From a virus (Duplodnaviria; Caudoviricetes), in the IMG/VR virus record IMGVR_UViG_3300037067_004891, positions 357,674 through 421,673 of that record: a stretch of 64,000 nucleotides of DNA; one strand, written 5' to 3'. Positions 1-64,000 of this stretch are shown here, one piece after another. The notes below the pieces were generated by a model. The model was not told the origin of the DNA. It ran no database searches and saw nothing but the letters and a program-made list of their open reading frames with translations. The first letter of the stretch is position 1. The number at the start of each line of letters is the position of its first letter. The translations under genes were made by a program, and so were the position numbers.

Positions 1-1860
1 AATACAGATGCAGCAACAAAAGAATATGTAGATTTATTATCTTCGACAGAATATATTAATGTATCCAATAAAGGGATGGCTGCTATTTCAACTTCGGGTA
101 TAACTGGTGCTACAATAGCTTGTAATACGTCTATATCAGAAACACCAACAACAGGTTGTTATATTATGGTATTAATCAATAAATTACAAGTTGATGTTGG
201 AATTGGTAAAGAATGTTTTTTTTCTAATGATGGTGGAGTTACCGCAAGAGTTTCTGGTGAAGAACAATTAGGTGATTTTTTATATTGGAATACAAATATT
301 GCACCATATGATTTAGAAATAACAGATGAAATCGATTTTATTTATATTAAAAGTGAATCGGCTATATCTGGTACTACAAACACTGAAACAATTTCAAGGA
401 CTATTTATGTTAGCCCTACGGGTAATGACGGAACTGGTGATGGAAGTATATCACTACCATTTGCAACACCATTACGAGCTTTCATGAATATTAAAGAAGT
501 AATAGGAGAGAACATTGATATTACAATTAATTTTGCATCAGGTATTTACACATGGGATTGTGCTGCAATAAGAGAAGAGACAAGAAAAAAATATATAAGT
601 AAAGCTGCTGGAATAATAATAAATGGAACATCGGTCACTGATGTAAGTGGTTTAACTATAACTACAGTGGGGGGAGATACTCCTTACATATATAATGTTA
701 CGGGAGCTACTTTTACTACAAATCAATATCAGGACTATTTTATAAGTGATGAGGCAATTTGGTATCCTATTGTTAAAAATGGTACAACTACTATTAATAG
801 TAATATAGCTGCTGCTGGTCATACTCTGATAACACATAACGGGGTAACATTTAATTTAACTGATACTGATATGGGTATTATGTCTAAATGTCATTCTACT
901 GGTTCTGTCACTTTAAATATTACTAATGTAAATTTAATATCGACAGTAACAGTAAGATTAGTATTTGGTGGAGTAATAAATTTATATTTCAGTAAAATAG
1001 TAGGGGGATTCGTTACTTTTCCTTTTGAAACAGGAAGATTAAACATACGTGGTTGTGTTATTGCCACGAGTGCAGGTGGGATTATTTCAAATAATTCACT
1101 TCAAATTAGGCACACTTCAATTAGAAAAACAGGAAGTAAAGCAGGACAGGGCTTAACCTTATGTAGGTTAAATGAAAAAACAAATTTTTTGTCTGCGTAT
1201 GGCGTTTATATAAGTAATTTTGCTGTGGGGATTTATTTTGATGCAGATGGAGGAGCAAATGATATGAATCAGGGTAGTGGATCATTAATTTTAGATAATT
1301 GTACGGATGGTTTTGGTATTAGAAATAATTGTTTTATTCATTTTTCTGCTGTAGAATCAAAGGTCTATATTATAGGAGTAACTAACTTAATAAATAGAGC
1401 AGCCTCAAATCAAACAATGCTGTGTAATTATGGAGTGACAATTCAAGATTTGTATGGTACACCTACAAACTGGGCAACATCTTACATAACTGCAAATGGT
1501 TATAATAATCCTGGGCGAAATATAGCTATAAATATTGAGGGACTGTATGGGGAATTTGAATATAATAAAACTGCTACTCTGGCAAATAATTCATCTGGTA
1601 CTACTGTAATTGGTTCTACTACACAAAATAAATCGATATTTATTAAATATACGATAACAAGAGGAACTACACAAGAACAAGGCACAATATGGGTTAATAA
1701 TAAAAATGATGTTGATATTTCAATCAAATCTGAATTTGATGATTGTGGGGTTACATTCGGTAAACAAATATCAAGTACTGCAATTAATTTAACTTGGGTA
1801 ACGACAAATACAGGAACAGCAGCAACATTTAGATATGATATTGACAGAATAATGATATAA
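1..1860 (+). CDS. Virion fibre/appendage protein with probable beta-helix region (5' partial)
   Basis: The frame is open from base 1 (NTDAATKEYVD, a fibre-type motif) and in frame with the ORF called at 76. It contains the TIYVSPTGNDGTGDGS..PFAT motif that typically precedes beta-helices. Paralog of the next gene. Confidence 0.6.
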   Translation, partial: NTDAATKEYVDLLSSTEYINVSNKGMAAISTSGITGATIACNTSISETPTTGCYIMVLINKLQVDVGIGKECFFSNDGGVTARVSGEEQLGDFLYWNTNIAPYDLEITDEIDFIYIKSESAISGTTNTETISRTIYVSPTGNDGTGDGSISLPFATPLRAFMNIKEVIGENIDITINFASGIYTWDCAAIREETRKKYISKAAGIIINGTSVTDVSGLTITTVGGDTPYIYNVTGATFTTNQYQDYFISDEAIWYPIVKNGTTTINSNIAAAGHTLITHNGVTFNLTDTDMGIMSKCHSTGSVTLNITNVNLISTVTVRLVFGGVINLYFSKIVGGFVTFPFETGRLNIRGCVIATSAGGIISNNSLQIRHTSIRKTGSKAGQGLTLCRLNEKTNFLSAYGVYISNFAVGIYFDADGGANDMNQGSGSLILDNCTDGFGIRNNCFIHFSAVESKVYIIGVTNLINRAASNQTMLCNYGVTIQDLYGTPTNWATSYITANGYNNPGRNIAINIEGLYGEFEYNKTATLANNSSGTTVIGSTTQNKSIFIKYTITRGTTQEQGTIWVNNKNDVDISIKSEFDDCGVTFGKQISSTAINLTWVTTNTGTAATFRYDIDRIMI

Positions 1861-1883
1861 ATATAAAATATAAAATAACAAAA

Positions 1884-3740
1884 ATGTCAAGAATAAAAGA
1901 ACCAAGTTATAAAGTAACAACAACTAATACTGATGGTATTATATTTAATTCAACAAATGGTGGAAATATAGTATTATCAGCAACTACGGGTATTATAATA
2001 TTATCAGCACCGAGTGGTGTTACAAGCAGTGGTGATTGTAGTTTATATTATACTGATAGATCATTTGTAGATAAGGGATATGTTGATAGTAAAACAATTT
2101 CGGGTGCAACAAATATTGGAAGTGGTACTACAATATATAGTGGAATAAGTGGTCAAACATTGATATTTAATACAATTATTGGGAGTGGAAATACAACAGT
2201 TCAAAAAATTGGAAATGAGATTATAATAGCAACTGTTGATGAAATTGAAACAGTTTCAAGAACTATTTATGTAAGCACTACGGGTGATGATGAAACTGGT
2301 ACGGGATTAATAGCTGCACCTTTTAGAAATATTTTAAGAGCGTTACAAGATATAAAAGATAATGTAGAGGGGGTAACAATAACAATATCTTTAGGAGGTA
2401 TTGGTGATTTTCCTGTAACTTACGATGAAATGTATGAGTTAGCTAAAAAGACTTTTATAAATTCTATTTTAGAAATTACAGGTTCTGATTATACTACAAT
2501 TGAAAGTGGATTTACATTAACTAAGACAGCAAATAGGTGCTTTGCTTATACACTTACAAAGGCAGGTGTAACAGTAACAATTGATCAGTATAGAGATTAT
2601 TTTATTTCTACGGGTTCAGCATATTATCCTATAGCTTATAATGCTTCTGGTACAACTGCTTTTGAGGTTGAATATTTGCATGAGTCTTCGTTAACACCAA
2701 CATCAATTATTGAGTGGGGAGCAACAATTACAAATCCAGGTAATTTCACTAATTTATTAGATTTAAGTTTAAAAAATAATTCAATAATTAGTTTTAATAA
2801 TCTTAATTTTAATAATGGTACAAACGATCTTGCTATAAGTAATTCTTATAAAGAATTTAATAACATTAAATTTAGTTCGTTATCTATAAAAATAGGAGAT
2901 AATAGTGCTTATTTGTCAAGTCAAAATTTTATAAGTTGTATTTTTATAAATTCTGCTACGGTTAGTAATTTTTTCATATTAGGTAAAAAAGCAAATACTT
3001 TATTTACTCGTTGTTTAATCGAAGCTAAAATGACAACTCAAGCTGCTTTAGTATTTAACGGAAACAACATAACAAGTGTCAATAATGCTTTTTATATAAA
3101 TGGAAATAATGTAGGAACTGCAATTTATAGTAAATTAACAGCCAATAATTATTTCTCCGTATCTTATCGATTAAAAGTAAAAGGTTTTACTAATTTTTTG
3201 TCAGCACACCGAAACATGGTAATTACAGCCCAAAATAGTGCCTCTGTATTTTATACTGAATTTACTAATGTTACTAATTTATTAAGTAGTGTTCCAACAT
3301 TTGGATTAAAATTAGAATTATCTGGAATATATGGTTCATTGCCAACTAACATTATTAACGGAGTAACGTCAGGCTACATTTTTGTTGACCCTAAGAATGA
3401 TATTCACATTTCAGTTCCTGGTGTTTACGGTGAATATGAACCTTCGGTAGTTGTTACTCTCGCAAACAATTCAGGTAGTACAATTATTGTGGGTGATATA
3501 ACACAAAACAAATTTTTATATATTGACTATACTATTTCTCGTTCTGGTTTAACTGAAGGTGGTACTATATTAATGACCAATAAGACAGGTACTGATATAG
3601 TAGACAACGATGAATTCGATGATACTGGTGTAACGTTCACAAAAATAGTTGTTGGTAGTTCTATCAATTTAGGGTGGACAACAACTAATACTGGATCATC
3701 TGCCATACTAACTTTCAGTGTGAGACGAATTTTAACTTAA
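1884..3740 (+). CDS. Virion fibre/appendage protein, paralog of the upstream gene
   Basis: Shares ETxSRTIYVS..G.D.TG.G....PF and the C-terminal YGE.E...TLANNS...EFDD.GVTF.K...INL.W.TTNTG block with 1..1860. Also has a DKGYVD motif. Confidence 0.6.
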   Translation: MSRIKEPSYKVTTTNTDGIIFNSTNGGNIVLSATTGIIILSAPSGVTSSGDCSLYYTDRSFVDKGYVDSKTISGATNIGSGTTIYSGISGQTLIFNTIIGSGNTTVQKIGNEIIIATVDEIETVSRTIYVSTTGDDETGTGLIAAPFRNILRALQDIKDNVEGVTITISLGGIGDFPVTYDEMYELAKKTFINSILEITGSDYTTIESGFTLTKTANRCFAYTLTKAGVTVTIDQYRDYFISTGSAYYPIAYNASGTTAFEVEYLHESSLTPTSIIEWGATITNPGNFTNLLDLSLKNNSIISFNNLNFNNGTNDLAISNSYKEFNNIKFSSLSIKIGDNSAYLSSQNFISCIFINSATVSNFFILGKKANTLFTRCLIEAKMTTQAALVFNGNNITSVNNAFYINGNNVGTAIYSKLTANNYFSVSYRLKVKGFTNFLSAHRNMVITAQNSASVFYTEFTNVTNLLSSVPTFGLKLELSGIYGSLPTNIINGVTSGYIFVDPKNDIHISVPGVYGEYEPSVVVTLANNSGSTIIVGDITQNKFLYIDYTISRSGLTEGGTILMTNKTGTDIVDNDEFDDTGVTFTKIVVGSSINLGWTTTNTGSSAILTFSVRRILT

Positions 3741-3833
3741 TGAGAATTTTTAGTTAAAAATTGATCATATTTTTAAAGTGGTAGTTCATTAAGAAACCTT
3801 TTTATTTTTTTTTGTGTGTTAAAAATTTATGTA

Positions 3834-4167
3834 TGAACAACCGCTAAACTAAAATATTTAGTGGTATCCTCTTAAAAATTAAGAGAACTTTGATTTTTTA
3901 ATTCAAAGGCTTGTTCATAAAAGCAAACATGAGATGTTTTAAAAACATATTTAAACTCATTTTATTTTTTGATAGTCAGTCAAATTTTTAACCATAAACT
4001 GGGTTAAAACAGTAAAAATGACTTGTTTACTTTTTTGATTTACTTTGACTAAGATTTTAGTTAAAAACCAAATATATCAAAGAACTTCTTTTTTATTTAT
4101 ATATTAAAATGTTTTGGTTCTGTTTTAATTTAATTTTGAAATTCATCCACGAAGCTGGTTTTCTTTT
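3834..4167 (-). mobile_element. Degenerate non-autonomous IS200/IS605-family remnant
   Basis: The reverse complement of 3834-3868 matches the end motif at 55040-55068 (aaat.tttagtttag.ggt.gttca). 4141-4167 resembles the motif at 54670-54705. No intact ORF. Confidence 0.5.
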
Positions 4168-4250
4168 AAGAAAATATAAAAACATATTTTTTATTTAATA
4201 TATAATGTCAAATTATGTAATAAATAATTAAAAAAAAATATGTTTTTAAT

Positions 4251-6185
4251 ATGGCTCAATTATTAAAAGGTAAGCAGATTGCACAGCAAACCATAACTAT
4301 AAAAGGTGCAACTGGTAATGTTGTGGTTCAAGGTGACTTAGATATGTCCACATATAATGTGGTAATATCTGGAACACCTACTGCCAACAATCAAGCTGTT
4401 AATAAGGCTTATGTTGATGCAGTAGCACAAGGATTAATACCACATCCACCAGTAAAAGTTGTAGCACTTACAACCGTAGCATCATTAACAGGACTTACAA
4501 CAGTAGATGGATACTCTTTATCTGCTGATGATAGAGTTCTTTTAGTCAATCAAGGTGGAACAGGTGTTGGTGATTCTGATATTCAAAATGGTTTATGGTT
4601 AGCAAAAGCTGGCGCATGGTTAAGACCAACAGATGCAGATGGTACACCTGAAAACGAAGTTGCTTTAGGTGATTTTGTGTATGTTGAAACTGGTACTACT
4701 TATACATCATCAGGTTGGGTGTTAGCTGGTACTGATGGAAACTCAAATAATAATATTGAAGTTGGTATAGAAGCTCAACAATGGGTACAAGTTTCCGCAC
4801 CTGGACAATATGGTACAGATGGTGAAGGTATTGAACTCGTTGGAAACATATTTAATCTTGAATTAGATGGTTCAACTTTAAGTAAAACATCTTCTGGTAT
4901 AAGAGTTGCAGCATCAGTAATAACAGTTATTTCAAATAATCAAAGTAACACGACATCATTATCAACAGCTATTTCAAGTGAGCTTTCTACAAGAGGTACT
5001 GCGGACACATCATTATCAACAGCTATTTCTGGAAATACATCTGCTACAACATCATTATCAACAGCTATTTCAACAGAAGTGTCTACAAGAACATCTACTG
5101 ATTCAACTTTATCAACAGCTATTTCAACAGAAACTTCAACAAGAAATTCAGTTGATGTTTCATTATCAACTGCAATAAATAATAGTATTACTGGTTTAAC
5201 CAATGGCAATGGAACAACCGCAAACGGAACTGCTGTAAATTTTGGGGGAATATTATCTGATAATACCTATATAGATTTAAGTTCAAGCACAATGGAATTT
5301 TGGGGTGAATATGGGGAGATTGCAATGGGACGGGGTATATCAGAATCGGGTGATTATGATTATCTTGGGATCGATGGTCTTGGAATAAATGTAACAACTG
5401 AAAATGGACAAGGTATTAAATATGTAGCAGATTATTCTAAAACATTACTTGATAATTCATTAGTTAATAAAGGATTTGTGACAGGTTACACATCAGGTAT
5501 GACTTTAAATATATCTTCTTTATCAACAGCTATTTCAACTGAAGCTTCAACAAGAACTTCTACTGATTCAACCTTATCGACAACTATTTCAACTGAAGCA
5601 TCTACAAGAACATCTGCTGATACATCTTTAGCTACTGGTATTTCAACTACTGTTTCAACAGAAGCCTCTATAAGAGCATCAGCCGATACTTCGTTAAGTA
5701 CTGAAATTGCTGCTATTACTTCTGGTTCTACTGCTGGTGTTGATTCATTATCAACAGCATTATCGAATGAAATATCTACAAGAGGTACTGCTGACACATC
5801 ATTATCAACAACTATTTCAACTGAAGCATCTACAAGAACATCTGCTGATTCTTCATTAGCAACAGCAATCAGTAATATTCAAGCTCCAAGTTATTTCGAG
5901 CAGTTATTAACTCCAGCAATAAGTGGTTCTTCAACTGCTGTAAATATTGGTACTGCTTTTGCTCACGGTGTAACTGGTGGGGTAATTGATGAATCTACTG
6001 TTATAGTATTCTTTAACGGCATTGAATATACCTTCGAATATGTACAAGGTTCACCTGCTGTATTCCATACAAACGGTGTCACACCTACATCTGCTGGAAC
6101 TCCATTATATTTTGATGGTGTAGAAGCTGGTTTCGCAATCGAAACAACTGATGACGTTAAAATTAAATATGTAGTAACTACATAA
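4251..6185 (+). CDS. Ser/Thr-rich phage fibre protein with SLST coiled-coil repeats
   Basis: AVNKAYVD motif and a phage tail-type domain (VDGYSLSADDRVLLVNQ...QNGLW...W.RPTDAD...YVETGT), followed by ~18-aa STEASTRTSADTSLSTAI repeats. Confidence 0.75.
   Translation: MAQLLKGKQIAQQTITIKGATGNVVVQGDLDMSTYNVVISGTPTANNQAVNKAYVDAVAQGLIPHPPVKVVALTTVASLTGLTTVDGYSLSADDRVLLVNQGGTGVGDSDIQNGLWLAKAGAWLRPTDADGTPENEVALGDFVYVETGTTYTSSGWVLAGTDGNSNNNIEVGIEAQQWVQVSAPGQYGTDGEGIELVGNIFNLELDGSTLSKTSSGIRVAASVITVISNNQSNTTSLSTAISSELSTRGTADTSLSTAISGNTSATTSLSTAISTEVSTRTSTDSTLSTAISTETSTRNSVDVSLSTAINNSITGLTNGNGTTANGTAVNFGGILSDNTYIDLSSSTMEFWGEYGEIAMGRGISESGDYDYLGIDGLGINVTTENGQGIKYVADYSKTLLDNSLVNKGFVTGYTSGMTLNISSLSTAISTEASTRTSTDSTLSTTISTEASTRTSADTSLATGISTTVSTEASIRASADTSLSTEIAAITSGSTAGVDSLSTALSNEISTRGTADTSLSTTISTEASTRTSADSSLATAISNIQAPSYFEQLLTPAISGSSTAVNIGTAFAHGVTGGVIDESTVIVFFNGIEYTFEYVQGSPAVFHTNGVTPTSAGTPLYFDGVEAGFAIETTDDVKIKYVVTT
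4950..5875 (+). repeat. Intragenic ~54-bp repeats (tcattatcaacagctatttcaac...) in two blocks
   Basis: Repeated SLSTAISTExSTR units are visible in both DNA and protein. The same unit recurs at ~39360-39545. Confidence 0.85.
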
Positions 6186-6222
6186 TTATTTATAATATTT
6201 TAAAATTGTTATAACGTTTAAC

Positions 6223-6265
6223 AAAAACTGCTTATCTGCTAACTAATGTGGATAAGCAGTTTTTT
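6223..6265 (+). terminator. Intrinsic terminator, possibly bidirectional
   Basis: aaaaactgcttatc-loop-gataagcagtttttt hairpin with A and T tails, located after the fibre gene. Confidence 0.75.
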
Positions 6266-6348
6266 ATACAGATAATGTCCTAATTATTTAGTGATGAACC
6301 CAAAACATTTTAATAAATACATTAAAATTAAAAAATGATTTTTTATTT

Positions 6349-7980
6349 ATGGAATCAAAATTAAATATTGGAATAACAATTTTTTTACATGAAGAAAATC
6401 AAAGTGTATGGACTAATGGTATATTACAAAATGCGATTTTTTTGACAAAAACATTTCAAAATTCAATTCAAAATTATAACGTATATCTTGTCAATATGAG
6501 TAATATTAATATTACAAATAAATTAGGTTGGAATATAGAAAAATATAAAACGGTTCAATTTGATGAAATAAAAGATAAATTAGATATTATTTTTCCACTT
6601 GGTGGGTCTATTGATAAACCAACTACTGAATATTTGAGGAATAGAGGATGTAAAGTTGTACCATATAAATGTGGTAATGAATATATTATTAGTATGGAAA
6701 ATATAATTTTTAACAGACAAGATATAGTTAAAGATTATCCAGAAGTTGATCAAGTTTGGAATATTCCACAAATGGAAAATACTAATCACCATTATTGGAG
6801 AATTTTACACAATGCCGAAACTATTACTATACCATTCGTCTGGAATTCTATGTTTTTAGACCAACATATCGATGAATTAAAAAGACAAGGAAAAAATCCT
6901 TATTATACACCAAGTAAACTAAGTAAAAAAATTTCGATTTTCGAACCTAATATAAATGTTTATAAATTTTTAATGTATCCAATGTTAATTATAGAAGATG
7001 CATATAGAGAATATCCCGAACTGTTTCATAGTGTGAAAGTTACAAACACACAGAAAGTTAGATTAACTAAAGAACTTAGTTCTATCATGAATCATTTAAG
7101 CATAGTTAAAGATAAAAAAACAACATTTGAGAATCGATTTCCGATTACTTGGTTTTTAACTGAACATACGGATGTTGTGGTTTCTCATCAATGGGAAAAC
7201 GCTTTAAATTATGCATATCTGGATGCCATATATTTAGGTTACCCGTTGGTTCATAATGCACATCTTTGTAAAGAATGCGGGTATTATTATGAAGGTTTTG
7301 ATGTAAATGAAGGAAAAGATAAACTTATTTATGCTTTAACTGAACATGATAATAATTTGGAAGAATATGCTGAAAAAAATAAAAAAATTTTAGAAAAATA
7401 TTCATCTGATAATATTGAGAATGTTAAAAAATATGATGAATTGATTAATAATATAATGGGTTCTAAATCTCTTGCCGAAAAATTTGTACCTACCAGTTAT
7501 GGTGCGTTTAAATCGGAAATAAAAGATTATGTTTTAGATAAATATGATAAAGAGGCTAAGATATTAGATGTTGGTGCTGGATGTGGTACATATGCTAATA
7601 TTTTAAAAGAATATAAAAATATTGATGCTATTGAAATTTATAAACCATATATTAAAAAATATGATTTAAAAAAGAAATATAAAAATATATTTAACTTAAA
7701 TATTATTGATTTTGAATTTAATTTTTATGATATAATTATATTAGGTGATGTTTTAGAACACTTAGAAATAGAAGATGCCCAAAAATTAATAAATAAATTA
7801 TATAATAAATGTGAAGATTTAATAATAAGTGTTCCATATCTTATGATACAACATGGTCTTGAAAATAAACATGAAGATCACATTCAAGATGATTTAACAG
7901 AAGAAATAATGGAAACAAGATATCCTAATTTAAAGAAAATGTGGAGCAATAATACAATTGCTATTTATTTTAAAAAATAA
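6349..7980 (+). CDS. DUF2827-like (putative glycosyltransferase) fused to a C-terminal SAM methyltransferase
   Basis: Motifs WTNGILQN, FEPNINVYK and VVVSHQWENALNYAYLDA..LGYPLVHN. C-terminal ILDVGAGCG and DVLEHL. Confidence 0.7.
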   Translation: MESKLNIGITIFLHEENQSVWTNGILQNAIFLTKTFQNSIQNYNVYLVNMSNINITNKLGWNIEKYKTVQFDEIKDKLDIIFPLGGSIDKPTTEYLRNRGCKVVPYKCGNEYIISMENIIFNRQDIVKDYPEVDQVWNIPQMENTNHHYWRILHNAETITIPFVWNSMFLDQHIDELKRQGKNPYYTPSKLSKKISIFEPNINVYKFLMYPMLIIEDAYREYPELFHSVKVTNTQKVRLTKELSSIMNHLSIVKDKKTTFENRFPITWFLTEHTDVVVSHQWENALNYAYLDAIYLGYPLVHNAHLCKECGYYYEGFDVNEGKDKLIYALTEHDNNLEEYAEKNKKILEKYSSDNIENVKKYDELINNIMGSKSLAEKFVPTSYGAFKSEIKDYVLDKYDKEAKILDVGAGCGTYANILKEYKNIDAIEIYKPYIKKYDLKKKYKNIFNLNIIDFEFNFYDIIILGDVLEHLEIEDAQKLINKLYNKCEDLIISVPYLMIQHGLENKHEDHIQDDLTEEIMETRYPNLKKMWSNNTIAIYFKK

Positions 7981-7989
7981 AATATTAGA

Positions 7990-9099
7990 ATGACAAATAT
8001 CGCTATTACAATAGGTGTCAAAGAAGATAATGAGAATTTATGGATTAATGGTATAAAATTAAATGCTCTATACTTAGCCAAATTACTTAAAAATATTGGA
8101 AAATATAATGTGTTCTTCGCTAATACAACAAGTAAAGATATAACAAAATATGATTTTGATACAAAAGAATTTCCAGTATACCATATATCTGAGGTAAAAA
8201 ACGATATCGATATATTAATATCCCTTGGTGGTCAGATAGATCATGATATGACCATGTTTTTGAAAAATAAAAAAACAAAAATTGTATCTTATAAGTGTGG
8301 TGATGAATATGTAATTCGAATGGAAAATGTTTTGTTTAATCAAGATGTCGGTAACATAAAGATATGGTGTAACCCCGATTATGATGAAATATGGACAGTT
8401 CCACAGATATATGAACATAATTATTATTATTTTAAACGGTTTCATAAAAACAAAAATTTAAAAACTGTTCCATTTATATGGAATTCGTTTATAATTGATG
8501 ATCTGGTTCAGAAAATGGATAATAAACCTATTTATAAACCATCAGACAAACCAAAATCATTGGCTATTTTAGAACCAAACCAAAATGTTTTAAAATATGC
8601 TATGTATCCAATTTTGATTGCTGATGAAGCATATGAAAAAAACCCCGAATTAATTGAAAAATTATATGTAACAAATACATCCAAAATAAGAACAAATAAA
8701 GTTTTTATTGAATATATGAATCATCTGAAAATTGTTCAAGATAAAAAAGCTACTTTTGAAGATAGATTTTCTACCGTTGATTTCTTAGCTAATTATGCTG
8801 ATATTGTAATAAGTCATCAGTGGGATAATGTTTTAAATTATTTTTATTTGGATGTTGCATATCTTGGACATGCTATATTACACAATGCACCAATGTGTAA
8901 AAATATTGGTTATTATTACAATAGGTTCGATGGTGATAACGCAGCTAAAAAATTATCATGGATTCTTAAAAATCATGATAAAAATTTGGATAATTATAAT
9001 GAAGTAAATAAAAAAATATTATTCTCATATGATGCTGATAATGAAATCAATATCAACACTTATGATAATTTATTAAAAACGCTCATTAAAAAATATTAA
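7990..9099 (+). CDS. DUF2827-like protein (putative glycosyltransferase)
   Basis: Paralog of the N-terminal part of the upstream gene: WINGI, LEPNQNVLK, SHQWDNVLNYFYLD, HNA. Confidence 0.7.
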   Translation: MTNIAITIGVKEDNENLWINGIKLNALYLAKLLKNIGKYNVFFANTTSKDITKYDFDTKEFPVYHISEVKNDIDILISLGGQIDHDMTMFLKNKKTKIVSYKCGDEYVIRMENVLFNQDVGNIKIWCNPDYDEIWTVPQIYEHNYYYFKRFHKNKNLKTVPFIWNSFIIDDLVQKMDNKPIYKPSDKPKSLAILEPNQNVLKYAMYPILIADEAYEKNPELIEKLYVTNTSKIRTNKVFIEYMNHLKIVQDKKATFEDRFSTVDFLANYADIVISHQWDNVLNYFYLDVAYLGHAILHNAPMCKNIGYYYNRFDGDNAAKKLSWILKNHDKNLDNYNEVNKKILFSYDADNEININTYDNLLKTLIKKY

Positions 9100-9105
9100 A
9101 CTTAA

Positions 9106-9912
9106 ATGAAAGATGGTATATCAATTGTGATGGCTTATCATAATAGGAGAGAACAATTAATTAGAACTTTAAATTCTATTAATGAAACTAAATATGATAA
9201 ATCGAAATTAGAAATTATTATCATTAACGATAATAGTTTAGAACAACATTCGATAGATGATTTACTATCTTTATTTAATAGTTTGAAAATTCGGATTTTC
9301 AATATTAAGAAAGAACAGAAGAAATGGACATGTTCATGTGTGCCATATAATATAGGATTTAATAACGTTCAATATAATAAAATACTTTTTCAAAACCCTG
9401 AGTGTTATCATATAGGAGATATCTTATCGGACATTAATTTAAATTTATCCAATAATAATTATATACCATATGCGTGTTATTCCATAGGTGAAAAGGAATA
9501 TATAGATAATGATTATAATAATTTAGTTTATGAACACGTTCAACCAACTCATGCATGTTCCAACGGGTGGTATAATCATTCTAAAATAAATTCAAAATGT
9601 TATCATTTCGCTTCTGCAATAACTACTGATAATTTATACAAAATAGGTGGGTTCGATGAAGATTATAAAGATGGTATTGCTTTCGATGATAATGAGATAT
9701 TAAGAAGAATTAGGTTGTTGGGTCTAAATATAAATATTATAGATTATCCATATGTTATCCATCAGTGGCACGATAGTGTTTATCATTTCAATGCATTGAC
9801 ATCTGAAGATGAAAAAAAGAAAATTATGGAATTATTTTATAAAAATCAGAATTTATATGATAATGGTGTTTTAACATATAAAGCAAAAAACAATTTTTAT
9901 TTTAATCCGTGA
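9106..9912 (+). CDS. Glycosyltransferase family 2
   Basis: ISIVMAYHNR, IINDNS, QNPEC, GGFDEDY...DDNE, HQWH. Confidence 0.8.
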   Translation: MKDGISIVMAYHNRREQLIRTLNSINETKYDKSKLEIIIINDNSLEQHSIDDLLSLFNSLKIRIFNIKKEQKKWTCSCVPYNIGFNNVQYNKILFQNPECYHIGDILSDINLNLSNNNYIPYACYSIGEKEYIDNDYNNLVYEHVQPTHACSNGWYNHSKINSKCYHFASAITTDNLYKIGGFDEDYKDGIAFDDNEILRRIRLLGLNINIIDYPYVIHQWHDSVYHFNALTSEDEKKKIMELFYKNQNLYDNGVLTYKAKNNFYFNP

Positions 9913-10592
9913 ATAATCAAAAAATAAAATATATTCAACTATATGCTGAACGACACACTGGTTCAAAATGGTTTGAAGATTGTATTAAACAATATTTGGT
10001 TATTCATAGTTATTTATTTCATTTAGGTTGGAAACATTTCTTTCCAGATATTTATACTATTGATAAAACATATTTAGATGAATATCTTTTCATAGTATTG
10101 AGTCGAAACCCATATGATTGGACAAAATCTATGAATGAAAACCCATATCATGCACATATTTCTCTTAGAAATAAACCGTTAAATGATTTTATTAAAATGC
10201 CTTGGATTAGTGTACATGAAAAGAAGTTGAATAAAGAAAATGATTTATATCAGGAAAAAGAAATGTATTTTGAGAGAAATCCTCAAACATTATTACCATT
10301 TACAAATATAATAGAAATGAGGAATATGAAAAATCAATATTTTATAAATTTAAAAAATATAGTTTCAAATATCAAAATTATTAGATATGAAGACATATGC
10401 ACTGATATTGTAAAGATAATGAGTGATATATCTGATGAATTTAAAATATATAAAACAAATCGAAGAACAACTTATAATTCAATACCAAAAATGAGAAAAG
10501 AAATTGATGAGGATTCTTTAGATTTTATAAATAAAAATATTAACTGGGAAGTTGAAAAATTTTTAGGATATGAAAAAAGAATTATTAATTAA
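9909..10592 (+). CDS. Sulfotransferase-like protein
   Basis: ERHTGSKW (5'-PSB-like), SRNPYDW and IRYED motifs. Confidence 0.5.
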   Translation: MNNQKIKYIQLYAERHTGSKWFEDCIKQYLVIHSYLFHLGWKHFFPDIYTIDKTYLDEYLFIVLSRNPYDWTKSMNENPYHAHISLRNKPLNDFIKMPWISVHEKKLNKENDLYQEKEMYFERNPQTLLPFTNIIEMRNMKNQYFINLKNIVSNIKIIRYEDICTDIVKIMSDISDEFKIYKTNRRTTYNSIPKMRKEIDEDSLDFINKNINWEVEKFLGYEKRIIN

Positions 10593-11065
10593 TGTTTGAA
10601 GCAGAAAAAAGGGCAGGTGATATAGCAGAAGAAAATTTTCGTAATTTATTTGAAAGTAAAGGGTATACTGTTAATAAAACAAATTTTCAAGATGATGTGT
10701 ATAATCATTTTGATTTTATAGTAGAAAAGGATGGAGTTGTTAAGAAATTTGAAGTAAAAGCAGCTAAAAAAGATGATAGAAATGATAATAAAGCATCATT
10801 TGAAATGACTTGGATAGAACTAAAAGGAATTAAAGGTTATTCAGGGTGGGTATATGGTCAGGCTGATTATTTTGCTTTTGAACAAAAAGAAGGTTTTATT
10901 ATATCAAAACGAAAAGATATAGTCGATTTAATTCTTCAAAAATTAGTCGATAATAATTTTGAAAGGGGAAAAGGAATGTATCAAATATATGGTAGAGAAG
11001 GTAGGGAAGATATTATAGTTAAAATTCTTTTCAAAGATTTAGAAAACAAACGTATTGTGAAATGA
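10592..11065 (+). CDS. PD-(D/E)XK nuclease-like protein
   Basis: AEE...HFDF...FEVKA pattern; WIEL...GWVYG.AD. Confidence 0.5.
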   Translation: MFEAEKRAGDIAEENFRNLFESKGYTVNKTNFQDDVYNHFDFIVEKDGVVKKFEVKAAKKDDRNDNKASFEMTWIELKGIKGYSGWVYGQADYFAFEQKEGFIISKRKDIVDLILQKLVDNNFERGKGMYQIYGREGREDIIVKILFKDLENKRIVK

Positions 11066-11865
11066 AAATATCAATAGTAACAGCATATTATAATCGAAAA
11101 AATCTATTTTATAATACATTGAGATCAATTGAAAGCTTAGTATCAAAAGATAGTGTTGAAATAATAGTTGTTGATGATGCTTCTCGTGAAGAAGAACGAA
11201 TCGAAAGTTTTGTTGATAAATTTGATTTAGATTTAAAAATCATAAGAATAGAACAAAAAGATAAGTGGTGGACAAATCCATGTATACCTTTTAACATTGG
11301 TTTTAAGAATGCTACTGGGGATGTTATAATTATTCAAAACCCAGAATGCATACATATGGGAAATATTATAAAATTTGTTGAAGAAAATATTCAAGATAAT
11401 GTTTATTTGAATTTCGGATGCTATTCTATTGATGAAAAGTTGACAAGAAAAATAACAAATTCTATTCAACCAGATTTTAATAAAGTTAAAGTAAATAATT
11501 TGATTTATCCAACCAACAATTGTAGTATTGTTGCAGATGGTGAAACAGCTTGGTATAATCACTCGAAATATAGACCACATCAATTACATTTTTGTTCAGC
11601 TATAACTAAAAATAATTTAGTAGAATTGGGCGGGTTTGATGAAAGGTACGCCGATGGTATTGGTTTTGATGATAATGAATTTCTTTTAAGAATAAAAAGA
11701 AAGAATATGTTGATTAAAATGATTGATAACCCATTTGTTCTACATCAATATCATTATTCGGGTACACCAATGAGTCAACAGAACCGTTTGTTATTTGGTA
11801 AGAATGGGAAATTATATTATAATATATCACAAAATGAAAAAAATATAAAAATACAAGATTTATAA
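11062..11865 (+). CDS. Glycosyltransferase family 2, paralog of 9106..9912
   Basis: ISIVTAYYNR, VVDDAS, QNPEC, GGFDERY...DDNE. Confidence 0.8.
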   Translation: MKISIVTAYYNRKNLFYNTLRSIESLVSKDSVEIIVVDDASREEERIESFVDKFDLDLKIIRIEQKDKWWTNPCIPFNIGFKNATGDVIIIQNPECIHMGNIIKFVEENIQDNVYLNFGCYSIDEKLTRKITNSIQPDFNKVKVNNLIYPTNNCSIVADGETAWYNHSKYRPHQLHFCSAITKNNLVELGGFDERYADGIGFDDNEFLLRIKRKNMLIKMIDNPFVLHQYHYSGTPMSQQNRLLFGKNGKLYYNISQNEKNIKIQDL

Positions 11866-12716
11866 TGATACCAAAACGTATATTTTTTTATTGGTCAGGT
11901 AGTAATCTATCGTGGATGCGTTATATGACACTATTTTCATTTAGAAAATATAATCCAACTTGGGAAATGATTCTTTATATCTCAGATAATGATAATGAGA
12001 AAAATTGGAAAGGTATTGAAGAACAAGATTTTTCTAATTATAAAGGTATTGATTATTTTGAAAAAGTGAAAGAATTAAATATTGAAGTCAAAAAAATAAA
12101 ATTACCAGATGAAATACAAAATAAGATTAAAAAATTATCACCAGTACATGAAAGTGATATATTCAGATATTATGAACTATACACTAATGGTGGAATATAT
12201 TCCGATATGGACGTTTTATACTTTAGGTCAATTGATGACTTATATAATTCATTAGAAGAAAAAAATATTGACACATTAATACATCAAGACACTGGTTATA
12301 TTACAATTGGATTTCTTGGTTCGGGTGTTGAAAATAAATTATTCAGTGATATTTTTAATAAAGCTATAAATCTTATTTCATATAATAATTATCAATCATT
12401 TGGTGTTGATTTGATATATAGTATGTTTGGTGGGAATCGTCAAAATCCATTAATTATTGACAAAATTAAAAAAATTTATCAATATTTGAATATTTTTAAT
12501 TTGAAAAATCAAACTGTTTACCAATTTGATTGGACAATGATAAATTATAATTTCAATAATGCCGTTGGTATCAATAGTTTTTCAAAAGATTCAATCGGAT
12601 ATCACTGGTTTGGCGGTAGTCCTATTTCTCAAAAATTTAATAATTTATTGAACGGAAGTAACTATCAAAATTATAAAATAACGTTTAGTGAAATTTGCAA
12701 AGAAATTTTAAAATAA
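11865..12716 (+). CDS. DXD glycosyltransferase (GT32-like)
   Basis: MIPKRIFFYW, SDIFRY..LY.NGGIYSDMD. Confidence 0.75.
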   Translation: MIPKRIFFYWSGSNLSWMRYMTLFSFRKYNPTWEMILYISDNDNEKNWKGIEEQDFSNYKGIDYFEKVKELNIEVKKIKLPDEIQNKIKKLSPVHESDIFRYYELYTNGGIYSDMDVLYFRSIDDLYNSLEEKNIDTLIHQDTGYITIGFLGSGVENKLFSDIFNKAINLISYNNYQSFGVDLIYSMFGGNRQNPLIIDKIKKIYQYLNIFNLKNQTVYQFDWTMINYNFNNAVGINSFSKDSIGYHWFGGSPISQKFNNLLNGSNYQNYKITFSEICKEILK

Positions 12717-12731
12717 AATCAAATCAAATCG

Positions 12732-13469
12732 ATGGATAACAAATTTATTATAATTATACCTGTATATAATGCTGAGATATATATTGAGAAATGTATGTTA
12801 TCTATTTTAAACCAAAATTATGATAATTTTGAAATCGGTGTGGTTGATGGTGGTTCAACGGACAACACATTTGAAATATTAAAAAAATTGAAAGAAAACT
12901 ATCAATTTGAACTTATTCAAAATGATGTGAATATTAGCTCACCATTATCCAATTATCTTTTGGGAGTAGATACATTTTCCAAGGATAAAGAAGATATATT
13001 GGTAACCGTAGATGGTGATGATTTTTTGGCACATAATGGCGTGTTATCACTTTTAAATGATGTCTATCAAGATGAAAATATATGGTTAACTTATGGTCAA
13101 TATGAACCTTTGAGTAGAACATATTTTAATTATTGCAGACCTATACCAGACACTCGAATTTATAGACGAAGTGGACAATGGTATGCTTCTCATCTTAGGA
13201 CTGTTAAGAAAAAACTATTAGATAAGGTAAAGAGAGAAGATATGATAAATGAAAATGGTATATATTATCGGTATGCATGTGACGCTGCTTATATGTTTCC
13301 TATTATAGAAATGTCTGGACAAAAACACATGAAATTCATAAAAGAAGTTTTGTATTATTACAATGATGTTACCCCGAACAATGCTATGAAAACTGATACT
13401 ATGATTTTATTAAAAACTGATAAAATCATTAGAGACAAACCAATTTACAATGAATTAACTGAATTATGA
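12732..13469 (+). CDS. Glycosyltransferase family 2
   Basis: IIIPVYNAEIYIEKC, VVDGGSTD, VDGDD. Confidence 0.85.
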   Translation: MDNKFIIIIPVYNAEIYIEKCMLSILNQNYDNFEIGVVDGGSTDNTFEILKKLKENYQFELIQNDVNISSPLSNYLLGVDTFSKDKEDILVTVDGDDFLAHNGVLSLLNDVYQDENIWLTYGQYEPLSRTYFNYCRPIPDTRIYRRSGQWYASHLRTVKKKLLDKVKREDMINENGIYYRYACDAAYMFPIIEMSGQKHMKFIKEVLYYYNDVTPNNAMKTDTMILLKTDKIIRDKPIYNELTEL

Positions 13470-14254
13470 ATATTGTAGTTTTCAGTAAAGATAGGGCAAT
13501 GCAATTAGAGTTGTTTATTAGAAGTTTTAATAAATACGTTAAGAATTCTTCTGAATATTTAATAAAAATATTATATACATGTTCGAACAATGAATTCAAA
13601 AATGGTTATGAGAAATTAATAGCGGAGTCTGAAGAAAATGTGTTATGGAAGAAAGAAGAAAATTTCAAAGTAGACCTAATAAATTTAATGAATAAATATG
13701 ATGCATACACAGTGTTTTTTGTTGATGATATAGTATTTAAAAATCCAATAGATTTTAATGACAATCAACAAAAAGTATTCGAACATGATACTGACATATT
13801 GTGTAGAAGTTTGAGATTACAACCAAATTTTAAATATTCTTATGCATCAAAAGATGCCATGACTAACCCAGATTATTTAGAACATAATGTTTATTTCTGG
13901 AAAGGTAAAAGTGGTGATTATGGTTATCCAATGTCTGTTGATGGTCATATTTATAGAACAAATCAAATATATCCATATGTGTTAAATTTACCTTATACAA
14001 ATCCTAATTCATTCGAAGGGAATATGGCAATAAGACCTCTTAATTTACCTAAAATGGTTTGTTATGATAAATCTATAATTGTAAATAATCCATGTAATAA
14101 AGTTCAAACAAATAATCCTAATTTTCATGGTAAAATTGATGCCAAATTTCTTAATAATAAATATTTGGATGGATATATAATTAGTTTAGAAAATTTTGAC
14201 GGCATTGAAAATTCAGCATGTCATCAAGAGATTGATTTAATTTTTAAAAAATAA
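13466..14254 (+). CDS. Putative GT-A fold glycosyltransferase
   Basis: VVFSKDRAMQL N-terminus, FFVDD motif and cluster context. Confidence 0.5.
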   Translation: MNIVVFSKDRAMQLELFIRSFNKYVKNSSEYLIKILYTCSNNEFKNGYEKLIAESEENVLWKKEENFKVDLINLMNKYDAYTVFFVDDIVFKNPIDFNDNQQKVFEHDTDILCRSLRLQPNFKYSYASKDAMTNPDYLEHNVYFWKGKSGDYGYPMSVDGHIYRTNQIYPYVLNLPYTNPNSFEGNMAIRPLNLPKMVCYDKSIIVNNPCNKVQTNNPNFHGKIDAKFLNNKYLDGYIISLENFDGIENSACHQEIDLIFKK

Positions 14255-14264
14255 AAATACTATC

Positions 14265-14882
14265 ATGTTACTCGATCTTGAAACTTTAATAAAAAAATAC
14301 AATCTAAATATAAAAGGAGTATTGCACATTGGCGCACATGTTGGTAGGGAAATTAATGCATATCGAAAAGCTAATATAAAAAATGTGATGTTTTTTGAAC
14401 CACTTCCTCATACATTTGAAAAATTAAAACAATATGTTGGTGAAAACGGTGCAATATTTATAAATAAGGCTCTTGGTAATAAGACAGGAAAAGCTGAGAT
14501 GTATGTAGAATATAATAATGAAAGTCAGTCATCTTCTATATTAGAACCAGCATTACATGTAAAACAATATCCAAATATAATATTTAATGATAAAATTGAG
14601 GTTGAAATAGATAAATTGGATAATATCCCATATTTGAGAAACGATTATAATTTTATAAATATAGACGTTCAGGGGTATGAATTAGAAGTTTTTAAAGGTG
14701 CGCCAAAATCATTGTATACAATAGATTATATAATGACTGAAATTAATAGAGCAGATTTATATAAAGATTGTGTTTTAGAAGAAGAACTGGATAATTTTTT
14801 ATTTGAATTTGGGTTCATAAGAGTTGAAACTTATTGGGCTGGTGTAACTTGGGGTGATGCTCTTTATATAAAAATTAAATAA
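14265..14882 (+). CDS. FkbM-family methyltransferase
   Basis: LHIGAHVG, FFEP, INIDVQGYELEVFKG, WGDALY. Confidence 0.85.
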   Translation: MLLDLETLIKKYNLNIKGVLHIGAHVGREINAYRKANIKNVMFFEPLPHTFEKLKQYVGENGAIFINKALGNKTGKAEMYVEYNNESQSSSILEPALHVKQYPNIIFNDKIEVEIDKLDNIPYLRNDYNFINIDVQGYELEVFKGAPKSLYTIDYIMTEINRADLYKDCVLEEELDNFLFEFGFIRVETYWAGVTWGDALYIKIK

Positions 14883-14886
14883 TCAC

Positions 14887-15612
14887 ATGGTTGATAATGA
14901 AAAACTTGTGTTTTTAAAAGAATTATATAGTAAAAACTATATAAATAAAGAAAATAAAGAACCAAAAATACCTAAAATAATACACCAAGTATGGTTGGGT
15001 AGTAAATTACCAGATAAATATAATTTTTATATCGATACAATTAAAAAAGTTAACCCAGAATGGGAATATAAATTATGGACTGATGATGATGTTGAGGGGT
15101 TTGGTTTAAAGAATATAGATTTATTTAATAATATAAAGAACTTTGGGTCTAAAAGTGATATTTTTAGATATGAGATTCTGGAAAGATTTGGCGGTGTGTA
15201 TATGGATACAGATTTTTATGGCGTTAAATCATTCAATGAATTGTTGTATTTAGATTTTTTTGCAGGTAATGGTGGGTTGACTATTTCAGAGGTTTATAAT
15301 GGGTTATTTGGTACAGCACTCAATGGTAAAATTATTACCAAAGTTGTTAATAATTTATTAAACCTACAAAATTTTAAAGATGATATTAATGGTGTAATGA
15401 AAAACACTGGCCCATATTTTTTTACTGATCAGTTTTATAATAATGTTGATATAAATGACAATGTTGTTATATTTTCTGGTGATTTCTTTTATCCATTTCC
15501 TTCTTCAATGAGATATATACAACAGGATATTAATTATAACGATATTATAAATAGTTACAATACTGAAAATACAATTTGTGTGCATATGTGGCATACAAGC
15601 TGGCAAAATTAA
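14887..15612 (+). CDS. DXD glycosyltransferase (GT32/OCH1-like)
   Basis: IPKIIHQVWLG, SDIFRYEIL..FGGVYMDTD, TGP, HMWHTSW. Confidence 0.85.
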   Translation: MVDNEKLVFLKELYSKNYINKENKEPKIPKIIHQVWLGSKLPDKYNFYIDTIKKVNPEWEYKLWTDDDVEGFGLKNIDLFNNIKNFGSKSDIFRYEILERFGGVYMDTDFYGVKSFNELLYLDFFAGNGGLTISEVYNGLFGTALNGKIITKVVNNLLNLQNFKDDINGVMKNTGPYFFTDQFYNNVDINDNVVIFSGDFFYPFPSSMRYIQQDINYNDIINSYNTENTICVHMWHTSWQN

Positions 15613-15621
15613 TAATGTAAT

Positions 15622-16449
15622 ATGGACTTTATATCTGGTGAAAAATTTATAAAACTTGCTGATTACGTTTTTAATAAACCATTAGGTGATCATGCTGATT
15701 ATTATAAACTACAAAACACTTTCGATTTAAATGTTATTAACAAATCGATAAATACTCCTATCATATATTCTCCAACATACTTGGTCGAATATTTGTTTTT
15801 AGAATTAAAAAATTGTGATAGAGATATTATTTTAATAACACATAATTCTGATCTTGATGTAAGTGAATCATTATTTTTAAAAAAACCACAATGTGTTAAA
15901 AAATGGTATTCACAAAATGTTAATTATAAAAATAAAAATATTTTTTCAATTCCAATCGGTTTAGAAAACAGTATATGGTATACGCAAATCAATAAGACAT
16001 ATAAAATTCAGGAAAAAATAAAACAAGAAAAATTTATTAAAAATTTGGTTTATATGAACCATAATATAAATACGAATGTTAGCAAAAGAAAAAAACCATA
16101 TGATGTTTTAGAATCTAAATCTTGGGTCAATACCAGATATGGACTGAATGGACATGATTTTGATGATTATTTAGATAATATTTATAATCACAAATTTGTC
16201 ATTTGCCCAGAAGGTAATGGTATAGATACTCATAGAACTTGGGAATGTTTATATGTAAATACGATACCTATTGAAAAACGAAATATAAATAATCAATTTT
16301 ATACTGATTTACCTATATGTTTTGTTGATGATTGGGAAGAAATAACAGAAACTTTTTTAGAAAATGAATATATACGAATTACTAATACCAAATGGAATAT
16401 TGAAAAATTGAATTTTGAGTATTGGCAGAAAAAAATATTGTATTTATGA
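15622..16449 (+). CDS. Exostosin/GT47-like glycosyltransferase
   Basis: THNSD, IPIGLEN, FVICPEGNGIDTHRTWECLY..IPI. Confidence 0.6.
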   Translation: MDFISGEKFIKLADYVFNKPLGDHADYYKLQNTFDLNVINKSINTPIIYSPTYLVEYLFLELKNCDRDIILITHNSDLDVSESLFLKKPQCVKKWYSQNVNYKNKNIFSIPIGLENSIWYTQINKTYKIQEKIKQEKFIKNLVYMNHNINTNVSKRKKPYDVLESKSWVNTRYGLNGHDFDDYLDNIYNHKFVICPEGNGIDTHRTWECLYVNTIPIEKRNINNQFYTDLPICFVDDWEEITETFLENEYIRITNTKWNIEKLNFEYWQKKILYL

Positions 16450-17297
16450 ATGTCGGTATAATTATAGATTTTAGTTATGATTTGACACATGTTTCTTTTA
16501 ATAATTATTATTATGCAGTTAAAAACATATTCGATGATGTTAAAATTATTAAAAATGAAAAAGATTTAGATGGTATAGATATATTATTTATAGGAAATGA
16601 TCATTTAGAATCACATAGAAGGATATGGGAAAATGATTTATTTATAAATACGTGTAATATTAAAAATATTAAAATTTTCGTATTTACAGCCGAAACAATA
16701 ATAAGTAGTTGGTATCCTTGGAATATTGGAATTCAAAAAAATTTAGAAAAATTTAATAATCTTTATCAATATGTTATAGATGTTGACGATTCAATAAAAC
16801 TCCACAAAAAAATGATGAGAGGATTGATGTCTAAACATTATGAAAATATAATAAATATTCCTAAACAAAAAAAAGACAAATGTTTATTTCTTGGTCAGAT
16901 TTATCCTGAAAGACAAATACTTTTAGATAAATTAAAAACTGTAATGAATATAGACATTATTTCTTCACCACCTCCAAGATTAAATAAATGGATTGACTAC
17001 ATAACTATCTTATCAAAATATCGTTTTGTATTATCGCCATTATCTACTTGTGGTAATTCGTTTCCACTTAAATTTTATGAAACACTGTTAGTTAACTCAA
17101 TACCCATTCACCAAGTCAAACAAAATACTTTAGAATATTATATAACAGAAGCTAAATATGATGATTGTATATATTTCGAAAATATTGATGAATTGTTACA
17201 TAAATTATCACATTTTAATTTAAATGTGAGTTATAATAAACCTTGGTTGGAAGATCATATAAAAAATATTTTATTAGAAAATGAAATATTTTATTAA
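16446..17297 (+). CDS. Putative GT-B glycosyltransferase
   Basis: FLGQIYPER, Y...LSKYRFVLSP, KFYETL...IPI. Start chosen at the ATG overlapping the upstream stop. Confidence 0.5.
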   Translation: MNVGIIIDFSYDLTHVSFNNYYYAVKNIFDDVKIIKNEKDLDGIDILFIGNDHLESHRRIWENDLFINTCNIKNIKIFVFTAETIISSWYPWNIGIQKNLEKFNNLYQYVIDVDDSIKLHKKMMRGLMSKHYENIINIPKQKKDKCLFLGQIYPERQILLDKLKTVMNIDIISSPPPRLNKWIDYITILSKYRFVLSPLSTCGNSFPLKFYETLLVNSIPIHQVKQNTLEYYITEAKYDDCIYFENIDELLHKLSHFNLNVSYNKPWLEDHIKNILLENEIFY

Positions 17298-17336
17298 TAA
17301 AATGATTAAACCCAATTTTTGTTTATATATAAATAT

Positions 17337-18071
17337 ATGAATGATATAATTAAAAAAATAATTACAACTTCTTATTTATGTAAAGAAGGACACATTGCAA
17401 GTTCACTCTCTGTATTAGATATACTTTTTGTTCTTTATAAAGATATTTTAAAATTGGAATCTGAAGATAGAGATAGACTTATTTTAAGTAAAGGACACGC
17501 ATCACTTGGATTATATGCCGTACTTGATCATTTTAATTTACTTGAAGAAAACTTATCTAATTTTGGTAAATTTAATTCTAAATTGGGTGGACATCCATCT
17601 GATAAAACAAAATTTGTTGAAGCTTCGACAGGTTCTTTAGGTCATGGGTTGGCAATTGGTGTTGGATTGGCGATGGGATACAAAATTTTAAATTATATAA
17701 ATAATATTTATGTAATCATAGGTGATGGTGAATCTAATGAAGGAACTATTTGGGAATCTGCACTTTTAGCATCGCATCATAAATTGAACAATTTATATTG
17801 TATTATGGATTTTAATAGATCAAATGATAGAGCTATTAAAATAGATAATGTAATGAGAAAATTCGATTCATTCAATTGGGATTGTATTGAGATAAATGGA
17901 CATAATTATGATGAGATAAAAATGTCTTTACAATCGATTTCACAAAAACCCACGTTTATTTTAGCAAATACTATAAAAGGAAAAGGAGTTAAAATGATGG
18001 AAAATAACCCAGAATGGCATCACAGATTTCCAAATGAAGATGAATATAATAACATATTGTTTGATTTATGA
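17337..18071 (+). CDS. Transketolase-like protein, N-terminal (ThDP-binding) subunit
   Basis: GHIASSLS, ILSKGHA, STGSLGHG, GDGESNEG, TIKGKG, WHH. Confidence 0.9.
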   Translation: MNDIIKKIITTSYLCKEGHIASSLSVLDILFVLYKDILKLESEDRDRLILSKGHASLGLYAVLDHFNLLEENLSNFGKFNSKLGGHPSDKTKFVEASTGSLGHGLAIGVGLAMGYKILNYINNIYVIIGDGESNEGTIWESALLASHHKLNNLYCIMDFNRSNDRAIKIDNVMRKFDSFNWDCIEINGHNYDEIKMSLQSISQKPTFILANTIKGKGVKMMENNPEWHHRFPNEDEYNNILFDL

Positions 18072-18946
18072 GAAAGCAATTAATAAAATCTGTTGAAAAT
18101 TTATTAGATATTAATCCAAAAACGGTTCTTCTACTTGGTGATATAGGTGTTTTTGGATTTAGAAATTCTTTCAAAAAATATCCAAATAGAGTGTATAATA
18201 TTGGAATTTTGGAACAATCTACAATTGGATTAGCAGCAGGTTTATCTAAAATTGGATTAATACCTTTTGTTCATACGATTTCGCCATTTATTGTTGAACG
18301 TGCATTAGAACAACTTAAAATAGATTTTGGTTATCAAAATCTAAATGGCAATTTTTTGGGAATAGGGGCTTCTTATGATTATTCAGCGTTGGGGGCAACA
18401 CATCATTGTCCAAGTGATATTTCTATATTACAGAACATACCAAATATGCAAATTATAATACCTGGTAGTTCATCAGAACTTGATTATCTTTTAAATTCTA
18501 ATTATAATAATGGACAACCTACTTATTATAAATTAGCAGAATACGAAAATATTAATCAGGTGAATGTAATGGTAGATAAAGCTTCAATAATTAAAACTGG
18601 AAAGTTGGCTACTGTTATTTGTTTCGGTAATATGTTGGATTCGGTATTAGAGTCAACTAAAGATTTAGATGTAACAGTTTTATATTATACTACAATAAAA
18701 CCATTCGATAATAAAATTTTATATGATAATTTTAATGAAAAAATAATTTTAATTGAACAATTTTATGAGGGTAGTATGAATTATCAAATTAATAAATCAT
18801 TGATTGATAAAAAATATTCTATATATAATATTGGAATTCGTCATGAATTTTTAGATAAAAATGGTTCTAAACAAGATATAGATAATTATTTAGGAATGGA
18901 TACACAATCCATAAAAGAAAAAATACATCAAATATGTATAAAATAA
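18068..18946 (+). CDS. Transketolase-like protein, C-terminal subunit
   Basis: NIGILEQ..IGLAAGL, ERALEQ, GATHH, TIKPFD. Confidence 0.9.
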   Translation: MRKQLIKSVENLLDINPKTVLLLGDIGVFGFRNSFKKYPNRVYNIGILEQSTIGLAAGLSKIGLIPFVHTISPFIVERALEQLKIDFGYQNLNGNFLGIGASYDYSALGATHHCPSDISILQNIPNMQIIIPGSSSELDYLLNSNYNNGQPTYYKLAEYENINQVNVMVDKASIIKTGKLATVICFGNMLDSVLESTKDLDVTVLYYTTIKPFDNKILYDNFNEKIILIEQFYEGSMNYQINKSLIDKKYSIYNIGIRHEFLDKNGSKQDIDNYLGMDTQSIKEKIHQICIK

Positions 18947-19956
18947 TAGAACAAGACGTAGAGGACATCATTAATAAAATTAATTTTACTCAATTAGAAA
19001 ATAAATCGATATTAATAACTGGAGCATCTGGTATAATAGGAGTTTATTTGATGTCTTGTTTGAAAAGACTTTATAAAAATTTAAATATTAAAGTATATGC
19101 TTGGACTAAATCAGAAATAGATGAAAACCTTTCTTCCCTTTTTGATTTTGATCTTACTATAATTAATGAAGATATAACTGATATAATAAATTATAAGGAA
19201 ACATTACCATTATTTGATTTTATAATTCATGCAGCAGGTTATGGACAACCTGGTAAGTTTCTTGAAAATAAAATAAAAACAATTGAAATTAACACTTCTG
19301 TAACCATTGAACTTATAAAATTGTTAAAACCTGACGGGAAATTTTTATTTATAAGTACGAGTGAATTATATAGTGGGTTAGACAGTGATTTTATTAAAGA
19401 AGAAGAAATTGGTAACACTAAAACTAACCATCCTCGTGCTTCTTATATAGAAGGAAAAAGATGTGGAGAAGCTATATGTCATTCTTTTATATCTGAAGGA
19501 AAAAATATAAAAATAGCTCGTCTATGTCTGGCTTACGGTGCTGGGACAAAGAAGAATGATAATAGAGTACTGAATTCTTTAATACAAAAAGCAATTCAAA
19601 ATGATAAAATCCAACTAATGGATTCTGGGAATGCAATACGAACATATTGTTATATCGCTGATGTGATTGAAATGTTTTGGAATATTTTATTTTTTGGAAA
19701 ACACACTACTTATAATGTTGGGGGTGTATCAAAAATTTCTATTTTAGAAATGGCTGAAATGATAGGTAGAATTTTTGATAAAGATGTTGTTATTCCACTA
19801 AATGATAATAATGAATTAGAAGGTAGTCCAAAAATAGTTAATATTAGTATTCAAAAATATCTGGACGAATTTAAAAAAAATGTTTCCGATTTCATACCAT
19901 TTAGTTTAGGTTTACAGAGGACGATTCAGTGGCAAAAATTTATTTATAAAAAATGA
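18934..19956 (+). CDS. NAD-dependent epimerase/dehydratase (UDP-glucuronate decarboxylase-like)
   Basis: ILITGASGIIG, HAAGYG, STSELY, YIEGKR (YxxxK), RTYCYIAD. Confidence 0.8.
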   Translation: MYKIIEQDVEDIINKINFTQLENKSILITGASGIIGVYLMSCLKRLYKNLNIKVYAWTKSEIDENLSSLFDFDLTIINEDITDIINYKETLPLFDFIIHAAGYGQPGKFLENKIKTIEINTSVTIELIKLLKPDGKFLFISTSELYSGLDSDFIKEEEIGNTKTNHPRASYIEGKRCGEAICHSFISEGKNIKIARLCLAYGAGTKKNDNRVLNSLIQKAIQNDKIQLMDSGNAIRTYCYIADVIEMFWNILFFGKHTTYNVGGVSKISILEMAEMIGRIFDKDVVIPLNDNNELEGSPKIVNISIQKYLDEFKKNVSDFIPFSLGLQRTIQWQKFIYKK

Positions 19957-20876
19957 ACAAAATAGAACCATTTCATATCGAAAATATTTTAGGATTTAAA
20001 TTGAATCCAAGCCACAATCAACAAATTATAGATTTAAATTTAGTATATGATGAAATGTCTAAATTTGAAAGAGATGAATATTTATTATCAGTTATTGATG
20101 TACTCAATAAGGATATTACTTGTAGTGGTGAACACAGAATTAATGAATGGGAAAACGGATGGAGTGAAAATCTTCAAAATTTTAAAAAATTAAAAGATAT
20201 TAAATATTTAATACCAAAATATCATGGTAAATATAATATTGCACGATGGATGGGGGATGTTGTTACATCAGAAATATCAGATTTTGATTATAAAATCCAT
20301 ATTTGTATGGTTGATGCAATCCTACAACATTACTTAAAAGATTGTAAGAATATATATGAATTCGGATGTGGGTCAGCTTATCATTTAATTAGGTTAAATA
20401 ATTTTAATAGTGATTTTATATTACACGGTTCAGATTGGGCGCACACATCCCAAAAAATTATTAAAGAAATAAATGATATATTGGACATTAATATTAATAT
20501 GTTCAATTTTAATTTTTTTAATCCCGATTTTAATATAAATTTAGGAGAAAATAGTGGCATTTATACTATCGCAGCATTAGAACAAGTTGGCGAAAATTTC
20601 AAAGCTTTCGTTGATTATTTATTGAATAAAAAACCAAGTATATGTATTCATCTTGAACCTATTGATGAATTATTAGACGAAAATAAATTAATTGATAAAT
20701 TATCAATTATGTATTTTAGAAAACGGAATTATTTGAAAGGTTTCTTGCCTTATTTAGAAGAATTAGAAAGAGAAGATAAGATAGAAATAATTAAAAAACA
20801 AAGAATATTTACTGGAAGTTATTTTATTGAAGGACATTCTTTGATAGTTTGGAGAATTAAAAATGAAAACACTTAG
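19953..20876 (+). CDS. Class I SAM-dependent methyltransferase
   Basis: YEFGCGSAYHL motif I, GSDW, ALEQ. Confidence 0.65.
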   Translation: MNKIEPFHIENILGFKLNPSHNQQIIDLNLVYDEMSKFERDEYLLSVIDVLNKDITCSGEHRINEWENGWSENLQNFKKLKDIKYLIPKYHGKYNIARWMGDVVTSEISDFDYKIHICMVDAILQHYLKDCKNIYEFGCGSAYHLIRLNNFNSDFILHGSDWAHTSQKIIKEINDILDININMFNFNFFNPDFNINLGENSGIYTIAALEQVGENFKAFVDYLLNKKPSICIHLEPIDELLDENKLIDKLSIMYFRKRNYLKGFLPYLEELEREDKIEIIKKQRIFTGSYFIEGHSLIVWRIKNENT

Positions 20877-21792
20877 AGTATTTGTTACAGATTGGTATTT
20901 AATGGACATGCCATATTCAGATATAGATAATATATTTTTATGGATTCTAAAGAAAAAATTTAATGTTATAATAGATAGTGAGAACCCAGATGTATTATTT
21001 TATTCTAAGTCTGATATTGACAATTATTTAAATTATAAAAATTGTTTAAAAATATATGTTAATAGTGAACCTGGTTATTATAATGATATTTCAAAATATG
21101 ATATAAATCATATGGCATATAAAGCAATTAAAAATTGTGATTATATGATATCATCTTATAAATCTAATATGGAAAATAATTATTACTTACCAGTGTTTAT
21201 GTTATGGTTATATCATCATATATATGTAACAAAAATAATAGAATCATTTGAATCTTTAACTAAAAGTAGAAATCCTGTTGATAAAAAATATTTTTGCATT
21301 TTTTTACATAGAAATACTGTTCCTTATAAACGAAAAGAAATTTTTAATAAATTATGTTTATATAAAAAGATTCATACTAAACACGATTTAAATGTTCCAG
21401 ATAGTTCATTGAATAAGATAAATATCATTAAAGATTTTAAATTTTCATTTGCTATGCAAAATCATTTTTATAAAGAGAACCATTATGCTAAAAATGATAA
21501 TTATATAGAGTATGATATACCTGGACTTATAGATGAAAAAATATTAGAATCCTTAATATCTAATACTATTCCAATATATTACGGAAATGAAGAAATTACT
21601 AAATATTTTAATAAAAATAGTTTTTTAAATTATCATGATTTTAATGATGATGACCGATTTATTCAAGAAATTATAAATATAGATAAAAATGATAGTTTAT
21701 CTAAAGAAATTTTATCACAACCAGTTTTTAATAATTTAAACGATTTGAAAATTAATGAATTAGAAAACTTTTTATTTAAAATAATAGATTAA
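20863..21792 (+). CDS. GT10 (fucosyltransferase-like) glycosyltransferase
   Basis: NPDVLFYS, FKFSFAMQN...DEKI.ES....IPIYYG, FN..SFLN. Confidence 0.7.
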   Translation: MKTLRVFVTDWYLMDMPYSDIDNIFLWILKKKFNVIIDSENPDVLFYSKSDIDNYLNYKNCLKIYVNSEPGYYNDISKYDINHMAYKAIKNCDYMISSYKSNMENNYYLPVFMLWLYHHIYVTKIIESFESLTKSRNPVDKKYFCIFLHRNTVPYKRKEIFNKLCLYKKIHTKHDLNVPDSSLNKINIIKDFKFSFAMQNHFYKENHYAKNDNYIEYDIPGLIDEKILESLISNTIPIYYGNEEITKYFNKNSFLNYHDFNDDDRFIQEIINIDKNDSLSKEILSQPVFNNLNDLKINELENFLFKIID

Positions 21793-21816
21793 AAACTAAA
21801 AAATAAATATTTATAT

Positions 21817-22734
21817 ATGAAGATTTTAATTACAGGTGGAGCTGGTTATAAAGGCTCTATTTTAGCTAAAGAACTTTTAGATAGAAATCATCAAGTTACA
21901 ATACTTGATAATTTTATGTATGGTTATGATAGTATATTACATATTATTAATAATTCGAATCTTAAAATTAAAAAAATTGATATTAGAAATGTTAAAGAAA
22001 CCGATTTAAAAGAATATGATGTTATATATCATTTAGCTGGTATTAGTGGTATGCCAGCATGTGCAGCTAACCCACATTCCGCAGAAGCTATTAATGTCGA
22101 ATCGGTTGATAAGATGATTAAGATATTATCAAAAGACCAAATATTAATTAATGCTTCAACCACATCTATGTATGGATATAGTGAAATTATTTGTGATGAA
22201 AAATCTCAAATTAACCCAGTAAGTATTTATGGTAAAACTAAATATGAAGCTGAAAAAATAATTCAAAATAGAGAAAATAGTATTTCATTAAGGTTTGCTA
22301 CTGTTTTTGGGGTATCGACTAAAATGAGAAATGATTTAATGGTTAATGATTTTGTTTACCGTTCAATTCATGAAAGAAATATTATTCTGTTTGCTGCTCA
22401 CACCAAAAGAACATTTATTCATATAAATGATGCAATAAATGCATATATATTCACTTTAGATAATTTTGAAGCGATGAAGGATGATGTATATAATGTTGGA
22501 GATGAAAAAATGAATCTATCCAAATTAGATATATGTGAAAATATAAAAGATTTTGTAAAATTTGAAACTATTAATTCAACTTTACCAGACTTAGATAATA
22601 GAAATTTTGAAATTTCATTTCAGAAAATAAAAAAACTTGGATACAATGTTAACTATTCTCTGAGAGATGGTGTTGAAGATTTAGTTAAGTTGTATACAGT
22701 TTATGTTTATAATTTACCATATAATATAATTTAA
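21817..22734 (+). CDS. NAD-dependent epimerase/dehydratase
   Basis: ILITGGAGYKG, HLAGISG, YGKTK, LRFATVFG. Confidence 0.85.
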   Translation: MKILITGGAGYKGSILAKELLDRNHQVTILDNFMYGYDSILHIINNSNLKIKKIDIRNVKETDLKEYDVIYHLAGISGMPACAANPHSAEAINVESVDKMIKILSKDQILINASTTSMYGYSEIICDEKSQINPVSIYGKTKYEAEKIIQNRENSISLRFATVFGVSTKMRNDLMVNDFVYRSIHERNIILFAAHTKRTFIHINDAINAYIFTLDNFEAMKDDVYNVGDEKMNLSKLDICENIKDFVKFETINSTLPDLDNRNFEISFQKIKKLGYNVNYSLRDGVEDLVKLYTVYVYNLPYNII

Positions 22735-22745
22735 AAAATAAGAAA

Positions 22746-23384
22746 ATGAATTTAAAAGACAATAAAGTTTTTGTACAGATTGGGACAAATAATGGCGATG
22801 ATGATTTTAATAAATTGGTGAAATTACATAGTCCGAGTAAAATTATATTAGTTGAACCCAATATTAGTTTAAATGAAAAAATACACAATTCATATGAAAA
22901 TGTTGAAAATGTTTTTTTAGAAAACGTTATAATTTCTAATTATAAAGATGAAAAAATCAAATTAGTAAAACCTAAAAATAATATAAATGGTAAATCCATC
23001 AATGGTATAAAATATGATGATGGTCATTATAGTTTATTACCATTAAACGATTGGGGAAATGTTTTTGATTATATTGAAACTGATACATTATCATTTATGT
23101 CTTTATGTGAAAAATACAATTTAACAGACATACATTTTTTACAAATTGACACTGAAGGATATGACTCTGAAATAATATTGTCCATTAATTTTAATAAAGT
23201 GAATATTGATATTATAAAATATGAAAAATGGTATTTTGATGAATCTTTTTATGAAAAGTATGGTGCGTTGTCAAAAAAGTATGGTGCTAATGGAATGAAT
23301 GAAGCAAAAAAATATTTAATTTCAAATGATTATACTTTTATAGATAATGAAAAAGATTTAGATCATGTTGTTATTAAAAAATAA
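22746..23384 (+). CDS. FkbM-family methyltransferase
   Basis: VQIGTNNG, LVEPN, LQIDTEGYD. Confidence 0.75.
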   Translation: MNLKDNKVFVQIGTNNGDDDFNKLVKLHSPSKIILVEPNISLNEKIHNSYENVENVFLENVIISNYKDEKIKLVKPKNNINGKSINGIKYDDGHYSLLPLNDWGNVFDYIETDTLSFMSLCEKYNLTDIHFLQIDTEGYDSEIILSINFNKVNIDIIKYEKWYFDESFYEKYGALSKKYGANGMNEAKKYLISNDYTFIDNEKDLDHVVIKK

Positions 23385-23427
23385 AAACTTTTTATCTGAA
23401 ATTATCTACATATTAAAAAAGCTCCGA

Positions 23428-25824
23428 ATGAAAATTTTAACTCTGTTAGGAACACGACCTGAAATTATAAGGCTTTCTGTTATTATTAAAAAACTAAATA
23501 ACATTCTTGGAAAAAATCATGTGGTAGTTTATTCAAACCAAAACTTTGATTATAAATTAAGTAAAGTTTTTTTTGGAGAACTTGGTTTACTTACTCCAAG
23601 TTATTATTTCGGTGATTTAGAAGCCAAATCAGTTGGTGAGTTCTTATCTAAAGGTATTGAAAAATTTGAAAATGTTTTAAATCAAGAAAAACCTGATAAG
23701 ATATTAATTCTCGGTGATACTAACACGGGTCTACTTGCAATGTTAGCTTCTAAACGTGGGATACCAGTGTATCATATGGAAGCAGGTAATCGTTCTTTTG
23801 ATAATAGAGTGCCAGAAGAAACAAACCGAAAAATAATAGATTCTTTCTCCAAAGTAAATTTACCATATACAGAAAATAGTAAACAAAATCTTTTAGCTGA
23901 AGGATATCACAAAAATTTTGTGTTTAAAATTGGTAATCCAATTTATGAAGTATTAAATGAATACGAAGAAGGAATACGAAATAGTATGGTCATTGAAAAA
24001 TTAAAATTAAAATATTATGAATATGTTCTTGTAACTGCCCACAGAAGTGAAAACGTAGATGATGATGGTAACCTCATTGAACTATATAACTTTTTAAATG
24101 AAATAGCTAAGGATAGAAAGGTTGTGTTTTCTGTTCATCCAAGAACTAAATCTAAATTGGATAAATTGAATTTAGAATTTAATGATAATATAATATTGTC
24201 AGAACCATTTGGATTTTTTGATTTTGTTAAATTAGAAAAAAATTGTCATGTAGGGATTACTGATTGTTTAAGACCAGATACATTAACTGTATTAGAAAAT
24301 GGATTAATTAAATCATTTAATGAATTAAAGACTAATGATTCAATAATAAGTTTGAACAATTGTAACGATATTAAAATAATTGCTACAAAAAATGTCAATA
24401 AAAAATATAAAATTACCACTAAATATAATGAAATATATTGCAGCGAAAATCATAAATTATTTATACAAAATGGTGATGATATTAAAGAAATAAAAATAAA
24501 AAATTTGAAAAAATCGGATAGGTTAGTATCATTTTGTAAAATAAACATTAATAATAAAAATAATATTACTTTAAAAGAAATAGAACAACCAGATTACGTT
24601 AAAATAACAGATGAAGGAATTTCTTTTTTAAAAATATATTCAGATGGTAATCCATTAAAAGAGTTTGGTAGATTTAAAACAAATACAATTAGATTAAAGA
24701 AGGGGGTTGATTTTAAAAAATTAAAAGAAGTTTTAGATTATTTAAGTATTGAAATAGATGCTTTTAAAAAATTTATTTACAAAAGTAATCCATCACATAA
24801 AAGACAACACAATATAATTCAATCTAAAATATTAACTAATGAATTAGCAACCATATGTGGGTTTTTATGTGGTGACGGATTAAATAGGAAAAATAAAAAC
24901 ATTTCATTTTTCGATGAAAATGAAGAAAATCTAATTTTAATCAATGATATAATTAAAAAATTGTTTGGTTTAAGTAGTGAAATAAAATGTGATAAAAGAA
25001 GTGTATCTGGAAAATATATAAGATATAGTTCAAAATCTTTATCTAATTATTTTTCTTTAAATTTTCCAGCAGAATCTGAAAATACTACAACTAATAAAAA
25101 AGACATATCAGACATAATATTAATGTCATCTAATGAAATAGTGAAACATTATATTAGGGGTTTATTTGAAGCCGAGGGTTTCGTGGGAGACCACCATATT
25201 GCTATAACAATGTCTGATAAACCAGTTATATATAAGTTAAAATATCTATTATTACGATTTGGTATAATATCTAATATATATGAGTTTGAACCAAGGAGAG
25301 ATAGGGATAAATCTATTATGTATCAGTTAGCTATTTATGAAAATGAAAGTAGAAAAATATTTAGAGATGAAATAGGTTTTATATCTTCCTATAAAACCAA
25401 TAATTTGAATAATTTATTTGAAAAAATAGATAGACAAAGTAGACAAAAACCAGTTATAAGATATGATAATATATTTTTTGACTTGATTAGAAATATAGAA
25501 ATTATAGAAGATGAATATGAATATATTGACATAAATGTTGAACCAAATAATATTTTTTTAGCAAATGGTCTATTATCCCATAATTCGGGTACTGTACAAG
25601 AGGAATTACAAATATTTAAAGTACCATCTATCACCATAAGAAACACCACCGAGAGACAAGAAACTATTGAAAATGGTTCTACTATACTAACTGGTATGAA
25701 TTATAAAAAAATGATAGATGCTTTCAATACGATTAAATACATGACTAATAACTGGGATGATATTTCAGATTATACAGTAGAAAATGTGTCTGATAGGGTA
25801 ATAAAAATATTACTTAGTAGATAA
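23428..25824 (+). CDS. UDP-N-acetylhexosamine 2-epimerase (WecB/FnlC-like), intein-containing
   Basis: GTRPEIIRLS, LGDTNT, HMEAGNRS, PEETNR, TAHRSENVD. The ITD|SGTVQEE motif is split by an intein. Start moved to MKILTLLG. Confidence 0.9.
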   Translation: MKILTLLGTRPEIIRLSVIIKKLNNILGKNHVVVYSNQNFDYKLSKVFFGELGLLTPSYYFGDLEAKSVGEFLSKGIEKFENVLNQEKPDKILILGDTNTGLLAMLASKRGIPVYHMEAGNRSFDNRVPEETNRKIIDSFSKVNLPYTENSKQNLLAEGYHKNFVFKIGNPIYEVLNEYEEGIRNSMVIEKLKLKYYEYVLVTAHRSENVDDDGNLIELYNFLNEIAKDRKVVFSVHPRTKSKLDKLNLEFNDNIILSEPFGFFDFVKLEKNCHVGITDCLRPDTLTVLENGLIKSFNELKTNDSIISLNNCNDIKIIATKNVNKKYKITTKYNEIYCSENHKLFIQNGDDIKEIKIKNLKKSDRLVSFCKININNKNNITLKEIEQPDYVKITDEGISFLKIYSDGNPLKEFGRFKTNTIRLKKGVDFKKLKEVLDYLSIEIDAFKKFIYKSNPSHKRQHNIIQSKILTNELATICGFLCGDGLNRKNKNISFFDENEENLILINDIIKKLFGLSSEIKCDKRSVSGKYIRYSSKSLSNYFSLNFPAESENTTTNKKDISDIILMSSNEIVKHYIRGLFEAEGFVGDHHIAITMSDKPVIYKLKYLLLRFGIISNIYEFEPRRDRDKSIMYQLAIYENESRKIFRDEIGFISSYKTNNLNNLFEKIDRQSRQKPVIRYDNIFFDLIRNIEIIEDEYEYIDINVEPNNIFLANGLLSHNSGTVQEELQIFKVPSITIRNTTERQETIENGSTILTGMNYKKMIDAFNTIKYMTNNWDDISDYTVENVSDRVIKILLSR
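24265..25584 (+). mobile_element. Intein (440 aa) with LAGLIDADG homing endonuclease
   Basis: Starts CLRPDT, has block B (CSENHKL) and ends FLANGLLSHN|S. LAGLIDADG-like motifs ICGFLCGDG and YIRGLFEAEG. Confidence 0.92.
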
Positions 25825-26282
25825 ATATGGATTGTGTTTATATATCTGATGTTTCTTCCGAAGTATATGTATATTGAGAACTTTTAAATTAGATTATTTG
25901 AAAAAATAAGACCGTTTGAAGTCAAAATGAGATATATTTTTGGATATTAAAAAAGATTAACAGACCTAAGATTGGAGATATTGTTTTTCATAAAGGTAAG
26001 ATGAATATATTAATACAAGGTGTGAAATCTCCATATTGGGATATTTATTTTTCAGATGGACATGAAATACATGATTATACAATAGTTGAACATATACATG
26101 AAAATACTATGAAAATAATATGAAAATCGAAGAAAGTGTATTTAACGAATTGACAGAAGATCAACAATGGTATATAACTATATTTTGTAGAGTATTGGAT
26201 GAATTTGTTAATGAACAGATTATTACCCCGACCCAAAGTAACCAGATGAAGGATTATATATTGAAAAAAATGTTAAAAAAGC

Positions 26283-26744
26283 ATGAAGTACAATAATTCT
26301 AAAAATTTAAAAGTTATAGAAGTATTTAAAATATTACAACATTTAACACTTAAAAATGCAATGTTGATAAAATCCAACATTGATATTATGAACAGTTGTA
26401 ATGATAAAGATAACTTTAAAGACTATAAAAATCTCATAAAAGAAAATAATGAAATAACAAGAATCAATATTGGATATATTGATTTACATAATAAACTATT
26501 TTCTTTCATAAAATCATTAGAAAATATACAAATTACTGATATTGATATTATTAATTTGTTGACTGAAAATGATGATTTAGATTTTGATAAAAAAGAATAT
26601 TTTAATTTAACGATAACAGATGCAATTTCATTTGATGAAGAACATCCTTTTTTTAATGATGATTCATTCAGGCAAGAATTAATTGATTATTTCACAAAAC
26701 ATGAAAAATATGAAAAATGTATTAAATTAAAAAATAAAAAATAA
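26283..26744 (+). CDS. Hypothetical protein with a UVR-like C-terminal motif
   Basis: Ends LIDYFTKHEKYEKCIKLK. Confidence 0.45.
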   Translation: MKYNNSKNLKVIEVFKILQHLTLKNAMLIKSNIDIMNSCNDKDNFKDYKNLIKENNEITRINIGYIDLHNKLFSFIKSLENIQITDIDIINLLTENDDLDFDKKEYFNLTITDAISFDEEHPFFNDDSFRQELIDYFTKHEKYEKCIKLKNKK

Positions 26745-26745
26745 T

Positions 26746-26973
26746 ATGGATTTTAAGATGATAAATGATAAATTAGAAATAAATGAAGATGAGCTTCCAG
26801 ATATTGAAATATATAAAAAGCTTTTTGATATCGGTGTGGATTGTATTGAATGTGGTGATAAACTTTCATATGAAGAAATAGTAATTCACAGATTGGTAGG
26901 CATAACAAAACCAGAAGATATGAGTTGTCAAGGTTGTTGGATGTCACAAGCTTATAATATCGACTTATATTAA
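26746..26973 (+). CDS. Small Cys-rich hypothetical protein
   Basis: CIEC...CQGC, a possible zinc-binding pair. Confidence 0.45.
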   Translation: MDFKMINDKLEINEDELPDIEIYKKLFDIGVDCIECGDKLSYEEIVIHRLVGITKPEDMSCQGCWMSQAYNIDLY

Positions 26974-27240
26974 ATGACCAATTTACAAATATTTCAAAAA
27001 GTTAAAACTCCTGATGGAATTGGAACTATAATAAATATCAATTGTCCATTCAATGGATTATATTACGAAGAATATAGAACAACATGTGTTGTTTGGTATG
27101 GCATGGACAATGTTCAGAATGGGTTGGTTGCATATGAATATAATTATAAAATAATTTTAGAATTGAATAATTCCAGAAAAGAAAAAATTGAAGAAATATT
27201 TGATGATGAAATCAAGAAAGACTCTGATATTATTCAGTAA
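26974..27240 (+). CDS. Hypothetical protein
   Basis: ORF in an operon-like run; C-terminal RKEKIEEIF motif. Confidence 0.5.
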   Translation: MTNLQIFQKVKTPDGIGTIININCPFNGLYYEEYRTTCVVWYGMDNVQNGLVAYEYNYKIILELNNSRKEKIEEIFDDEIKKDSDIIQ

Positions 27241-27412
27241 ATTAAAACGAAGGAAAGAAAGTCGTAAATGTCTCAATAATAATTTAAAAGAGATAAATGA
27301 TGCAATGAATTTATTGAATATTAGTATGCAGAATGTATTATCTTCTCTCGACAAGAGCCATTCAAGAAAAATGAAACTGGAAGAAATTTTTGGTGAAAAA
27401 ATAAAAAAATAA
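27188..27412 (+). CDS. Hypothetical protein
   Basis: C-terminal RKMKLEEIFGE motif; start uncertain. Confidence 0.45.
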   Translation: MKKYLMMKSRKTLILFSKLKRRKESRKCLNNNLKEINDAMNLLNISMQNVLSSLDKSHSRKMKLEEIFGEKIKK

Positions 27413-27414
27413 AA

Positions 27415-27894
27415 ATGTCAAAATTATTTAATAATAATTTACCAGATTCTTTTGTTACGAAATCTGAATTACAATCAATAATACAAAAATTGGAACACCC
27501 AAATAAACAAAAACAACGAAAACAAAAGCTCGAAGAAATATTCGGAGAAGAAAATAATAATATAAGTATGTTAGATTATTTAAAATCAGAAATAATAAGA
27601 GTTTCTGAAAAACATTTTAAACGAACTGACCCATCTGGAATGCTTAATCATCTGAAGTTGGAAGTTCAAGAATTGTCTGATGCCATTGGAAAAGAAAATG
27701 AAGAAGAAGAATGGGCTGATTGTATATTATTGTTATTAGATGCATTCAGGGTTCGTTATGGTGATGAAGTATCTTATAACAAACTTCTACATTTTGCTTT
27801 GAATAAATTAGATAAAGTTGATAAAAGAGATTGGGATTCGCAACCAGATGAAAACGGTGTTTTCCATAGAAAAATAAAATATGAAAATGGATGA
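27415..27894 (+). CDS. MazG-like/DUF550 nucleotide pyrophosphohydrolase
   Basis: LNHLKLEVQEL...EEWADC.LLLLDA...K...RDW..PD. Confidence 0.6.
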   Translation: MSKLFNNNLPDSFVTKSELQSIIQKLEHPNKQKQRKQKLEEIFGEENNNISMLDYLKSEIIRVSEKHFKRTDPSGMLNHLKLEVQELSDAIGKENEEEEWADCILLLLDAFRVRYGDEVSYNKLLHFALNKLDKVDKRDWDSQPDENGVFHRKIKYENG

Positions 27895-28102
27895 TAATTT
27901 AAGCATAACTGTTGATTGGGGTGACGGTAATGTAGAACCTGTTTATAATAGCAGTATACATATGAATTATACTATTGAATATGTGGAAGATTTAAGGAAT
28001 AAGATTACACAATTGGAAGATAGGATTGTATTTTTAGAAGCACAAAATAATAAACTTTCTGAAATCAGAAAACGAAAAATAGAAGAAATTTTCTTAGATT
28101 AA
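27881..28102 (+). CDS. Hypothetical protein
   Basis: VDWGDG motif, coiled coil and RKRKIEEIF C-terminus. Confidence 0.45.
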   Translation: MKMDDNLSITVDWGDGNVEPVYNSSIHMNYTIEYVEDLRNKITQLEDRIVFLEAQNNKLSEIRKRKIEEIFLD

Positions 28103-28105
28103 TAA

Positions 28106-28357
28106 ATGATAACACACGGAAATGAAATTGATTTTGTTATGAAGGATTTCAATTTTTTTAGAAGTGATATAGAAACACTCGAAAGACATTTGGAACTTTT
28201 CAAATCTCTTATAAATTTGGGTATTAGAGTCTCTATAATTGATGTTGAATTTATTATGAAAGATCAAGAAATTATATATTTTATTAAAAATGAAATCATT
28301 AGAATCGAACGAATTGAAAAAATAAAAAGTCTTGATATTTTTAAACAGAACCAATAA
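28106..28357 (+). CDS. Hypothetical protein
   Basis: ORF in the same run; RIEKIKSL C-terminus. Confidence 0.45.
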   Translation: MITHGNEIDFVMKDFNFFRSDIETLERHLELFKSLINLGIRVSIIDVEFIMKDQEIIYFIKNEIIRIERIEKIKSLDIFKQNQ

Positions 28358-28535
28358 AAAATACTATATAATTTATGAATGATTTATTATATGTTGATGA
28401 AAAAGGAAAAAGTTGTGATTTTTGTGTGAACAAAGAGAAATGTGCAGTTTTGAATTGGATGGATAAATGTATTATAAGAATTTGTCGGGATTGTTTAGAA
28501 AGATTCTCTAAAGAGATTAAAAAATAATATATGAA

Positions 28536-29237
28536 ATGATAAATTCTTATTCCGAATATTTGAATTTAATTAAGGAAGGGCTGATAAAAACTTATAATAT
28601 AGAAAAGTATAGTGGTACATTAGATGTTGAGTTTAATGCTATTGGTGTAAAATTTGAATTAGATATAAAAAATAAATTTAAATTTGATTTAAGAATTTTA
28701 AACTCAAAACAATTAAATCAAAATCAATTAGATTCAATTATAATTATTTGTAATAATTTGGGATATTTTCCATCATATGTTAGATTATTAAACAAATTCA
28801 ATAAATCAAATTCTTTTAAGTATGAAAAAAAATATTTATCAAATACATATAAAGAAATTGAAATAACATTTGAAGCTAAATATGAAGATGGTTTATATAA
28901 AAACGATTTAAAAATACCAGAAGTAGCATATCATCTGTCTAAACAAAAATATAAAGAAAAAATATTATCAATTGGTTTATATCCAAAATCATATAATAGA
29001 AAGACAAAACAACCTGAAAGAATTTATTTGTTTTATAATTTGGTTGATTATGATAATTTATTGATATTATTAAAAGCAAATGATAATTATAATTTAAGTG
29101 AAGATAATTATGTTTTATTAGAAGTAAAATTAAATGATAAAATGATTATACATACCGACCCTAATTATGATAAGGGGTTTTTTACTTATGATAATATAAG
29201 TCCAAAAGATATAAAAGTTCTCAAAGAGAATTTATAA
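28536..29237 (+). CDS. Putative ADP-ribosyltransferase-fold (KptA/Tpt1-like) protein
   Basis: YHLS...ILSIGLYPK...RIYLF...LLEV...DP....F.YDNISPKDI. Paralog of 30283..31023. Confidence 0.45.
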   Translation: MINSYSEYLNLIKEGLIKTYNIEKYSGTLDVEFNAIGVKFELDIKNKFKFDLRILNSKQLNQNQLDSIIIICNNLGYFPSYVRLLNKFNKSNSFKYEKKYLSNTYKEIEITFEAKYEDGLYKNDLKIPEVAYHLSKQKYKEKILSIGLYPKSYNRKTKQPERIYLFYNLVDYDNLLILLKANDNYNLSEDNYVLLEVKLNDKMIIHTDPNYDKGFFTYDNISPKDIKVLKENL

Positions 29238-29255
29238 AAAAGAATGTAATATGGA

Positions 29256-30269
29256 ATGGTCGAAGAATTATTTACAGGGAAAAAAGTTTTTATAAGCGGT
29301 GGAAGTGGAAGCTGGGGTAATGAATTAACAAAACAAATATTAGAACAAGACCCAAAGGAAATTATAATTTATTCCAGAGGTGAACTCGCCCAAGTGAATA
29401 TGGAACGTAAGTTTCAAGATAAAAGAATAAAATTTGTTATAGGTGATGTCAGGGATTATGAAACATTGAGACGTTCAATGAAAGATGTTGATTGTGCGTT
29501 TATGTTGTCTGCATTAAAGCACGTGCCAGTTTGTGAGAATCAACCACAAGAAGCTATAAAAACAAACATAGATGGTACTACTAATTTGATACATGCTGCT
29601 ATTGAAAATGCTGTTAAACAAGTTATAGATGTTAGTACCGATAAAGCTTGCCTCCCAATTAATCTATATGGTATGACCAAAGCAATTGGTGAAAAACTTA
29701 TTATACAAGCAAATAATTTAAATAGTGATACCAAATTTTCTTGTGTAAGAGGTGGTAATGTTCTGGGTTCTAATGGTAGCGTTGTTCCTTATTTTATTGA
29801 TCAAATCAAAAAATATAACAAAGTGACTATTACTGATAGTAGGATGACCAGATATTTTCTTACATTATCTGAGGCTATACATCTTTTATTTAAAGCAACT
29901 GCACATTCAGTGGGTAGTGAGACATTTGTTATGAACATGCCATCTTTTTATATTTCAGATTTAGCAAAGGTGTTAATTGAACATTATGGTGATAATAATA
30001 CTAAAATAGAAGAAATTGGTATCAGAGAAGGTGAAAAATTACATGAGATGTTAGTATCAGAACACGAATCTCCGAATACATATAAATTTGATGATGATTA
30101 TTATTCTATTTTACCTTCAATTAAAATAGAACATATGGAAAGTATATTAAATTATTATAAATATAAAAATATTGAAAAAGTTGATTTTAAAGAATTCACA
30201 TCCCAAGATAATTTAAAGGATAGAGATGTTTTGAAAGAATTTTTAAAAAAAGGTGGATTCTTATTATAA
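29256..30269 (+). CDS. UDP-GlcNAc 4,6-dehydratase/epimerase (FnlA/PseB/CapD-like)
   Basis: ISGGSGSWG, YSRGE, GDVRD, ALKHVP.CE, STDKA, YGMTK, RGGNVLGSNGSV, TD.RMTR, GIREGEKLHE. Confidence 0.9.
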   Translation: MVEELFTGKKVFISGGSGSWGNELTKQILEQDPKEIIIYSRGELAQVNMERKFQDKRIKFVIGDVRDYETLRRSMKDVDCAFMLSALKHVPVCENQPQEAIKTNIDGTTNLIHAAIENAVKQVIDVSTDKACLPINLYGMTKAIGEKLIIQANNLNSDTKFSCVRGGNVLGSNGSVVPYFIDQIKKYNKVTITDSRMTRYFLTLSEAIHLLFKATAHSVGSETFVMNMPSFYISDLAKVLIEHYGDNNTKIEEIGIREGEKLHEMLVSEHESPNTYKFDDDYYSILPSIKIEHMESILNYYKYKNIEKVDFKEFTSQDNLKDRDVLKEFLKKGGFLL

Positions 30270-30282
30270 AATAATATAAGCA

Positions 30283-31023
30283 ATGATTAATTATAATGAT
30301 TTTTCAAATTTGTTAAAAGAAGGATTAATAAAAACTCATAATATCAGAACAAATTATGACAAGTTAGAACACCAATTAAATTTTAATGGTATTGATGCTT
30401 ATGTTCATGTTCTAACTGATTATACATATGACGTTGAAATTAGAAATCCTGATTGGTTGAAAGATTTAAAAACATGTGAATATTTTATAAATATTAACGG
30501 TAATTATGGATATTTTCCAAATAGATACCGTTGTTATAAAAATGGAAAAGAAAATAGATTTAAGTTTGAAAAAAATGAGAATACTTCAGATTTAAATTTA
30601 GATATTTTCTTATCGAATATAAAAAATTGTTCTAAAATAATTGTCATTTTTGAAGCAAAATTTGAATCTGGGTTATATAAAAAAAATAAAAATGTTCCAG
30701 ATATTTTATTTCATCTATCACCGTCTAAGAATAAAGAAAAGATTTTAAAAAACGGCTTAGTACCTAAATCAAATAATAAAATATCTTATCATAAAGATAG
30801 AATATATCTTTTTCAAAATATAAATGATTATGAAAAATTATTAATATCATTTAAAAATGTTGATAATTATAATTTAATTGATGAAGTGAAATATGATTTA
30901 TATGAAGTAAAATTAGATAAAGAAAGAATCATACTACATAATGACCCTTATTTTGAAGATGGATTTTATACATATGATAATATATCACCAAAAGATTTGA
31001 TGATAATAAAAAATGATTTATAA
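30283..31023 (+). CDS. Putative ADP-ribosyltransferase-fold protein, paralog of 28536..29237
   Basis: FHLSP...ILKNGLVPK...RIYLF...LYEV...DP....FYTYDNISPKDL. Confidence 0.45.
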   Translation: MINYNDFSNLLKEGLIKTHNIRTNYDKLEHQLNFNGIDAYVHVLTDYTYDVEIRNPDWLKDLKTCEYFININGNYGYFPNRYRCYKNGKENRFKFEKNENTSDLNLDIFLSNIKNCSKIIVIFEAKFESGLYKKNKNVPDILFHLSPSKNKEKILKNGLVPKSNNKISYHKDRIYLFQNINDYEKLLISFKNVDNYNLIDEVKYDLYEVKLDKERIILHNDPYFEDGFYTYDNISPKDLMIIKNDL

Positions 31024-31028
31024 ATAAA

Positions 31029-33134
31029 ATGAACAAAATTTATGTGTTTGGTAGTACTGGTATGCTGGGTAGGTATGTTTTAACATATCTTAAAGAAAAT
31101 ATGGAAAATTATAAAATAATAACTATTACAAGAGCTGACATTGATATTACAAAAATAACATATGATGAATTAAGAAGAAAATTTTTGTTTTGGGGGTTGT
31201 CTACAAATGATATTATTGTTAATTGTGCTGGAATGATTAAACAAAGAAATGATAGTCCAGACTCAGATTTTATAATAGTAAATTCATTATTTCCACATCA
31301 TCTTGTTCAAATTGCTAAAACATTTGAAGCAAATATTATTCATATTTCTACGGATTGTTTTTTACCAAACACTAAAGTTATAACTAACAAAATGATACAA
31401 AATATAGAAGATATAAAAATAAATGATTTAGTTTATACACATACGGGTAAATTACAAAGAGTTTATGATATAAAACAGAAACAAGTTAATGAAGAAATTT
31501 TAAGTATAAAATGTTTAGGTAAAGATGAGTTCAAATGTACAAAAAATCACCCCTTTTTAATTATTAAAAGAAAAAGTAAACAAAAACCTAAATTAGAAAA
31601 TAAAGAATGGGTATTAGCAAAAGATTTAGAACTAAATAATTTAATTGTTATTCCAAAATTAAAAATACCAGAAATATCCATTTTTAATATTAATTTACTT
31701 AATTATTCAGATAAATATAAATACATTATAAATGAGTATGAATATTTTGAAAATAATATTAAGAGTAAAAAATTTGATAATTTTAAAAAATATTGTCGTG
31801 ATAATAATTTAAATTATAGAAAGATTAATCAGTGGATATATGATAAATCTAAACCTAAAATAATAAGTTTAAAACAACAAATAATAATATCAAATGACCT
31901 TATGTGGTTTTTTGGATTGTTTTTAGCAGACGGGTGGGTTGATAATAATATTCATAGAAAAAGTATTCATTTAACCATAGAAAATAATGATGTTTTAATA
32001 AACAAAATTGTTAATGTAATTAAAAAAGAGTTTGATAAAGAAGTAAATATTAGATATATAAGAAATCAAAAAAGTTGTGAAATTTATTTCACACACCAAT
32101 TACTATCTGAAATGTTATCTACTGATTTTTACATTTCTGAAAAACACTATTCTTATACTAAAAAAATACCACAGTGGATTAGATGTATTGGAAAAGAAAA
32201 TATCATATCATTTATTGATGGTTATTTTCATGAAAATGGTCATAATATTTTATTAACAATGTCTTCTGTTTCTGAAGCATTAATAAATGAGATGAATATA
32301 TTGTTTAATTATATTGGAATTCTGTCATATAAAAATACACTTAGAAAAAATAAAACAGGAGAAATACAAGGACGAAAAGTAAATCTAAAAACATCATATA
32401 TATTATCAATATCTGGTTCACAAATAGAAAAAGCTAACAAATTTTTTAATTTAAAATCTAATTTATTTGATAATTATAAAAGATATCAGAAATTTTTTGA
32501 AGATGATAATAACTGGTATGTTCCAATTAATAAAATTATTAAAGAGAATTATTCTGGTTATGTTTATAATTTAGAAGTTGAAGACGACCATTCATACCTT
32601 ATTAATGGTGGATTATCAGCACACAATTGTGTATATGATGGAAAATCAGGTAGTTATGATGAAAATTCAAAACATAATGCTGATGATCTATATGGTAAAT
32701 CTAAATCTCTTGGTGAACCCATAGAAGCTACTATTATACGAACTTCCATAATTGGAGAAGAAGTCAATAACAAAAAATCTTTACTTGAATGGGTTAAATC
32801 GAATAAAAATAAGAATGTTTTTGGTTTTACTAATCATACATGGAATGGTGTTACTTGTTTACAACTAAGTAAAATTATAAAACAGATTATAGATGAGAAT
32901 TTATATTGGGCTGGCGTAAGACATATATTTTCACCAAGGACTTTAAATAAATACGAATTAGTTAAATTAATATCTGATGTTTTCAAATTGAAAATAAATA
33001 TCACTGAAAAAGAAACAACCGAAAATTGTTTTAGGAATTTGTCATCTGTTTATGATGAGGTGAATTATTTCAATATACCAGATTTATCACAACAAATAAA
33101 AGAATTAGAAGATTATGATGTCATCAACAGATAG
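31029..33134 (+). CDS. RmlD-like NDP-4-keto-sugar reductase, intein-containing
   Basis: VFGSTGMLG, NCAG, IHISTD|CVYDG (split by the intein), YGKSKSLGE, RTSIIG. Confidence 0.9.
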   Translation: MNKIYVFGSTGMLGRYVLTYLKENMENYKIITITRADIDITKITYDELRRKFLFWGLSTNDIIVNCAGMIKQRNDSPDSDFIIVNSLFPHHLVQIAKTFEANIIHISTDCFLPNTKVITNKMIQNIEDIKINDLVYTHTGKLQRVYDIKQKQVNEEILSIKCLGKDEFKCTKNHPFLIIKRKSKQKPKLENKEWVLAKDLELNNLIVIPKLKIPEISIFNINLLNYSDKYKYIINEYEYFENNIKSKKFDNFKKYCRDNNLNYRKINQWIYDKSKPKIISLKQQIIISNDLMWFFGLFLADGWVDNNIHRKSIHLTIENNDVLINKIVNVIKKEFDKEVNIRYIRNQKSCEIYFTHQLLSEMLSTDFYISEKHYSYTKKIPQWIRCIGKENIISFIDGYFHENGHNILLTMSSVSEALINEMNILFNYIGILSYKNTLRKNKTGEIQGRKVNLKTSYILSISGSQIEKANKFFNLKSNLFDNYKRYQKFFEDDNNWYVPINKIIKENYSGYVYNLEVEDDHSYLINGGLSAHNCVYDGKSGSYDENSKHNADDLYGKSKSLGEPIEATIIRTSIIGEEVNNKKSLLEWVKSNKNKNVFGFTNHTWNGVTCLQLSKIIKQIIDENLYWAGVRHIFSPRTLNKYELVKLISDVFKLKINITEKETTENCFRNLSSVYDEVNYFNIPDLSQQIKELEDYDVINR
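31356..32627 (+). mobile_element. Intein (424 aa), LAGLIDADG endonuclease possibly degenerate
   Basis: Starts CFLPNT, block B CTKNHPF, ends VYNLEVEDDHSY...AHN|C. First motif FGLFLADG is intact; the second (FIDGYFHENG) is atypical. Confidence 0.92.
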
Positions 33135-33152
33135 TTATTACATTCACAAATA

Positions 33153-33240
33153 GTCAACTACCCCTTGGCTAAAGATCAAGGAGTTTGAACCGTGAGGTTT
33201 AAGAGTAATTAGTTGATTAGATGGCTAAAATTAAAAATTA
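33153..33240 (+). ncRNA. Truncated IscB omegaRNA/HEARO-like 5' element, copy 1
   Basis: gtcaactacc-ccttgg-ctaaag-atcaagg...agttgattag, near-identical to the reverse complement of 53695-53780. Confidence 0.55.
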
Positions 33241-33250
33241 GATTTATAAA

Positions 33251-33910
33251 ATGAATAATATACATTCATTAGAAATTAAGTTATTAATTCATAGATTGGA
33301 TTCTGTTCGAAAGGAAATGGAATTTAAAAATGAAAAATTAGATTTTGTTAATAATTTATTTTTCAAAGAAATACAAATCAATGATGATATTATTCTCAAT
33401 GAATACATAGTAGAGGATGAAATTGAAAAAGAAAATAATATTCCTATAAATGAAGAACAAATTACCGAAGAAGTTAATTCAGGGAATACAAATGAAATCA
33501 CAATAGAATCTATCAATGAAAAAAATATAGTCGATTTACCAGCCGATATTAAAAAATTTTTTAGAAAAATAACAGTATTAACACATCCAGACAAATTAAA
33601 AGAGGAAGACCCATTAAAAACAGAAAAACTAAAATTTTATATTGAAGTAACAAAGGCTGCGGATAAATACGATATAGCAACCATATTACTTATTGGATAT
33701 AAATTGGGTTTGGAAATTGATGTAGTGGAAAATTATACTGAATATATAAATAGAGAAATAAATAAACTATCTTTACAATTAAAAACAGTTGAATATACAA
33801 ATAGCTGGATTTGGTATCATACTTCTAATATAAATTTAAGAAAAATCATGATAGAAAGGATAAGAAATCAAATTGTAGCAAGTAGAAAACCGAAAAATAA
33901 TGAAAAATAA
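33251..33910 (+). CDS. J-domain-like protein
   Basis: KKFFRKITVLTHPDK (HPD motif) within a helical protein. Confidence 0.5.
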   Translation: MNNIHSLEIKLLIHRLDSVRKEMEFKNEKLDFVNNLFFKEIQINDDIILNEYIVEDEIEKENNIPINEEQITEEVNSGNTNEITIESINEKNIVDLPADIKKFFRKITVLTHPDKLKEEDPLKTEKLKFYIEVTKAADKYDIATILLIGYKLGLEIDVVENYTEYINREINKLSLQLKTVEYTNSWIWYHTSNINLRKIMIERIRNQIVASRKPKNNEK

Positions 33911-34119
33911 TGAAAAATAATGAAAAACATCTCAAACAAGATAAACAATTAATTAAAGATGGTTATATTTTTGTACCATATATTCCAATTGTATCAAAAG
34001 TGATAGTGTATGATAAAGATGGAACTCATGAATATAAACAAAAAAATCATAAAATGTTCATATTTAAGATACATCTGAGTATGCTTATTAATCAGTTTTT
34101 AAAAAAAATTTTTGACTGA
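33910..34119 (+). CDS. Hypothetical protein
   Basis: Short ORF with GYIFVPYIP. Confidence 0.4.
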   Translation: MKNNEKHLKQDKQLIKDGYIFVPYIPIVSKVIVYDKDGTHEYKQKNHKMFIFKIHLSMLINQFLKKIFD

Positions 34120-34130
34120 AAAATATGAAA

Positions 34131-34158
34131 AAGCCCTCACAATACGATGTGAGGACTT
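34131..34158. terminator. Hairpin between convergent genes
   Basis: aag.cctcaca-loop-tgtgagg.ctt. Confidence 0.45.
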
Positions 34159-34180
34159 ATAAACACATAACAACTAACTA

Positions 34181-34738
34181 CTATTCCAATGTTAAGATTA
34201 ATTTTACATCATGTTTGTCATACTGATAAATAACTTTTAAAGTATCTGTATTAAAGCCCACAATCTTCATTTTGAAGTCACCAAATTGACTATACATTAT
34301 TATATCATTATCGATAACAGCACAAGAATCGTATTTGAATGAATCATTAGCAGATTCTCGAATCGGTAACACACCTCTAATAACAGGATTAATCTCATTC
34401 AAGTTAAAATTCATAAAACCATATTTAAAAGCAAAATATAATTTGTGACTATAAATGTCATGACAGTATAAGTGAACAGTATCATAAGTTTCAAGCCATA
34501 TACAAAGGTTTAAATCATAATATATATGTTTAAACATGTTAGTTGTATCGATTCCAGAATCTGTACACCAAACATCATTAGTAACAAATGTTTCGTCACA
34601 ATAACTGGATATTCTCTTCCAGTTGTTATTCAAAATCTTACTATTTCTATTATATTTGATGACTTTATCGTCATCTACCTTAGTGCAACCAGCGATTAAG
34701 ATACTGATTAAAATCGAAAATATTAGTATTTTTTTCAT
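34181..34738 (-). CDS. Lipoprotein
   Basis: MKKILIFSILISILIAG|C lipobox, with the start reassigned to the ATG at 34738. Confidence 0.65.
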   Translation of the reverse strand: MKKILIFSILISILIAGCTKVDDDKVIKYNRNSKILNNNWKRISSYCDETFVTNDVWCTDSGIDTTNMFKHIYYDLNLCIWLETYDTVHLYCHDIYSHKLYFAFKYGFMNFNLNEINPVIRGVLPIRESANDSFKYDSCAVIDNDIIMYSQFGDFKMKIVGFNTDTLKVIYQYDKHDVKLILTLE

Positions 34739-34917
34739 ATTTTTAATTTTTAGTTTGTAATTATTGTACGTGACAAATATAAAACCTATATTAGTATAAA
34801 AAAAATCCTGTGAATTTTGTTTAAATATAATATATTTATTTTTAAAAATACCCATCAAAAATAAATATATAATGTTTTAATATATATACTCATAATAAAA
34901 AAAAGTAATTTTTAAAA

Positions 34918-36930
34918 ATGGCAAAAAAGCTGCACGGCAAGCAAATAAAGGATAATTCCATATCACAATCTCAATTAAGTTTAGTAACTCCAGTGAGTGC
35001 TAATGAAGCTGCAACTAAAGAGTATGTTGACAATATAATAACAATTTCAGGTGGTACTATTATTAATAATTATGGTACTAATAGAGTTTTAATATCAGAT
35101 GGGACATCAAAAGGAATAAATGCTGAATCGAATATAACATTTGATGGGAATAAATTAGGATTAAGTGGAAATTTATCGATAACAGGTAATACTTACTTAT
35201 ATAGTATTTCTTCTGCTACACAATCAAATTTATTATATTACAATTCGACAAATGGACAAATAACATATGGTGCAGTTCCAGTAGGCACTGTCACTTCTAT
35301 ATCAGCAGGTAATGGTATGGACTTTTCAACCATTTCAATAACTGGTGCTATTACTCTTGGAACGCCATCTGAATTGAATACTGGCACTACAAATTCAGTA
35401 TCAACCAACTCTCATACACATCAGTTCAATTCTACATCATATATAACAGGTTCGGATGGTATTTTAGTTAATGGCAATGGTCAATTTATTCTTGATAATA
35501 ATTACATAACTAATGCATCACTTGCGAACTTATATTCTTACACTGGTGTGACTTCAGATAGGGATTTAGGTATATTAGTATCAGGTCAAACACTTGGCAT
35601 GGTTTATATTACTAATACTGGAACTACAACAGCAGAAGTGAATTTAGGTACAACTGGAACTGGTAATGAAATAACACCATATAAAACTATCTCAGTAGCT
35701 TCAGGTCAGACTGTATCTGTTACAGTCAATTTGAGGTTATCGGATACTGTAAACACAACAATTTATATTAGTTCAGCAAGTTGGACAGATATTAATTTAG
35801 CAGTTCAATGGGCTAATATTACATATAAAAACGCTTCAACGACTATCTCACCAGGTGATTTGCCAATGGCAAGTGCTGTATCTTTGGGTGCTATAAAAGT
35901 TGGTAGTGGTCTTAGTATAAATGGTAGTGGTGTTTTATCGGTTACTGGGGTAACCACAAATTTGGATAATTTAACTGATGTTACTTTAACTTCACCTACA
36001 ATTAATCAATATCTCGTTTATAATGGTTCACAATGGATAAATTCTGGAATATCATTAACGACAAATTTAGATAGTTTATCTGATGTTACGTTGACTTCTA
36101 TTGTAAGTGGGCAAACATTAGTATATAATGGAAGTCAGTGGGTGAATTCTGGTTCAACTGGTGGTGGGGGCTTCTTAGGTAATATTACAAAAGATTCATC
36201 AGTCCCAAGTTTATTAGATAATAATCAATGGTTGAGACCAGAACCACAAATTGATGGTGTATTCAGCTACACATTCGACAATTTCTATGACAGTGGTAGT
36301 GTTGCTATAAATATTAATTTAAGTACTGAAGATGTTTTCCTTAGATACCAAAAAACTGGTAATTATTGGATAAAAGAATCATACAACAGACCATTATCAT
36401 CAGGTAAAACATGGATTGGTTCAGCAACTAACATTGTAGAGGAAATATCTGTCATTGAAGAATGGGTTAGTAGTATTTCTGGTCTTACACAAATAGGACA
36501 AAAATTTTCATGTCCAACTCAATCTATATTTAAAACAGACTTGGATGTAAATACAACACTTCCAAATTATATTTTCGTGCAAAATATTAATCTAAAAACA
36601 GTTGGAAATACTTTAATATTAACTATACCAACGGGTATGAATTGTTTATTAAGCAGTGCAAAATTAATAATATTAAATAATGCTTCACCGACATCATTTA
36701 CAGTGAGTATAGGTAACAATTCTTCATCTTATAATAATATTGTATCAGCTACGGTTATTGATGATGTATTAATTCGTGAATCATATGAATTAATTATTCA
36801 ATCTACTGGTTTACCAATAATGGCTGTTGCTGCATTAAGTGGAGCTTCACTATATTTCAAAGTATCAGTAGCTTCTACATTTGCGACCGATTTATATGCT
36901 AATTTATTGGTATTAGGATACTTATATTAA
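34918..36930 (+). CDS. Virion fibre protein
   Basis: N-terminus (LHGKQI) resembles that of 4251 (LKGKQI). EAATKEYVD; two LD.L.DVTL.S....Q.LVYNGSQW.NS repeats; MAS...LGAIKVG. Confidence 0.7.
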   Translation: MAKKLHGKQIKDNSISQSQLSLVTPVSANEAATKEYVDNIITISGGTIINNYGTNRVLISDGTSKGINAESNITFDGNKLGLSGNLSITGNTYLYSISSATQSNLLYYNSTNGQITYGAVPVGTVTSISAGNGMDFSTISITGAITLGTPSELNTGTTNSVSTNSHTHQFNSTSYITGSDGILVNGNGQFILDNNYITNASLANLYSYTGVTSDRDLGILVSGQTLGMVYITNTGTTTAEVNLGTTGTGNEITPYKTISVASGQTVSVTVNLRLSDTVNTTIYISSASWTDINLAVQWANITYKNASTTISPGDLPMASAVSLGAIKVGSGLSINGSGVLSVTGVTTNLDNLTDVTLTSPTINQYLVYNGSQWINSGISLTTNLDSLSDVTLTSIVSGQTLVYNGSQWVNSGSTGGGGFLGNITKDSSVPSLLDNNQWLRPEPQIDGVFSYTFDNFYDSGSVAININLSTEDVFLRYQKTGNYWIKESYNRPLSSGKTWIGSATNIVEEISVIEEWVSSISGLTQIGQKFSCPTQSIFKTDLDVNTTLPNYIFVQNINLKTVGNTLILTIPTGMNCLLSSAKLIILNNASPTSFTVSIGNNSSSYNNIVSATVIDDVLIRESYELIIQSTGLPIMAVAALSGASLYFKVSVASTFATDLYANLLVLGYLY

Positions 36931-36949
36931 AATTAATGAATATTATATT

Positions 36950-39247
36950 ATGATTAGAAATGGAAGTAATGTTTTAAAAAATGGAGAATATATATTTAAA
37001 TCACAGTCGTTATATTCGTATTTAGAAAGTAATTATTATTATTCTTTTTATGTGTATTTAACCACATCAGGATTAACACAGATATTTCCATTCAATATTT
37101 ATTGGTCTAAAACAACAAGTATGAGTAAATATATATATACATCTGATGTAAATGAATTAACAGTGGATTTAGGTTCTTCAAGTGAATCATCATGGAAAAA
37201 ACTGTACACTTTTGGAAATTGTGATGCCGTCCGTTACATTGGTACAGGTGGAAGTAATAATAGTAATCATTATGTTAGGGGTGATATGCAAGGTTTTTTA
37301 AATCAGTTTTCAAATTTAGAAAAATTTCATATTTTAAAAGGAACTTTCAACAAAAATTTGAATTATTTATCTTTACCAATAAAGTTGAAATATTTTTATT
37401 TAGACGACACAACTGTATCTGGAAATATCAGTACTTGGCAAAATACAAATAAATTAGAAGAAATATATTTTTTAAATACGCCATTTACAGGGAATATAAA
37501 TAATTTAAATATCACAAACGCTAAGACATTATATTTGAGTACTATAAATACTTTGAATTGTAATCTAAATAATTTTTTTAATAGTAATACTGGAATGTCT
37601 TATCTATATTTAAATAGTTGTGCTTTAATATCTGGTGATACCACAACATTAGATACGTCAAATCTTACTAATATTTATTTAAGTATATCAGCATCTCCTA
37701 TTTTTACTGGGTCTATAACAAATTGGACTTTTAATAATAATTTAACTTCTTTCTATTTATATTATAGATATAATACTGGAGATATTAGTAATTGGGATAT
37801 TGGTGATACTCAAATTACATCTTTTAGATTATTTCATTATTCTAATATTCAAATGAATAACAATGTTTATGGAAGTTTGTATAATTGGGAATTACCTAAT
37901 ACACTGTCAACATTTATATTATATGCTATTAGTGGAATAACATCAATTCCGAATGTTTTTAGTAATACTAATTTATCAAATATAAATATATCTTATTGTA
38001 ATAGTTTGTCTTCTATTTCTGGATGCACTTTTCCACAAACATTAACAGCAGTTAATATAACTTATAATTCTGCACTTAATGATGATATAAAAGATTTGAA
38101 TATAAATTCACAAATTATTTATATGCAACACAATTCTCTCAAAGGAAATATTGATGAATATACAATTCCAAGCGCAACTACCTATCTTTATTTGTATAAT
38201 AATAATATTACAGGATATTTTTCAGGATTAACTTATAATACTAAGATTTATAATTTACAATTAAATTACAATTTAATAAGTGGAAATATTGTAGGTTCTA
38301 TATTTCCACAATCTTTACAATCTTTAACCTTATCTAACAATCCTAATTTATATATCGATTTTAATGCTGGAACACTTAATCTGAGTGGTTTAACTTCTTT
38401 AGAACTGACTGCAATAAGTGGAATAACTGGTGATTTATCCAATTTAATAATACCTAATACAATTAGCAATCTGACAATTTATAATAGTAATTTTAATTGT
38501 GATTTATCCAAATTTAATCCATACAAAGTAACATCTACGCTGAATTTTGGGGGTTATATTAATAATGGTAAATTATATGGAGATATAACAAATTGGTTAA
38601 CTGGGTCAACTTCTAATATGTCAACTTTATATCTCAATGATAATTCAGGTTTATCAGGTGATACAACAAATTGGAAAATTACTGGAATTACTTATTTTTC
38701 TTGTACTAATACTGCATTATCTGGAAGACTTAAACATGGTAATGTTTATTATTTACAAACATATAATTCCTTAATTAGTAGTGATATTGGAGCTGATTTT
38801 AATTTTAGTAATCGTATGTATGATGTTCGAATGTATAATTGTAATTTATACGGAAGTCTTTCTGCTGTGACTTTGTATAATAACTTTAATAATTTTGACA
38901 TTCATAGTAATTCTGGTATAACTGGTATAAACGAATTTGTAAATTATGCTTTTATTAATAGAAAAAATTTTGGGATTTCTTCTACAAAAACTTTTAATAT
39001 GACAAATTTGGGTGATATAATAACTGGAACAACTGAAACTTTGGGTGATGTGGGAACGTATGTTGGTAATGCTTGGAATTTAACAGAAGAACAAGTTAAT
39101 AATTTATATGCTGGAACTGACTATAATGGAACTGGTACGAATGTTTTATGGACATCTAAACAAAAAATTTATTGGATGAAAAATGCAAAAGTTAGTTCAA
39201 CTAATAATACGCTTAGATATGCTGTTTTTTATTTTTATTACACCTAA
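36950..39247 (+). CDS. Leucine-rich-repeat-like protein in the fibre operon
   Basis: Recurring L..L.L.N..ISGDI.NW type repeats; Asn-rich. Confidence 0.6.
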   Translation: MIRNGSNVLKNGEYIFKSQSLYSYLESNYYYSFYVYLTTSGLTQIFPFNIYWSKTTSMSKYIYTSDVNELTVDLGSSSESSWKKLYTFGNCDAVRYIGTGGSNNSNHYVRGDMQGFLNQFSNLEKFHILKGTFNKNLNYLSLPIKLKYFYLDDTTVSGNISTWQNTNKLEEIYFLNTPFTGNINNLNITNAKTLYLSTINTLNCNLNNFFNSNTGMSYLYLNSCALISGDTTTLDTSNLTNIYLSISASPIFTGSITNWTFNNNLTSFYLYYRYNTGDISNWDIGDTQITSFRLFHYSNIQMNNNVYGSLYNWELPNTLSTFILYAISGITSIPNVFSNTNLSNINISYCNSLSSISGCTFPQTLTAVNITYNSALNDDIKDLNINSQIIYMQHNSLKGNIDEYTIPSATTYLYLYNNNITGYFSGLTYNTKIYNLQLNYNLISGNIVGSIFPQSLQSLTLSNNPNLYIDFNAGTLNLSGLTSLELTAISGITGDLSNLIIPNTISNLTIYNSNFNCDLSKFNPYKVTSTLNFGGYINNGKLYGDITNWLTGSTSNMSTLYLNDNSGLSGDTTNWKITGITYFSCTNTALSGRLKHGNVYYLQTYNSLISSDIGADFNFSNRMYDVRMYNCNLYGSLSAVTLYNNFNNFDIHSNSGITGINEFVNYAFINRKNFGISSTKTFNMTNLGDIITGTTETLGDVGTYVGNAWNLTEEQVNNLYAGTDYNGTGTNVLWTSKQKIYWMKNAKVSSTNNTLRYAVFYFYYT

Positions 39248-39293
39248 TTTTTGAATGATTATTTAATATATAATAAAAAACAAAATGATTTAA

Positions 39294-40562
39294 ATGCATA
39301 ATAAAGCGATATATATAAATGAAGCAGCTTATGTTGAAGGAATACTTGTTACAGGAGTCACATCGTTATCAACAGCTCTTTCATCTGAAATATCTGTGAG
39401 GGGTAGTTCTGATACATCTTTATCGACAGCTATTTCAACTGAAAATTCTACAAGAAGTTCTGGTAATATTTCATTATCAACAGCTATTTCAACAGAATCT
39501 TCAACAAGAGGATCAGTCGATACGTCTTTATCAACATCTATTAGTAATGTTATCAATGGTAGTAGTACATCAAATTTTATATTCGGTGCAACTGGTAGTG
39601 GAACTAATCATGCAAGTGTTATACAAAATTTGTTTGAATTACCACAATATAAATCGGGCTTTTGGGATATAAGTGGTGCTACTTGGACACCAAGTACTGG
39701 TTGGTTTTGGGGATTAACTATGGCACATAATTTAAATACATCAGGTTATAATTATAGTACTCAAATATGTTCTAATTATGTAGCACCAGTAAGTTTATAT
39801 ACAAGAAACATATATGGTGGTGCATCACCAATTGCTACTTCTTGGTATAAAATTTGGTGTGCCAATAATGATGGTGCTGATTCTGGTCTGGATGCTGACT
39901 TGTGGGATGGGTATCAATTTACTGATTATTTAAATCAGTCGGTCAAAAGTGGTTCAACACCTACTTTTGCTGGTATAAATTTCACTGGTGATTTAACAGT
40001 TGAATCACAAAATACGTATGATATTGGCACAACATCAGCATATCATAATCAAATTTATAGTTATCAATTTATTGCATATGCTACTGGTTCTAACATACCT
40101 GCTTACGCTTTCAATTCTGATACCAATACTGGATTTTATCAAGCATCTGCAAACTGGGGAAATATTGGTGTGTTGTTGGATAATGTTGAAGAATTTCGTT
40201 TTGCAGCAGGTGGAACTTTTCACGCTGATGCTGATATTGTCGCATATTCATCAACTGTATCTTCAGATAGAAGATTAAAAGAAAATATAACAAATATAGA
40301 CAGTGGTTTATCGATTATTGAAAAATTAAATCCAGTTTCTTTCACTTGGAAAGAAGAAAAAAGATCAAAAGATGGTGTTAATTTTGGTTTAATAGCACAG
40401 GAAGTTGAAGAAGTGTTACCTGATATAGTAAAAGAATTTATTTTATTAAATCTTGATGAACAATTATACAAAACAATAAGATATGAACAAATAATTCCAT
40501 TTTTAATCAAAAGTATACAAGAATTAAAAACAGAATTAGATAATTTAAAAAATAAAATATAA
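39294..40562 (+). CDS. Tail fibre with SLST repeats and C-terminal peptidase S74 intramolecular chaperone
   Basis: SDRRLKENI...LNPVSFTWK...GLIAQEVEEVLP...YEQIIPFLIKSIQEL; GADSGLDADLWDG. Confidence 0.85.
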   Translation: MHNKAIYINEAAYVEGILVTGVTSLSTALSSEISVRGSSDTSLSTAISTENSTRSSGNISLSTAISTESSTRGSVDTSLSTSISNVINGSSTSNFIFGATGSGTNHASVIQNLFELPQYKSGFWDISGATWTPSTGWFWGLTMAHNLNTSGYNYSTQICSNYVAPVSLYTRNIYGGASPIATSWYKIWCANNDGADSGLDADLWDGYQFTDYLNQSVKSGSTPTFAGINFTGDLTVESQNTYDIGTTSAYHNQIYSYQFIAYATGSNIPAYAFNSDTNTGFYQASANWGNIGVLLDNVEEFRFAAGGTFHADADIVAYSSTVSSDRRLKENITNIDSGLSIIEKLNPVSFTWKEEKRSKDGVNFGLIAQEVEEVLPDIVKEFILLNLDEQLYKTIRYEQIIPFLIKSIQELKTELDNLKNKI

Positions 40563-40564
40563 AA

Positions 40565-41059
40565 ATGGCAATATTAATTAATAAAATAATAAATTATAAA
40601 GGTATCACATTAGATAATATTTATCTTAGATTTATTTATAATTTAAATTTAAATTCAAGTGAGATAAAAATTGTTATTAGAATATACTATAACAAAGAAT
40701 CATATATAGAAAATACAGAAAAAAATATTTTATTGGAAGATGGTTTTTCATTTAAAACAGTATTTTTTTTAAAATATGATAGAATCATTGATGGTACAGA
40801 TATTTTATCTTTTATACACAATAAGATAAAATATATATTTATTAATGGTGAAACTAAAAACATATATAGTTATTACAAACAAGATATATTAGCTATCGAT
40901 GATAATGGTGATATTATATTGGATGATAATGGTAATGTTGTATATGAACACAAAACTGGTGATATATTAGTTGATGGTTCTGGTGAAGAAGTATTTACAA
41001 CTGTAGTGATACATGAACCATATTGTTTAGAATCAGAAATATCTATTATCGATATTTAA
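40565..41059 (+). CDS. Hypothetical protein, possibly fibre-associated
   Basis: Position between fibre genes. Confidence 0.45.
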   Translation: MAILINKIINYKGITLDNIYLRFIYNLNLNSSEIKIVIRIYYNKESYIENTEKNILLEDGFSFKTVFFLKYDRIIDGTDILSFIHNKIKYIFINGETKNIYSYYKQDILAIDDNGDIILDDNGNVVYEHKTGDILVDGSGEEVFTTVVIHEPYCLESEISIIDI

Positions 41060-41076
41060 AAAATATTTTTATTAAA

Positions 41077-41634
41077 ATGACGTTACCCGCATCAGGACAA
41101 ATATCTATAAGTGCTATAAATACAGAATATGGTAGAACATCGACATCTGATATGGATGCAAGTTTAACAACATTGAGTACAGAGGCTGAAAAGACACAAC
41201 CTGATTCAATGTCTGAATTTTACAATTTAACTGCATCAGCCGTAGAATACGGAACTGAGACTATCCTTCATAATGAATCAATGTTACAAGATAGGTATTC
41301 ACCAATTAATCGAAGTTATCATACATCTCCAAATACATTAGATGTTACAATCCAAATTTATTTGTATGTTTCAACAGCAGCAGTCACTACAGTATATTAT
41401 AGAAAAAATTCGGGTTCTTGGGTTTCATTAGCTACCAGAAATACGGCTGGAACTACAAACACATCATATACTATTTCCTCAATCTCATATAATGATGTAA
41501 TAGATGTTAGAACATATATAGCTGTAACAAGTTATAATAATTATGCGAGAGCTACTATTAGTGGCGTTTCTTGGTATACTGGTAGTGGTGTATTAGTTCT
41601 TGGTGACAATTTAATTCAACAATGTTATATATAA
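41077..41634 (+). CDS. Fibre-tip/adhesin-like protein
   Basis: The MTLPASGQISISAINTEYGR...SMSEFY N-terminus is typical of small genes following phage fibres. Start reassigned. Confidence 0.55.
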   Translation: MTLPASGQISISAINTEYGRTSTSDMDASLTTLSTEAEKTQPDSMSEFYNLTASAVEYGTETILHNESMLQDRYSPINRSYHTSPNTLDVTIQIYLYVSTAAVTTVYYRKNSGSWVSLATRNTAGTTNTSYTISSISYNDVIDVRTYIAVTSYNNYARATISGVSWYTGSGVLVLGDNLIQQCYI

Positions 41635-41761
41635 TCTGGTTATGGCTGTGTATAATAAGAAAGATTTGAAAAAAAGAATTATCATATTATCTAAATATGA
41701 TATCGTATTAGATGATTCCATCAATAAGCAAGAATTTATAGAAAGTCAAAAAAAATTTAAA

Positions 41762-42160
41762 CTAAAGCGAAATATCGTTTGATGGGTGTTGGTTTGCTGG
41801 TGGTAATGTGATGTCTGAAACTGGTGCAATACCATTTCCACCTGCTACCATACCAGACACATTTGGATTAATTCTTGGATTTGTAGTAATATTACTATTA
41901 TCCATAGGAGAGTCTAATTGTTGATAAGGTGCAATAATATCACTGTATTTTATAGAAAGATTTGGAAAATTCCTCATATTACTTTCTTCGATATTATGCG
42001 ATACAAGAAATGTATTCTTAGAAAACTTTTTAACTATTTTAACTGGAGTAACAATAGGGTTTCCATCTGTTATTTCATATCTAATTAAAACAATTTCACC
42101 TTCTGTATAATCACTATGAGAATTGTCTTCGAATGTTTTATAATCTTGTATGTATATCAT
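41762..42160 (-). CDS. Hypothetical protein with CTS-like N-terminus
   Basis: MIYIQDYKTFE start. Confidence 0.5.
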   Translation of the reverse strand: MIYIQDYKTFEDNSHSDYTEGEIVLIRYEITDGNPIVTPVKIVKKFSKNTFLVSHNIEESNMRNFPNLSIKYSDIIAPYQQLDSPMDNSNITTNPRINPNVSGMVAGGNGIAPVSDITLPPANQHPSNDISL

Positions 42161-42230
42161 TTTTATTTTTAAATTTATATTATATATAAAAAATAGCAAT
42201 TAATAATTGTAAATGTTTTTAATTATTTAA

Positions 42231-42887
42231 TTATATTTTTATATCGTTTTGAGAAATAAATTCCTCAAACCGTATCAATTTTTGTTCTATTTCATCTATA
42301 CCAAAATCATAATAATCTTTGAATTCTTCTTTCTTATCAGAAATTAATATAGCAGCATTAACAGCATATCTTCCATATATTTTTCCTCTCTGTTTATACA
42401 TTTGTACTACATTTTTTCCAATAGGTTCAGAATTTAATTTATCAATTTCAAGTTCTGATAATCCCTCTTTCTCTATTCTTTTTGCGATTGGTAAAATATA
42501 TTTTGATATTCTTTTAAAAATATGATATGAACTTTTTATATTTTTTGTTCGTATTTCTTTTGATTTTATTTTTAAATTTTTTGCTTCATCATCTTTTTCT
42601 ATAATCTTTTGTATCAATTCATCTGAATATTTTTCACTATATGATAAATCAAAATCATTTTTTCTACCAAGTTTAGAAATATTTGCTGAGTGGTTTGATA
42701 TTCTAATTGAAATTCCATTCTCTGTACGTAAATAAATAGAATCACCTCTCATTGAACCACTAATAGAATAAATAATTAAATTCTTTCTTTTTAATTGAGA
42801 TGTAAGTATATCTGCTGAAACATCAGCTTTATTTTTTACTGCAATATTTTCATTAAACAATAAAAACGATTGAATATATTTTCTCAT
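42231..42887 (-). CDS. Hypothetical protein with CTS-like N-terminus
   Basis: MRKYIQSFLLFNE; SIYL...IRISNH. Confidence 0.5.
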   Translation of the reverse strand: MRKYIQSFLLFNENIAVKNKADVSADILTSQLKRKNLIIYSISGSMRGDSIYLRTENGISIRISNHSANISKLGRKNDFDLSYSEKYSDELIQKIIEKDDEAKNLKIKSKEIRTKNIKSSYHIFKRISKYILPIAKRIEKEGLSELEIDKLNSEPIGKNVVQMYKQRGKIYGRYAVNAAILISDKKEEFKDYYDFGIDEIEQKLIRFEEFISQNDIKI

Positions 42888-42888
42888 A

Positions 42889-43224
42889 TTAAAACTCTTC
42901 CATTTCTGTATTTGTTTGGATTAAAACATCATGATTATCTGCCCAATCGTATATTGAATCAAAAATATTATGTGATGCTTTTTCATCTGTGACATTATTT
43001 AATTTCTGTATTACACTGTCTAATTTGACCCAAGCCTCATTATTATATAATTTGACTATATCATTTTTCTTTTTTAACATATAATCCCTATACAACTTAC
43101 AAAAATCAGTTATTGAAAGTTCACCTGATGAATATTTGTGCCATATATCCGCAATATTAAATGTCAGACTCCAATCTGCGTTTTCTAAAATTAATTGATA
43201 TTTTTCAAAATGCATAAAATTCAT
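42889..43224 (-). CDS. Hypothetical protein
   Basis: MHFEKYQLILE N-terminus; IYDWAD. Confidence 0.5.
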   Translation of the reverse strand: MNFMHFEKYQLILENADWSLTFNIADIWHKYSSGELSITDFCKLYRDYMLKKKNDIVKLYNNEAWVKLDSVIQKLNNVTDEKASHNIFDSIYDWADNHDVLIQTNTEMEEF

Positions 43225-43228
43225 AATC

Positions 43229-45496
43229 TTATATATTAATTTTAAGAAGTTTATTAATTAAATCAAACAATTCTATTTTATTTATAGGTTTAGATACATA
43301 TCCATTAAATCCCATATTTAAACAATCAACTTTATCATTTTTCATAGCATATGCAGTTTGAGCTATGATAATAGCATTTGGGTTTAAATCTCTTATCCTT
43401 TCTTTAGCTTCAATCCCATTCATAATTGGCATCTGTATATCCATTAATATAATATCTGGATTATATTTAACAAAATATTCTAATGCTAATTTACCATTTT
43501 CAGCGTGTATTAAATCACAACCTGTGTTTTTAATAATTTCATATAAATATTCATAATTGGTCTGCATATCTTCAACTATTAAAATTTTTTTTCCACGCCA
43601 ATCATAATCATTGATATCGAAAATAGGATCGTCCAACTGTTTGTAATCTATAACAGGATTAAATGGAACAGTAAAATAAAAAATAGTACCTTCTTTAGAT
43701 TTGGATTCTAACCATATATCACCGCCCATCATTTTAACCAAATTCAAACAAATATTTAAACCGAGTCCAGTTCCACCATATTTTCTGGTTTTACTTTCAT
43801 CAATCTGTCTAAATCTTTCAAAAATTAAATCTTTATATTTTTTATCAATACCAATACCAGTATCCTTTACAAAAAATTCTAATTTATCACCATTAATTAA
43901 AAAACCATATTCAATATACCCTTCTTCTGTGAATTTGATAGCGTTACTTATTAAATTTGATAAAACTTGTTTCACACGATATGGGTCAATATATGCTAAT
44001 AACTTTTTTGTTTTTGAACAACTTTCACAAATAAGATTTATATTTTTATTATTGAATTTAATTTTATTTTTATAAGTAGTATACAAATCTACCATAATAT
44101 TATCAATATAAAATTCAATTTCTTCTATTTTCAATTCATCAGCCTCTATTTTAGCAATGTCTATGATGTCATCGATCAATTTTAACAATTCATCACCACT
44201 TTCATTTACTATTTGAATATATTCAGCTTTCTCTTTTATTGTTATATTATCGTCTTTTAATAAATCAGAAAACCCAACTATAGCATTCATAGGTGTTCTG
44301 ATTTCATGAGATAAATTAGCTAAGAAAGCTGATTTTAATTTATCTGCTTTTTCTGCTTTTTCTTTCGCTTGTTCCAAATCGATAATATATTGTTTTCTAT
44401 CTGATATATCTCTTATTATTGTTAATAATCTGTCTTTACCATCATAATTAATTATTTTACCAGCCATTAAACCAGTTTTTTCTTCTCCATTTTTTAATAT
44501 AAATTCGACTTCATAATTATAATATTCTCCATTATTTTTTTTTAATATTTTTATCATTTCATCTCTTTTTTCAGGATGTTTCCAAATATTCAATTCATAA
44601 ATAGTTTTACCAATACATTCAGACCTATTCCATCCAGTGTTTTTTTCAAATGAATTATTAACTTCTAAATATTCAGATGTTTCTAAATCTGTGACAAGAA
44701 CAGAATCTGGAATAAACATAAATATTTTTGTAAATTTATCTTCACTCAATTTTATTATATTTTCCATTTCTCTACGAATAGTTGTATCTCTTGTAAAAAC
44801 GAAAACATATTCTTCATCATCAATTTTAAAGTAGTTTAAAGAAGCTTCCATTGGAAAGTTTTCACTGTTTTTAGTAAGATGAAAATGTTCCAATGTTATA
44901 TTTTTTTTCTTTTTTAAAATATTAAAATATTCTTTCCATAAACTTCGATATTCTTTTGGTACAAGTTCGTACCAAGATTTTTTTTTATTTATTTCACCTT
45001 CACCATAACCTAACATTTCATGATAAGAAATATTACAATATGTTATATCGCCATTTAAACTTAACCACATCATTCCTTCTTTGGTATTTTCTATTGAAAA
45101 TTCCTTCATCTTTAAAACTTTTTCAAGTTCTTTTTTATTAGTTATGTCTTCTTTAACAGCAACATATTTTAATATATTACCTTCATCATCTTTAAAAGAT
45201 GATATGGAAGCGGATTCCCAATAGAATGTTCCATCTTTTCTTTTATTATGAAATTCACCTTTCCACTCTTTACCTAATGATATAGTTTCCCATAATTGTT
45301 TATAAAATTCGTTTGTTTGTAAGCCAGATTTTAATATACTTGGTTTTTGACCCAAAACTTCTTTCTTAGAGTAACCAGATACTTCTATGAATTTGTTGTT
45401 TACAAATTCTACAACACCATTTTTATCTGTTATAATAATACTGGCAGGTGAACATTCAACAGCTTTCAATAAAATTTCGGTGTTTATAATAGACAT
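43229..45496 (-). CDS. Hybrid sensor histidine kinase (3 PAS + HisKA + HATPase + receiver)
   Basis: PAS/PAC segments, FLANLSHEIRTPMN H-box, NLISNAIKFT, VKDTGIGI, GGTGLGL, ILIVED...ILMDIQMP...KP. Confidence 0.95.
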   Translation of the reverse strand: MSIINTEILLKAVECSPASIIITDKNGVVEFVNNKFIEVSGYSKKEVLGQKPSILKSGLQTNEFYKQLWETISLGKEWKGEFHNKRKDGTFYWESASISSFKDDEGNILKYVAVKEDITNKKELEKVLKMKEFSIENTKEGMMWLSLNGDITYCNISYHEMLGYGEGEINKKKSWYELVPKEYRSLWKEYFNILKKKKNITLEHFHLTKNSENFPMEASLNYFKIDDEEYVFVFTRDTTIRREMENIIKLSEDKFTKIFMFIPDSVLVTDLETSEYLEVNNSFEKNTGWNRSECIGKTIYELNIWKHPEKRDEMIKILKKNNGEYYNYEVEFILKNGEEKTGLMAGKIINYDGKDRLLTIIRDISDRKQYIIDLEQAKEKAEKADKLKSAFLANLSHEIRTPMNAIVGFSDLLKDDNITIKEKAEYIQIVNESGDELLKLIDDIIDIAKIEADELKIEEIEFYIDNIMVDLYTTYKNKIKFNNKNINLICESCSKTKKLLAYIDPYRVKQVLSNLISNAIKFTEEGYIEYGFLINGDKLEFFVKDTGIGIDKKYKDLIFERFRQIDESKTRKYGGTGLGLNICLNLVKMMGGDIWLESKSKEGTIFYFTVPFNPVIDYKQLDDPIFDINDYDWRGKKILIVEDMQTNYEYLYEIIKNTGCDLIHAENGKLALEYFVKYNPDIILMDIQMPIMNGIEAKERIRDLNPNAIIIAQTAYAMKNDKVDCLNMGFNGYVSKPINKIELFDLINKLLKINI

Positions 45497-45510
45497 TTTA
45501 AATTTTCATT

Positions 45511-45526
45511 TTTAATATATATTAAA
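45511..45526. promoter_or_regulatory. Palindromic copy of the candidate phage promoter motif TTTAATATATA, between divergent genes
   Basis: TTTAATATATATTAAA lies between starts at 45496 (-) and 45543 (+). The same motif precedes many other genes. Confidence 0.45.
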
Positions 45527-45542
45527 AACATAAAAAGAAAAC

Positions 45543-46019
45543 ATGAAATATATAGATAAATTTGGAGTATTTGAAAGATATAAACCAGAAGAAACTACAA
45601 AAGGTGAATATTTTCATTTTCTAACAAAAGCGTATGATGTTGAAAAAGCATGGGATTTGATTCGAAAAAATACAGAAAAATTTATTAAAAAAGATGGTTC
45701 TTTTTATGAACTTCCAGTAGATGATTTTTATAAGTTAGTTTCAAGGACATTTGATGAAGATGGTGTCCAAGTATAAGGAGATGAAAGAGTAATGGGAAAA
45801 ATATATAAAACAAAGTTTGGCGTAACAGTTGATAAAAAAATCGCAAATGATATAACAGAAGAACAATTAAAAGACCCAGCTATTTTTATAATGGATGGTG
45901 ATTTTCATATGTTAATTGACGGTTGGAAAAGAATATATAAAGCTAAAAAATTAGGCATCAAAACAATAAATTGTTATGTCATACAAGATGAAGCTGATTT
46001 GAAAAAAATCAGATTATAA
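45543..46019 (+). pseudogene. ParB/Srx-like protein interrupted by one in-frame TAA (45774-45776)
   Basis: The two ORFs are in the same frame. The second half has LIDGWKRIYKAKKLGIKTI, a ParB-like motif. Confidence 0.55.
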
Positions 46020-46040
46020 TTACATCTATATTTTTTATTG

Positions 46041-46078
46041 AAAGAGAATCACAAAATCTTTAGTTTAGCGGTAGTTTA
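46041..46078 (+). mobile_element. Minimal IS200/IS605 end remnant
   Basis: aaagagaatcac joined to aaatctttagtttagcggtagttta; these match the two ends of the 54670-55068 element. Confidence 0.4.
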
Positions 46079-46209
46079 TTTGTAATTTTCTTTAATTCAA
46101 TTTTTAACCGCTTTAAAATTAGTTGTTATCATCTTTTGGTTTGAAATAGGTGCATGACTGTATCGATTCATTAATTCATAAAATTCTTGTGAATCTAATA
46201 AAAGATGAA

Positions 46210-46510
46210 GTTGTGTCAACCCTCATTTTTGTATGTTCACTCACCTCACGAATGCAAAAATCCAAAAGTCCAACATGTTGTGTCAACCCTCATTTTTGTA
46301 TGTTCACTCACCTAAATTATGGACGTACATAAATGGCTTCCCGTTGTGTCAACCCTCATTTTTGTATGTTCACTCACCAATGAAAGAACTTACAAAAACA
46401 ACGGTATCTGTTGTGTCAACCCTCATTTTTGTATGTTCACTCACCAGTCCGTTGGCAGAAACATTTTGAAAATCGTTGTGTCAACCCTCATTTTTGTATG
46501 TTCACTCACC
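46210..46510. CRISPR. CRISPR-like array 1: 5 identical 36-bp repeats, 4 spacers (31, 30, 31, 29 bp)
   Basis: Repeat GTTGTGTCAACCCTCATTTTTGTATGTTCACTCACC at 46210, 46277, 46343, 46410 and 46475, with unique spacers. No cas genes recognised in the window. Confidence 0.95.
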
Positions 46511-46788
46511 ATACCACCCACTAATTCATTAGCATTCAATCTGTTAAGATGATATTTCGTTTCTAAAACTTGATAAATTTTATAATAATCATAATATAAA
46601 GTGTGATTTTTTAAATTGTAGTTAAAATAAACTATATTATCTTTTTTCCCAATTAAAAATTGGGAATTATACTTAAAAATATACTTAGAATCAACCCACT
46701 CAGTATCTTTAATTATTTGCCATAAAAAATACTTCGGGCTTCTGGCTTCCTGTATCTTTCGAATTATATCTGATATATCTTCTTCCAT
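46441..46788 (-). CDS. Array-fused small protein A; C-terminus encoded by the first repeat plus first spacer
   Basis: Near-identical paralog at 52580..52903. Reads ...GGMVSEHTKMRVDTT-IFKMFLPTDW*. Start MEEDI chosen by paralogy. Confidence 0.8.
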   Translation of the reverse strand: MEEDISDIIRKIQEARSPKYFLWQIIKDTEWVDSKYIFKYNSQFLIGKKDNIVYFNYNLKNHTLYYDYYKIYQVLETKYHLNRLNANELVGGMVSEHTKMRVDTTIFKMFLPTDW

Positions 46789-46828
46789 TTTTAATTTTAA
46801 AAATCGAAAAATATCCATATTAATTTTT

Positions 46829-47980
46829 TTAAATTGAATAAAAATTTTTTCTTATTTGTTGTAAGACATACTTGGAAAATTTTTCATCTATATCATCTTT
46901 CAAAGTGGATGTTTTATAGACAGCTTCTATTTCTAAAATTTTATCATCAGAATCTTTTATAATATCATCATATTCCCTATTACCATGCTTTATATCTAAT
47001 AATAACTCTCTGTCTGGTCGTTTAACAATTACCCCCTTCCCTTGTCCAATTTCAAGACACATTGTTAATAATCTTGTTAGATGTAAAAGATTTTTTGAGT
47101 CATAGTTCTTACCATGTTTCATATTGGTATCATAACGAACTGGATTTCTTTTTGCAACCCACGACCAATATTCAGAGTAGTCCTTACAATAAGATGTGTA
47201 ACCATCTTTATTATAAGAAAAAATACATTTTGGTGTTTCAGTTTCTCTTACAGAACTGTACCTTAATTCATTTGATACAAGTTCACCCGCTTCGTTTTCT
47301 TTTACAATTCCTTTATATCCTTTAAATGAATCTTTAAATTTTTTAAATGCTTCAAGTCCATCTTTTTCTTCTATACTATCATCAAAACAAGCATGTGAAA
47401 ATTCATCATAGAATAACGAAAAAACGTCTCTTGCGTTAGGGACATTAACTATACCACAAAACTTTTGATTAAGCCCATTCTTGCTTAAAAAGCGTTTTAA
47501 TGGGTATGTTTTGTAACCATCAATAACAAAACAAAATTCCAGTGGACTCTTTTTTTCTTTAGCAACTGGTTTAACAATTTTTTTATTTAAACCTCTGGCT
47601 TTTTTTATTTGTTGTTCGGCATATTTACCAAAAGTTTCTTTTAGTTTTTTGGAAATATATTTTTCTTTATTTTCTAATAAAATATCAAAACATTCGTGTT
47701 TAATTCGAATTTTTTCTTCTGGAGAAAATAATAATTCGACTGCTGTCGGATTTGATTTATTAAGAAGTTCGATGAAACGTCCAATTTCGAAATAAGTTAT
47801 ATCATTTTTTTCATCAGATACCTCAGTAATATAATCATCAGACAATACATCATCTAAAGGAAGTACAAATACTCCTTTATAATCAATATCTGAATTAGCT
47901 TCATTTAATCCATAAGCATGAGAGCCTGTGAGAGCTTCAAATATGATTAGATTTTTATCTTTAAGGTCTTGTATTGTCAT
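46829..47980 (-). CDS. RlaP/YcgL-like DNA polymerase beta-superfamily nucleotidyltransferase
   Basis: GSHAYGL...SDIDYKGVF, L.KSNPT.VELL, YDSKN..H..RLL. Confidence 0.8.
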   Translation of the reverse strand: MTIQDLKDKNLIIFEALTGSHAYGLNEANSDIDYKGVFVLPLDDVLSDDYITEVSDEKNDITYFEIGRFIELLNKSNPTAVELLFSPEEKIRIKHECFDILLENKEKYISKKLKETFGKYAEQQIKKARGLNKKIVKPVAKEKKSPLEFCFVIDGYKTYPLKRFLSKNGLNQKFCGIVNVPNARDVFSLFYDEFSHACFDDSIEEKDGLEAFKKFKDSFKGYKGIVKENEAGELVSNELRYSSVRETETPKCIFSYNKDGYTSYCKDYSEYWSWVAKRNPVRYDTNMKHGKNYDSKNLLHLTRLLTMCLEIGQGKGVIVKRPDRELLLDIKHGNREYDDIIKDSDDKILEIEAVYKTSTLKDDIDEKFSKYVLQQIRKNFYSI

Positions 47981-48041
47981 ATATTAAATTTTAAACAAAA
48001 CTAATAAATATTAATATATAAAAAAAATTATAAAATATATT

Positions 48042-49283
48042 TTGTTATTAAAAGATTTTCCTAAATTATTTTCTCAATTACATTCTACTAAAAATGGAAA
48101 TATAGATACAAATAACGTATCTTATAAAAGTGGATTGAAAGTCTGGTGGGTGTGTGATAAAGGTCATGAATGGCAAGCTAAAATATTCAGTAGAATGGAT
48201 GGTAATAATTGTCCATATTGTTCTGGTAAATTTTTTTCAGAAAAAAATTCTTTTGTATACAATTACCCTGAATTAATAAAAGAATGGGATTATAATAAGA
48301 ATATAAACGTGGATATTCACAAAATAAAATATTCGAGTAAGTTAAAAGTTTGGTGGAAATGTAAATATGGTCATGAGTGGGAAGCTAAAATATTAAATAG
48401 AACTATAAATAAAAGTGGATGTCCGTATTGTTCTGGAAGTCTTTTAACAGAAAAAAATTCTCTTGTATATAATTACCCTGAATTAATAAAAGAATGGATT
48501 TTTAATAAAAACACGAAATTTGATATCAATAAAATCACATATGGAAATAAAACTAAAGTTTGGTGGAAATGTAAAAATGGACACGAATGGGAAGCTTCTA
48601 TATTAAATAGAACTACTAAAAATAGCCAATGTCCAAACTGCAATTTTAATAATACTTCACAGATTGAAATAAGATTATATTGTGAGTTAAAATGTATTTT
48701 TTCTGATATTTATAATAGAAAAAAAATAAATAATATTGAAGTTGATATATTTATACCACTAATAAACCTTTTAATAGAATATGATGGTAGTTATTGGCAC
48801 AAAAATAAAGAAGATGTAGATTTAAAAAAGAACGAAATATTAAAAGAAAATAATTATAATATAATAAGAATTCGAGAATACCCATTATGTGTATTAAATA
48901 ATAATGATATTATATACATCCCTAAAAATAAGTTTTTAAATACAATTAAAGAATTACTTATTTTAATTAATAGTAAATATGTAATACCTGATTTATATAA
49001 AAAAAGAATATATGAATACTTAAAAACAGATTCATATTTAAACCCTGTCGAATATAATGATATTATCAATAATTTAATTATGCCTATAAAAACAAATTTA
49101 TCAATTGTATATCCCAATATTAATAAAGATTGGAATGAATATAAAAACGGTTTGTTAAAATTAGATATGTTCTCTAAAGGGAGTCATAGAAAAGTTTGGT
49201 GGAAGTGTGAAAATGGACATGAATATGAAAGAACAATTAAAAATAAATTTAAATATAATAACTGTCCAATTTGTAAAAGGTGA
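48042..49283 (+). CDS. Zinc-ribbon repeat (DUF4379-like) protein with PD-(D/E)XK/DUF559-like nuclease domain, a probable homing endonuclease
   Basis: Four KVWWxC..GHE(W/Y)...CP.C repeats; EVDIFIP....IEYDGSYWH. Opposite strand to its neighbours. Confidence 0.75.
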   Translation: MLLKDFPKLFSQLHSTKNGNIDTNNVSYKSGLKVWWVCDKGHEWQAKIFSRMDGNNCPYCSGKFFSEKNSFVYNYPELIKEWDYNKNINVDIHKIKYSSKLKVWWKCKYGHEWEAKILNRTINKSGCPYCSGSLLTEKNSLVYNYPELIKEWIFNKNTKFDINKITYGNKTKVWWKCKNGHEWEASILNRTTKNSQCPNCNFNNTSQIEIRLYCELKCIFSDIYNRKKINNIEVDIFIPLINLLIEYDGSYWHKNKEDVDLKKNEILKENNYNIIRIREYPLCVLNNNDIIYIPKNKFLNTIKELLILINSKYVIPDLYKKRIYEYLKTDSYLNPVEYNDIINNLIMPIKTNLSIVYPNINKDWNEYKNGLLKLDMFSKGSHRKVWWKCENGHEYERTIKNKFKYNNCPICKR

Positions 49284-49286
49284 ATA

Positions 49287-49508
49287 TTATTTTTCTTTTT
49301 TAGATACAGTTATTTTTAATGTTGTATAATCATAACCAGCATTGGTCAGCATGGTTTTCAAATTTTCTTCCCAATCTACACGATGTCCAGTAGTTTTCAT
49401 CATTTCGAAGAACACGCCCATCAAAAATTTACCACTGTTGTCAGGATAATCGAAAACCCAATCGTTCTCCCGTTTACTCCATTTGAGTTTTATAACTGGT
49501 TTTCCCAT
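49287..49508 (-). CDS. Hypothetical protein
   Basis: ORF in a minus-strand run. Confidence 0.45.
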   Translation of the reverse strand: MGKPVIKLKWSKRENDWVFDYPDNSGKFLMGVFFEMMKTTGHRVDWEENLKTMLTNAGYDYTTLKITVSKKEK

Positions 49509-49831
49509 AATGATTCTATTTTTAATTTTCTGATTTCTTCTTTTGTTTTGTAAACATGTATATCAACAGGACATTTGACCTTTTCATCTTCTGAATATGC
49601 CCACTCATATACATCTTTATTAAAATCTGAATGATTTACATCAATATGTCCTAAAATCTGATGTGTGTTTTTTAATTCAATCGGGTGACAATCTGCCATT
49701 GCCCAGTGTTTTTGTGCTAATTCTCGCATAGATAAGCCATTTGTTCTAAACACACCAACATAACTATTCCAGTTATATCTAACTGCAACTATATGTCCAA
49801 TTTCCATTTCTTTGTTAAATATATCTTTCAT
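49490..49831 (-). CDS. Hypothetical protein
   Basis: MKDIFNKEMEIGHIV start; IRKLKIESL C-terminal motif. Confidence 0.5.
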   Translation of the reverse strand: MKDIFNKEMEIGHIVAVRYNWNSYVGVFRTNGLSMRELAQKHWAMADCHPIELKNTHQILGHIDVNHSDFNKDVYEWAYSEDEKVKCPVDIHVYKTKEEIRKLKIESLWENQL

Positions 49832-49835
49832 ATAA

Positions 49836-50237
49836 TTAAAATTTACAAATAGTTCTAATGTGATCGGCAGCATCATAAAACCCGAATTTATTGGCAATTT
49901 GCCATAAATCTTTCATTTGGTCAATCATCGAATCCTGACGTTGAGGGCATTGTTCTACTTTTTTTAATTCGGTTTCCCAATCGGTAATAGAAATAACATC
50001 AATGGTGTTTTCGACAATTCTAATTTCTCTTTTCGATAATTCACTTAAAATGATATCCTGTTCAGTTATTTCATCAAATAATATCGAATCATTTTTAATC
50101 ATATCATTATAAAGAGTTTCATCAAATATTAGAACTGTTTTGGACATATTTTCAACCATCGAATAATATATTATAGTATCACCTATGATATAATTTAAAA
50201 TTTTTTCGTTTTTATCGACTAATACAAAATATTCCAT
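49836..50237 (-). CDS. Hypothetical protein
   Basis: ORF in the run; C-terminal QRQDS..DQ..DL...ANKFG.YDAAD. Confidence 0.5.
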   Translation of the reverse strand: MEYFVLVDKNEKILNYIIGDTIIYYSMVENMSKTVLIFDETLYNDMIKNDSILFDEITEQDIILSELSKREIRIVENTIDVISITDWETELKKVEQCPQRQDSMIDQMKDLWQIANKFGFYDAADHIRTICKF

Positions 50238-50521
50238 AATAATTAAATATTAAATGCAACTTCTTTTAATTTATCAAAATTGAATTTTTCATAACTATGC
50301 CAGTTATCTAAATCCGAAAATCTATGGTCATCTTTATCAGCAACAAAATATATGATGGCATCTTCGGTGATATCAGCTTTCAATTCTTCAATAGTATCAT
50401 ATTGTCTTTTGAATGAACCAGCTTCCCTATCTAAAAAGGATAACCATCGGATTTTCTCCGATACCGTGATAATATGCTACTGTGAATTTTTTTGTGGCCA
50501 TATAAAAAAATTAGGGTGAAT

Positions 50522-50863
50522 TTAAAGAAAGTATACCGCACTATTACCTTCAAAATCTAAATCAGTATCCAATACATAGGTATCGCTATTGTGTTGTCCT
50601 GTAAGTTTTGAATATTCATCAACTTCCTCGTTTATTAATAAATCAGCTGTTTTTATTTTGATATATTCTTTTGTGCTTTCGGATACCACATCGTTTTAAA
50701 ACAAAAGATAACACGGTGTTGATAACTCATTGATTATATTGCACAATATTTCTTTATCTGTTGGCAATGTTTCCGTATATCTATAAGCGTTTAATAATGT
50801 TTTTAAAACACCTAAGAAACAACTACCAAAATCATTATCACCAAATTGAATTGCTATTTTCAT
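50522..50863 (-). pseudogene. Hypothetical gene with one in-frame TAA (50696-50698)
   Basis: Manual translation MKIAIQFGDNDF...CYLLF*NDVVSE...AVYFL* stays in one frame. Confidence 0.5.
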
Positions 50864-50885
50864 AATATTTTAAAATAAATGAACC

Positions 50886-51011
50886 CTAACAATATATGTA
50901 GCAAATTAGGGGTGTCGTCGTTCCAACTTGTTGCATTCGCACTCTTTATTTAGTTCTGCAAGTTGATAGGTTAGTGCGTTCTATCCTCCAACTTGCCATA
51001 TAAAAAAGTTA
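50886..51011. repeat. Imperfect palindrome bounded by TAAC...GTTA (attC-like)
   Basis: taacaatatatgtagcaaattagggg pairs imperfectly with cctccaacttgccatataaaaaagtta. Inner caacttg/caagttg and cgcact/agtgcg pairs; locally GC-richer. Confidence 0.5.
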
Positions 51012-51014
51012 ATA

Positions 51015-51218
51015 TTATTCTTCGTCACAGAATTCAAGTGATTTTTGTACTTTATCAATTGAATCAAATATTTCACCACCTTGTTTGTGGTTTAATGGAA
51101 AATACTGCCATCCACCTTCAACTGGTTTAATAGTCCCAACACGTTTTCCATTTAATTTAACAGGTATCGAAGTGTTTCTATCACCTATTTTACCTTCTGT
51201 GTATAAATATTCTATCAT
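51015..51218 (-). CDS. Hypothetical protein
   Basis: Short ORF, VKLNGKRVGTIKPVEGGWQYFP. Confidence 0.5.
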   Translation of the reverse strand: MIEYLYTEGKIGDRNTSIPVKLNGKRVGTIKPVEGGWQYFPLNHKQGGEIFDSIDKVQKSLEFCDEE

Positions 51219-51222
51219 ATTT

Positions 51223-51552
51223 TTAAAAATTTAAATCGTAATATCTATCAATAGCTTCTTTTGATTGTAAAATAGATACAGTTAAGAACCCTTCATGTAA
51301 TCCACCTTTACCAAACCATTTCAATTTAGGAACTTCCCAGTAACCTTCAGCTCCACATGGAACGTTAGCGTTACGTTTAATTTCTAAACCACGATAATGA
51401 ATAGTACGATTGAAATTTTTAAGTTCAGTCCTTCTATCACCTTCATGTTTATCGAAAGGGTCATTCGAGACTGAGTGGCTAATTTCTATCGGTTGTGTTA
51501 AATCAAGTTCAAACATATGCTGTATAATTTTATACAACAAATATAATAACAA
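51223..51552 (-). CDS. Hypothetical protein
   Basis: ORF; the real start is probably the internal MFELD. Confidence 0.45.
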   Translation of the reverse strand: MLLYLLYKIIQHMFELDLTQPIEISHSVSNDPFDKHEGDRRTELKNFNRTIHYRGLEIKRNANVPCGAEGYWEVPKLKWFGKGGLHEGFLTVSILQSKEAIDRYYDLNF

Positions 51553-51585
51553 TAAAATAAAGAAAAAAATCGTAGAAAAAATATT

Positions 51586-51963
51586 TTAATAATCTATATC
51601 AGATAATTTTCTTGGGTGTTTACCTAAAAAATAAGTATACTTAGATGAATTTATTTCACCTAAAATTAGTTTATCCATTACATATCTGTCATAACCATTT
51701 GGTAAATAATGTTCAGATACATCAAATATATTTCTCTTTTTATAATGAAACCTATAATGTATAACAAACCCAAATGGTGACCACTGCTCAATAAAAAAAT
51801 ATGGTGATTCATCAACATTTGATATTAATTGTGAAATTATATCTTTTACTTTTATTAATTCATCATCACCAAATTCTGATTGGTTAGCTTGTTCTAAACT
51901 ATTATTTTTTAAAGATAATTGTTGTATAAGTCTTAGTTCTTTTAGTTTGTCTATGTCGTCCAT
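51586..51963 (-). CDS. Hypothetical protein
   Basis: ORF just beyond the distal end of array 2. Confidence 0.45.
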   Translation of the reverse strand: MDDIDKLKELRLIQQLSLKNNSLEQANQSEFGDDELIKVKDIISQLISNVDESPYFFIEQWSPFGFVIHYRFHYKKRNIFDVSEHYLPNGYDRYVMDKLILGEINSSKYTYFLGKHPRKLSDIDY

Positions 51964-52008
51964 TTATTTTACTTAATAGATTTTGTAAATGTTGATAATT
52001 CTGACTCA

Positions 52009-52637
52009 ATTGTGTCCACCCTCAATTTGAAATGTTCACTCACCTATATTGAAGGATTTGACCAATTTTATCGATGTTGTGTCAACCTCATTTTTGTATG
52101 TTCGAACACCACAATAAATCACTGAACTATAACATGTTGCGTTGTGTCAACCCTCATTTTTGTATGTTCGATCACCACAGAAACAACGAATACTTATTGC
52201 CCGCGGTTGTGTCAACCCTCATTTTTGTATGTTCGATCACCTAAAAAAATATGGCATGTTTCATAAACTTGGTTGTGTCAACCCTCATTTTTGTATGTTC
52301 GATCACCTAACGGCAAGAAGCCAACGAACAAAGACAGTTGTGTCAACTCTCATTTTTGTATGTTCGATCACCAAGCAATCTCATGCTCTCAGCCTTTGAT
52401 ATGTTGTGTCAACCCTCATTTTTGTATGTTCGATCACCTCACAAACGGGTTGCTTGTGAGAGGCTTTGTTGTGTCAACCCTCATTTTTGTATGTTCGATC
52501 ACCAGATTATTATGTTTTATGCTGGTGAAATTGGTTGTGTCAACCCTCATTTTTGTATGTTCGATCACCTCTCGGGTATTCAACATACCAGAGAAAAGGT
52601 TGTTGTGTCAACCCTCATTTTTGTATGTTCGATCACC
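52009..52637. CRISPR. CRISPR-like array 2: 10 repeats, 9 spacers (29-32 bp)
   Basis: Consensus GTTGTGTCAACCCTCATTTTTGTATGTTCGATCACC at 52141, 52206, 52272, 52337 (1 mismatch), 52403, 52468, 52534 and 52602. Degenerate copies at 52076 (35 bp) and 52009. Confidence 0.95.
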
Positions 52638-52903
52638 ATACCCTTAATCAATTCATTAATAGTTAGATCATTAAGATGATATTTCGTTTCTAAAACTTGA
52701 TAAATTTTATAATAATCATAATATAAAGTGTGATTTTTTAAATTGTAGTTAAAATAAACTATATTATCTTTTTTCCCAATTAAAAATTGGGAATTATACT
52801 TAAAATCAAACCACTCAGTGTCTTTAATTATTTGCCACAAAAAATATTTGGGACTACGAGCTTCTTGTATCTTTTTTATTATGTCTAAAATATCATTTTC
52901 CAT
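52580..52903 (-). CDS. Array-fused small protein B; C-terminus encoded by the first repeat plus first spacer
   Basis: Paralog of 46441..46788. Reads ...KGMVIEHTKMRVDTT-TFSLVC*. Confidence 0.8.
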   Translation of the reverse strand: MENDILDIIKKIQEARSPKYFLWQIIKDTEWFDFKYNSQFLIGKKDNIVYFNYNLKNHTLYYDYYKIYQVLETKYHLNDLTINELIKGMVIEHTKMRVDTTTFSLVC

Positions 52904-52905
52904 GA

Positions 52906-53301
52906 TTATATACCCAGATGTTTCTTACTATTTTCAATATACTTTTCGATATTAACTGAACCAACCGTATTAGATGAATGAATAAGACAATTTGGTAATT
53001 TTAATTTATTATCCATACAATAATCAACAAGCCATTTAATACAATCATATCCAGTTCTCTCTTTTATTTCGCCATCTTCGATTATGAAATCCGATATATC
53101 GTGGTCAAAACTGATGTTAATAGGTAATTTATCTTCGGTTATTTTATACACAAATTCATCAAAAGATTTAACAATAATCCAGTTTTTATCAATATAAACA
53201 GGATTACCAGTCACATTATAAACCATCTGAATAGTTCGGTAATCATCGAGTATTAGATTATAATCCATGTTCTGACAGTCTATTTTTGAATTTATCTTCA
53301 A
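52906..53301 (-). CDS. Cyclic-phosphate-processing receiver-like (cREC) protein
   Basis: LILDDYR, W.IVKSFDEF, ISFDHD, TGYD..KWL, IHS.N.VG. Confidence 0.65.
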   Translation of the reverse strand: MKINSKIDCQNMDYNLILDDYRTIQMVYNVTGNPVYIDKNWIIVKSFDEFVYKITEDKLPINISFDHDISDFIIEDGEIKERTGYDCIKWLVDYCMDNKLKLPNCLIHSSNTVGSVNIEKYIENSKKHLGI

Positions 53302-53333
53302 TTGATTTAAACAAATCTAACATGGGTTTATTT

Positions 53334-53672
53334 TCAACGCAATTCAAAATCATAGTCATCATCTTCAACAATTATTTTTGCAGAAATTCCCTTTGCATAT
53401 TCGTCTTCTGGTATTTCTTTAAATCCTGCCCCGAAAATCTTGTGTTGGCTTCCGTCTTTTCTGAAAGTTTTAACATATCCAAAACCTTCAATAAATGATC
53501 CACTCCCGAATCTCATTAAAGAAAAAGCCAGATGTTTAACAATTTCTTCAACACTATCAACCTCATGGAATACTTCGCCCCAAGTTTTCAAAGCTTCATC
53601 ATTCCAAATGTTTTCATCAATATAAATTTCGTATTCATCTGTACGAATTGCTGTTGTAATAAAGTTTTTCAT
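53334..53672 (-). CDS. Hypothetical protein
   Basis: Acidic ORF with FIEGFG motif; AGGAG-like RBS upstream. Confidence 0.55.
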   Translation of the reverse strand: MKNFITTAIRTDEYEIYIDENIWNDEALKTWGEVFHEVDSVEEIVKHLAFSLMRFGSGSFIEGFGYVKTFRKDGSQHKIFGAGFKEIPEDEYAKGISAKIIVEDDDYDFELR

Positions 53673-53694
53673 AATAAATCCTCCCTTAAAAAAT

Positions 53695-53780
53695 AATTTT
53701 AATTTTTAAGCCACTAATCAACTAATTACTCTTAAACTCACGGTTCAATCCCCTTGGTCTTTAGCCAAGGGGTCGTTGAC
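53695..53780 (-). ncRNA. Truncated IscB omegaRNA/HEARO-like 5' element, copy 2
   Basis: The reverse complement reads gtcaacgaccccttggctaaagaccaagggg...agttgattag, matching 33153-33240. Confidence 0.55.
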
Positions 53781-54097
53781 TAATCCAATAAACCCAGTTC
53801 AAGTATCTTTTGTTTTCGAATTCTTTGTTTAGTAATATTTTCAATAAACATAGAATTCATGTTTATACCAAGAGTTGGAGCAAACATATTTTTTGCCATT
53901 CTAAATGCACCATTACGTTTTTTCCAAATCTTTGCATAGTTAAGATTTTTTGTCAAATAAATATATTTCTTATATTTAAGTGGATTACTTGCAACTTTTT
54001 TTTGATTCTTATATGTACATGACTTAATATATTGAATCACATTAAACTCATCTTTGAAACTCAATACAAAATATTCGTCATTTTTAGTTTTAAACAT
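53780..54097 (-). CDS. Hypothetical protein
   Basis: IRKQKILEL C-terminal motif. Confidence 0.45.
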   Translation of the reverse strand: MFKTKNDEYFVLSFKDEFNVIQYIKSCTYKNQKKVASNPLKYKKYIYLTKNLNYAKIWKKRNGAFRMAKNMFAPTLGINMNSMFIENITKQRIRKQKILELGLLD

Positions 54098-54156
54098 TTC
54101 ACTTTATTTTTATTATAAAGCAAATATATGGAATTGTTTATTATAAAAAAAATTTA

Positions 54157-54648
54157 TTAAAAATAATATTTTAAATTGGCAGTTGTTATCATTAAGTGAT
54201 TTTTTAAATATTCTACGAAGTCATTCCATAAAACTTTACACATGTCAATATTTAAATAACAATTATTACATAGGTTAGGTTGTTTTACAAGTAATAAACC
54301 AAATGATATATTATTTGAAGAATGTACAATATTGTAATATCTAATATATAAAAAATCTTCTTTAACAAATATGATGAATTTAAAAGATACATTTCCTTGT
54401 ATATATTTGGGATATCTTGTATAATATAAATTAGCAATCCCAATATAAGTTTTACCATCAGTTCTTATAACAGATATATGAATATTGGTCTCATTACTAT
54501 ACCAGTTTTCGATATTTGCATGAATATTACTATTTTTGGTTATCTTGATAGAATCGGTAATCACTAAATTAGTTTGGGAATTAACAATACTGAAATGTGT
54601 CAGAAATAATAAAATAATTATTAATGTATATTTTTTCAAGACCTTCAA
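54157..54648 (-). CDS. Secreted hypothetical protein
   Basis: Signal-peptide-like N-terminus (KKYTLIIILLFLTHFSIVNSQ). Confidence 0.5.
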   Translation of the reverse strand: MKVLKKYTLIIILLFLTHFSIVNSQTNLVITDSIKITKNSNIHANIENWYSNETNIHISVIRTDGKTYIGIANLYYTRYPKYIQGNVSFKFIIFVKEDFLYIRYYNIVHSSNNISFGLLLVKQPNLCNNCYLNIDMCKVLWNDFVEYLKNHLMITTANLKYYF

Positions 54649-54669
54649 TTTATTTTATTATTTTTCTTG

Positions 54670-55068
54670 AAAGAAAATCACGAAAACCTCAGTTTCGTGG
54701 AATAATTTTAAAATTATATATTAAAATAATTTAAATTTTTTAATGAATTTAAAAACTTTTTTATATTTTTGTCGTCATATTTAATTATGACTTAAATGTC
54801 ATCCTAATCTGTCTCCTTGATATAAACGGTATTAAGAGCTAAATTAGAAAAAAAGTAAAGGTCTTTGATGTGATGATATATGGTTGTGTTTTAGAAATTT
54901 AAAGCACGTAAAATCATAAAAGTATAAACTTAGATAATTCTAAAGAAAATATTTGAGCTGAAAAACTTAATACGGCAGGGACTGCCGAAATACACGCTTG
55001 TGGAAACATGACCGAGGTTACAAAGTCAGCCCAAGAAACCACCAAATCTTTAGTTTAGTGGTAGTTCA
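54670..55068 (+). mobile_element. Non-autonomous IS605-type remnant retaining the tnpB 3'/right-end (omegaRNA-like) region
   Basis: acggcagggactgccgaaat.cacgcttgtgga...tcagcccaagaaaccacc..atctttagtttagtggtagttca right end; cacgaaa...tttcgtg hairpin at the left. Confidence 0.6.
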
Positions 55069-55422
55069 TAACTCTTCTTTAAGTATTTTTTTAAGACCTT
55101 TTAAGAACTCATCGTAATAACCTAAAACTCCAATATATTTATCCTCAGATTCTTTAGTATGATAAACAGTACCATTTTTGAATATTAAAAAAATTTCTTC
55201 ATTATAATCAATGGTAAACTTACAAGATGAACAATTATCGGCTATTCGTTTGATATTTTTCTGTGAAAATTCCACTTTATAACCAAGAGTTTTTATTCCT
55301 TTTTCAAATAATTTAAATTGGTCAGATACATCTTTTAGATGAATATTTTCTATTTTGGTTATATTCTTATATTTGTTTATTATATTAATAATAAACTTAT
55401 TAAAACCGAAAATATTTATCAT
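55066..55422 (-). CDS. Hypothetical protein
   Basis: ORF preceded by the TTTAATATATA motif. Confidence 0.45.
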   Translation of the reverse strand: MINIFGFNKFIINIINKYKNITKIENIHLKDVSDQFKLFEKGIKTLGYKVEFSQKNIKRIADNCSSCKFTIDYNEEIFLIFKNGTVYHTKESEDKYIGVLGYYDEFLKGLKKILKEEL

Positions 55423-55475
55423 ATGAATGTTAAATTATTTTTTTAATTTATATTAACTATATATTAAAAAATAAT

Positions 55476-56006
55476 TTATTTTTTCAATTTGATCACCAAA
55501 TCTTGGGATAATTTCAACATATCTTCATATGTTCCATTAATGATTTCATAAGATTCTTCGAGTTCGGTTAATAATGAAAAAACTGCACTATCTATTTCCC
55601 TTGATTCGCTTTCAGTTTGACTCCGACCAACTTTGTGATATGGCTTTACTCTTTTAATAAAAATGTTTATATTTTCGTATTTATTATGTTTCTTGATTAT
55701 ATACCGCCTTAAATCTTCATCTTTTTCTGCATCATAAATAACAGAAAGAAGTAGCGGTGAATCTGTAACAACAACATCAACTTCATCTTCCACCATATAA
55801 ATATCATTATATTGTTTAGAAAAAACATATAATTGATTTTTTAATTGTTTGTGATTTTTTCTCCATGTCAATTTTTTAGCATATTCGGATATTTGTTCAC
55901 AATTGACATTGTTCCATTTCAAATAAGAAAATATCTGGGAACAAGATGAAGTCTTACCTGCACCTGGTCCTGAGAACAGATTTATTACGATTAATTTTTT
56001 ATTCAT
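55476..56006 (-). CDS. P-loop kinase/ATPase (AAA_28, NadR-like)
   Basis: INLFSGPGAGKTS, EYAK, TDSPLLLS, GR.Q...E...ID. Confidence 0.75.
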   Translation of the reverse strand: MNKKLIVINLFSGPGAGKTSSCSQIFSYLKWNNVNCEQISEYAKKLTWRKNHKQLKNQLYVFSKQYNDIYMVEDEVDVVVTDSPLLLSVIYDAEKDEDLRRYIIKKHNKYENINIFIKRVKPYHKVGRSQTESESREIDSAVFSLLTELEESYEIINGTYEDMLKLSQDLVIKLKK

Positions 56007-56087
56007 AAAAAAATATTATTTTATATTTAAAAAGATAAGTCTCCGAAAAAGTCTTATATCAAATAAAAATAAAAAAGTTTTCATTAA

Positions 56088-56621
56088 TTATGTTTTAAAG
56101 GTTTTACATGCGTATGAACCAGAATTCAATTCCAGTTTTTTATTTAAAAATCCATAATATTTATACGTTTCCGTTTCAATGAAAACCAAATCTTCATTAT
56201 ATGATTTTATCCAATCAAAATATTTTGAATTAAAATTAGAATATATATATGTTTCACAAAGATATGAAGTGTCTTCATAAAATGAAGTGATATAATTTGA
56301 TTTTTTTTCTATTCCAAATAAATCTAAATTATTATAATATTTTTTTTGACATTTACAGAAATAGTTCATTAAATCCCTGTGTAGTATAATATGAGATTTT
56401 TCAACAATAAACCCATCTTTTGTAACTGTCATATAATCTTCTGGTAAACTGAGATTTTTTAAAATAATCTTACCTATAACATTTTTATAATATTTATCAG
56501 TTGACATGTTATTATCATTATATAACACTTTCTCGTTTGTAGAAAGTATTTTATATAAATCATTTATAAAATCCAAAGACTGGTCAATCGTCTGATAGTT
56601 CCGAGTTATATAGTATTCCAT
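56088..56621 (-). CDS. Hypothetical protein
   Basis: ORF only. Confidence 0.4.
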   Translation of the reverse strand: MEYYITRNYQTIDQSLDFINDLYKILSTNEKVLYNDNNMSTDKYYKNVIGKIILKNLSLPEDYMTVTKDGFIVEKSHIILHRDLMNYFCKCQKKYYNNLDLFGIEKKSNYITSFYEDTSYLCETYIYSNFNSKYFDWIKSYNEDLVFIETETYKYYGFLNKKLELNSGSYACKTFKT

Positions 56622-57019
56622 AATAACTCCTTTCTTTCTTGTATCTTCCTATCATAATTTTTTAGGGGTATTACTGCCTTATCATCCATTAGAGGATATT
56701 CCCCAAGTGTAAATTCGGGTGAATTCAATCCTATTTTATAATCTTTAATTGATAAAAATCTTTTTCTCTCATTCTCAATGTTCTTTGCTGTATTATAATC
56801 CCTATCATGATTATTACCACACATATTCTTCTTTGTTTTTAATTCAGTAAGATGTTTACTCAAATCTTTTAAACCAACGTTAAGTTTATCATTATTATAT
56901 TTATCAATTTTAAAAGCAAGACAGTTATTATAAATAAATCTACAAGAACCCAATAGTTTAGCTATATAGATTTTTTGTTCTGTGTTTGGATAAATTCTTA
57001 TTTTAATTGCTTTTAACAT
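56606..57019 (-). pseudogene. tnpB: Internally deleted TnpB (IS605 OrfB)
   Basis: The N-terminal HTH (KAIKIRIYPN.EQ...LLGSCRFIYN) is joined directly to the C-terminal CG..HDRDYN.A.NI; the RuvC core is missing. Confidence 0.85.
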
Positions 57020-57058
57020 AAGTATGTTTATTTTTAATATAAAAATATATATTAAATA

Positions 57059-58093
57059 TTAAAGATTAACTTTTTCAATTCTTTCATAATCGATAATAAT
57101 ATTTATTACTATATATATTCCAGAACGAGTTTTTCCATCTAAATTAAGCATCCCAATACCAGATAATTTTAACACATCACCATCTTTAGTTTTGGGAGGT
57201 ATTTTAACTTCATATGATTTGTTATCAGGGGTTTCGATTTTATAATTGATTCCATTAATTGCATCATCAAAATGTAAGTTTAATACATATTCTAAATTAT
57301 TATCTAAACGAATTTTAAATTTTGTATTATTTATAAAATTTATAGTTGAAATTAAATCACCAATTGTTTTTCTATAAAATTTAGATTGATGCCCGTAACC
57401 ACTTTTTCTTGTTCTGAATGAATTTCGAACTTGATATGAATTTAAAAATTGAAATTCTTCTTTTTTATTTTGAACTTTTTCACCATTACATTTCTGACAA
57501 GTATCTGAATAAATTCTACCTCTTCCTTGACATTGTTCACATTTATTTCCATACATACCACGACCAGTTCCACCGCACATATCACATAAAAATGATTCAC
57601 TATTTGGGTCGAAACCTGTACCATCACAATCACTACAATGAACATTTCTATTGAAGGATACCTTTATGGGTTGGTTTTTATAAACATCTTCTAAAGTAAC
57701 ATCTACTGTAATATTTATATCTAATTTTTCATTAAATTGATTTTGAAAATTGAACCCAAATCCTTGTGTTTGTCCGAAATTTTTAAAAACTTCAAAAATA
57801 TCATTATTAAAATTTCCATTACCACCACCAAATGGACTAAAATTTCCAAATGAATTTGGATTATAACTATTACCATGTGGACTTCTTATATCATATTCTT
57901 CACGTTTTTTATCATCACCAATGGTTTGATAAGCTTCGTTTATTTCTTTGAATTTGTCTTCAAAATGTTTATCTTGATTATGTTTATCTGGGTGAAATTT
58001 CAAAGCCAATTTTTTATAGGCTTTCCTAATGGTTTCTTTGTCAGAATCCTTATTAACACCTAATATATTATAATAATTTTTATTTGTGTCCAT
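57059..58093 (-). CDS. dnaJ: DnaJ chaperone
   Basis: J domain (NYYNILGV...KFHPDK), G/F-rich region, four CxxCxG repeats and a C-terminal domain. Confidence 0.9.
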   Translation of the reverse strand: MDTNKNYYNILGVNKDSDKETIRKAYKKLALKFHPDKHNQDKHFEDKFKEINEAYQTIGDDKKREEYDIRSPHGNSYNPNSFGNFSPFGGGNGNFNNDIFEVFKNFGQTQGFGFNFQNQFNEKLDINITVDVTLEDVYKNQPIKVSFNRNVHCSDCDGTGFDPNSESFLCDMCGGTGRGMYGNKCEQCQGRGRIYSDTCQKCNGEKVQNKKEEFQFLNSYQVRNSFRTRKSGYGHQSKFYRKTIGDLISTINFINNTKFKIRLDNNLEYVLNLHFDDAINGINYKIETPDNKSYEVKIPPKTKDGDVLKLSGIGMLNLDGKTRSGIYIVINIIIDYERIEKVNL

Positions 58094-58150
58094 TATGATT
58101 TTATTCTTTGAAATTTTTGTTTTTATATATTATATACATCTTGTTCCATA

Positions 58151-58441
58151 TTATAAAAATTGTATATCAACTGGGTCATATACATTTAATATAAACCAAA
58201 AAAATCTTTTATCTAATCGAATTTTAATTATTTTACCACCAACCTTTTCAACAAATTCTATCTTATTGGATCGTTTAAGTAAAAATGACACATTTTTTAT
58301 TTTAATTGGAATGACACTATTTTCTATTAGTTCATTTTCTTTTAGTGTTAAAGTTTTTTTAGATTTTGTTTCACCAATAACTTTATAAATATTTGAATCT
58401 TGTTTGGTTTTAATTAATACTGTTTTTCCAATATATGTCAT
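58151..58441 (-). CDS. Hypothetical protein
   Basis: ORF only. Confidence 0.4.
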   Translation of the reverse strand: MTYIGKTVLIKTKQDSNIYKVIGETKSKKTLTLKENELIENSVIPIKIKNVSFLLKRSNKIEFVEKVGGKIIKIRLDKRFFWFILNVYDPVDIQFL

Positions 58442-58502
58442 AAAAAAAGGATATAAAATTTAATTCTTATATCCCAATATTGTTGAAAAGTTCGTGTTTT
58501 TT

Positions 58503-59159
58503 TTATTTATTTATAATACCGTCTAACATTTTTTTGGAGTTGATTCCAAAATAATAAATATTTTTGACAGAACTGTGTTGCAATGCTTTAACCAATTCTG
58601 TTTTAGCCTCTGGAACATTATTTGCATCAATAAAAAATACCGTACCATATCCTTCATTTGCATTTATAATATATTCTTTGTTCCAAATTTTATTACTTTT
58701 ACATTTATACACAGCTTTTTTAACTGCATTAGAGAAATTTTTGGTTACTTTATTAGCCCACAATACAAAAATAGGTTTATCACTATAACTACATTCAATG
58801 TGTTTTATTCAAGCAACATCACTATCAGCTATTAAATCATCCATCAATCCCTCATCTAATTTTTCAATTTTCTTCTTTAATAACTCAGGTTCTTTTTTAG
58901 AACGATTTGACCAATAATCATTTCCTGTACTATCATACCAAGAAATTAAATGTTCTTCCTGTGCAGTTGAATGAAAACCCTGTGCATTTTTATAAATAGA
59001 AAATATTTTCAATTTTAATTTCTTAGCTAAATTGATTAACTCTTTTTCAGATTTCGCACCATTAGCAGAAGCCATATTATCCTTTGAGTAATACATCTGA
59101 TATGGATAATCCGAAAATGATTTACTTTCGTTAATATAATAATTAAATTTCGTTATCAT
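58503..59159 (-). pseudogene. CTS-like protein interrupted by one in-frame TGA (58809-58811)
   Basis: ORFs 58809..59159 and 58503..58763 share a frame, with no other stop between them (DVA*IKHIECSYSDKPIFVLWA). Confidence 0.5.
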
Positions 59160-59286
59160 TTTTTGTTTATTTATTTTTTATTTATTTTCCTTTTAAATCA
59201 AATTTTTTTTTCATGATTTTTTCCAAGTTTTCATATTTTATTTTTATATATTAAAATAAAAATATTTTTTGATATTAGTTATGAAA

Positions 59287-59754
59287 TTAATTGGTTTTTA
59301 TAATTTTTTTAATATAATCTTTGAATTTTTCAATAACATCACTCATATCAGACGAATCATCTTTATATTTAAAAAGCGATATAGAATTTAAACGTTTTTT
59401 ATCGTCTTGTTTGTTAATATTGCTTGCTTTTAATTCAAATTTTATTGTATATGTATTAGAATTGTTATCTTCATCTGTTCTTAACCAGATCATAGCAGAT
59501 TTGTTAACAAAATGATATTGTTTTTCGTTTTCAATTTTAATATCATTTTTATCTATTGTATAAATTATAGATTCACCATTAAATATGTTTTTATATTTGA
59601 TATTACTATTATTATATTTTTTTAATTTTATTAATGAACCTATTTCTATCTCAAATAATTCATTAAATTCTTTCATTTTATTATCAATATCAGATTTTTC
59701 TTCTTGTATTTGATTATTTTTTTCGTTTATAAATGATTTAAATTTTTTTATCAT
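59287..59754 (-). CDS. Hypothetical protein with CTS-like N-terminus
   Basis: MIKKFKSFINE. Confidence 0.55.
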   Translation of the reverse strand: MIKKFKSFINEKNNQIQEEKSDIDNKMKEFNELFEIEIGSLIKLKKYNNSNIKYKNIFNGESIIYTIDKNDIKIENEKQYHFVNKSAMIWLRTDEDNNSNTYTIKFELKASNINKQDDKKRLNSISLFKYKDDSSDMSDVIEKFKDYIKKIIKTN

Positions 59755-59793
59755 TTTTAGTATTTTTTTTTTTTGTTATTTTTTTTTAATAAA

Positions 59794-60678
59794 TTATTTT
59801 GTTAATTTATCTAAATATCGAATAAAAGAAAAAACGCTTTTATGTGACTGACTAATAATATCACCTTTTATATATGGTAATAATTTAACCGTATATTTTT
59901 CTTTCAATCTATCTATATGTTTTTTAAGTATTTCATTTTGATTATTGAATGTATATGATTCTGGGTGGGTTTTTTTAATGAAAAGAAAAGAACTATCTGG
60001 TATATTAAATGTTTCATTTTTAATTAAAATTTCACCTTCATCTTTAAACACAGAAGCAAAAGACAAAATTATAAATTGTAACATAATATCTAAATTTTCT
60101 TTACTATATTTTTGTTTTTCTTTATTTAAAATTTCAAGTGATTTATCTAATAATTCTTGGTAGTTTTTAAATTTTATATCATGTATTTTATGAATGTCTC
60201 TTTGGTCTAATTCTTTAAATAGATTATACATCTGTCCATTGACCCTTCTATACAATTTAAGTAAATAATTTAGATTATTAATTGGGTCTTTTTTGTGTCT
60301 GAAATATTCTGTTTTTCTAATACCTTGATACAATAAGCTACCGACTGAATATTCATCATCTACTTGATACAATCTTCTTAAAACCTTCATATTATCATTG
60401 ACCAGATAGTCTAAATCATCATATCGAACTTTTTCAACATCATTTATTTTTTCTACCAATTCTTTATCCATTACCAATAAAATATCCCTGATGCCGAAAT
60501 ACCCGTTTATAATATTCGTGCTATCTGATATACCAATTAAGTTTTTAAGCTTGCCAGAAATTAAATTCTTTAATGTGTTTTCATTAAATCTCAAAACTAA
60601 ATAATAATATTTATCATAATTTTCAGTAGATAATTTATATTCGTTTATGGATTCTATATAAGTTTTTAAATATTTCAT
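59794..60678 (-). CDS. Hypothetical protein with CTS-like N-terminus
   Basis: MKYLKTYIESINE. Confidence 0.55.
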   Translation of the reverse strand: MKYLKTYIESINEYKLSTENYDKYYYLVLRFNENTLKNLISGKLKNLIGISDSTNIINGYFGIRDILLVMDKELVEKINDVEKVRYDDLDYLVNDNMKVLRRLYQVDDEYSVGSLLYQGIRKTEYFRHKKDPINNLNYLLKLYRRVNGQMYNLFKELDQRDIHKIHDIKFKNYQELLDKSLEILNKEKQKYSKENLDIMLQFIILSFASVFKDEGEILIKNETFNIPDSSFLFIKKTHPESYTFNNQNEILKKHIDRLKEKYTVKLLPYIKGDIISQSHKSVFSFIRYLDKLTK

Positions 60679-60693
60679 TATTAAAAATAATTT

Positions 60694-61224
60694 TTAAGAT
60701 TCATCATCCATCCCGAATCTGTTTAAAAAATTATGTCTATCATTTTCAACACGATTTTGATATTTTACAAATTCAGGTTTAATTTTATCATAACCAATAG
60801 GAAACATATTATCCATCATAATTGGTCTTTGTTCATATGTCCCACCACCTTTCATATTGGTATCATTTATAAATTTATCAAATCTAACTGTTATATAAGG
60901 CTCACCTTCTCCACTATAATCAATATATGGATATAACCAACCTTCCTTATTGGCAAATTCTTTACTAAATTTATGATCTACTGGTTGGTCTTTAATATCT
61001 TTCACTTTCACCTTTATCATCAGTTTACCAAATGTACCACCAAGTTCTTTAAAAATTTTAGATAAACTTAATTTTTTTAATTCATTATAATTACCACTAT
61101 CAGACAATAATGCTAATTTATCAATATCTGGTAGATTTTTAAACCCACCCTCTTTATTAATTTTATCCAAAGCGGAATCCTGAAATTTATTTTCATTCGT
61201 GAACTGCTCGTAATTCTTAACCAT
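60694..61224 (-). CDS. Hypothetical protein with CTS-like N-terminus
   Basis: MVKNYEQFTNE; D.ALDKIN..G...L. Confidence 0.55.
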   Translation of the reverse strand: MVKNYEQFTNENKFQDSALDKINKEGGFKNLPDIDKLALLSDSGNYNELKKLSLSKIFKELGGTFGKLMIKVKVKDIKDQPVDHKFSKEFANKEGWLYPYIDYSGEGEPYITVRFDKFINDTNMKGGGTYEQRPIMMDNMFPIGYDKIKPEFVKYQNRVENDRHNFLNRFGMDDES

Positions 61225-61239
61225 TAAAATATTATTTTT

Positions 61240-61857
61240 TTATTTAATAACACCCTTACATTTAGTAAGCCAAAGTTTTCTATCATCTAATCCGATAGTG
61301 CCACCATTTATTGCTTTTGTAATAGCTAATATATTATCCTTATCTGCATATGAATTTAAAAGACGACTTGACCAGTACCAACCAGCAGCCATCATACTAT
61401 ATGGTAACTGTTCTAATAATTCAGGTTTATTAATAATATCTATTTGTAAACTTTCTTTTAGTCTTAAATAATTAGATTTTCCAGTGATTTGCATGTAACT
61501 TCTTCCACGAAATTTAAACCCCTCCCCAGATTTTTCATCACCATTCCCCATGCGATTGCAATATACATGGTTAGCTATCATTTCTGGTTTCCTTGCATAA
61601 GCATTTGCCAATTCAAGAGTGAAATATTTAGGGAATATTTTCATTAATCCATCAGCAGAATAATTTAGATTTTCAGACACTGCTTTAAAAGAACCCGATT
61701 CGTGTATAACTTGTGCCATGAAATGACATATTCTCAATTGGGTGTTTATTTCATATTTTTCAAAGGTCTGATTTAAAGCATCTACTAATTTTGTGATTTT
61801 ATCATCAGCATAAATAGTACCTATAATTTTTTTAAGTTGATCAGTAGTTATTTTCAT
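61240..61857 (-). CDS. Glycoside hydrolase family 19 endolysin
   Basis: HFMAQVIHESGSF..VSENLNYSA, FRGR..MQITGK.NY, ITKAINGG..GL.DR. Confidence 0.9.
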   Translation of the reverse strand: MKITTDQLKKIIGTIYADDKITKLVDALNQTFEKYEINTQLRICHFMAQVIHESGSFKAVSENLNYSADGLMKIFPKYFTLELANAYARKPEMIANHVYCNRMGNGDEKSGEGFKFRGRSYMQITGKSNYLRLKESLQIDIINKPELLEQLPYSMMAAGWYWSSRLLNSYADKDNILAITKAINGGTIGLDDRKLWLTKCKGVIK

Positions 61858-61940
61858 ATTTTTTATTTTATTTTTCTATTTTTATATATTAAAAATGTTT
61901 TTAGAAATTAATATATACTTCAAAATAAAAAATGTACACC

Positions 61941-62483
61941 ATGAAATATGTAAAGACTTTCGAATCTTATAATCAAAAAATTATTCAAGAAAAAACTGGT
62001 TATAAAAAGACTTTTTATCAACAAGATAATATTGGAACAGCAAAATATACCATCAGTTATCACGATGGCGTTGATACACATAAGGATGGTAGTCCATTTT
62101 TTGGTATTAAGACTTTCAGTAATAAAGAAAAACTTGAATCTTTTATAAAAGAATTGAAGAAAAAAGGATACACAGAATCATTGAATCCTATAAAAGAAAG
62201 TAAAACTGAATCAAAAGGTATTAAAAAAATTAAAGATGATTTCTTTAATAAATTAGCAAGTGATATTGACAAAAAGTATTTTCCAGATGTTAAGTATTAC
62301 AGAGATGATAAAGATGATACTGCTGTACATTATGCTATCGAACTTTTCAATAATGGTGTTTCTGGGTATGACACATTAATAAACAAATTGTCGAAACATT
62401 GTAAAGACACTAAAGAAAATATACATAAAATTGTAAGTAAATACATCGAGGATTTTGGTGATTATGAATATAAAATAAAATAA
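61941..62483 (+). CDS. Hypothetical protein with CTS-like N-terminus
   Basis: MKYVKTFESY; NIG.AKY.ISYHDG...HKDGSPFF. Confidence 0.55.
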   Translation: MKYVKTFESYNQKIIQEKTGYKKTFYQQDNIGTAKYTISYHDGVDTHKDGSPFFGIKTFSNKEKLESFIKELKKKGYTESLNPIKESKTESKGIKKIKDDFFNKLASDIDKKYFPDVKYYRDDKDDTAVHYAIELFNNGVSGYDTLINKLSKHCKDTKENIHKIVSKYIEDFGDYEYKIK

Positions 62484-62492
62484 TAATGAGTT

Positions 62493-63002
62493 TTGAAATA
62501 TATTAAATTATTTGAAAGTTTTGATTTATTAAACGAAAAATATAATAGAATGGCATTAAATTATGCTAATACTTATTATAGTGATGAAATAGGTGACGCA
62601 CCTTATGGTGATTATGATGAAATATTAGACCGTTTAAATGATTTTTGTACCACAGATTTTCCGTATGGTTTAAAAAATATACCTACCAAAGTTGTTTTAT
62701 ATAGATTATTAAATGTTGATGATATTAATAATATAAATAAAAACGAATTAGGAAAATCATATGTCGGTGATAAAAAAATGTTTGAAGATGAAGATTTCTT
62801 AGAATCTTTTTTATTTAGATATGGGGAAGATATGAAAAAATGGTTTATTGTTACAATAGAAACGACACGTAATAATATAGATTTTGAACACTCAATGGGT
62901 AATAGAGCCGAATATCCAGCCGAATTTGAAATAACTATAAAAAATGATAAAGATTTAAAGATTCTTAATATCGAAGAATTTAAGAACACTGATTATATTT
63001 AA
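62493..63002 (+). CDS. CTS-like protein, possible ADP-ribosyltransferase (R-S-E type)
   Basis: MKYIKLFESF; VVLYR...GKSY...EFE pattern. Confidence 0.4.
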   Translation: MKYIKLFESFDLLNEKYNRMALNYANTYYSDEIGDAPYGDYDEILDRLNDFCTTDFPYGLKNIPTKVVLYRLLNVDDINNINKNELGKSYVGDKKMFEDEDFLESFLFRYGEDMKKWFIVTIETTRNNIDFEHSMGNRAEYPAEFEITIKNDKDLKILNIEEFKNTDYI

Positions 63003-63011
63003 ATAAAAATA

Positions 63012-63410
63012 TTATTTTTTCTCTATTGTATTTTTCTCTATATCATATTCCACATATTTACTTCCCATTGGTGTACTACCAGCAGCAGGGTTAACAAAAT
63101 GAACATCTATGCCCACACTTTGGGCTTTTTTACGAATATCGCTGGATAAAATTTGTTCAATCATCCTGTTACCTTTATTATATTTCCAATCATGAATAGT
63201 AAGAACAACTTCCCAATATTGTGGATGGTCTAAATATTGAACACATATTTTCTTTAATTTATCTGGTGTAATATTTAATTTATTACTTGACCATTTAGAT
63301 AGGTCAGCATATTTTTTTATTATAAAAGGAATTAATTCTGATATAATTATATTATATTCTTTTTCTTTTGATTCGTTATCTTTATTATATTCTTCAAATA
63401 GTTTGACCAT
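63012..63410 (-). CDS. Hypothetical protein with CTS-like N-terminus
   Basis: MVKLFEEY. Confidence 0.5.
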   Translation of the reverse strand: MVKLFEEYNKDNESKEKEYNIIISELIPFIIKKYADLSKWSSNKLNITPDKLKKICVQYLDHPQYWEVVLTIHDWKYNKGNRMIEQILSSDIRKKAQSVGIDVHFVNPAAGSTPMGSKYVEYDIEKNTIEKK

Positions 63411-63511
63411 AAATAATTATGTGTGAGTTTTGAATTATATATTAAAAAGTGCCTGAATATTTTTTTATTAATATTTTTTTATTATTTTTGTTTTTTTAAT
63501 AATTAAAAAAT

Positions 63512-63703
63512 ATGGCTAATAATACTAAAAATTCTAATAAAACCTTATTCCGTTTGTTTTTGAAACAAAGTTCAGAATTAGGAAGTATTTTATTTTATCT
63601 TGGTATTATAATGTGTTTAATCCCGTATAAAACATATGGCATCATGATATTATGTTTATTCGGGGCTGCATGTTCAATCTATAATATTTTTAATGCAAAA
63701 TGA
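63512..63703 (+). CDS. Small two-TM membrane protein
   Basis: Two hydrophobic segments. Confidence 0.4.
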   Translation: MANNTKNSNKTLFRLFLKQSSELGSILFYLGIIMCLIPYKTYGIMILCLFGAACSIYNIFNAK

Positions 63704-63825
63704 AAAATTTAAAAAATATAAATCATTGGATAGCTGAACTTAGGTTTATTTAGATGCATATTTACTGTAATTAAGTTTCCGAAAGACCCTTTAAGTTTTG
63801 TAATTTTTAAAAAGAATGTGGTAAT

Positions 63826-64000
63826 ATGATATACTTAGAAAAAATTAAAATAGTAAATAACACTTATGCTGGGTCACATGTTCTTCGGAATGGTTTTGAA
63901 ATTAATTGTTCTGATGTTAATATATTTGTTGGTGAACAGGGGTGTGGTAAAAGTACTATTTTAAATCTGATTCAAAAAAATCACCCTGATATTGAATTGA
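63826..64000 (+). CDS. AAA/ABC-type ATPase (3' partial)
   Basis: Manual translation MIYLEKIKI...NIFVGEQGCGKST (Walker A); runs off the window. Confidence 0.65.
   Translation, partial: MIYLEKIKIVNNTYAGSHVLRNGFEINCSDVNIFVGEQGCGKSTILNLIQKNHPDIEL

Follow-up and report, generated by a model that had tools for sequence, protein, structure and literature searches.

A small phage gene that reads into the first repeat of a CRISPR array, present in several copies in a landfill jumbo phage

The window analysed here is a 64,000-nucleotide stretch of DNA (IMGVR_UViG_3300037067_004891:357674-421673) from a jumbo phage with a record of 421,673 bp, referred to below as G000. Two copies of a small gene, G and H, are encoded on the minus strand and each is joined to an array of repeats on that strand. 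The features of the window are listed below with positions counted from its first letter.

12841..12871, plus strand: partial protospacer, 27/31 to the last spacer of array G000:180864, with 3' flank TGAAAT
46210..46510, minus strand: array 1 in the gene's sense, with spacers of 29-31 nt between five identical 36-nt repeats
46475-46510, 46410-46445, 46343-46378, 46277-46312 and 46210-46245, minus strand: the repeats of array 1
46441..46788, minus strand: small-protein gene, copy G, with the conserved start MEED at 46788
46446..46474, minus strand: spacer 1 of array 1, the newest position, a 29/29 match to G000:338395-338423
46829..47980, minus strand: RlaP-type nucleotidyltransferase, upstream neighbour of copy G, ending 10 nt before the ATG at 46818
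52009..52637, minus strand: array 2, ten repeats
52580..52903, minus strand: small-protein gene, copy H, in which the codons for VIEHTKMRVDTT form the first repeat of array 2
52906..53301, minus strand: cREC_REC-domain protein, upstream neighbour of copy H, with its stop 2 nt before the copy H ATG
56606-57019: N-terminal TnpB-like fragment

Both copies have an open reading frame (ORF) that enters the repeat in frame with zero stop codons beforehand and reads ...GM-V[S/I]EHTKMRVDTT. In copy G the first repeat of array 1 is made up of the codons for VSEHTKMRVDTT. Spacer 1 encodes the tail IFKMFLPTDW and the stop is the TGA that opens repeat 2. The tail of copy H, TFSLVC, and its stop both lie within spacer 1. 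These two endings had been described in an earlier note made from the sequence alone and were confirmed exactly, while the proteins, which it called near-identical, were found to be 84-88% identical. The last 12 codons of the small gene are the leader-proximal CRISPR repeat and the stop codon is not the gene's own. An upstream ATG at 46818, the longest start for copy G, is absent from the other copies. Homology among the module copies begins no earlier than the ATG of the small gene. No shared promoter motif was found upstream of them and a Bacteroidota -7 box was present upstream of only two of the seven.

The two arrays of the window hold 15 repeats with a period of 65-68 nt and spacers of 29-32 nt. 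Chance cannot account for a 36-mer that recurs 15 times at this period. The eight gene-nearest repeats of array 2 are of one type (one has one mismatch) and carry ATC (Ile), the codon of the gene itself. Repeat 9 (52076-52110) is 35 nt long due to a 1-nt deletion, and repeat 10 (52009-52044) is a variant in use by another array of G000. The variant or degenerate repeats of the arrays are those farthest from the gene, the Ser-to-Ile change in the gene's own repeat has been copied into eight repeats, and position 1 is enriched for matched spacers (Fisher p = 0.049). The arrays are polar, with the newest spacers at the gene end and mutations of the coding repeat copied onward. No non-coding AT-rich leader is present and its position is taken by the ORF, which continues into the repeat. 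In terminal repeats the 5' part is retained and the 3' part is degenerate. Across all arrays examined there were 89 unique spacers.

Direct repeats within 23-47 nt, unique spacers of similar length, polarity and a PAM-like motif were all observed. These are genuine CRISPR arrays of type II (Cas9-class) format, with 36-nt repeats, spacers of about 30 nt and the motif on the 3' side. Aligned in the same sense to the repeats of two phage Cas9 loci, the small-gene repeat scored 3-11 against a shuffled mean of -5.5 (sd 3.4). The repeat folded no better than shuffled sequence in either orientation and had no significant complementarity to the gene's own mRNA or its antisense. Rfam returned nothing around the arrays except a sub-threshold HEARO match. 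Logan contigs of four DNA runs from landfill and groundwater metagenomes break at the arrays.

A 3' N-AAA motif flanks five of six perfect or near-perfect protospacers (binomial p = 6e-6). The protospacer of spacer 1 of array 1 is inside a 785-aa gene of the phage itself and has the 3' flank TAAAAC. Five such self matches were found in G000 and the sister megaphage G002 (four perfect, one 29/30), several of them at the newest position, compared to 0/11 in the Cas9-linked array of G002. Other spacers matched sister megaphages from the same landfill samples (28/30, 27/31 and 27/30). Only about 10-15% of spacers matched the phage or its sisters. Spacer GC content was 31% compared to 25.7% for the genome. 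Four spacer cores from the window had no exact 22-mer match in IMG/VR, and blastn of the whole region gave only short weak matches, none of them to spacers.

The module had been thought to be present twice. G000 was found to carry seven full copies and one truncated copy, and about 13 copies are present in the complete 640-kb relative. In G000 six of the seven full copies adjoin an array, and in G002 about 11 of 13 do. The ending ...MVSEHxKxxVDTT followed by a variable tail is found in all full-length copies in G000, G002 and G003, in one of two in G001, and in 17/17 close database homologs. Homologs at 25-40% identity have the same fusion, each with its own diverged repeat. Among 150 family representatives, 20 have a C-terminal peptide that recurs at exactly 22 aa (66 nt), through two or more repeats. 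At seven of eight further IMG/VR loci the array starts inside the ORF with a period of 65-66. The earlier reading of a duplicated module whose coding sequence doubles as leader and first repeat, and its expectation for the 3' flanks of homologs, therefore held in the G000 copies and in close and distant homologs alike, and we regard a multicopy gene-plus-array module of this architecture as established with high confidence. The family contains at least 232 sequence clusters from uncultured phages. Array-less paralogs (the G000 copy at 23267, L046 and L062) retain a homologous C-terminal coding segment. Relics of the small gene were seen next to a Cas12f-like gene in G000 and, in G002, at a distance of about 1.7 kb from the tracrRNA-cas9 locus. 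No match to the protein was found by tblastn in GenBank phage records (INPHARED, including published Mahaphages and Lak phages), and no relatives were found in GTDB.

The small gene is a real protein gene under purifying selection. Median dN/dS was 0.29 at dS of about 0.8 over 13 distinct copies, with 0 frame-breaking indels. The predicted protein has about 100 aa and an alpha/beta fold that matches no known family, and it is not strongly basic. An AlphaFold model built with 85 homologs had a pLDDT of 95, with about 97 for the repeat-encoded residues 90-101. The 12 residues encoded by the repeat are thus confidently predicted to sit inside the fold, a point that the earlier note had proposed to check. 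A first model that took in the tail gave a pLDDT <50 for residues 94-107. Winged-helix-like matches to this poorer model did not recur with the pLDDT-95 model. The protein was assigned to no family by Pfam, PHROGs or PADLOC, and a sequence profile search of the PDB gave nothing below E = 0.07. Foldseek and VIA-align with two models gave a best Z of 4.1-4.3, and ESM Atlas matches were viral hypothetical proteins only (TM about 0.5). The domain is almost always at the C-terminal end, with a median tail of 14 aa over 149 proteins. No conservation was seen in the variable tails of the 17 close homologs. Stop codons in the frame that continues the ORF occur in 32/89 spacers compared to 34 and 40 in the other frames; they are not depleted, so tail content looks unselected.

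Cas1 and Cas2 (PF01867, PF09827) had no match in G000-G003, and the control genomes matched. No cas9 was found in the 421,673-bp record using TIGR01865 or tblastn with the Cas9 of G002, and the speculative 'Cas9' reported for G000 in PMC12607003 was not recovered by either search. The completeness of G000 is 59% by CheckV in IMG/VR and >95% according to PMC12607003. It may be incomplete and a cas module could then lie in the missing part. The earlier note recognised no cas gene, which was correct for cas1, cas2 and cas9 over the whole record. It did not hold for the TnpB-like fragment in the window, or for a Cas12f-like nuclease encoded outside it with its own array of a different repeat. This protein matched PF07282 at 1.6e-15 and Cas12f in the PDB at 1e-32 to 1e-36. 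Its gene is present in G000 and G001 and absent from G002, and in G000 it is adjoined by the truncated module. The Cas12f-linked repeat is equally similar to the small-gene repeat in both orientations. Eight large G000 proteins of unknown function were considered as effectors and none was Cas-like on scanning (the 850-aa and 966-aa proteins with Pfam only). A 1301-aa protein near one array had no family match and its synteny is conserved in a related phage.

Among G000-G003, Cas9 and a tracrRNA were found in G002 only, at the following locus.

G002:284450-288972: Cas9-tracrRNA-array locus of the sister megaphage, with Cas9 at 293 bits to TIGR01865 and 2e-23 to Nme Cas9 (PDB)

The description of the system as cas-less is thus too broad for the lineage, which has effectors elsewhere (the Cas12f-like nuclease in G000, Cas9 and tracrRNA in its complete sister). 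Pairing of the G002 tracrRNA reaches -30 kcal/mol with its own repeat and only about -10 with small-gene repeats, and neither G000 nor the complete G002 yielded another anti-repeat. The only IMG/VR relative of the G002 Cas9 was G002 itself. A Cas9 with 60% identity is encoded on a phage-like contig of 14 kb that has a similar repeat and lacks the small gene. A 26-base degenerate pattern of the small-gene repeat had 0 matches in 185,579 GTDB species representatives, a search too strict to reveal host repeats below about 85% identity. Wherever upstream sequence was readable at matches in JGI metagenomes, the small gene was present. With this pattern the repeat was never found without the small gene in GTDB representatives, IMG/VR or JGI metagenomes. 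The earlier note had looked to a canonical cas operon with this repeat as evidence against its reading, and none was found in GTDB species representatives or JGI metagenomes.

The best explanation overall, held tentatively, is an array with a coding leader that is extended in trans, is uncoupled from interference and may act as a spacer sink. Gene and array would probably be co-transcribed, most often as the tail of an upstream operon. Translation would pass through repeat 1 and end in spacer 1 or at the TGA of a repeat start, and the first bases of the repeat (GGTGAGTGA) would supply TGA in both other frames. New spacers would enter between the codons for ...G-M and the repeat. Each insertion would copy the coding repeat, so that the folded C-terminus stays and only a short tail changes. 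With cas1 and cas2 missing from G000 and from two near-complete relatives, integration must depend on an integrase supplied in trans. Extension by a Cas1-Cas2-type integrase is probable, with the host as its presumed source. PAM-flanked perfect copies of the phage's own genes, together with the lack of a matching tracrRNA, mean that the arrays seem uncoupled from interference. They may be phage-borne integration targets that take up spacers cut by host type II adaptation machinery in the infected cell.

That a sink or decoy is the selected function is a more doubtful proposal. The earlier note had suggested a decoy for host Cas9 or Cas13. A decoy for a Cas9-class system fits the data and is the leading functional guess; nothing pointed to Cas13. 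The mimicry of a host array that it would require is hypothetical, since neither host arrays nor cas operons with a similar repeat turned up. The low share of spacers matching the phage or its sisters, the spacer GC content above that of the genome and the four unmatched cores also count against a sink. So does the retention of the 5' part in terminal repeats, as in functional type II arrays. A sink leaves unexplained a folded protein at the leader position across deep divergence. It is possible, at about the same low level of confidence, that protein and array form an unrecognised widespread phage CRISPR module, in which the protein would be a cas-like array factor to run or subvert acquisition without cas1-cas2.

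Several other explanations were weighed. The arrays may be working guide stores, with a Cas9 supplied in trans by the host or a sister-like phage attacking competing related phages. Base modification or compartmentation, for instance, would then shield the DNA of the phage itself, so that self matches do no harm. This is rather unlikely. In its favour, sister megaphages from the same landfill samples are matched by several spacers, the terminal repeats retain the 5' part needed by a type II crRNA, and a sister phage has Cas9 and tracrRNA with a repeat modestly similar to that of the small gene. CRISPR arrays are known in huge phages, and virus-borne mini-arrays reportedly target relatives. However, the complete G002 has no cognate tracrRNA and the one it has pairs weakly with small-gene repeats, the 422 kb of G000 have no Cas9 homolog, and no collection searched held a cas-linked array with the small-gene repeat. 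Perfect PAM-flanked self matches at the newest positions, with none in the Cas9-linked array, also argue against it. A less probable account treats the arrays as a by-product without a selected function, in a gene family unrelated to CRISPR. The gene's 3' end would by chance resemble a type II leader-repeat junction, and ectopic Cas1-Cas2 integration ('neo-CRISPR') would be tolerated because only a short tail changes. Spontaneous arrays are said to form at non-canonical sites, self-derived spacers are expected from adaptation in an infected cell, and both the unselected tails and the coding segment kept by array-less paralogs are consistent with this. Sporadic accidents would not, however, give an association that spans 25-40% protein identity with a diverged repeat in each lineage, nor arrays on most copies in G000 and G002.

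The small protein may instead be a dedicated CRISPR factor, cas-like or anti-CRISPR-like, that recruits the integrase through leader-repeat DNA or its own transcript, processes guides or modulates Cas9, in line with the compact effector or accessory suggested in the earlier note. The strict and ancient gene-array linkage, the repeat-encoded residues within a confident predicted fold, the nearly constant C-terminal position of the domain and the gene relics near the Cas12f-like gene and the tracrRNA-cas9 locus would all fit. This is judged slightly less probable still than a by-product, given a protein that has no match by sequence or fold in Pfam, PHROGs, PADLOC or the PDB, is not strongly basic and has paralogs without arrays. 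Very little credence was given to the arrays being type V-F on the opposite strand and serving the Cas12f-like nuclease, where the A-rich 3' flank would become a 5' TTTN PAM. Type V systems typically use a T-rich 5' PAM, G000 and G001 encode the nuclease, the truncated module adjoins its gene in G000 and its repeat resembles the small-gene repeat equally in both orientations. But PAM-proximal ends would then face a gene-distal leader, while the newest spacers, judged by polarity, are next to the gene. G002 carries 11 of these arrays and lacks a Cas12f-like gene, self matches are tolerated, and an anti-repeat of 13 nt or longer was not found. Least probable of all, and disfavoured, is the suggestion in the earlier note that spacers diversify the C-terminal tail as a selected function. 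Each acquisition does swap a tail of 3-12 aa, as the note had it, but stop codons are not depleted in the ORF frame, the tails are unconserved and the tail region was poorly modelled when it was included.

The coding-leader array was compared to known systems. It resembles type II-C arrays (of the Neisseria meningitidis type and of the G002 Cas9 locus) in its unstructured 36-nt repeats, 30-nt spacers, 3' PAM, terminal repeat degenerate in the 3' part and repeat similarity of 16-21/36 in the same orientation. It differs in having a protein-coding gene for a leader and a first repeat that undergoes translation, in the absence from the phage of a matching tracrRNA, an adjacent cas9 and cas1/cas2, and in spacers that include perfect self matches. 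In TnpB/IscB omega-RNA the 3' end of a coding sequence also doubles as DNA for a guide-RNA scaffold, but the guide is single, neither an array nor spacer acquisition is involved, and the encoded protein is itself the nuclease. As in neo-CRISPR integration, an array has grown from a non-canonical site and local sequence has become the repeat. That process is rare and sporadic in laboratory E. coli, whereas here it is family-wide and multicopy in natural phages. Viral orphan mini-arrays, solitary repeat units (SRUs) and the RNA anti-CRISPRs known as Racr (PMC10651486) are likewise short, cas-less viral arrays tied to Cas in trans and can be present in multiple copies per genome. They are non-coding and copy a known host repeat, whereas the repeat here is coding and no host repeat is known. 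According to the methods of PMC10651486 the SRU search pipeline masks ORFs ahead of the repeat search, and it would therefore miss a class of coding repeats. The arrays of G000 are already published. PMC12607003 (Virol J 2025) reports six CRISPR arrays, not beside cas genes, in the same 421,673-bp landfill jumbo phage. The sections of that paper that were consulted make no mention of the ORF-repeat fusion, the gene family, a leader, tracrRNA, PAM or self-targeting spacers. No published description of the gene-array fusion was found in the sources consulted.

The finding bears on how CRISPR arrays are defined and detected. Pipelines that mask ORFs before searching for repeats have a blind spot and cannot detect coding-repeat arrays. 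By definition the leader and repeats of a CRISPR array are non-coding. In this family the same 36 nucleotides are both the C-terminus of a structured protein and the first repeat, kept across at least 232 sequence clusters. This raises the questions of how the specificity of an integrase, and possibly of an RNA, is reconciled with protein-folding constraint on one sequence, what inserts spacers for genomes without cas1-cas2, and why perfect self-targeting spacers do no harm. If the arrays are spacer sinks, they would be a new anti-CRISPR strategy, directed against adaptation and not interference. Should the protein turn out to be an array factor, it would add a new accessory to Cas9-class systems.

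The window held two copies of the small gene, each running in frame into the array at its 3' end.

46441..46788, minus strand: small gene, array-1 copy; no stop before the 36-nt repeat, the ORF then entering the first spacer
52580..52903, minus strand: small gene, array-2 copy; no stop before the 36-nt repeat, the ORF then entering the first spacer
46210-46510: array 1, five identical repeats
52009-52637: array 2, ten repeats

Spacers were 29-32 nt long in both arrays and the two small proteins shared 84-88% identity. The coordinates, repeat-encoded peptide and tails assigned to both ORFs in the earlier note were all correct on checking the sequence. The window is the final 64 kb of a single contig of 421,673 bp (G000) with a GC content of 25.7%. 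The available part of PMC12607003 describes G000 as a landfill "jumbo phage with six CRISPR arrays", lists effectors only speculatively and contains no mention of a leader, tracrRNA or ORF fusion. It also places related landfill megaphages of >600 kb among the "Mahaphages". This placement and a Type IX secretion CHU_C domain encoded in G000 point to Bacteroidota as hosts. Completeness estimates for G000 conflict, at 59% by CheckV in the IMG/VR record versus >95% in PMC12607003. The contig is without a terminal repeat and begins within a tRNA-like sequence.

The gene and its array had been reported as present twice, which was an undercount. Seven full copies and one truncated copy of the small gene were found in G000 by tblastn, with an array at six of the seven. 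The relative phage G002 (639,979 bp, complete with terminal repeats) contained approximately 13 copies and 11 arrays. Two copies were present in G001 (675,678 bp) and one in G003, both also relatives. Homology between copies began exactly at the ATG, and in most copies the stop of another gene lay only a few bases upstream. No promoter common to the copies was found upstream. The gene directly upstream of the array-1 module (46829-47980, minus strand) encoded an RlaP-type nucleotidyltransferase. Directly upstream of the array-2 module (52906-53301, minus strand) was a gene for a cyclic-phosphate processing receiver (cREC_REC). Each of these families has a link to RNA repair. This may be coincidence, as unrelated genes (a DnaJ-domain protein, adenylosuccinate synthetase) preceded other copies. 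Between the two modules a 413-aa protein (48042-49283, plus strand) contained four DUF4379 treble-clef zinc-ribbon units, with a tandem duplication of 210 bp inside the gene (78% identity), and showed a weak endonuclease domain of the DUF559/Vsr-like kind. A 755-aa ORF (43229-45496, minus strand), judged only by eye, looks like a phage-encoded hybrid sensor kinase: its N-terminal part repeats sensor-type segments, its core resembles a histidine kinase and its C-terminus a receiver.

No frame-breaking indel was present in an alignment of 13 distinct small-gene copies and the median dN/dS was 0.29 at a dS of ~0.8. AlphaFold reached a pLDDT of 70 and left the end disordered when run on 19 close sequences; using 85 homologs raised the pLDDT to 95, with a pTM of 0.82. 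In the latter model the repeat-encoded residues 90-101 completed the last helix with a score of ~97, so the segment does finish the predicted fold, a point raised in the earlier note. The small gene is thus a real gene with the repeat included in it. No solved structure resembled the fold (best Z 4.1) and the family had no match in Pfam, PHROG or PADLOC.

When 1.84 billion representatives were searched with a profile, 232 clusters matched at E <= 0.001. The C-terminal motif recurred in frame 22 residues (66 nt) on in members only 25-40% identical, so these also read through repeat units. Read-through was seen in 20 of 150 family members, about the expectation if many members carry arrays, as it requires a stop-free 30-nt spacer. 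The proposal that the 3' end of the gene is the first repeat extended to distant homologs: on the contigs of three read-through members whose DNA was inspected, 36+30 arrays began inside the ORF, as did arrays at seven of eight further IMG/VR loci (contigs of 9-108 kb). Around these loci the neighbouring genes were ordinary phage genes, and a large Cas-like gene was absent for 10 kb. The domain sat at the C-terminus in almost every case (median tail, 14 aa), and three array-less paralogs retained a homologous V-x-E-x-F C-terminal segment. The fusion of ORF and repeat is therefore old and widespread. The small gene was absent from bacterial and archaeal species representatives and from GenBank phages. 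A repeat pattern of 26 fixed bases matched no GTDB genome. Among IMG/VR records and JGI metagenomes it was confined to these phages, with the small gene upstream wherever the contig extended far enough. In one distant member (L108:75-577) one array ended right before the gene start and a second began at the gene 3' end, making head-to-tail modules possible. Some family members (proteins P0022, P0092, P0025 and P0045) comprised 3-5 tandem domain copies (346-760 aa), and one was a SET-domain protein ending in the domain.

Gene-distal array ends held variant or decayed repeats. In array 2 the eight proximal repeats, that within the gene among them, carried ATC (Ile), repeat 9 had a deletion and the distal-most repeat was of the type of another array. 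The G003 array had four Ile-type repeats followed by one older type. This polarity shows that the first repeat templates new repeats, which is the behaviour of Cas1-Cas2 integration. About 12 of 89 unique spacers matched this phage or its sister phages, and matched spacers were enriched at array position 1 (p = 0.049). G000 had three perfect self-matching spacers, two in other arrays and one in the window (46446-46474, matching G000:338395-338423); G002 had two self matches, one perfect (30/30) and one of 29/30. N-AAA lay directly 3' of the protospacer (gene sense) in five of the six best protospacers (p = 6e-6) and no motif was found in the 5' flank of these six. At least as regards spacer acquisition, the small-gene arrays are thus functional CRISPR arrays. 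In one small-gene array of G002 (~4380-4644, minus strand) an identical 30-nt spacer occurred twice running (spacers 3 and 4).

Viral arrays of the orphan kind are already known, and those of the G000 phage have been published (PMC12607003). The literature searched contained no example of a conserved leader that codes for a protein and has the first repeat as its C-terminus. The standard viral solitary-repeat search, as given in the methods of PMC10651486, masks ORFs first, so arrays with a protein-coding leader would stay hidden from it.

Two loci bear on the Cas type.

G002:C1:284450-288972 (L106): complete phage-encoded type II-C-like locus; 11-repeat array, 1131-aa Cas9 and tracrRNA with terminator hairpin, in that order
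G000:C1:190600-192900 (L007:4600-6900), outside the window: Cas12f-like locus; nuclease, ~217 nt, six-repeat array

Cas1 and Cas2 were absent from all phages searched (G000-G003) and no Cas9 homolog was found in G000. The description of the system as cas-less held for cas1, cas2 and cas9 in G000, but this genome encodes a Cas12f-like RuvC nuclease of 423 aa (PF07282; PDB Cas12f at 1e-32 to 1e-36). It is unlikely that the small-gene arrays are Cas12f arrays read from the other strand. Just before this nuclease gene sits a truncated small gene, joined to half of a small-gene repeat (the 3' half). The array linked to the nuclease has a different 36-nt repeat. An ortholog of the nuclease is present in G001 and absent from G002. 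The truncated small gene is preceded by genes for a full-length TnpB of 432 aa and an HNH protein. A 137-aa ORF in the window (56606-57019, minus strand) looks like a truncated TnpB, its N-terminus (MLKAIKIRIYPN...) resembling that of the full TnpB at G000:188680. Unit size, an unstructured repeat and a PAM placed 3', on the side away from the leader, indicate type II geometry. Guide stores for a Cas9 supplied in trans are a rival, less favoured reading of the arrays. The G002 Cas9 scored 293 bits to TIGR01865, with Neisseria Cas9 the closest solved structure (2e-23). Its array is just upstream and its tracrRNA anti-repeat just downstream. A second phage locus encoded a Cas9 60% identical to it. 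In the same orientation the repeats of both loci matched the small-gene repeats at 16-21 of 36 positions (z ~3-5); in reverse they barely resembled them. The similarity is modest, and the two kinds of repeat may be related. The pairing energy of the G002 tracrRNA was -30 kcal/mol against the repeat of its own array and only ~-10 against small-gene repeats, and no other anti-repeat was found in G000 or G002. Perfect PAM-flanked self matches of the small-gene arrays persist in consensus genomes; the Cas9-linked array had none (0/11). Small-gene fragments lie ~2 kb from the cas9 locus (G002 282813-282934). We think that the small-gene arrays are uncoupled from interference, because these self matches persist and no tracrRNA fits.

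In the mechanism considered most likely the small gene would serve as the array leader, and growth would occur at the gene-repeat junction by an integrase provided in trans. Each step would keep the folded C-terminus and rewrite only a short tail. Diversification of that tail by spacers, suggested earlier, is very unlikely to be the selected function. The tail would change with each spacer, but 32 of the 89 spacers had a stop in the frame reading on from the ORF (34 and 40 had one in the two remaining frames), and the tail sequence appears unselected. The repeat start GGTGAGTGA gives TGA in both other frames in this clade and is missing in distant members. Less probably, the small protein is a dedicated new CRISPR factor; its confidently predicted fold and its occurrence beside the arrays speak for this, its three array-less paralogs against. 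Also less probably, the arrays are a tolerated by-product; an unselected tail and self-derived spacers would fit this reading, and the wide conservation of the fusion speaks against it. The function that best fits the small-gene arrays may be that of a sink for spacers acquired from DNA present in the infected cell.

Follow-up and report, generated by a model that had tools for sequence, protein, structure and literature searches.

Polarised repeat arrays joined to a small coding gene in a huge phage, with signs of growth at the gene end

Introduction

In canonical CRISPR adaptation, as known from E. coli type I-E and S. thermophilus type II-A, Cas1-Cas2 integrates new spacers at the leader-repeat junction, the first repeat is duplicated and the terminal repeat is degenerate. 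The DNA analysed here raises the question of whether an array can grow in the same polarised way when the sequence next to its first repeat is the end of a protein-coding gene. The window, the whole stretch analysed, comprises 64,000 nucleotides of a giant landfill phage (bases 357674-421673 of the 421,673-bp IMG/VR record IMGVR_UViG_3300037067_004891; G+C 25.7%). An earlier note, made from the letters of the window, had described two arrays and proposed that the second grows at its gene end by copying the repeat inside the gene.

In PMC12607003 the clade of this phage is predicted to infect Bacteroidetes. The paper counts the arrays, lists speculative effectors, and treats two arrays away from any cas or tnpB-like gene as orphans whose possible effectors would be encoded at another place in the virus or by the host. 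Term searches of it returned no 'leader' and no passage on a gene-repeat fusion, on array polarity or on cassette mosaicism. In the literature searched the gene-array fusion appears to be undescribed.

Anatomy of the two arrays

The features on which the argument depends are the following (window coordinates).

Array 2, 52009-52637, units given on the plus strand: ten repeat units, nine spacers
Unit 1, 52602-52637, minus strand: gene-embedded repeat of Ile (ATC) type, identical to units 2-4 and 6-8
Units 2-8, 52141-52569, minus strand: seven ATC-type repeats with spacers 2-7, spacers 1 and 8 lying just outside
Unit 9, 52076-52110, minus strand: ATC-derived repeat of 35 nt, at edit distance 2 from unit 1
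Unit 10, 52009-52044, minus strand: relic of the FKL subtype, 35/36 identical to the repeat of the cassette at 59.4 kb
Array 1, 46210-46510, minus strand: five identical repeats, four spacers
Gene A, 46441-46818, minus strand: cassette paralogue of Ser (AGT) type, a listed ORF
Gene B, 52580-52903, minus strand: cassette paralogue of 107 aa, a listed ORF
Gene directly downstream of array 2, 51586-51963, minus strand: conserved, 125 aa, synteny anchor with contigs L016/L017 and relative G003
Gene directly upstream of gene B, 52906-53301, minus strand: cREC_REC domain, 131 aa, second synteny anchor

A whole-genome mismatch scan together with reading of the sequence gives array 2 ten units of 36 nt with a period of 65-68 nt, the regular spacing of near-identical direct repeats of 23-50 nt that is expected of CRISPR. 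The eight gene-proximal repeats start at 52141, 52206, 52272, 52337, 52403, 52468, 52534 and 52602 and end in CGATCACC. Seven of the eight carry the full repeat GTTGTGTCAACCCTCATTTTTGTATGTTCGATCACC; unit 5 (52337-52372) departs from it by a sole C>T change at 52348. Unit 1 lies inside gene B and codes for (M)VIEHTKMRVDTT. Unit 9, the oldest in the ATC series, has lost one C from a CCC run, carries ATC>TTC and ends in CGAACACC. Unit 10 reads ATTGTGTCCACCCTCAATTTGAAATGTTCACTCACC, differs from the array 2 consensus at 8/36 positions and ends in CACTCACC, which also ends all five repeats of array 1 (starts 46210, 46277, 46343, 46410 and 46475). The last of these, at 46475, falls within gene A and codes for VSEHTKMRVDTT. 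The four and nine spacers of the two arrays have none in common, and each matches only itself within the arrays. The earlier note had recorded the two kinds of repeat ending, the deletion at 52076 and the lack of any shared spacer among the 13, and on all of these it was accurate.

Several traits place array 2 among CRISPR arrays. As in canonical arrays, the proximal repeats are uniform and equal to the first one, variants lie at the far end (units 9 and 10 being degenerate terminal repeats at the trailer), and the spacers are unique and of uniform length, the nine measuring 29-32 nt and none recurring in the arrays of the genome. It is also a short array free of cas genes on a viral genome, its neighbours being RlaP-like, cREC_REC and unknown genes, which is the orphan or mini form. 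It differs from canonical arrays in that the element lacks cas1/cas2, no cas gene lies beside the array, and the position of a non-coding AT-rich leader is taken by a conserved coding gene, an ORF under purifying selection that runs into the first repeat.

The surroundings hold other features. Directly upstream of gene A (46829-47980) lies an RlaP-family nucleotidyltransferase gene of the RNA-repair pathway; cREC_REC denotes a cyclic-phosphate processing receiver protein, and both RlaP and cREC_REC belong to RNA-repair contexts. By eye, the translation of a 755-aa ORF (43229-45496) resembles a PAS sensor histidine kinase that ends in a receiver domain. The tandem repeat of 210 nt at 48210-48620 encodes four DUF4379 treble-clef zinc-finger modules of a 413-aa protein (48042-49283), which has a DUF559/Vsr-like endonuclease domain as well, though a weak one. 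Tandem Repeats Finder locates 54-nt (18-codon) repeats of one family at two distant sites, 5007-5864 and 39411-39542.

A coding gene that runs into the first repeat

Genes A and B enter the first repeat in frame, and the repeat product is (M)V[I/S]EHTKMRVDTT. The repeat opens with the G of a Met codon and closes with the two bases AC; whichever base a spacer begins with then completes a Thr codon (ACN). The 12 codons of the repeat are open in the gene's frame. TGA opens the repeat in both non-coding frames (GG-TGA; GGT-GAG-TGA, or a later TGA in the Ile type), so an out-of-frame tail leaving spacer 1 stops at once. A 30-nt spacer lets translation pass through the whole second repeat, as in the 180-kb cassette. 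In gene B the first repeat forms the last 13 conserved codons, and a tail of six residues (TFSLVC) and the stop follow in spacer 1. The tail of gene A, IFKMFLPTDW, is coded by spacer 1 plus the beginning of repeat 2.

Over the 88 codons upstream of the repeat, pairwise dN/dS among the cassette gene paralogues is 0.16-0.41. Third codon positions take the largest share of their differences (411/247/523 for positions 1, 2 and 3), and the length of the indel among them is a multiple of three. Judged by these patterns, the cassette gene is real and under purifying selection. Inside the repeat the constraint is weak and not decisive, with variable sites at 7/5/7 by codon position and a pooled pN/pS of 0.55. 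Seventeen metagenomic homologues all end ...MVSEH[FT]K..VDTT and then continue into unrelated tails, some of them (P0012-P0014) reading through a second repeat. The protein has no match in Pfam, NCBIfam or PADLOC and no PDB match to its fold at E<=0.001, its AlphaFold model being of medium confidence (pLDDT 70). Genes A and B also contain a perfect 21-nt palindrome, TTCCCAATTAAAAATTGGGAA, with 9-bp arms (46646-46666 and 52773-52793); it lies in a 135-nt stretch identical between these two genes, and the other paralogues are without it.

A family of gene-array cassettes

The earlier note had counted two modules. The genome in fact holds seven gene-array cassettes, at 23, 59, 163, 180, 208, 404 and 410 kb, plus one remnant at 190.6 kb in which 42 codons are joined to the 3′ 24 nt of a repeat. 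Across the family the arrays contain 0-9 spacers. The remnant (genome 190603-190750; L009 4603-4745) lies directly upstream of a Cas12f-like gene and is followed by unique sequence. Its 42 codons resemble gene A, and G003 has no such remnant at this site. Either a crRNA-like regulator or plain debris is conceivable.

G003 is a relative phage of 675 kb, 98% complete, whose Cas12f is 93% identical to that of this phage. Cassettes A and B are precisely absent from it, and the flanking genes abut there (window 46013-46813 and 51964-52903 against G003 269068-269423 and ~265430; flanks of 73-88% nucleotide identity). With the flanks conserved and abutting, the two cassettes behave like insertions in this comparison of sequences. 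On another phage record, IMGVR_UViG_3300014204_000906 (L018/L019, ~590-1690), a cassette with two repeats and a truncated third is accompanied by a lone perfect repeat 932 nt further downstream, enclosing two small ORFs, with a large serine recombinase gene adjoining.

Polarity of the arrays

To measure polarity, every unit of 13 arrays, taken from this phage and from six other contigs, was compared by edit distance with the repeat embedded in its gene. Eleven of these arrays comprise three or more units with some variation among them, and in each of the 11 the single most divergent unit is the one farthest from the gene. Under uniform position this would occur by chance with a probability of ~8e-7, and the pattern survives when doubtful units at distance >=14 are dropped. 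One array, L030, is an exception in spirit, its embedded repeat differing by 3 from the next one; it looks as if the first repeat mutated since the last addition. The uniform direction of the gradient supports growth at the gene end, the units next to the gene being probably young and homogeneous and the far units old. The earlier note had proposed this from array 2, and the 11 variant-bearing arrays agree with it throughout.

Its further proposal, that insertion takes place inside the coding sequence and changes the C-terminus, is borne out in its logic. An insertion at the junction of gene and first repeat would keep ...MV[S/I]EHTKMRVDTT and swap only the tail; the insertion event itself was not seen. 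No strain pair with shared distal and differing proximal spacers came from IMG/VR, JGI metagenomes or exact-protein look-ups, where arrays are identical or wholly different only. An independent ENA assembly, ERZ27247358, has identical contigs for the arrays at 59, 180, 208 and 404 kb. Its contig L071 is identical for spacers 8-9, decayed unit 9, relic unit 10 and the downstream 125-aa gene, and stops where the perfect repeats of array 2 begin, thus covering the distal part only. More distant relatives have no spacers in common with this phage.

A distal relic and a mosaic gene

The far end of array 2 records an older state of the locus. The earlier note had described its distal repeat as degenerate and of array-1 type. 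The eight differences and the ending CACTCACC are as it said, but the repeat is a relic of another subtype: seven of the eight differences are the exact states of the repeats in the cassette at 59.4 kb, whose two repeats encode VSEHFKLRVDTT (the 'FKL' subtype), the majority state in metagenomic homologues. The orthologous locus of a more distant phage (L016/L017; upstream cREC_REC gene at 69% and downstream 125-aa gene at 63% amino acid identity) has a cassette made of a gene, one embedded repeat, 11 nt and a truncated FKL repeat directly against the downstream gene, in which 21 of the first 24 nt match the FKL subtype. From the 35/36 identity and this second FKL remnant, unit 10 reads as the ancestral repeat of the locus retained at the trailer end and not as a product of random decay. 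At a DnaJ-linked locus, the 180-kb array and that of G003 have no spacer in common and differ in repeat subtype, and both end in a repeat truncated after ...AAAATGAG. Thus at two orthologous loci the distal-most unit is the only one common to the phages.

Gene B itself is a mosaic. Its nt 1-90 have the 180-kb gene as nearest paralogue; over nt ~100-245 it cannot be told from gene A, four 30-nt windows showing 0 differences; and the 36 nt upstream of the repeat belong to the 59/163-kb type and depart from gene A at 12 positions. The last ~120 nt and the Ile-type repeat show 1-2 differences from a cassette of another phage (L015, on IMGVR_UViG_3300037067_010608), whose first 180 nt differ throughout from gene B. 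The L015 array has four ATC-type units by the gene and one AGT-type unit at the far end, and its spacers differ from those of array 2. Read along its length, gene B is a recombinant of at least three cassette lineages. The earlier note had derived both modules from one CACT-type ancestor. The order of states it implied stands, Ser/AGT being ancestral and Ile/ATC derived; the single line of descent does not, as the ATC repeat came with the 3′ end of the gene by recombination. Given the mosaic and the ATC repeat common to gene B and the 3′ gene end of L015, the history of the cassettes is reticulate and not a simple descent of two modules. Two further contigs, L023 and L024, match this phage at 100% over the array and past it, and then drop abruptly to 84-95% identity inside or upstream of the gene. 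In L023 exactly array 1 follows a different gene body and upstream context, the switch being sharp and lying immediately upstream of the repeat; this contig could be an assembly chimera. Alignments of this kind clearly point to frequent recombination between cassettes, so part of the homogeneity near the gene could come from gene conversion and not from stepwise growth.

A probable route to array 2 and its competitors

On balance array 2 is probably, with room left for real doubt, a genuine polarised CRISPR array with a coding gene as leader, in which an FKL cassette was overwritten by recombination and nine units were then added on the gene side. An older cassette with FKL-type repeats, the type that the L016 phage still has, would once have occupied the locus. 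Recombination with other cassette lineages would have replaced the gene and its embedded repeat, the incoming piece consisting of a 3′ gene end and an Ile-type (ATC) repeat like those of the L015 phage, and the last FKL-type repeat would have been left behind as a fossil. Nine units, each a spacer plus a copy of the embedded ATC repeat, would then have been added in situ, one at a time, beside the gene, and the deletion and substitution would have arisen later in the oldest repeat of the ATC series. The leader would meet the first repeat within the Met codon located 13 codons ahead of the point where conservation in gene B stops, with gene-embedded unit 1 as the presumed template for each addition. 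Each addition would preserve ...MVIEHTKMRVDTT, because the last Thr codon is ACN and is completed by any spacer first base, and would replace the short tail alone. The new tail would end in the spacer or, in both non-coding frames, at the TGA from the start of the next repeat (GGTGA...). The integrating enzyme would presumably be host Cas1-Cas2 or a factor from an unsequenced or unrecognised part of the phage; we know of no integrase for cassette additions.

The same mosaic lends itself to a different account, in which the gradient is itself the work of recombination, array 2 having been imported or patched from other cassettes and its proximal repeats homogenised by gene conversion. The three-part structure of gene B, the sharp joint in L023 with a similar one in L024, and the precise presence or absence of cassettes A and B relative to G003 are what it would predict. 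We regard it as unlikely. The spacer flanking the FKL relic has no homology partner for a second crossover, so nine ATC units beside an intact FKL relic are hard to produce by homologous exchange, and importing them would need an illegitimate join. No donor array carrying the nine spacers of array 2 was found in IMG/VR or JGI metagenomes, the decay of unit 9 and the order of the variants fit age and not patchwork, and L023 may be the chimera mentioned above. It is simplest to suppose that a short conversion replaced the gene with its first repeat and that the units added afterwards were copied from the replacement, which is the model of the earlier note with its history amended.

Growth at the gene end would also be illusory if the arrays were static fossils, the gradient then reflecting stronger selection on the units nearest the gene, for example when only the coding first repeat is constrained or only the first few crRNAs are made. 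The closest strain contigs do carry invariant arrays, and the number of spacers per array is small (0-9). The search for adaptation genes was negative: Cas1 and Cas2 (PF01867, PF09827) are absent from this record, which is 59% complete by the tool's estimate, and Cas1 (PF01867) is absent from the 98%-complete G003. The adaptation module of a CRISPR-Cas locus, cas1 and cas2 on the same replicon, is thus missing from a record that may be incomplete. This account is nevertheless quite improbable, since units 2-8 do not code and yet six of the seven repeat the coding unit exactly. Where cassettes have 120-135 nt of identical gene sequence they still have no spacer in common, which means that the arrays change their content at a higher rate than the genes accumulate differences. 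The perfect matches of first spacers to the present genome suggest recent acquisition.

Spacer targets and strand

The spacers are 28-32 nt long, and of the 28 in this genome three match genes of the phage itself perfectly: A_s1 at 338395-338423, g163k_s1 at 256664-256692 and g180k_s5 at 184111-184141. Two of these three (A_s1 and g163k_s1) are first spacers. A spacer of another phage, L026_s4, has a perfect match in this genome, and g208k_s3 matches a 19.6-kb virus contig at 29/30 positions. Perfect or near-perfect matches lie in this phage, in the relative G003 and in another virus contig, and the spacers look like real acquisitions; some spacers of the sister cassettes match mobile DNA, as happens in canonical arrays. 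The nine spacers of array 2 have no match in this genome, G003, the other fetched loci or GenBank phages. In the 163-kb cassette the tail that g163k_s1 gives the small protein, EKYDLRVVN, repeats a peptide of the target protein.

On the gene-sense strand NAAAA follows all three self-protospacers and none of the three non-self ones. Five of six protospacers, including the three self-protospacers, are in the same sense as the target ORF. NAAAA would suit a T-rich 5′ PAM on the opposite strand, and with this in mind the crRNAs might be read from the plus strand of the window, the true leader being gene-distal and the overlap with the gene incidental. TTTTN would then stand 5′ of all three perfect self-protospacers, like a type V PAM, and five of six protospacers would yield crRNAs complementary to target mRNAs. 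The arrangement is very unlikely all the same: the degenerate or relic units lie on that side in 11/11 arrays, as expected of a trailer and not of a leader, no conserved sequence follows the distal unit, the three non-self protospacers are without the motif, and the repeats carry terminator-like hairpin and T-run motifs on that strand. These motifs occur on the gene-antisense strand only; together with the trailer relics, this strand bias weakly favours transcription from the gene into the array. That the units are not CRISPR at all but a bank of alternative C-terminal segments, moved beside the gene by deletions between repeats, is scarcely credible, since the open 12-codon repeat and the 30-nt spacers that permit reading through a second repeat (g180k cassette, homologues P0012-P0014) are outweighed by spacers whose matches lie, on one strand or the other, in coding sequence of this phage and its relatives, in-frame stops in many spacers, TGA at the start of both other repeat frames, and unit sizes (36 + 28-32 nt) that are classic for CRISPR.

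Cas genes, effectors and known systems

The repeat is absent from ~185,000 bacterial and archaeal species representatives, and array 2 has no match among GenBank phages. One effector alone is clear, a Cas12f/V-U3-like protein of 423 aa encoded at 191 kb (PADLOC Cas12u3, 1.8e-65; PDB 8HR5, 6.6e-36). Its locus, of type V-F, has its own tracr region and an array of six repeats with a different 36-nt repeat, and lies ~213 kb from array 1 and ~219 kb from array 2, so neither has the adjacent cas12f and same repeat of a type V-F array. A cassette remnant upstream had made Cas12f a candidate partner of the arrays discussed here; with its own array of a different repeat found, the link is a lead only, and the remnant is absent upstream of cas12f in G003. 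The fused repeats and the Cas12f repeats of this phage and G003 agree at 22-27/36 positions (z = 2.8-5.0 against shuffles), the similarity being about equal in reverse complement. The V-F locus has 36-nt repeats and ~30-nt spacers like the fused arrays. The fused repeats give no stable fold in either orientation and in this resemble tracrRNA-dependent systems. A k-mer search for an anti-repeat gave low-complexity chance matches only, and when RNA duplexes with the Cas12f tracr region were scored, even the cognate repeat could not be told apart from shuffled sequences. From the likeness of the repeats and their unstructured nature it is conceivable that Cas12f serves the fused arrays in trans.

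PF07282 has nine matches in the genome. Seven lie in open frames 377-451 aa long, at ~46, 190, 192, 228, 274, 299 and 322 kb, which makes seven full-length TnpB/Cas12f-like open frames in one phage genome. A classical IS200/605-type TnpB adjoins an HNH endonuclease just upstream of the Cas12f locus.

In the omega-RNA of TnpB/IS200-IS605 a guide scaffold overlaps the 3′ end of the coding sequence. The cassettes are alike in that one piece of DNA both closes an ORF and supplies the constant portion of a guide RNA; they differ in that the omega-RNA ORF is the nuclease itself with one guide, and here an unrelated small protein precedes an array of several spacers. Type VI-B (Cas13b) arrays of Bacteroidota have 36-nt units, ~30-nt spacers, repeats running from GTTG... 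to ...CACAAC and no cas1/cas2. The fused arrays resemble them in unit and spacer size and in the lack of cas1/cas2, and may resemble them in repeat sequence too. PMC12607003 reports no Cas13 from CRISPRCasTyper for this element and lists a speculative Cas9 for this phage; the Cas9 model cas_Csn1 (TIGR01865) has no match in this genome. The orphan and mini arrays of huge phages (PMC12607003; see also Al-Shayeb et al. 2020, PMC7162821) are likewise short, several of them dispersed over a jumbo-phage genome, and mostly far from cas genes, with spacers aimed, as in this family, at related viruses.

Origin of the repeat and implications

Where the repeat came from may be hinted at by G003, in which the family HMM finds two array-less paralogues, at 236.7 kb (E = 4e-28; 236729-237136, 126 aa) and 511.7 kb (E = 2e-9; 511740-512174, 136 aa). 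The second sits at the locus syntenic with the 163-kb cassette of this phage. Their alignments enter the repeat-encoded segment (...LIKEVVRECFN... and ...IIRTVVSDYFN... against ...LIKGMVSEHFK...), and the proteins extend ~35 residues past it. This suggests, as a lead taken from aligned sequences, that the coding role of the segment predates the array. It is possible, if doubtful, that the repeat arose out of, or came to overlie, coding sequence that a small phage gene already had, so that the gene serves as promoter, leader and first repeat.

If this is true, every new spacer would leave its record as a fresh C-terminal tail of a conserved protein. The protein, a factor linked to the array and so far undescribed, might for example recruit an integrase or protect or process the transcript, and a phage without cas genes could hold its guide libraries, and pass them on, in the form of self-contained cassettes. 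CRISPR leaders are commonly regarded as non-coding, and nobody expects adaptation to alter a protein; growth at the gene end, if true, would make each immunisation event change the C-terminus of a conserved protein and would place the leader-repeat junction under coding, integrase and guide-RNA constraints together. The relic repeats are a rare internal record of a change of repeat family, in which recombination would overwrite the first repeat and later additions spread the new version. The cassettes are compact and self-contained, and appear to be precisely gained and lost between genes and to recombine among giant phages. They thus bear on how viruses without adaptation genes may maintain guide libraries and on how new arrays and repeats may originate.
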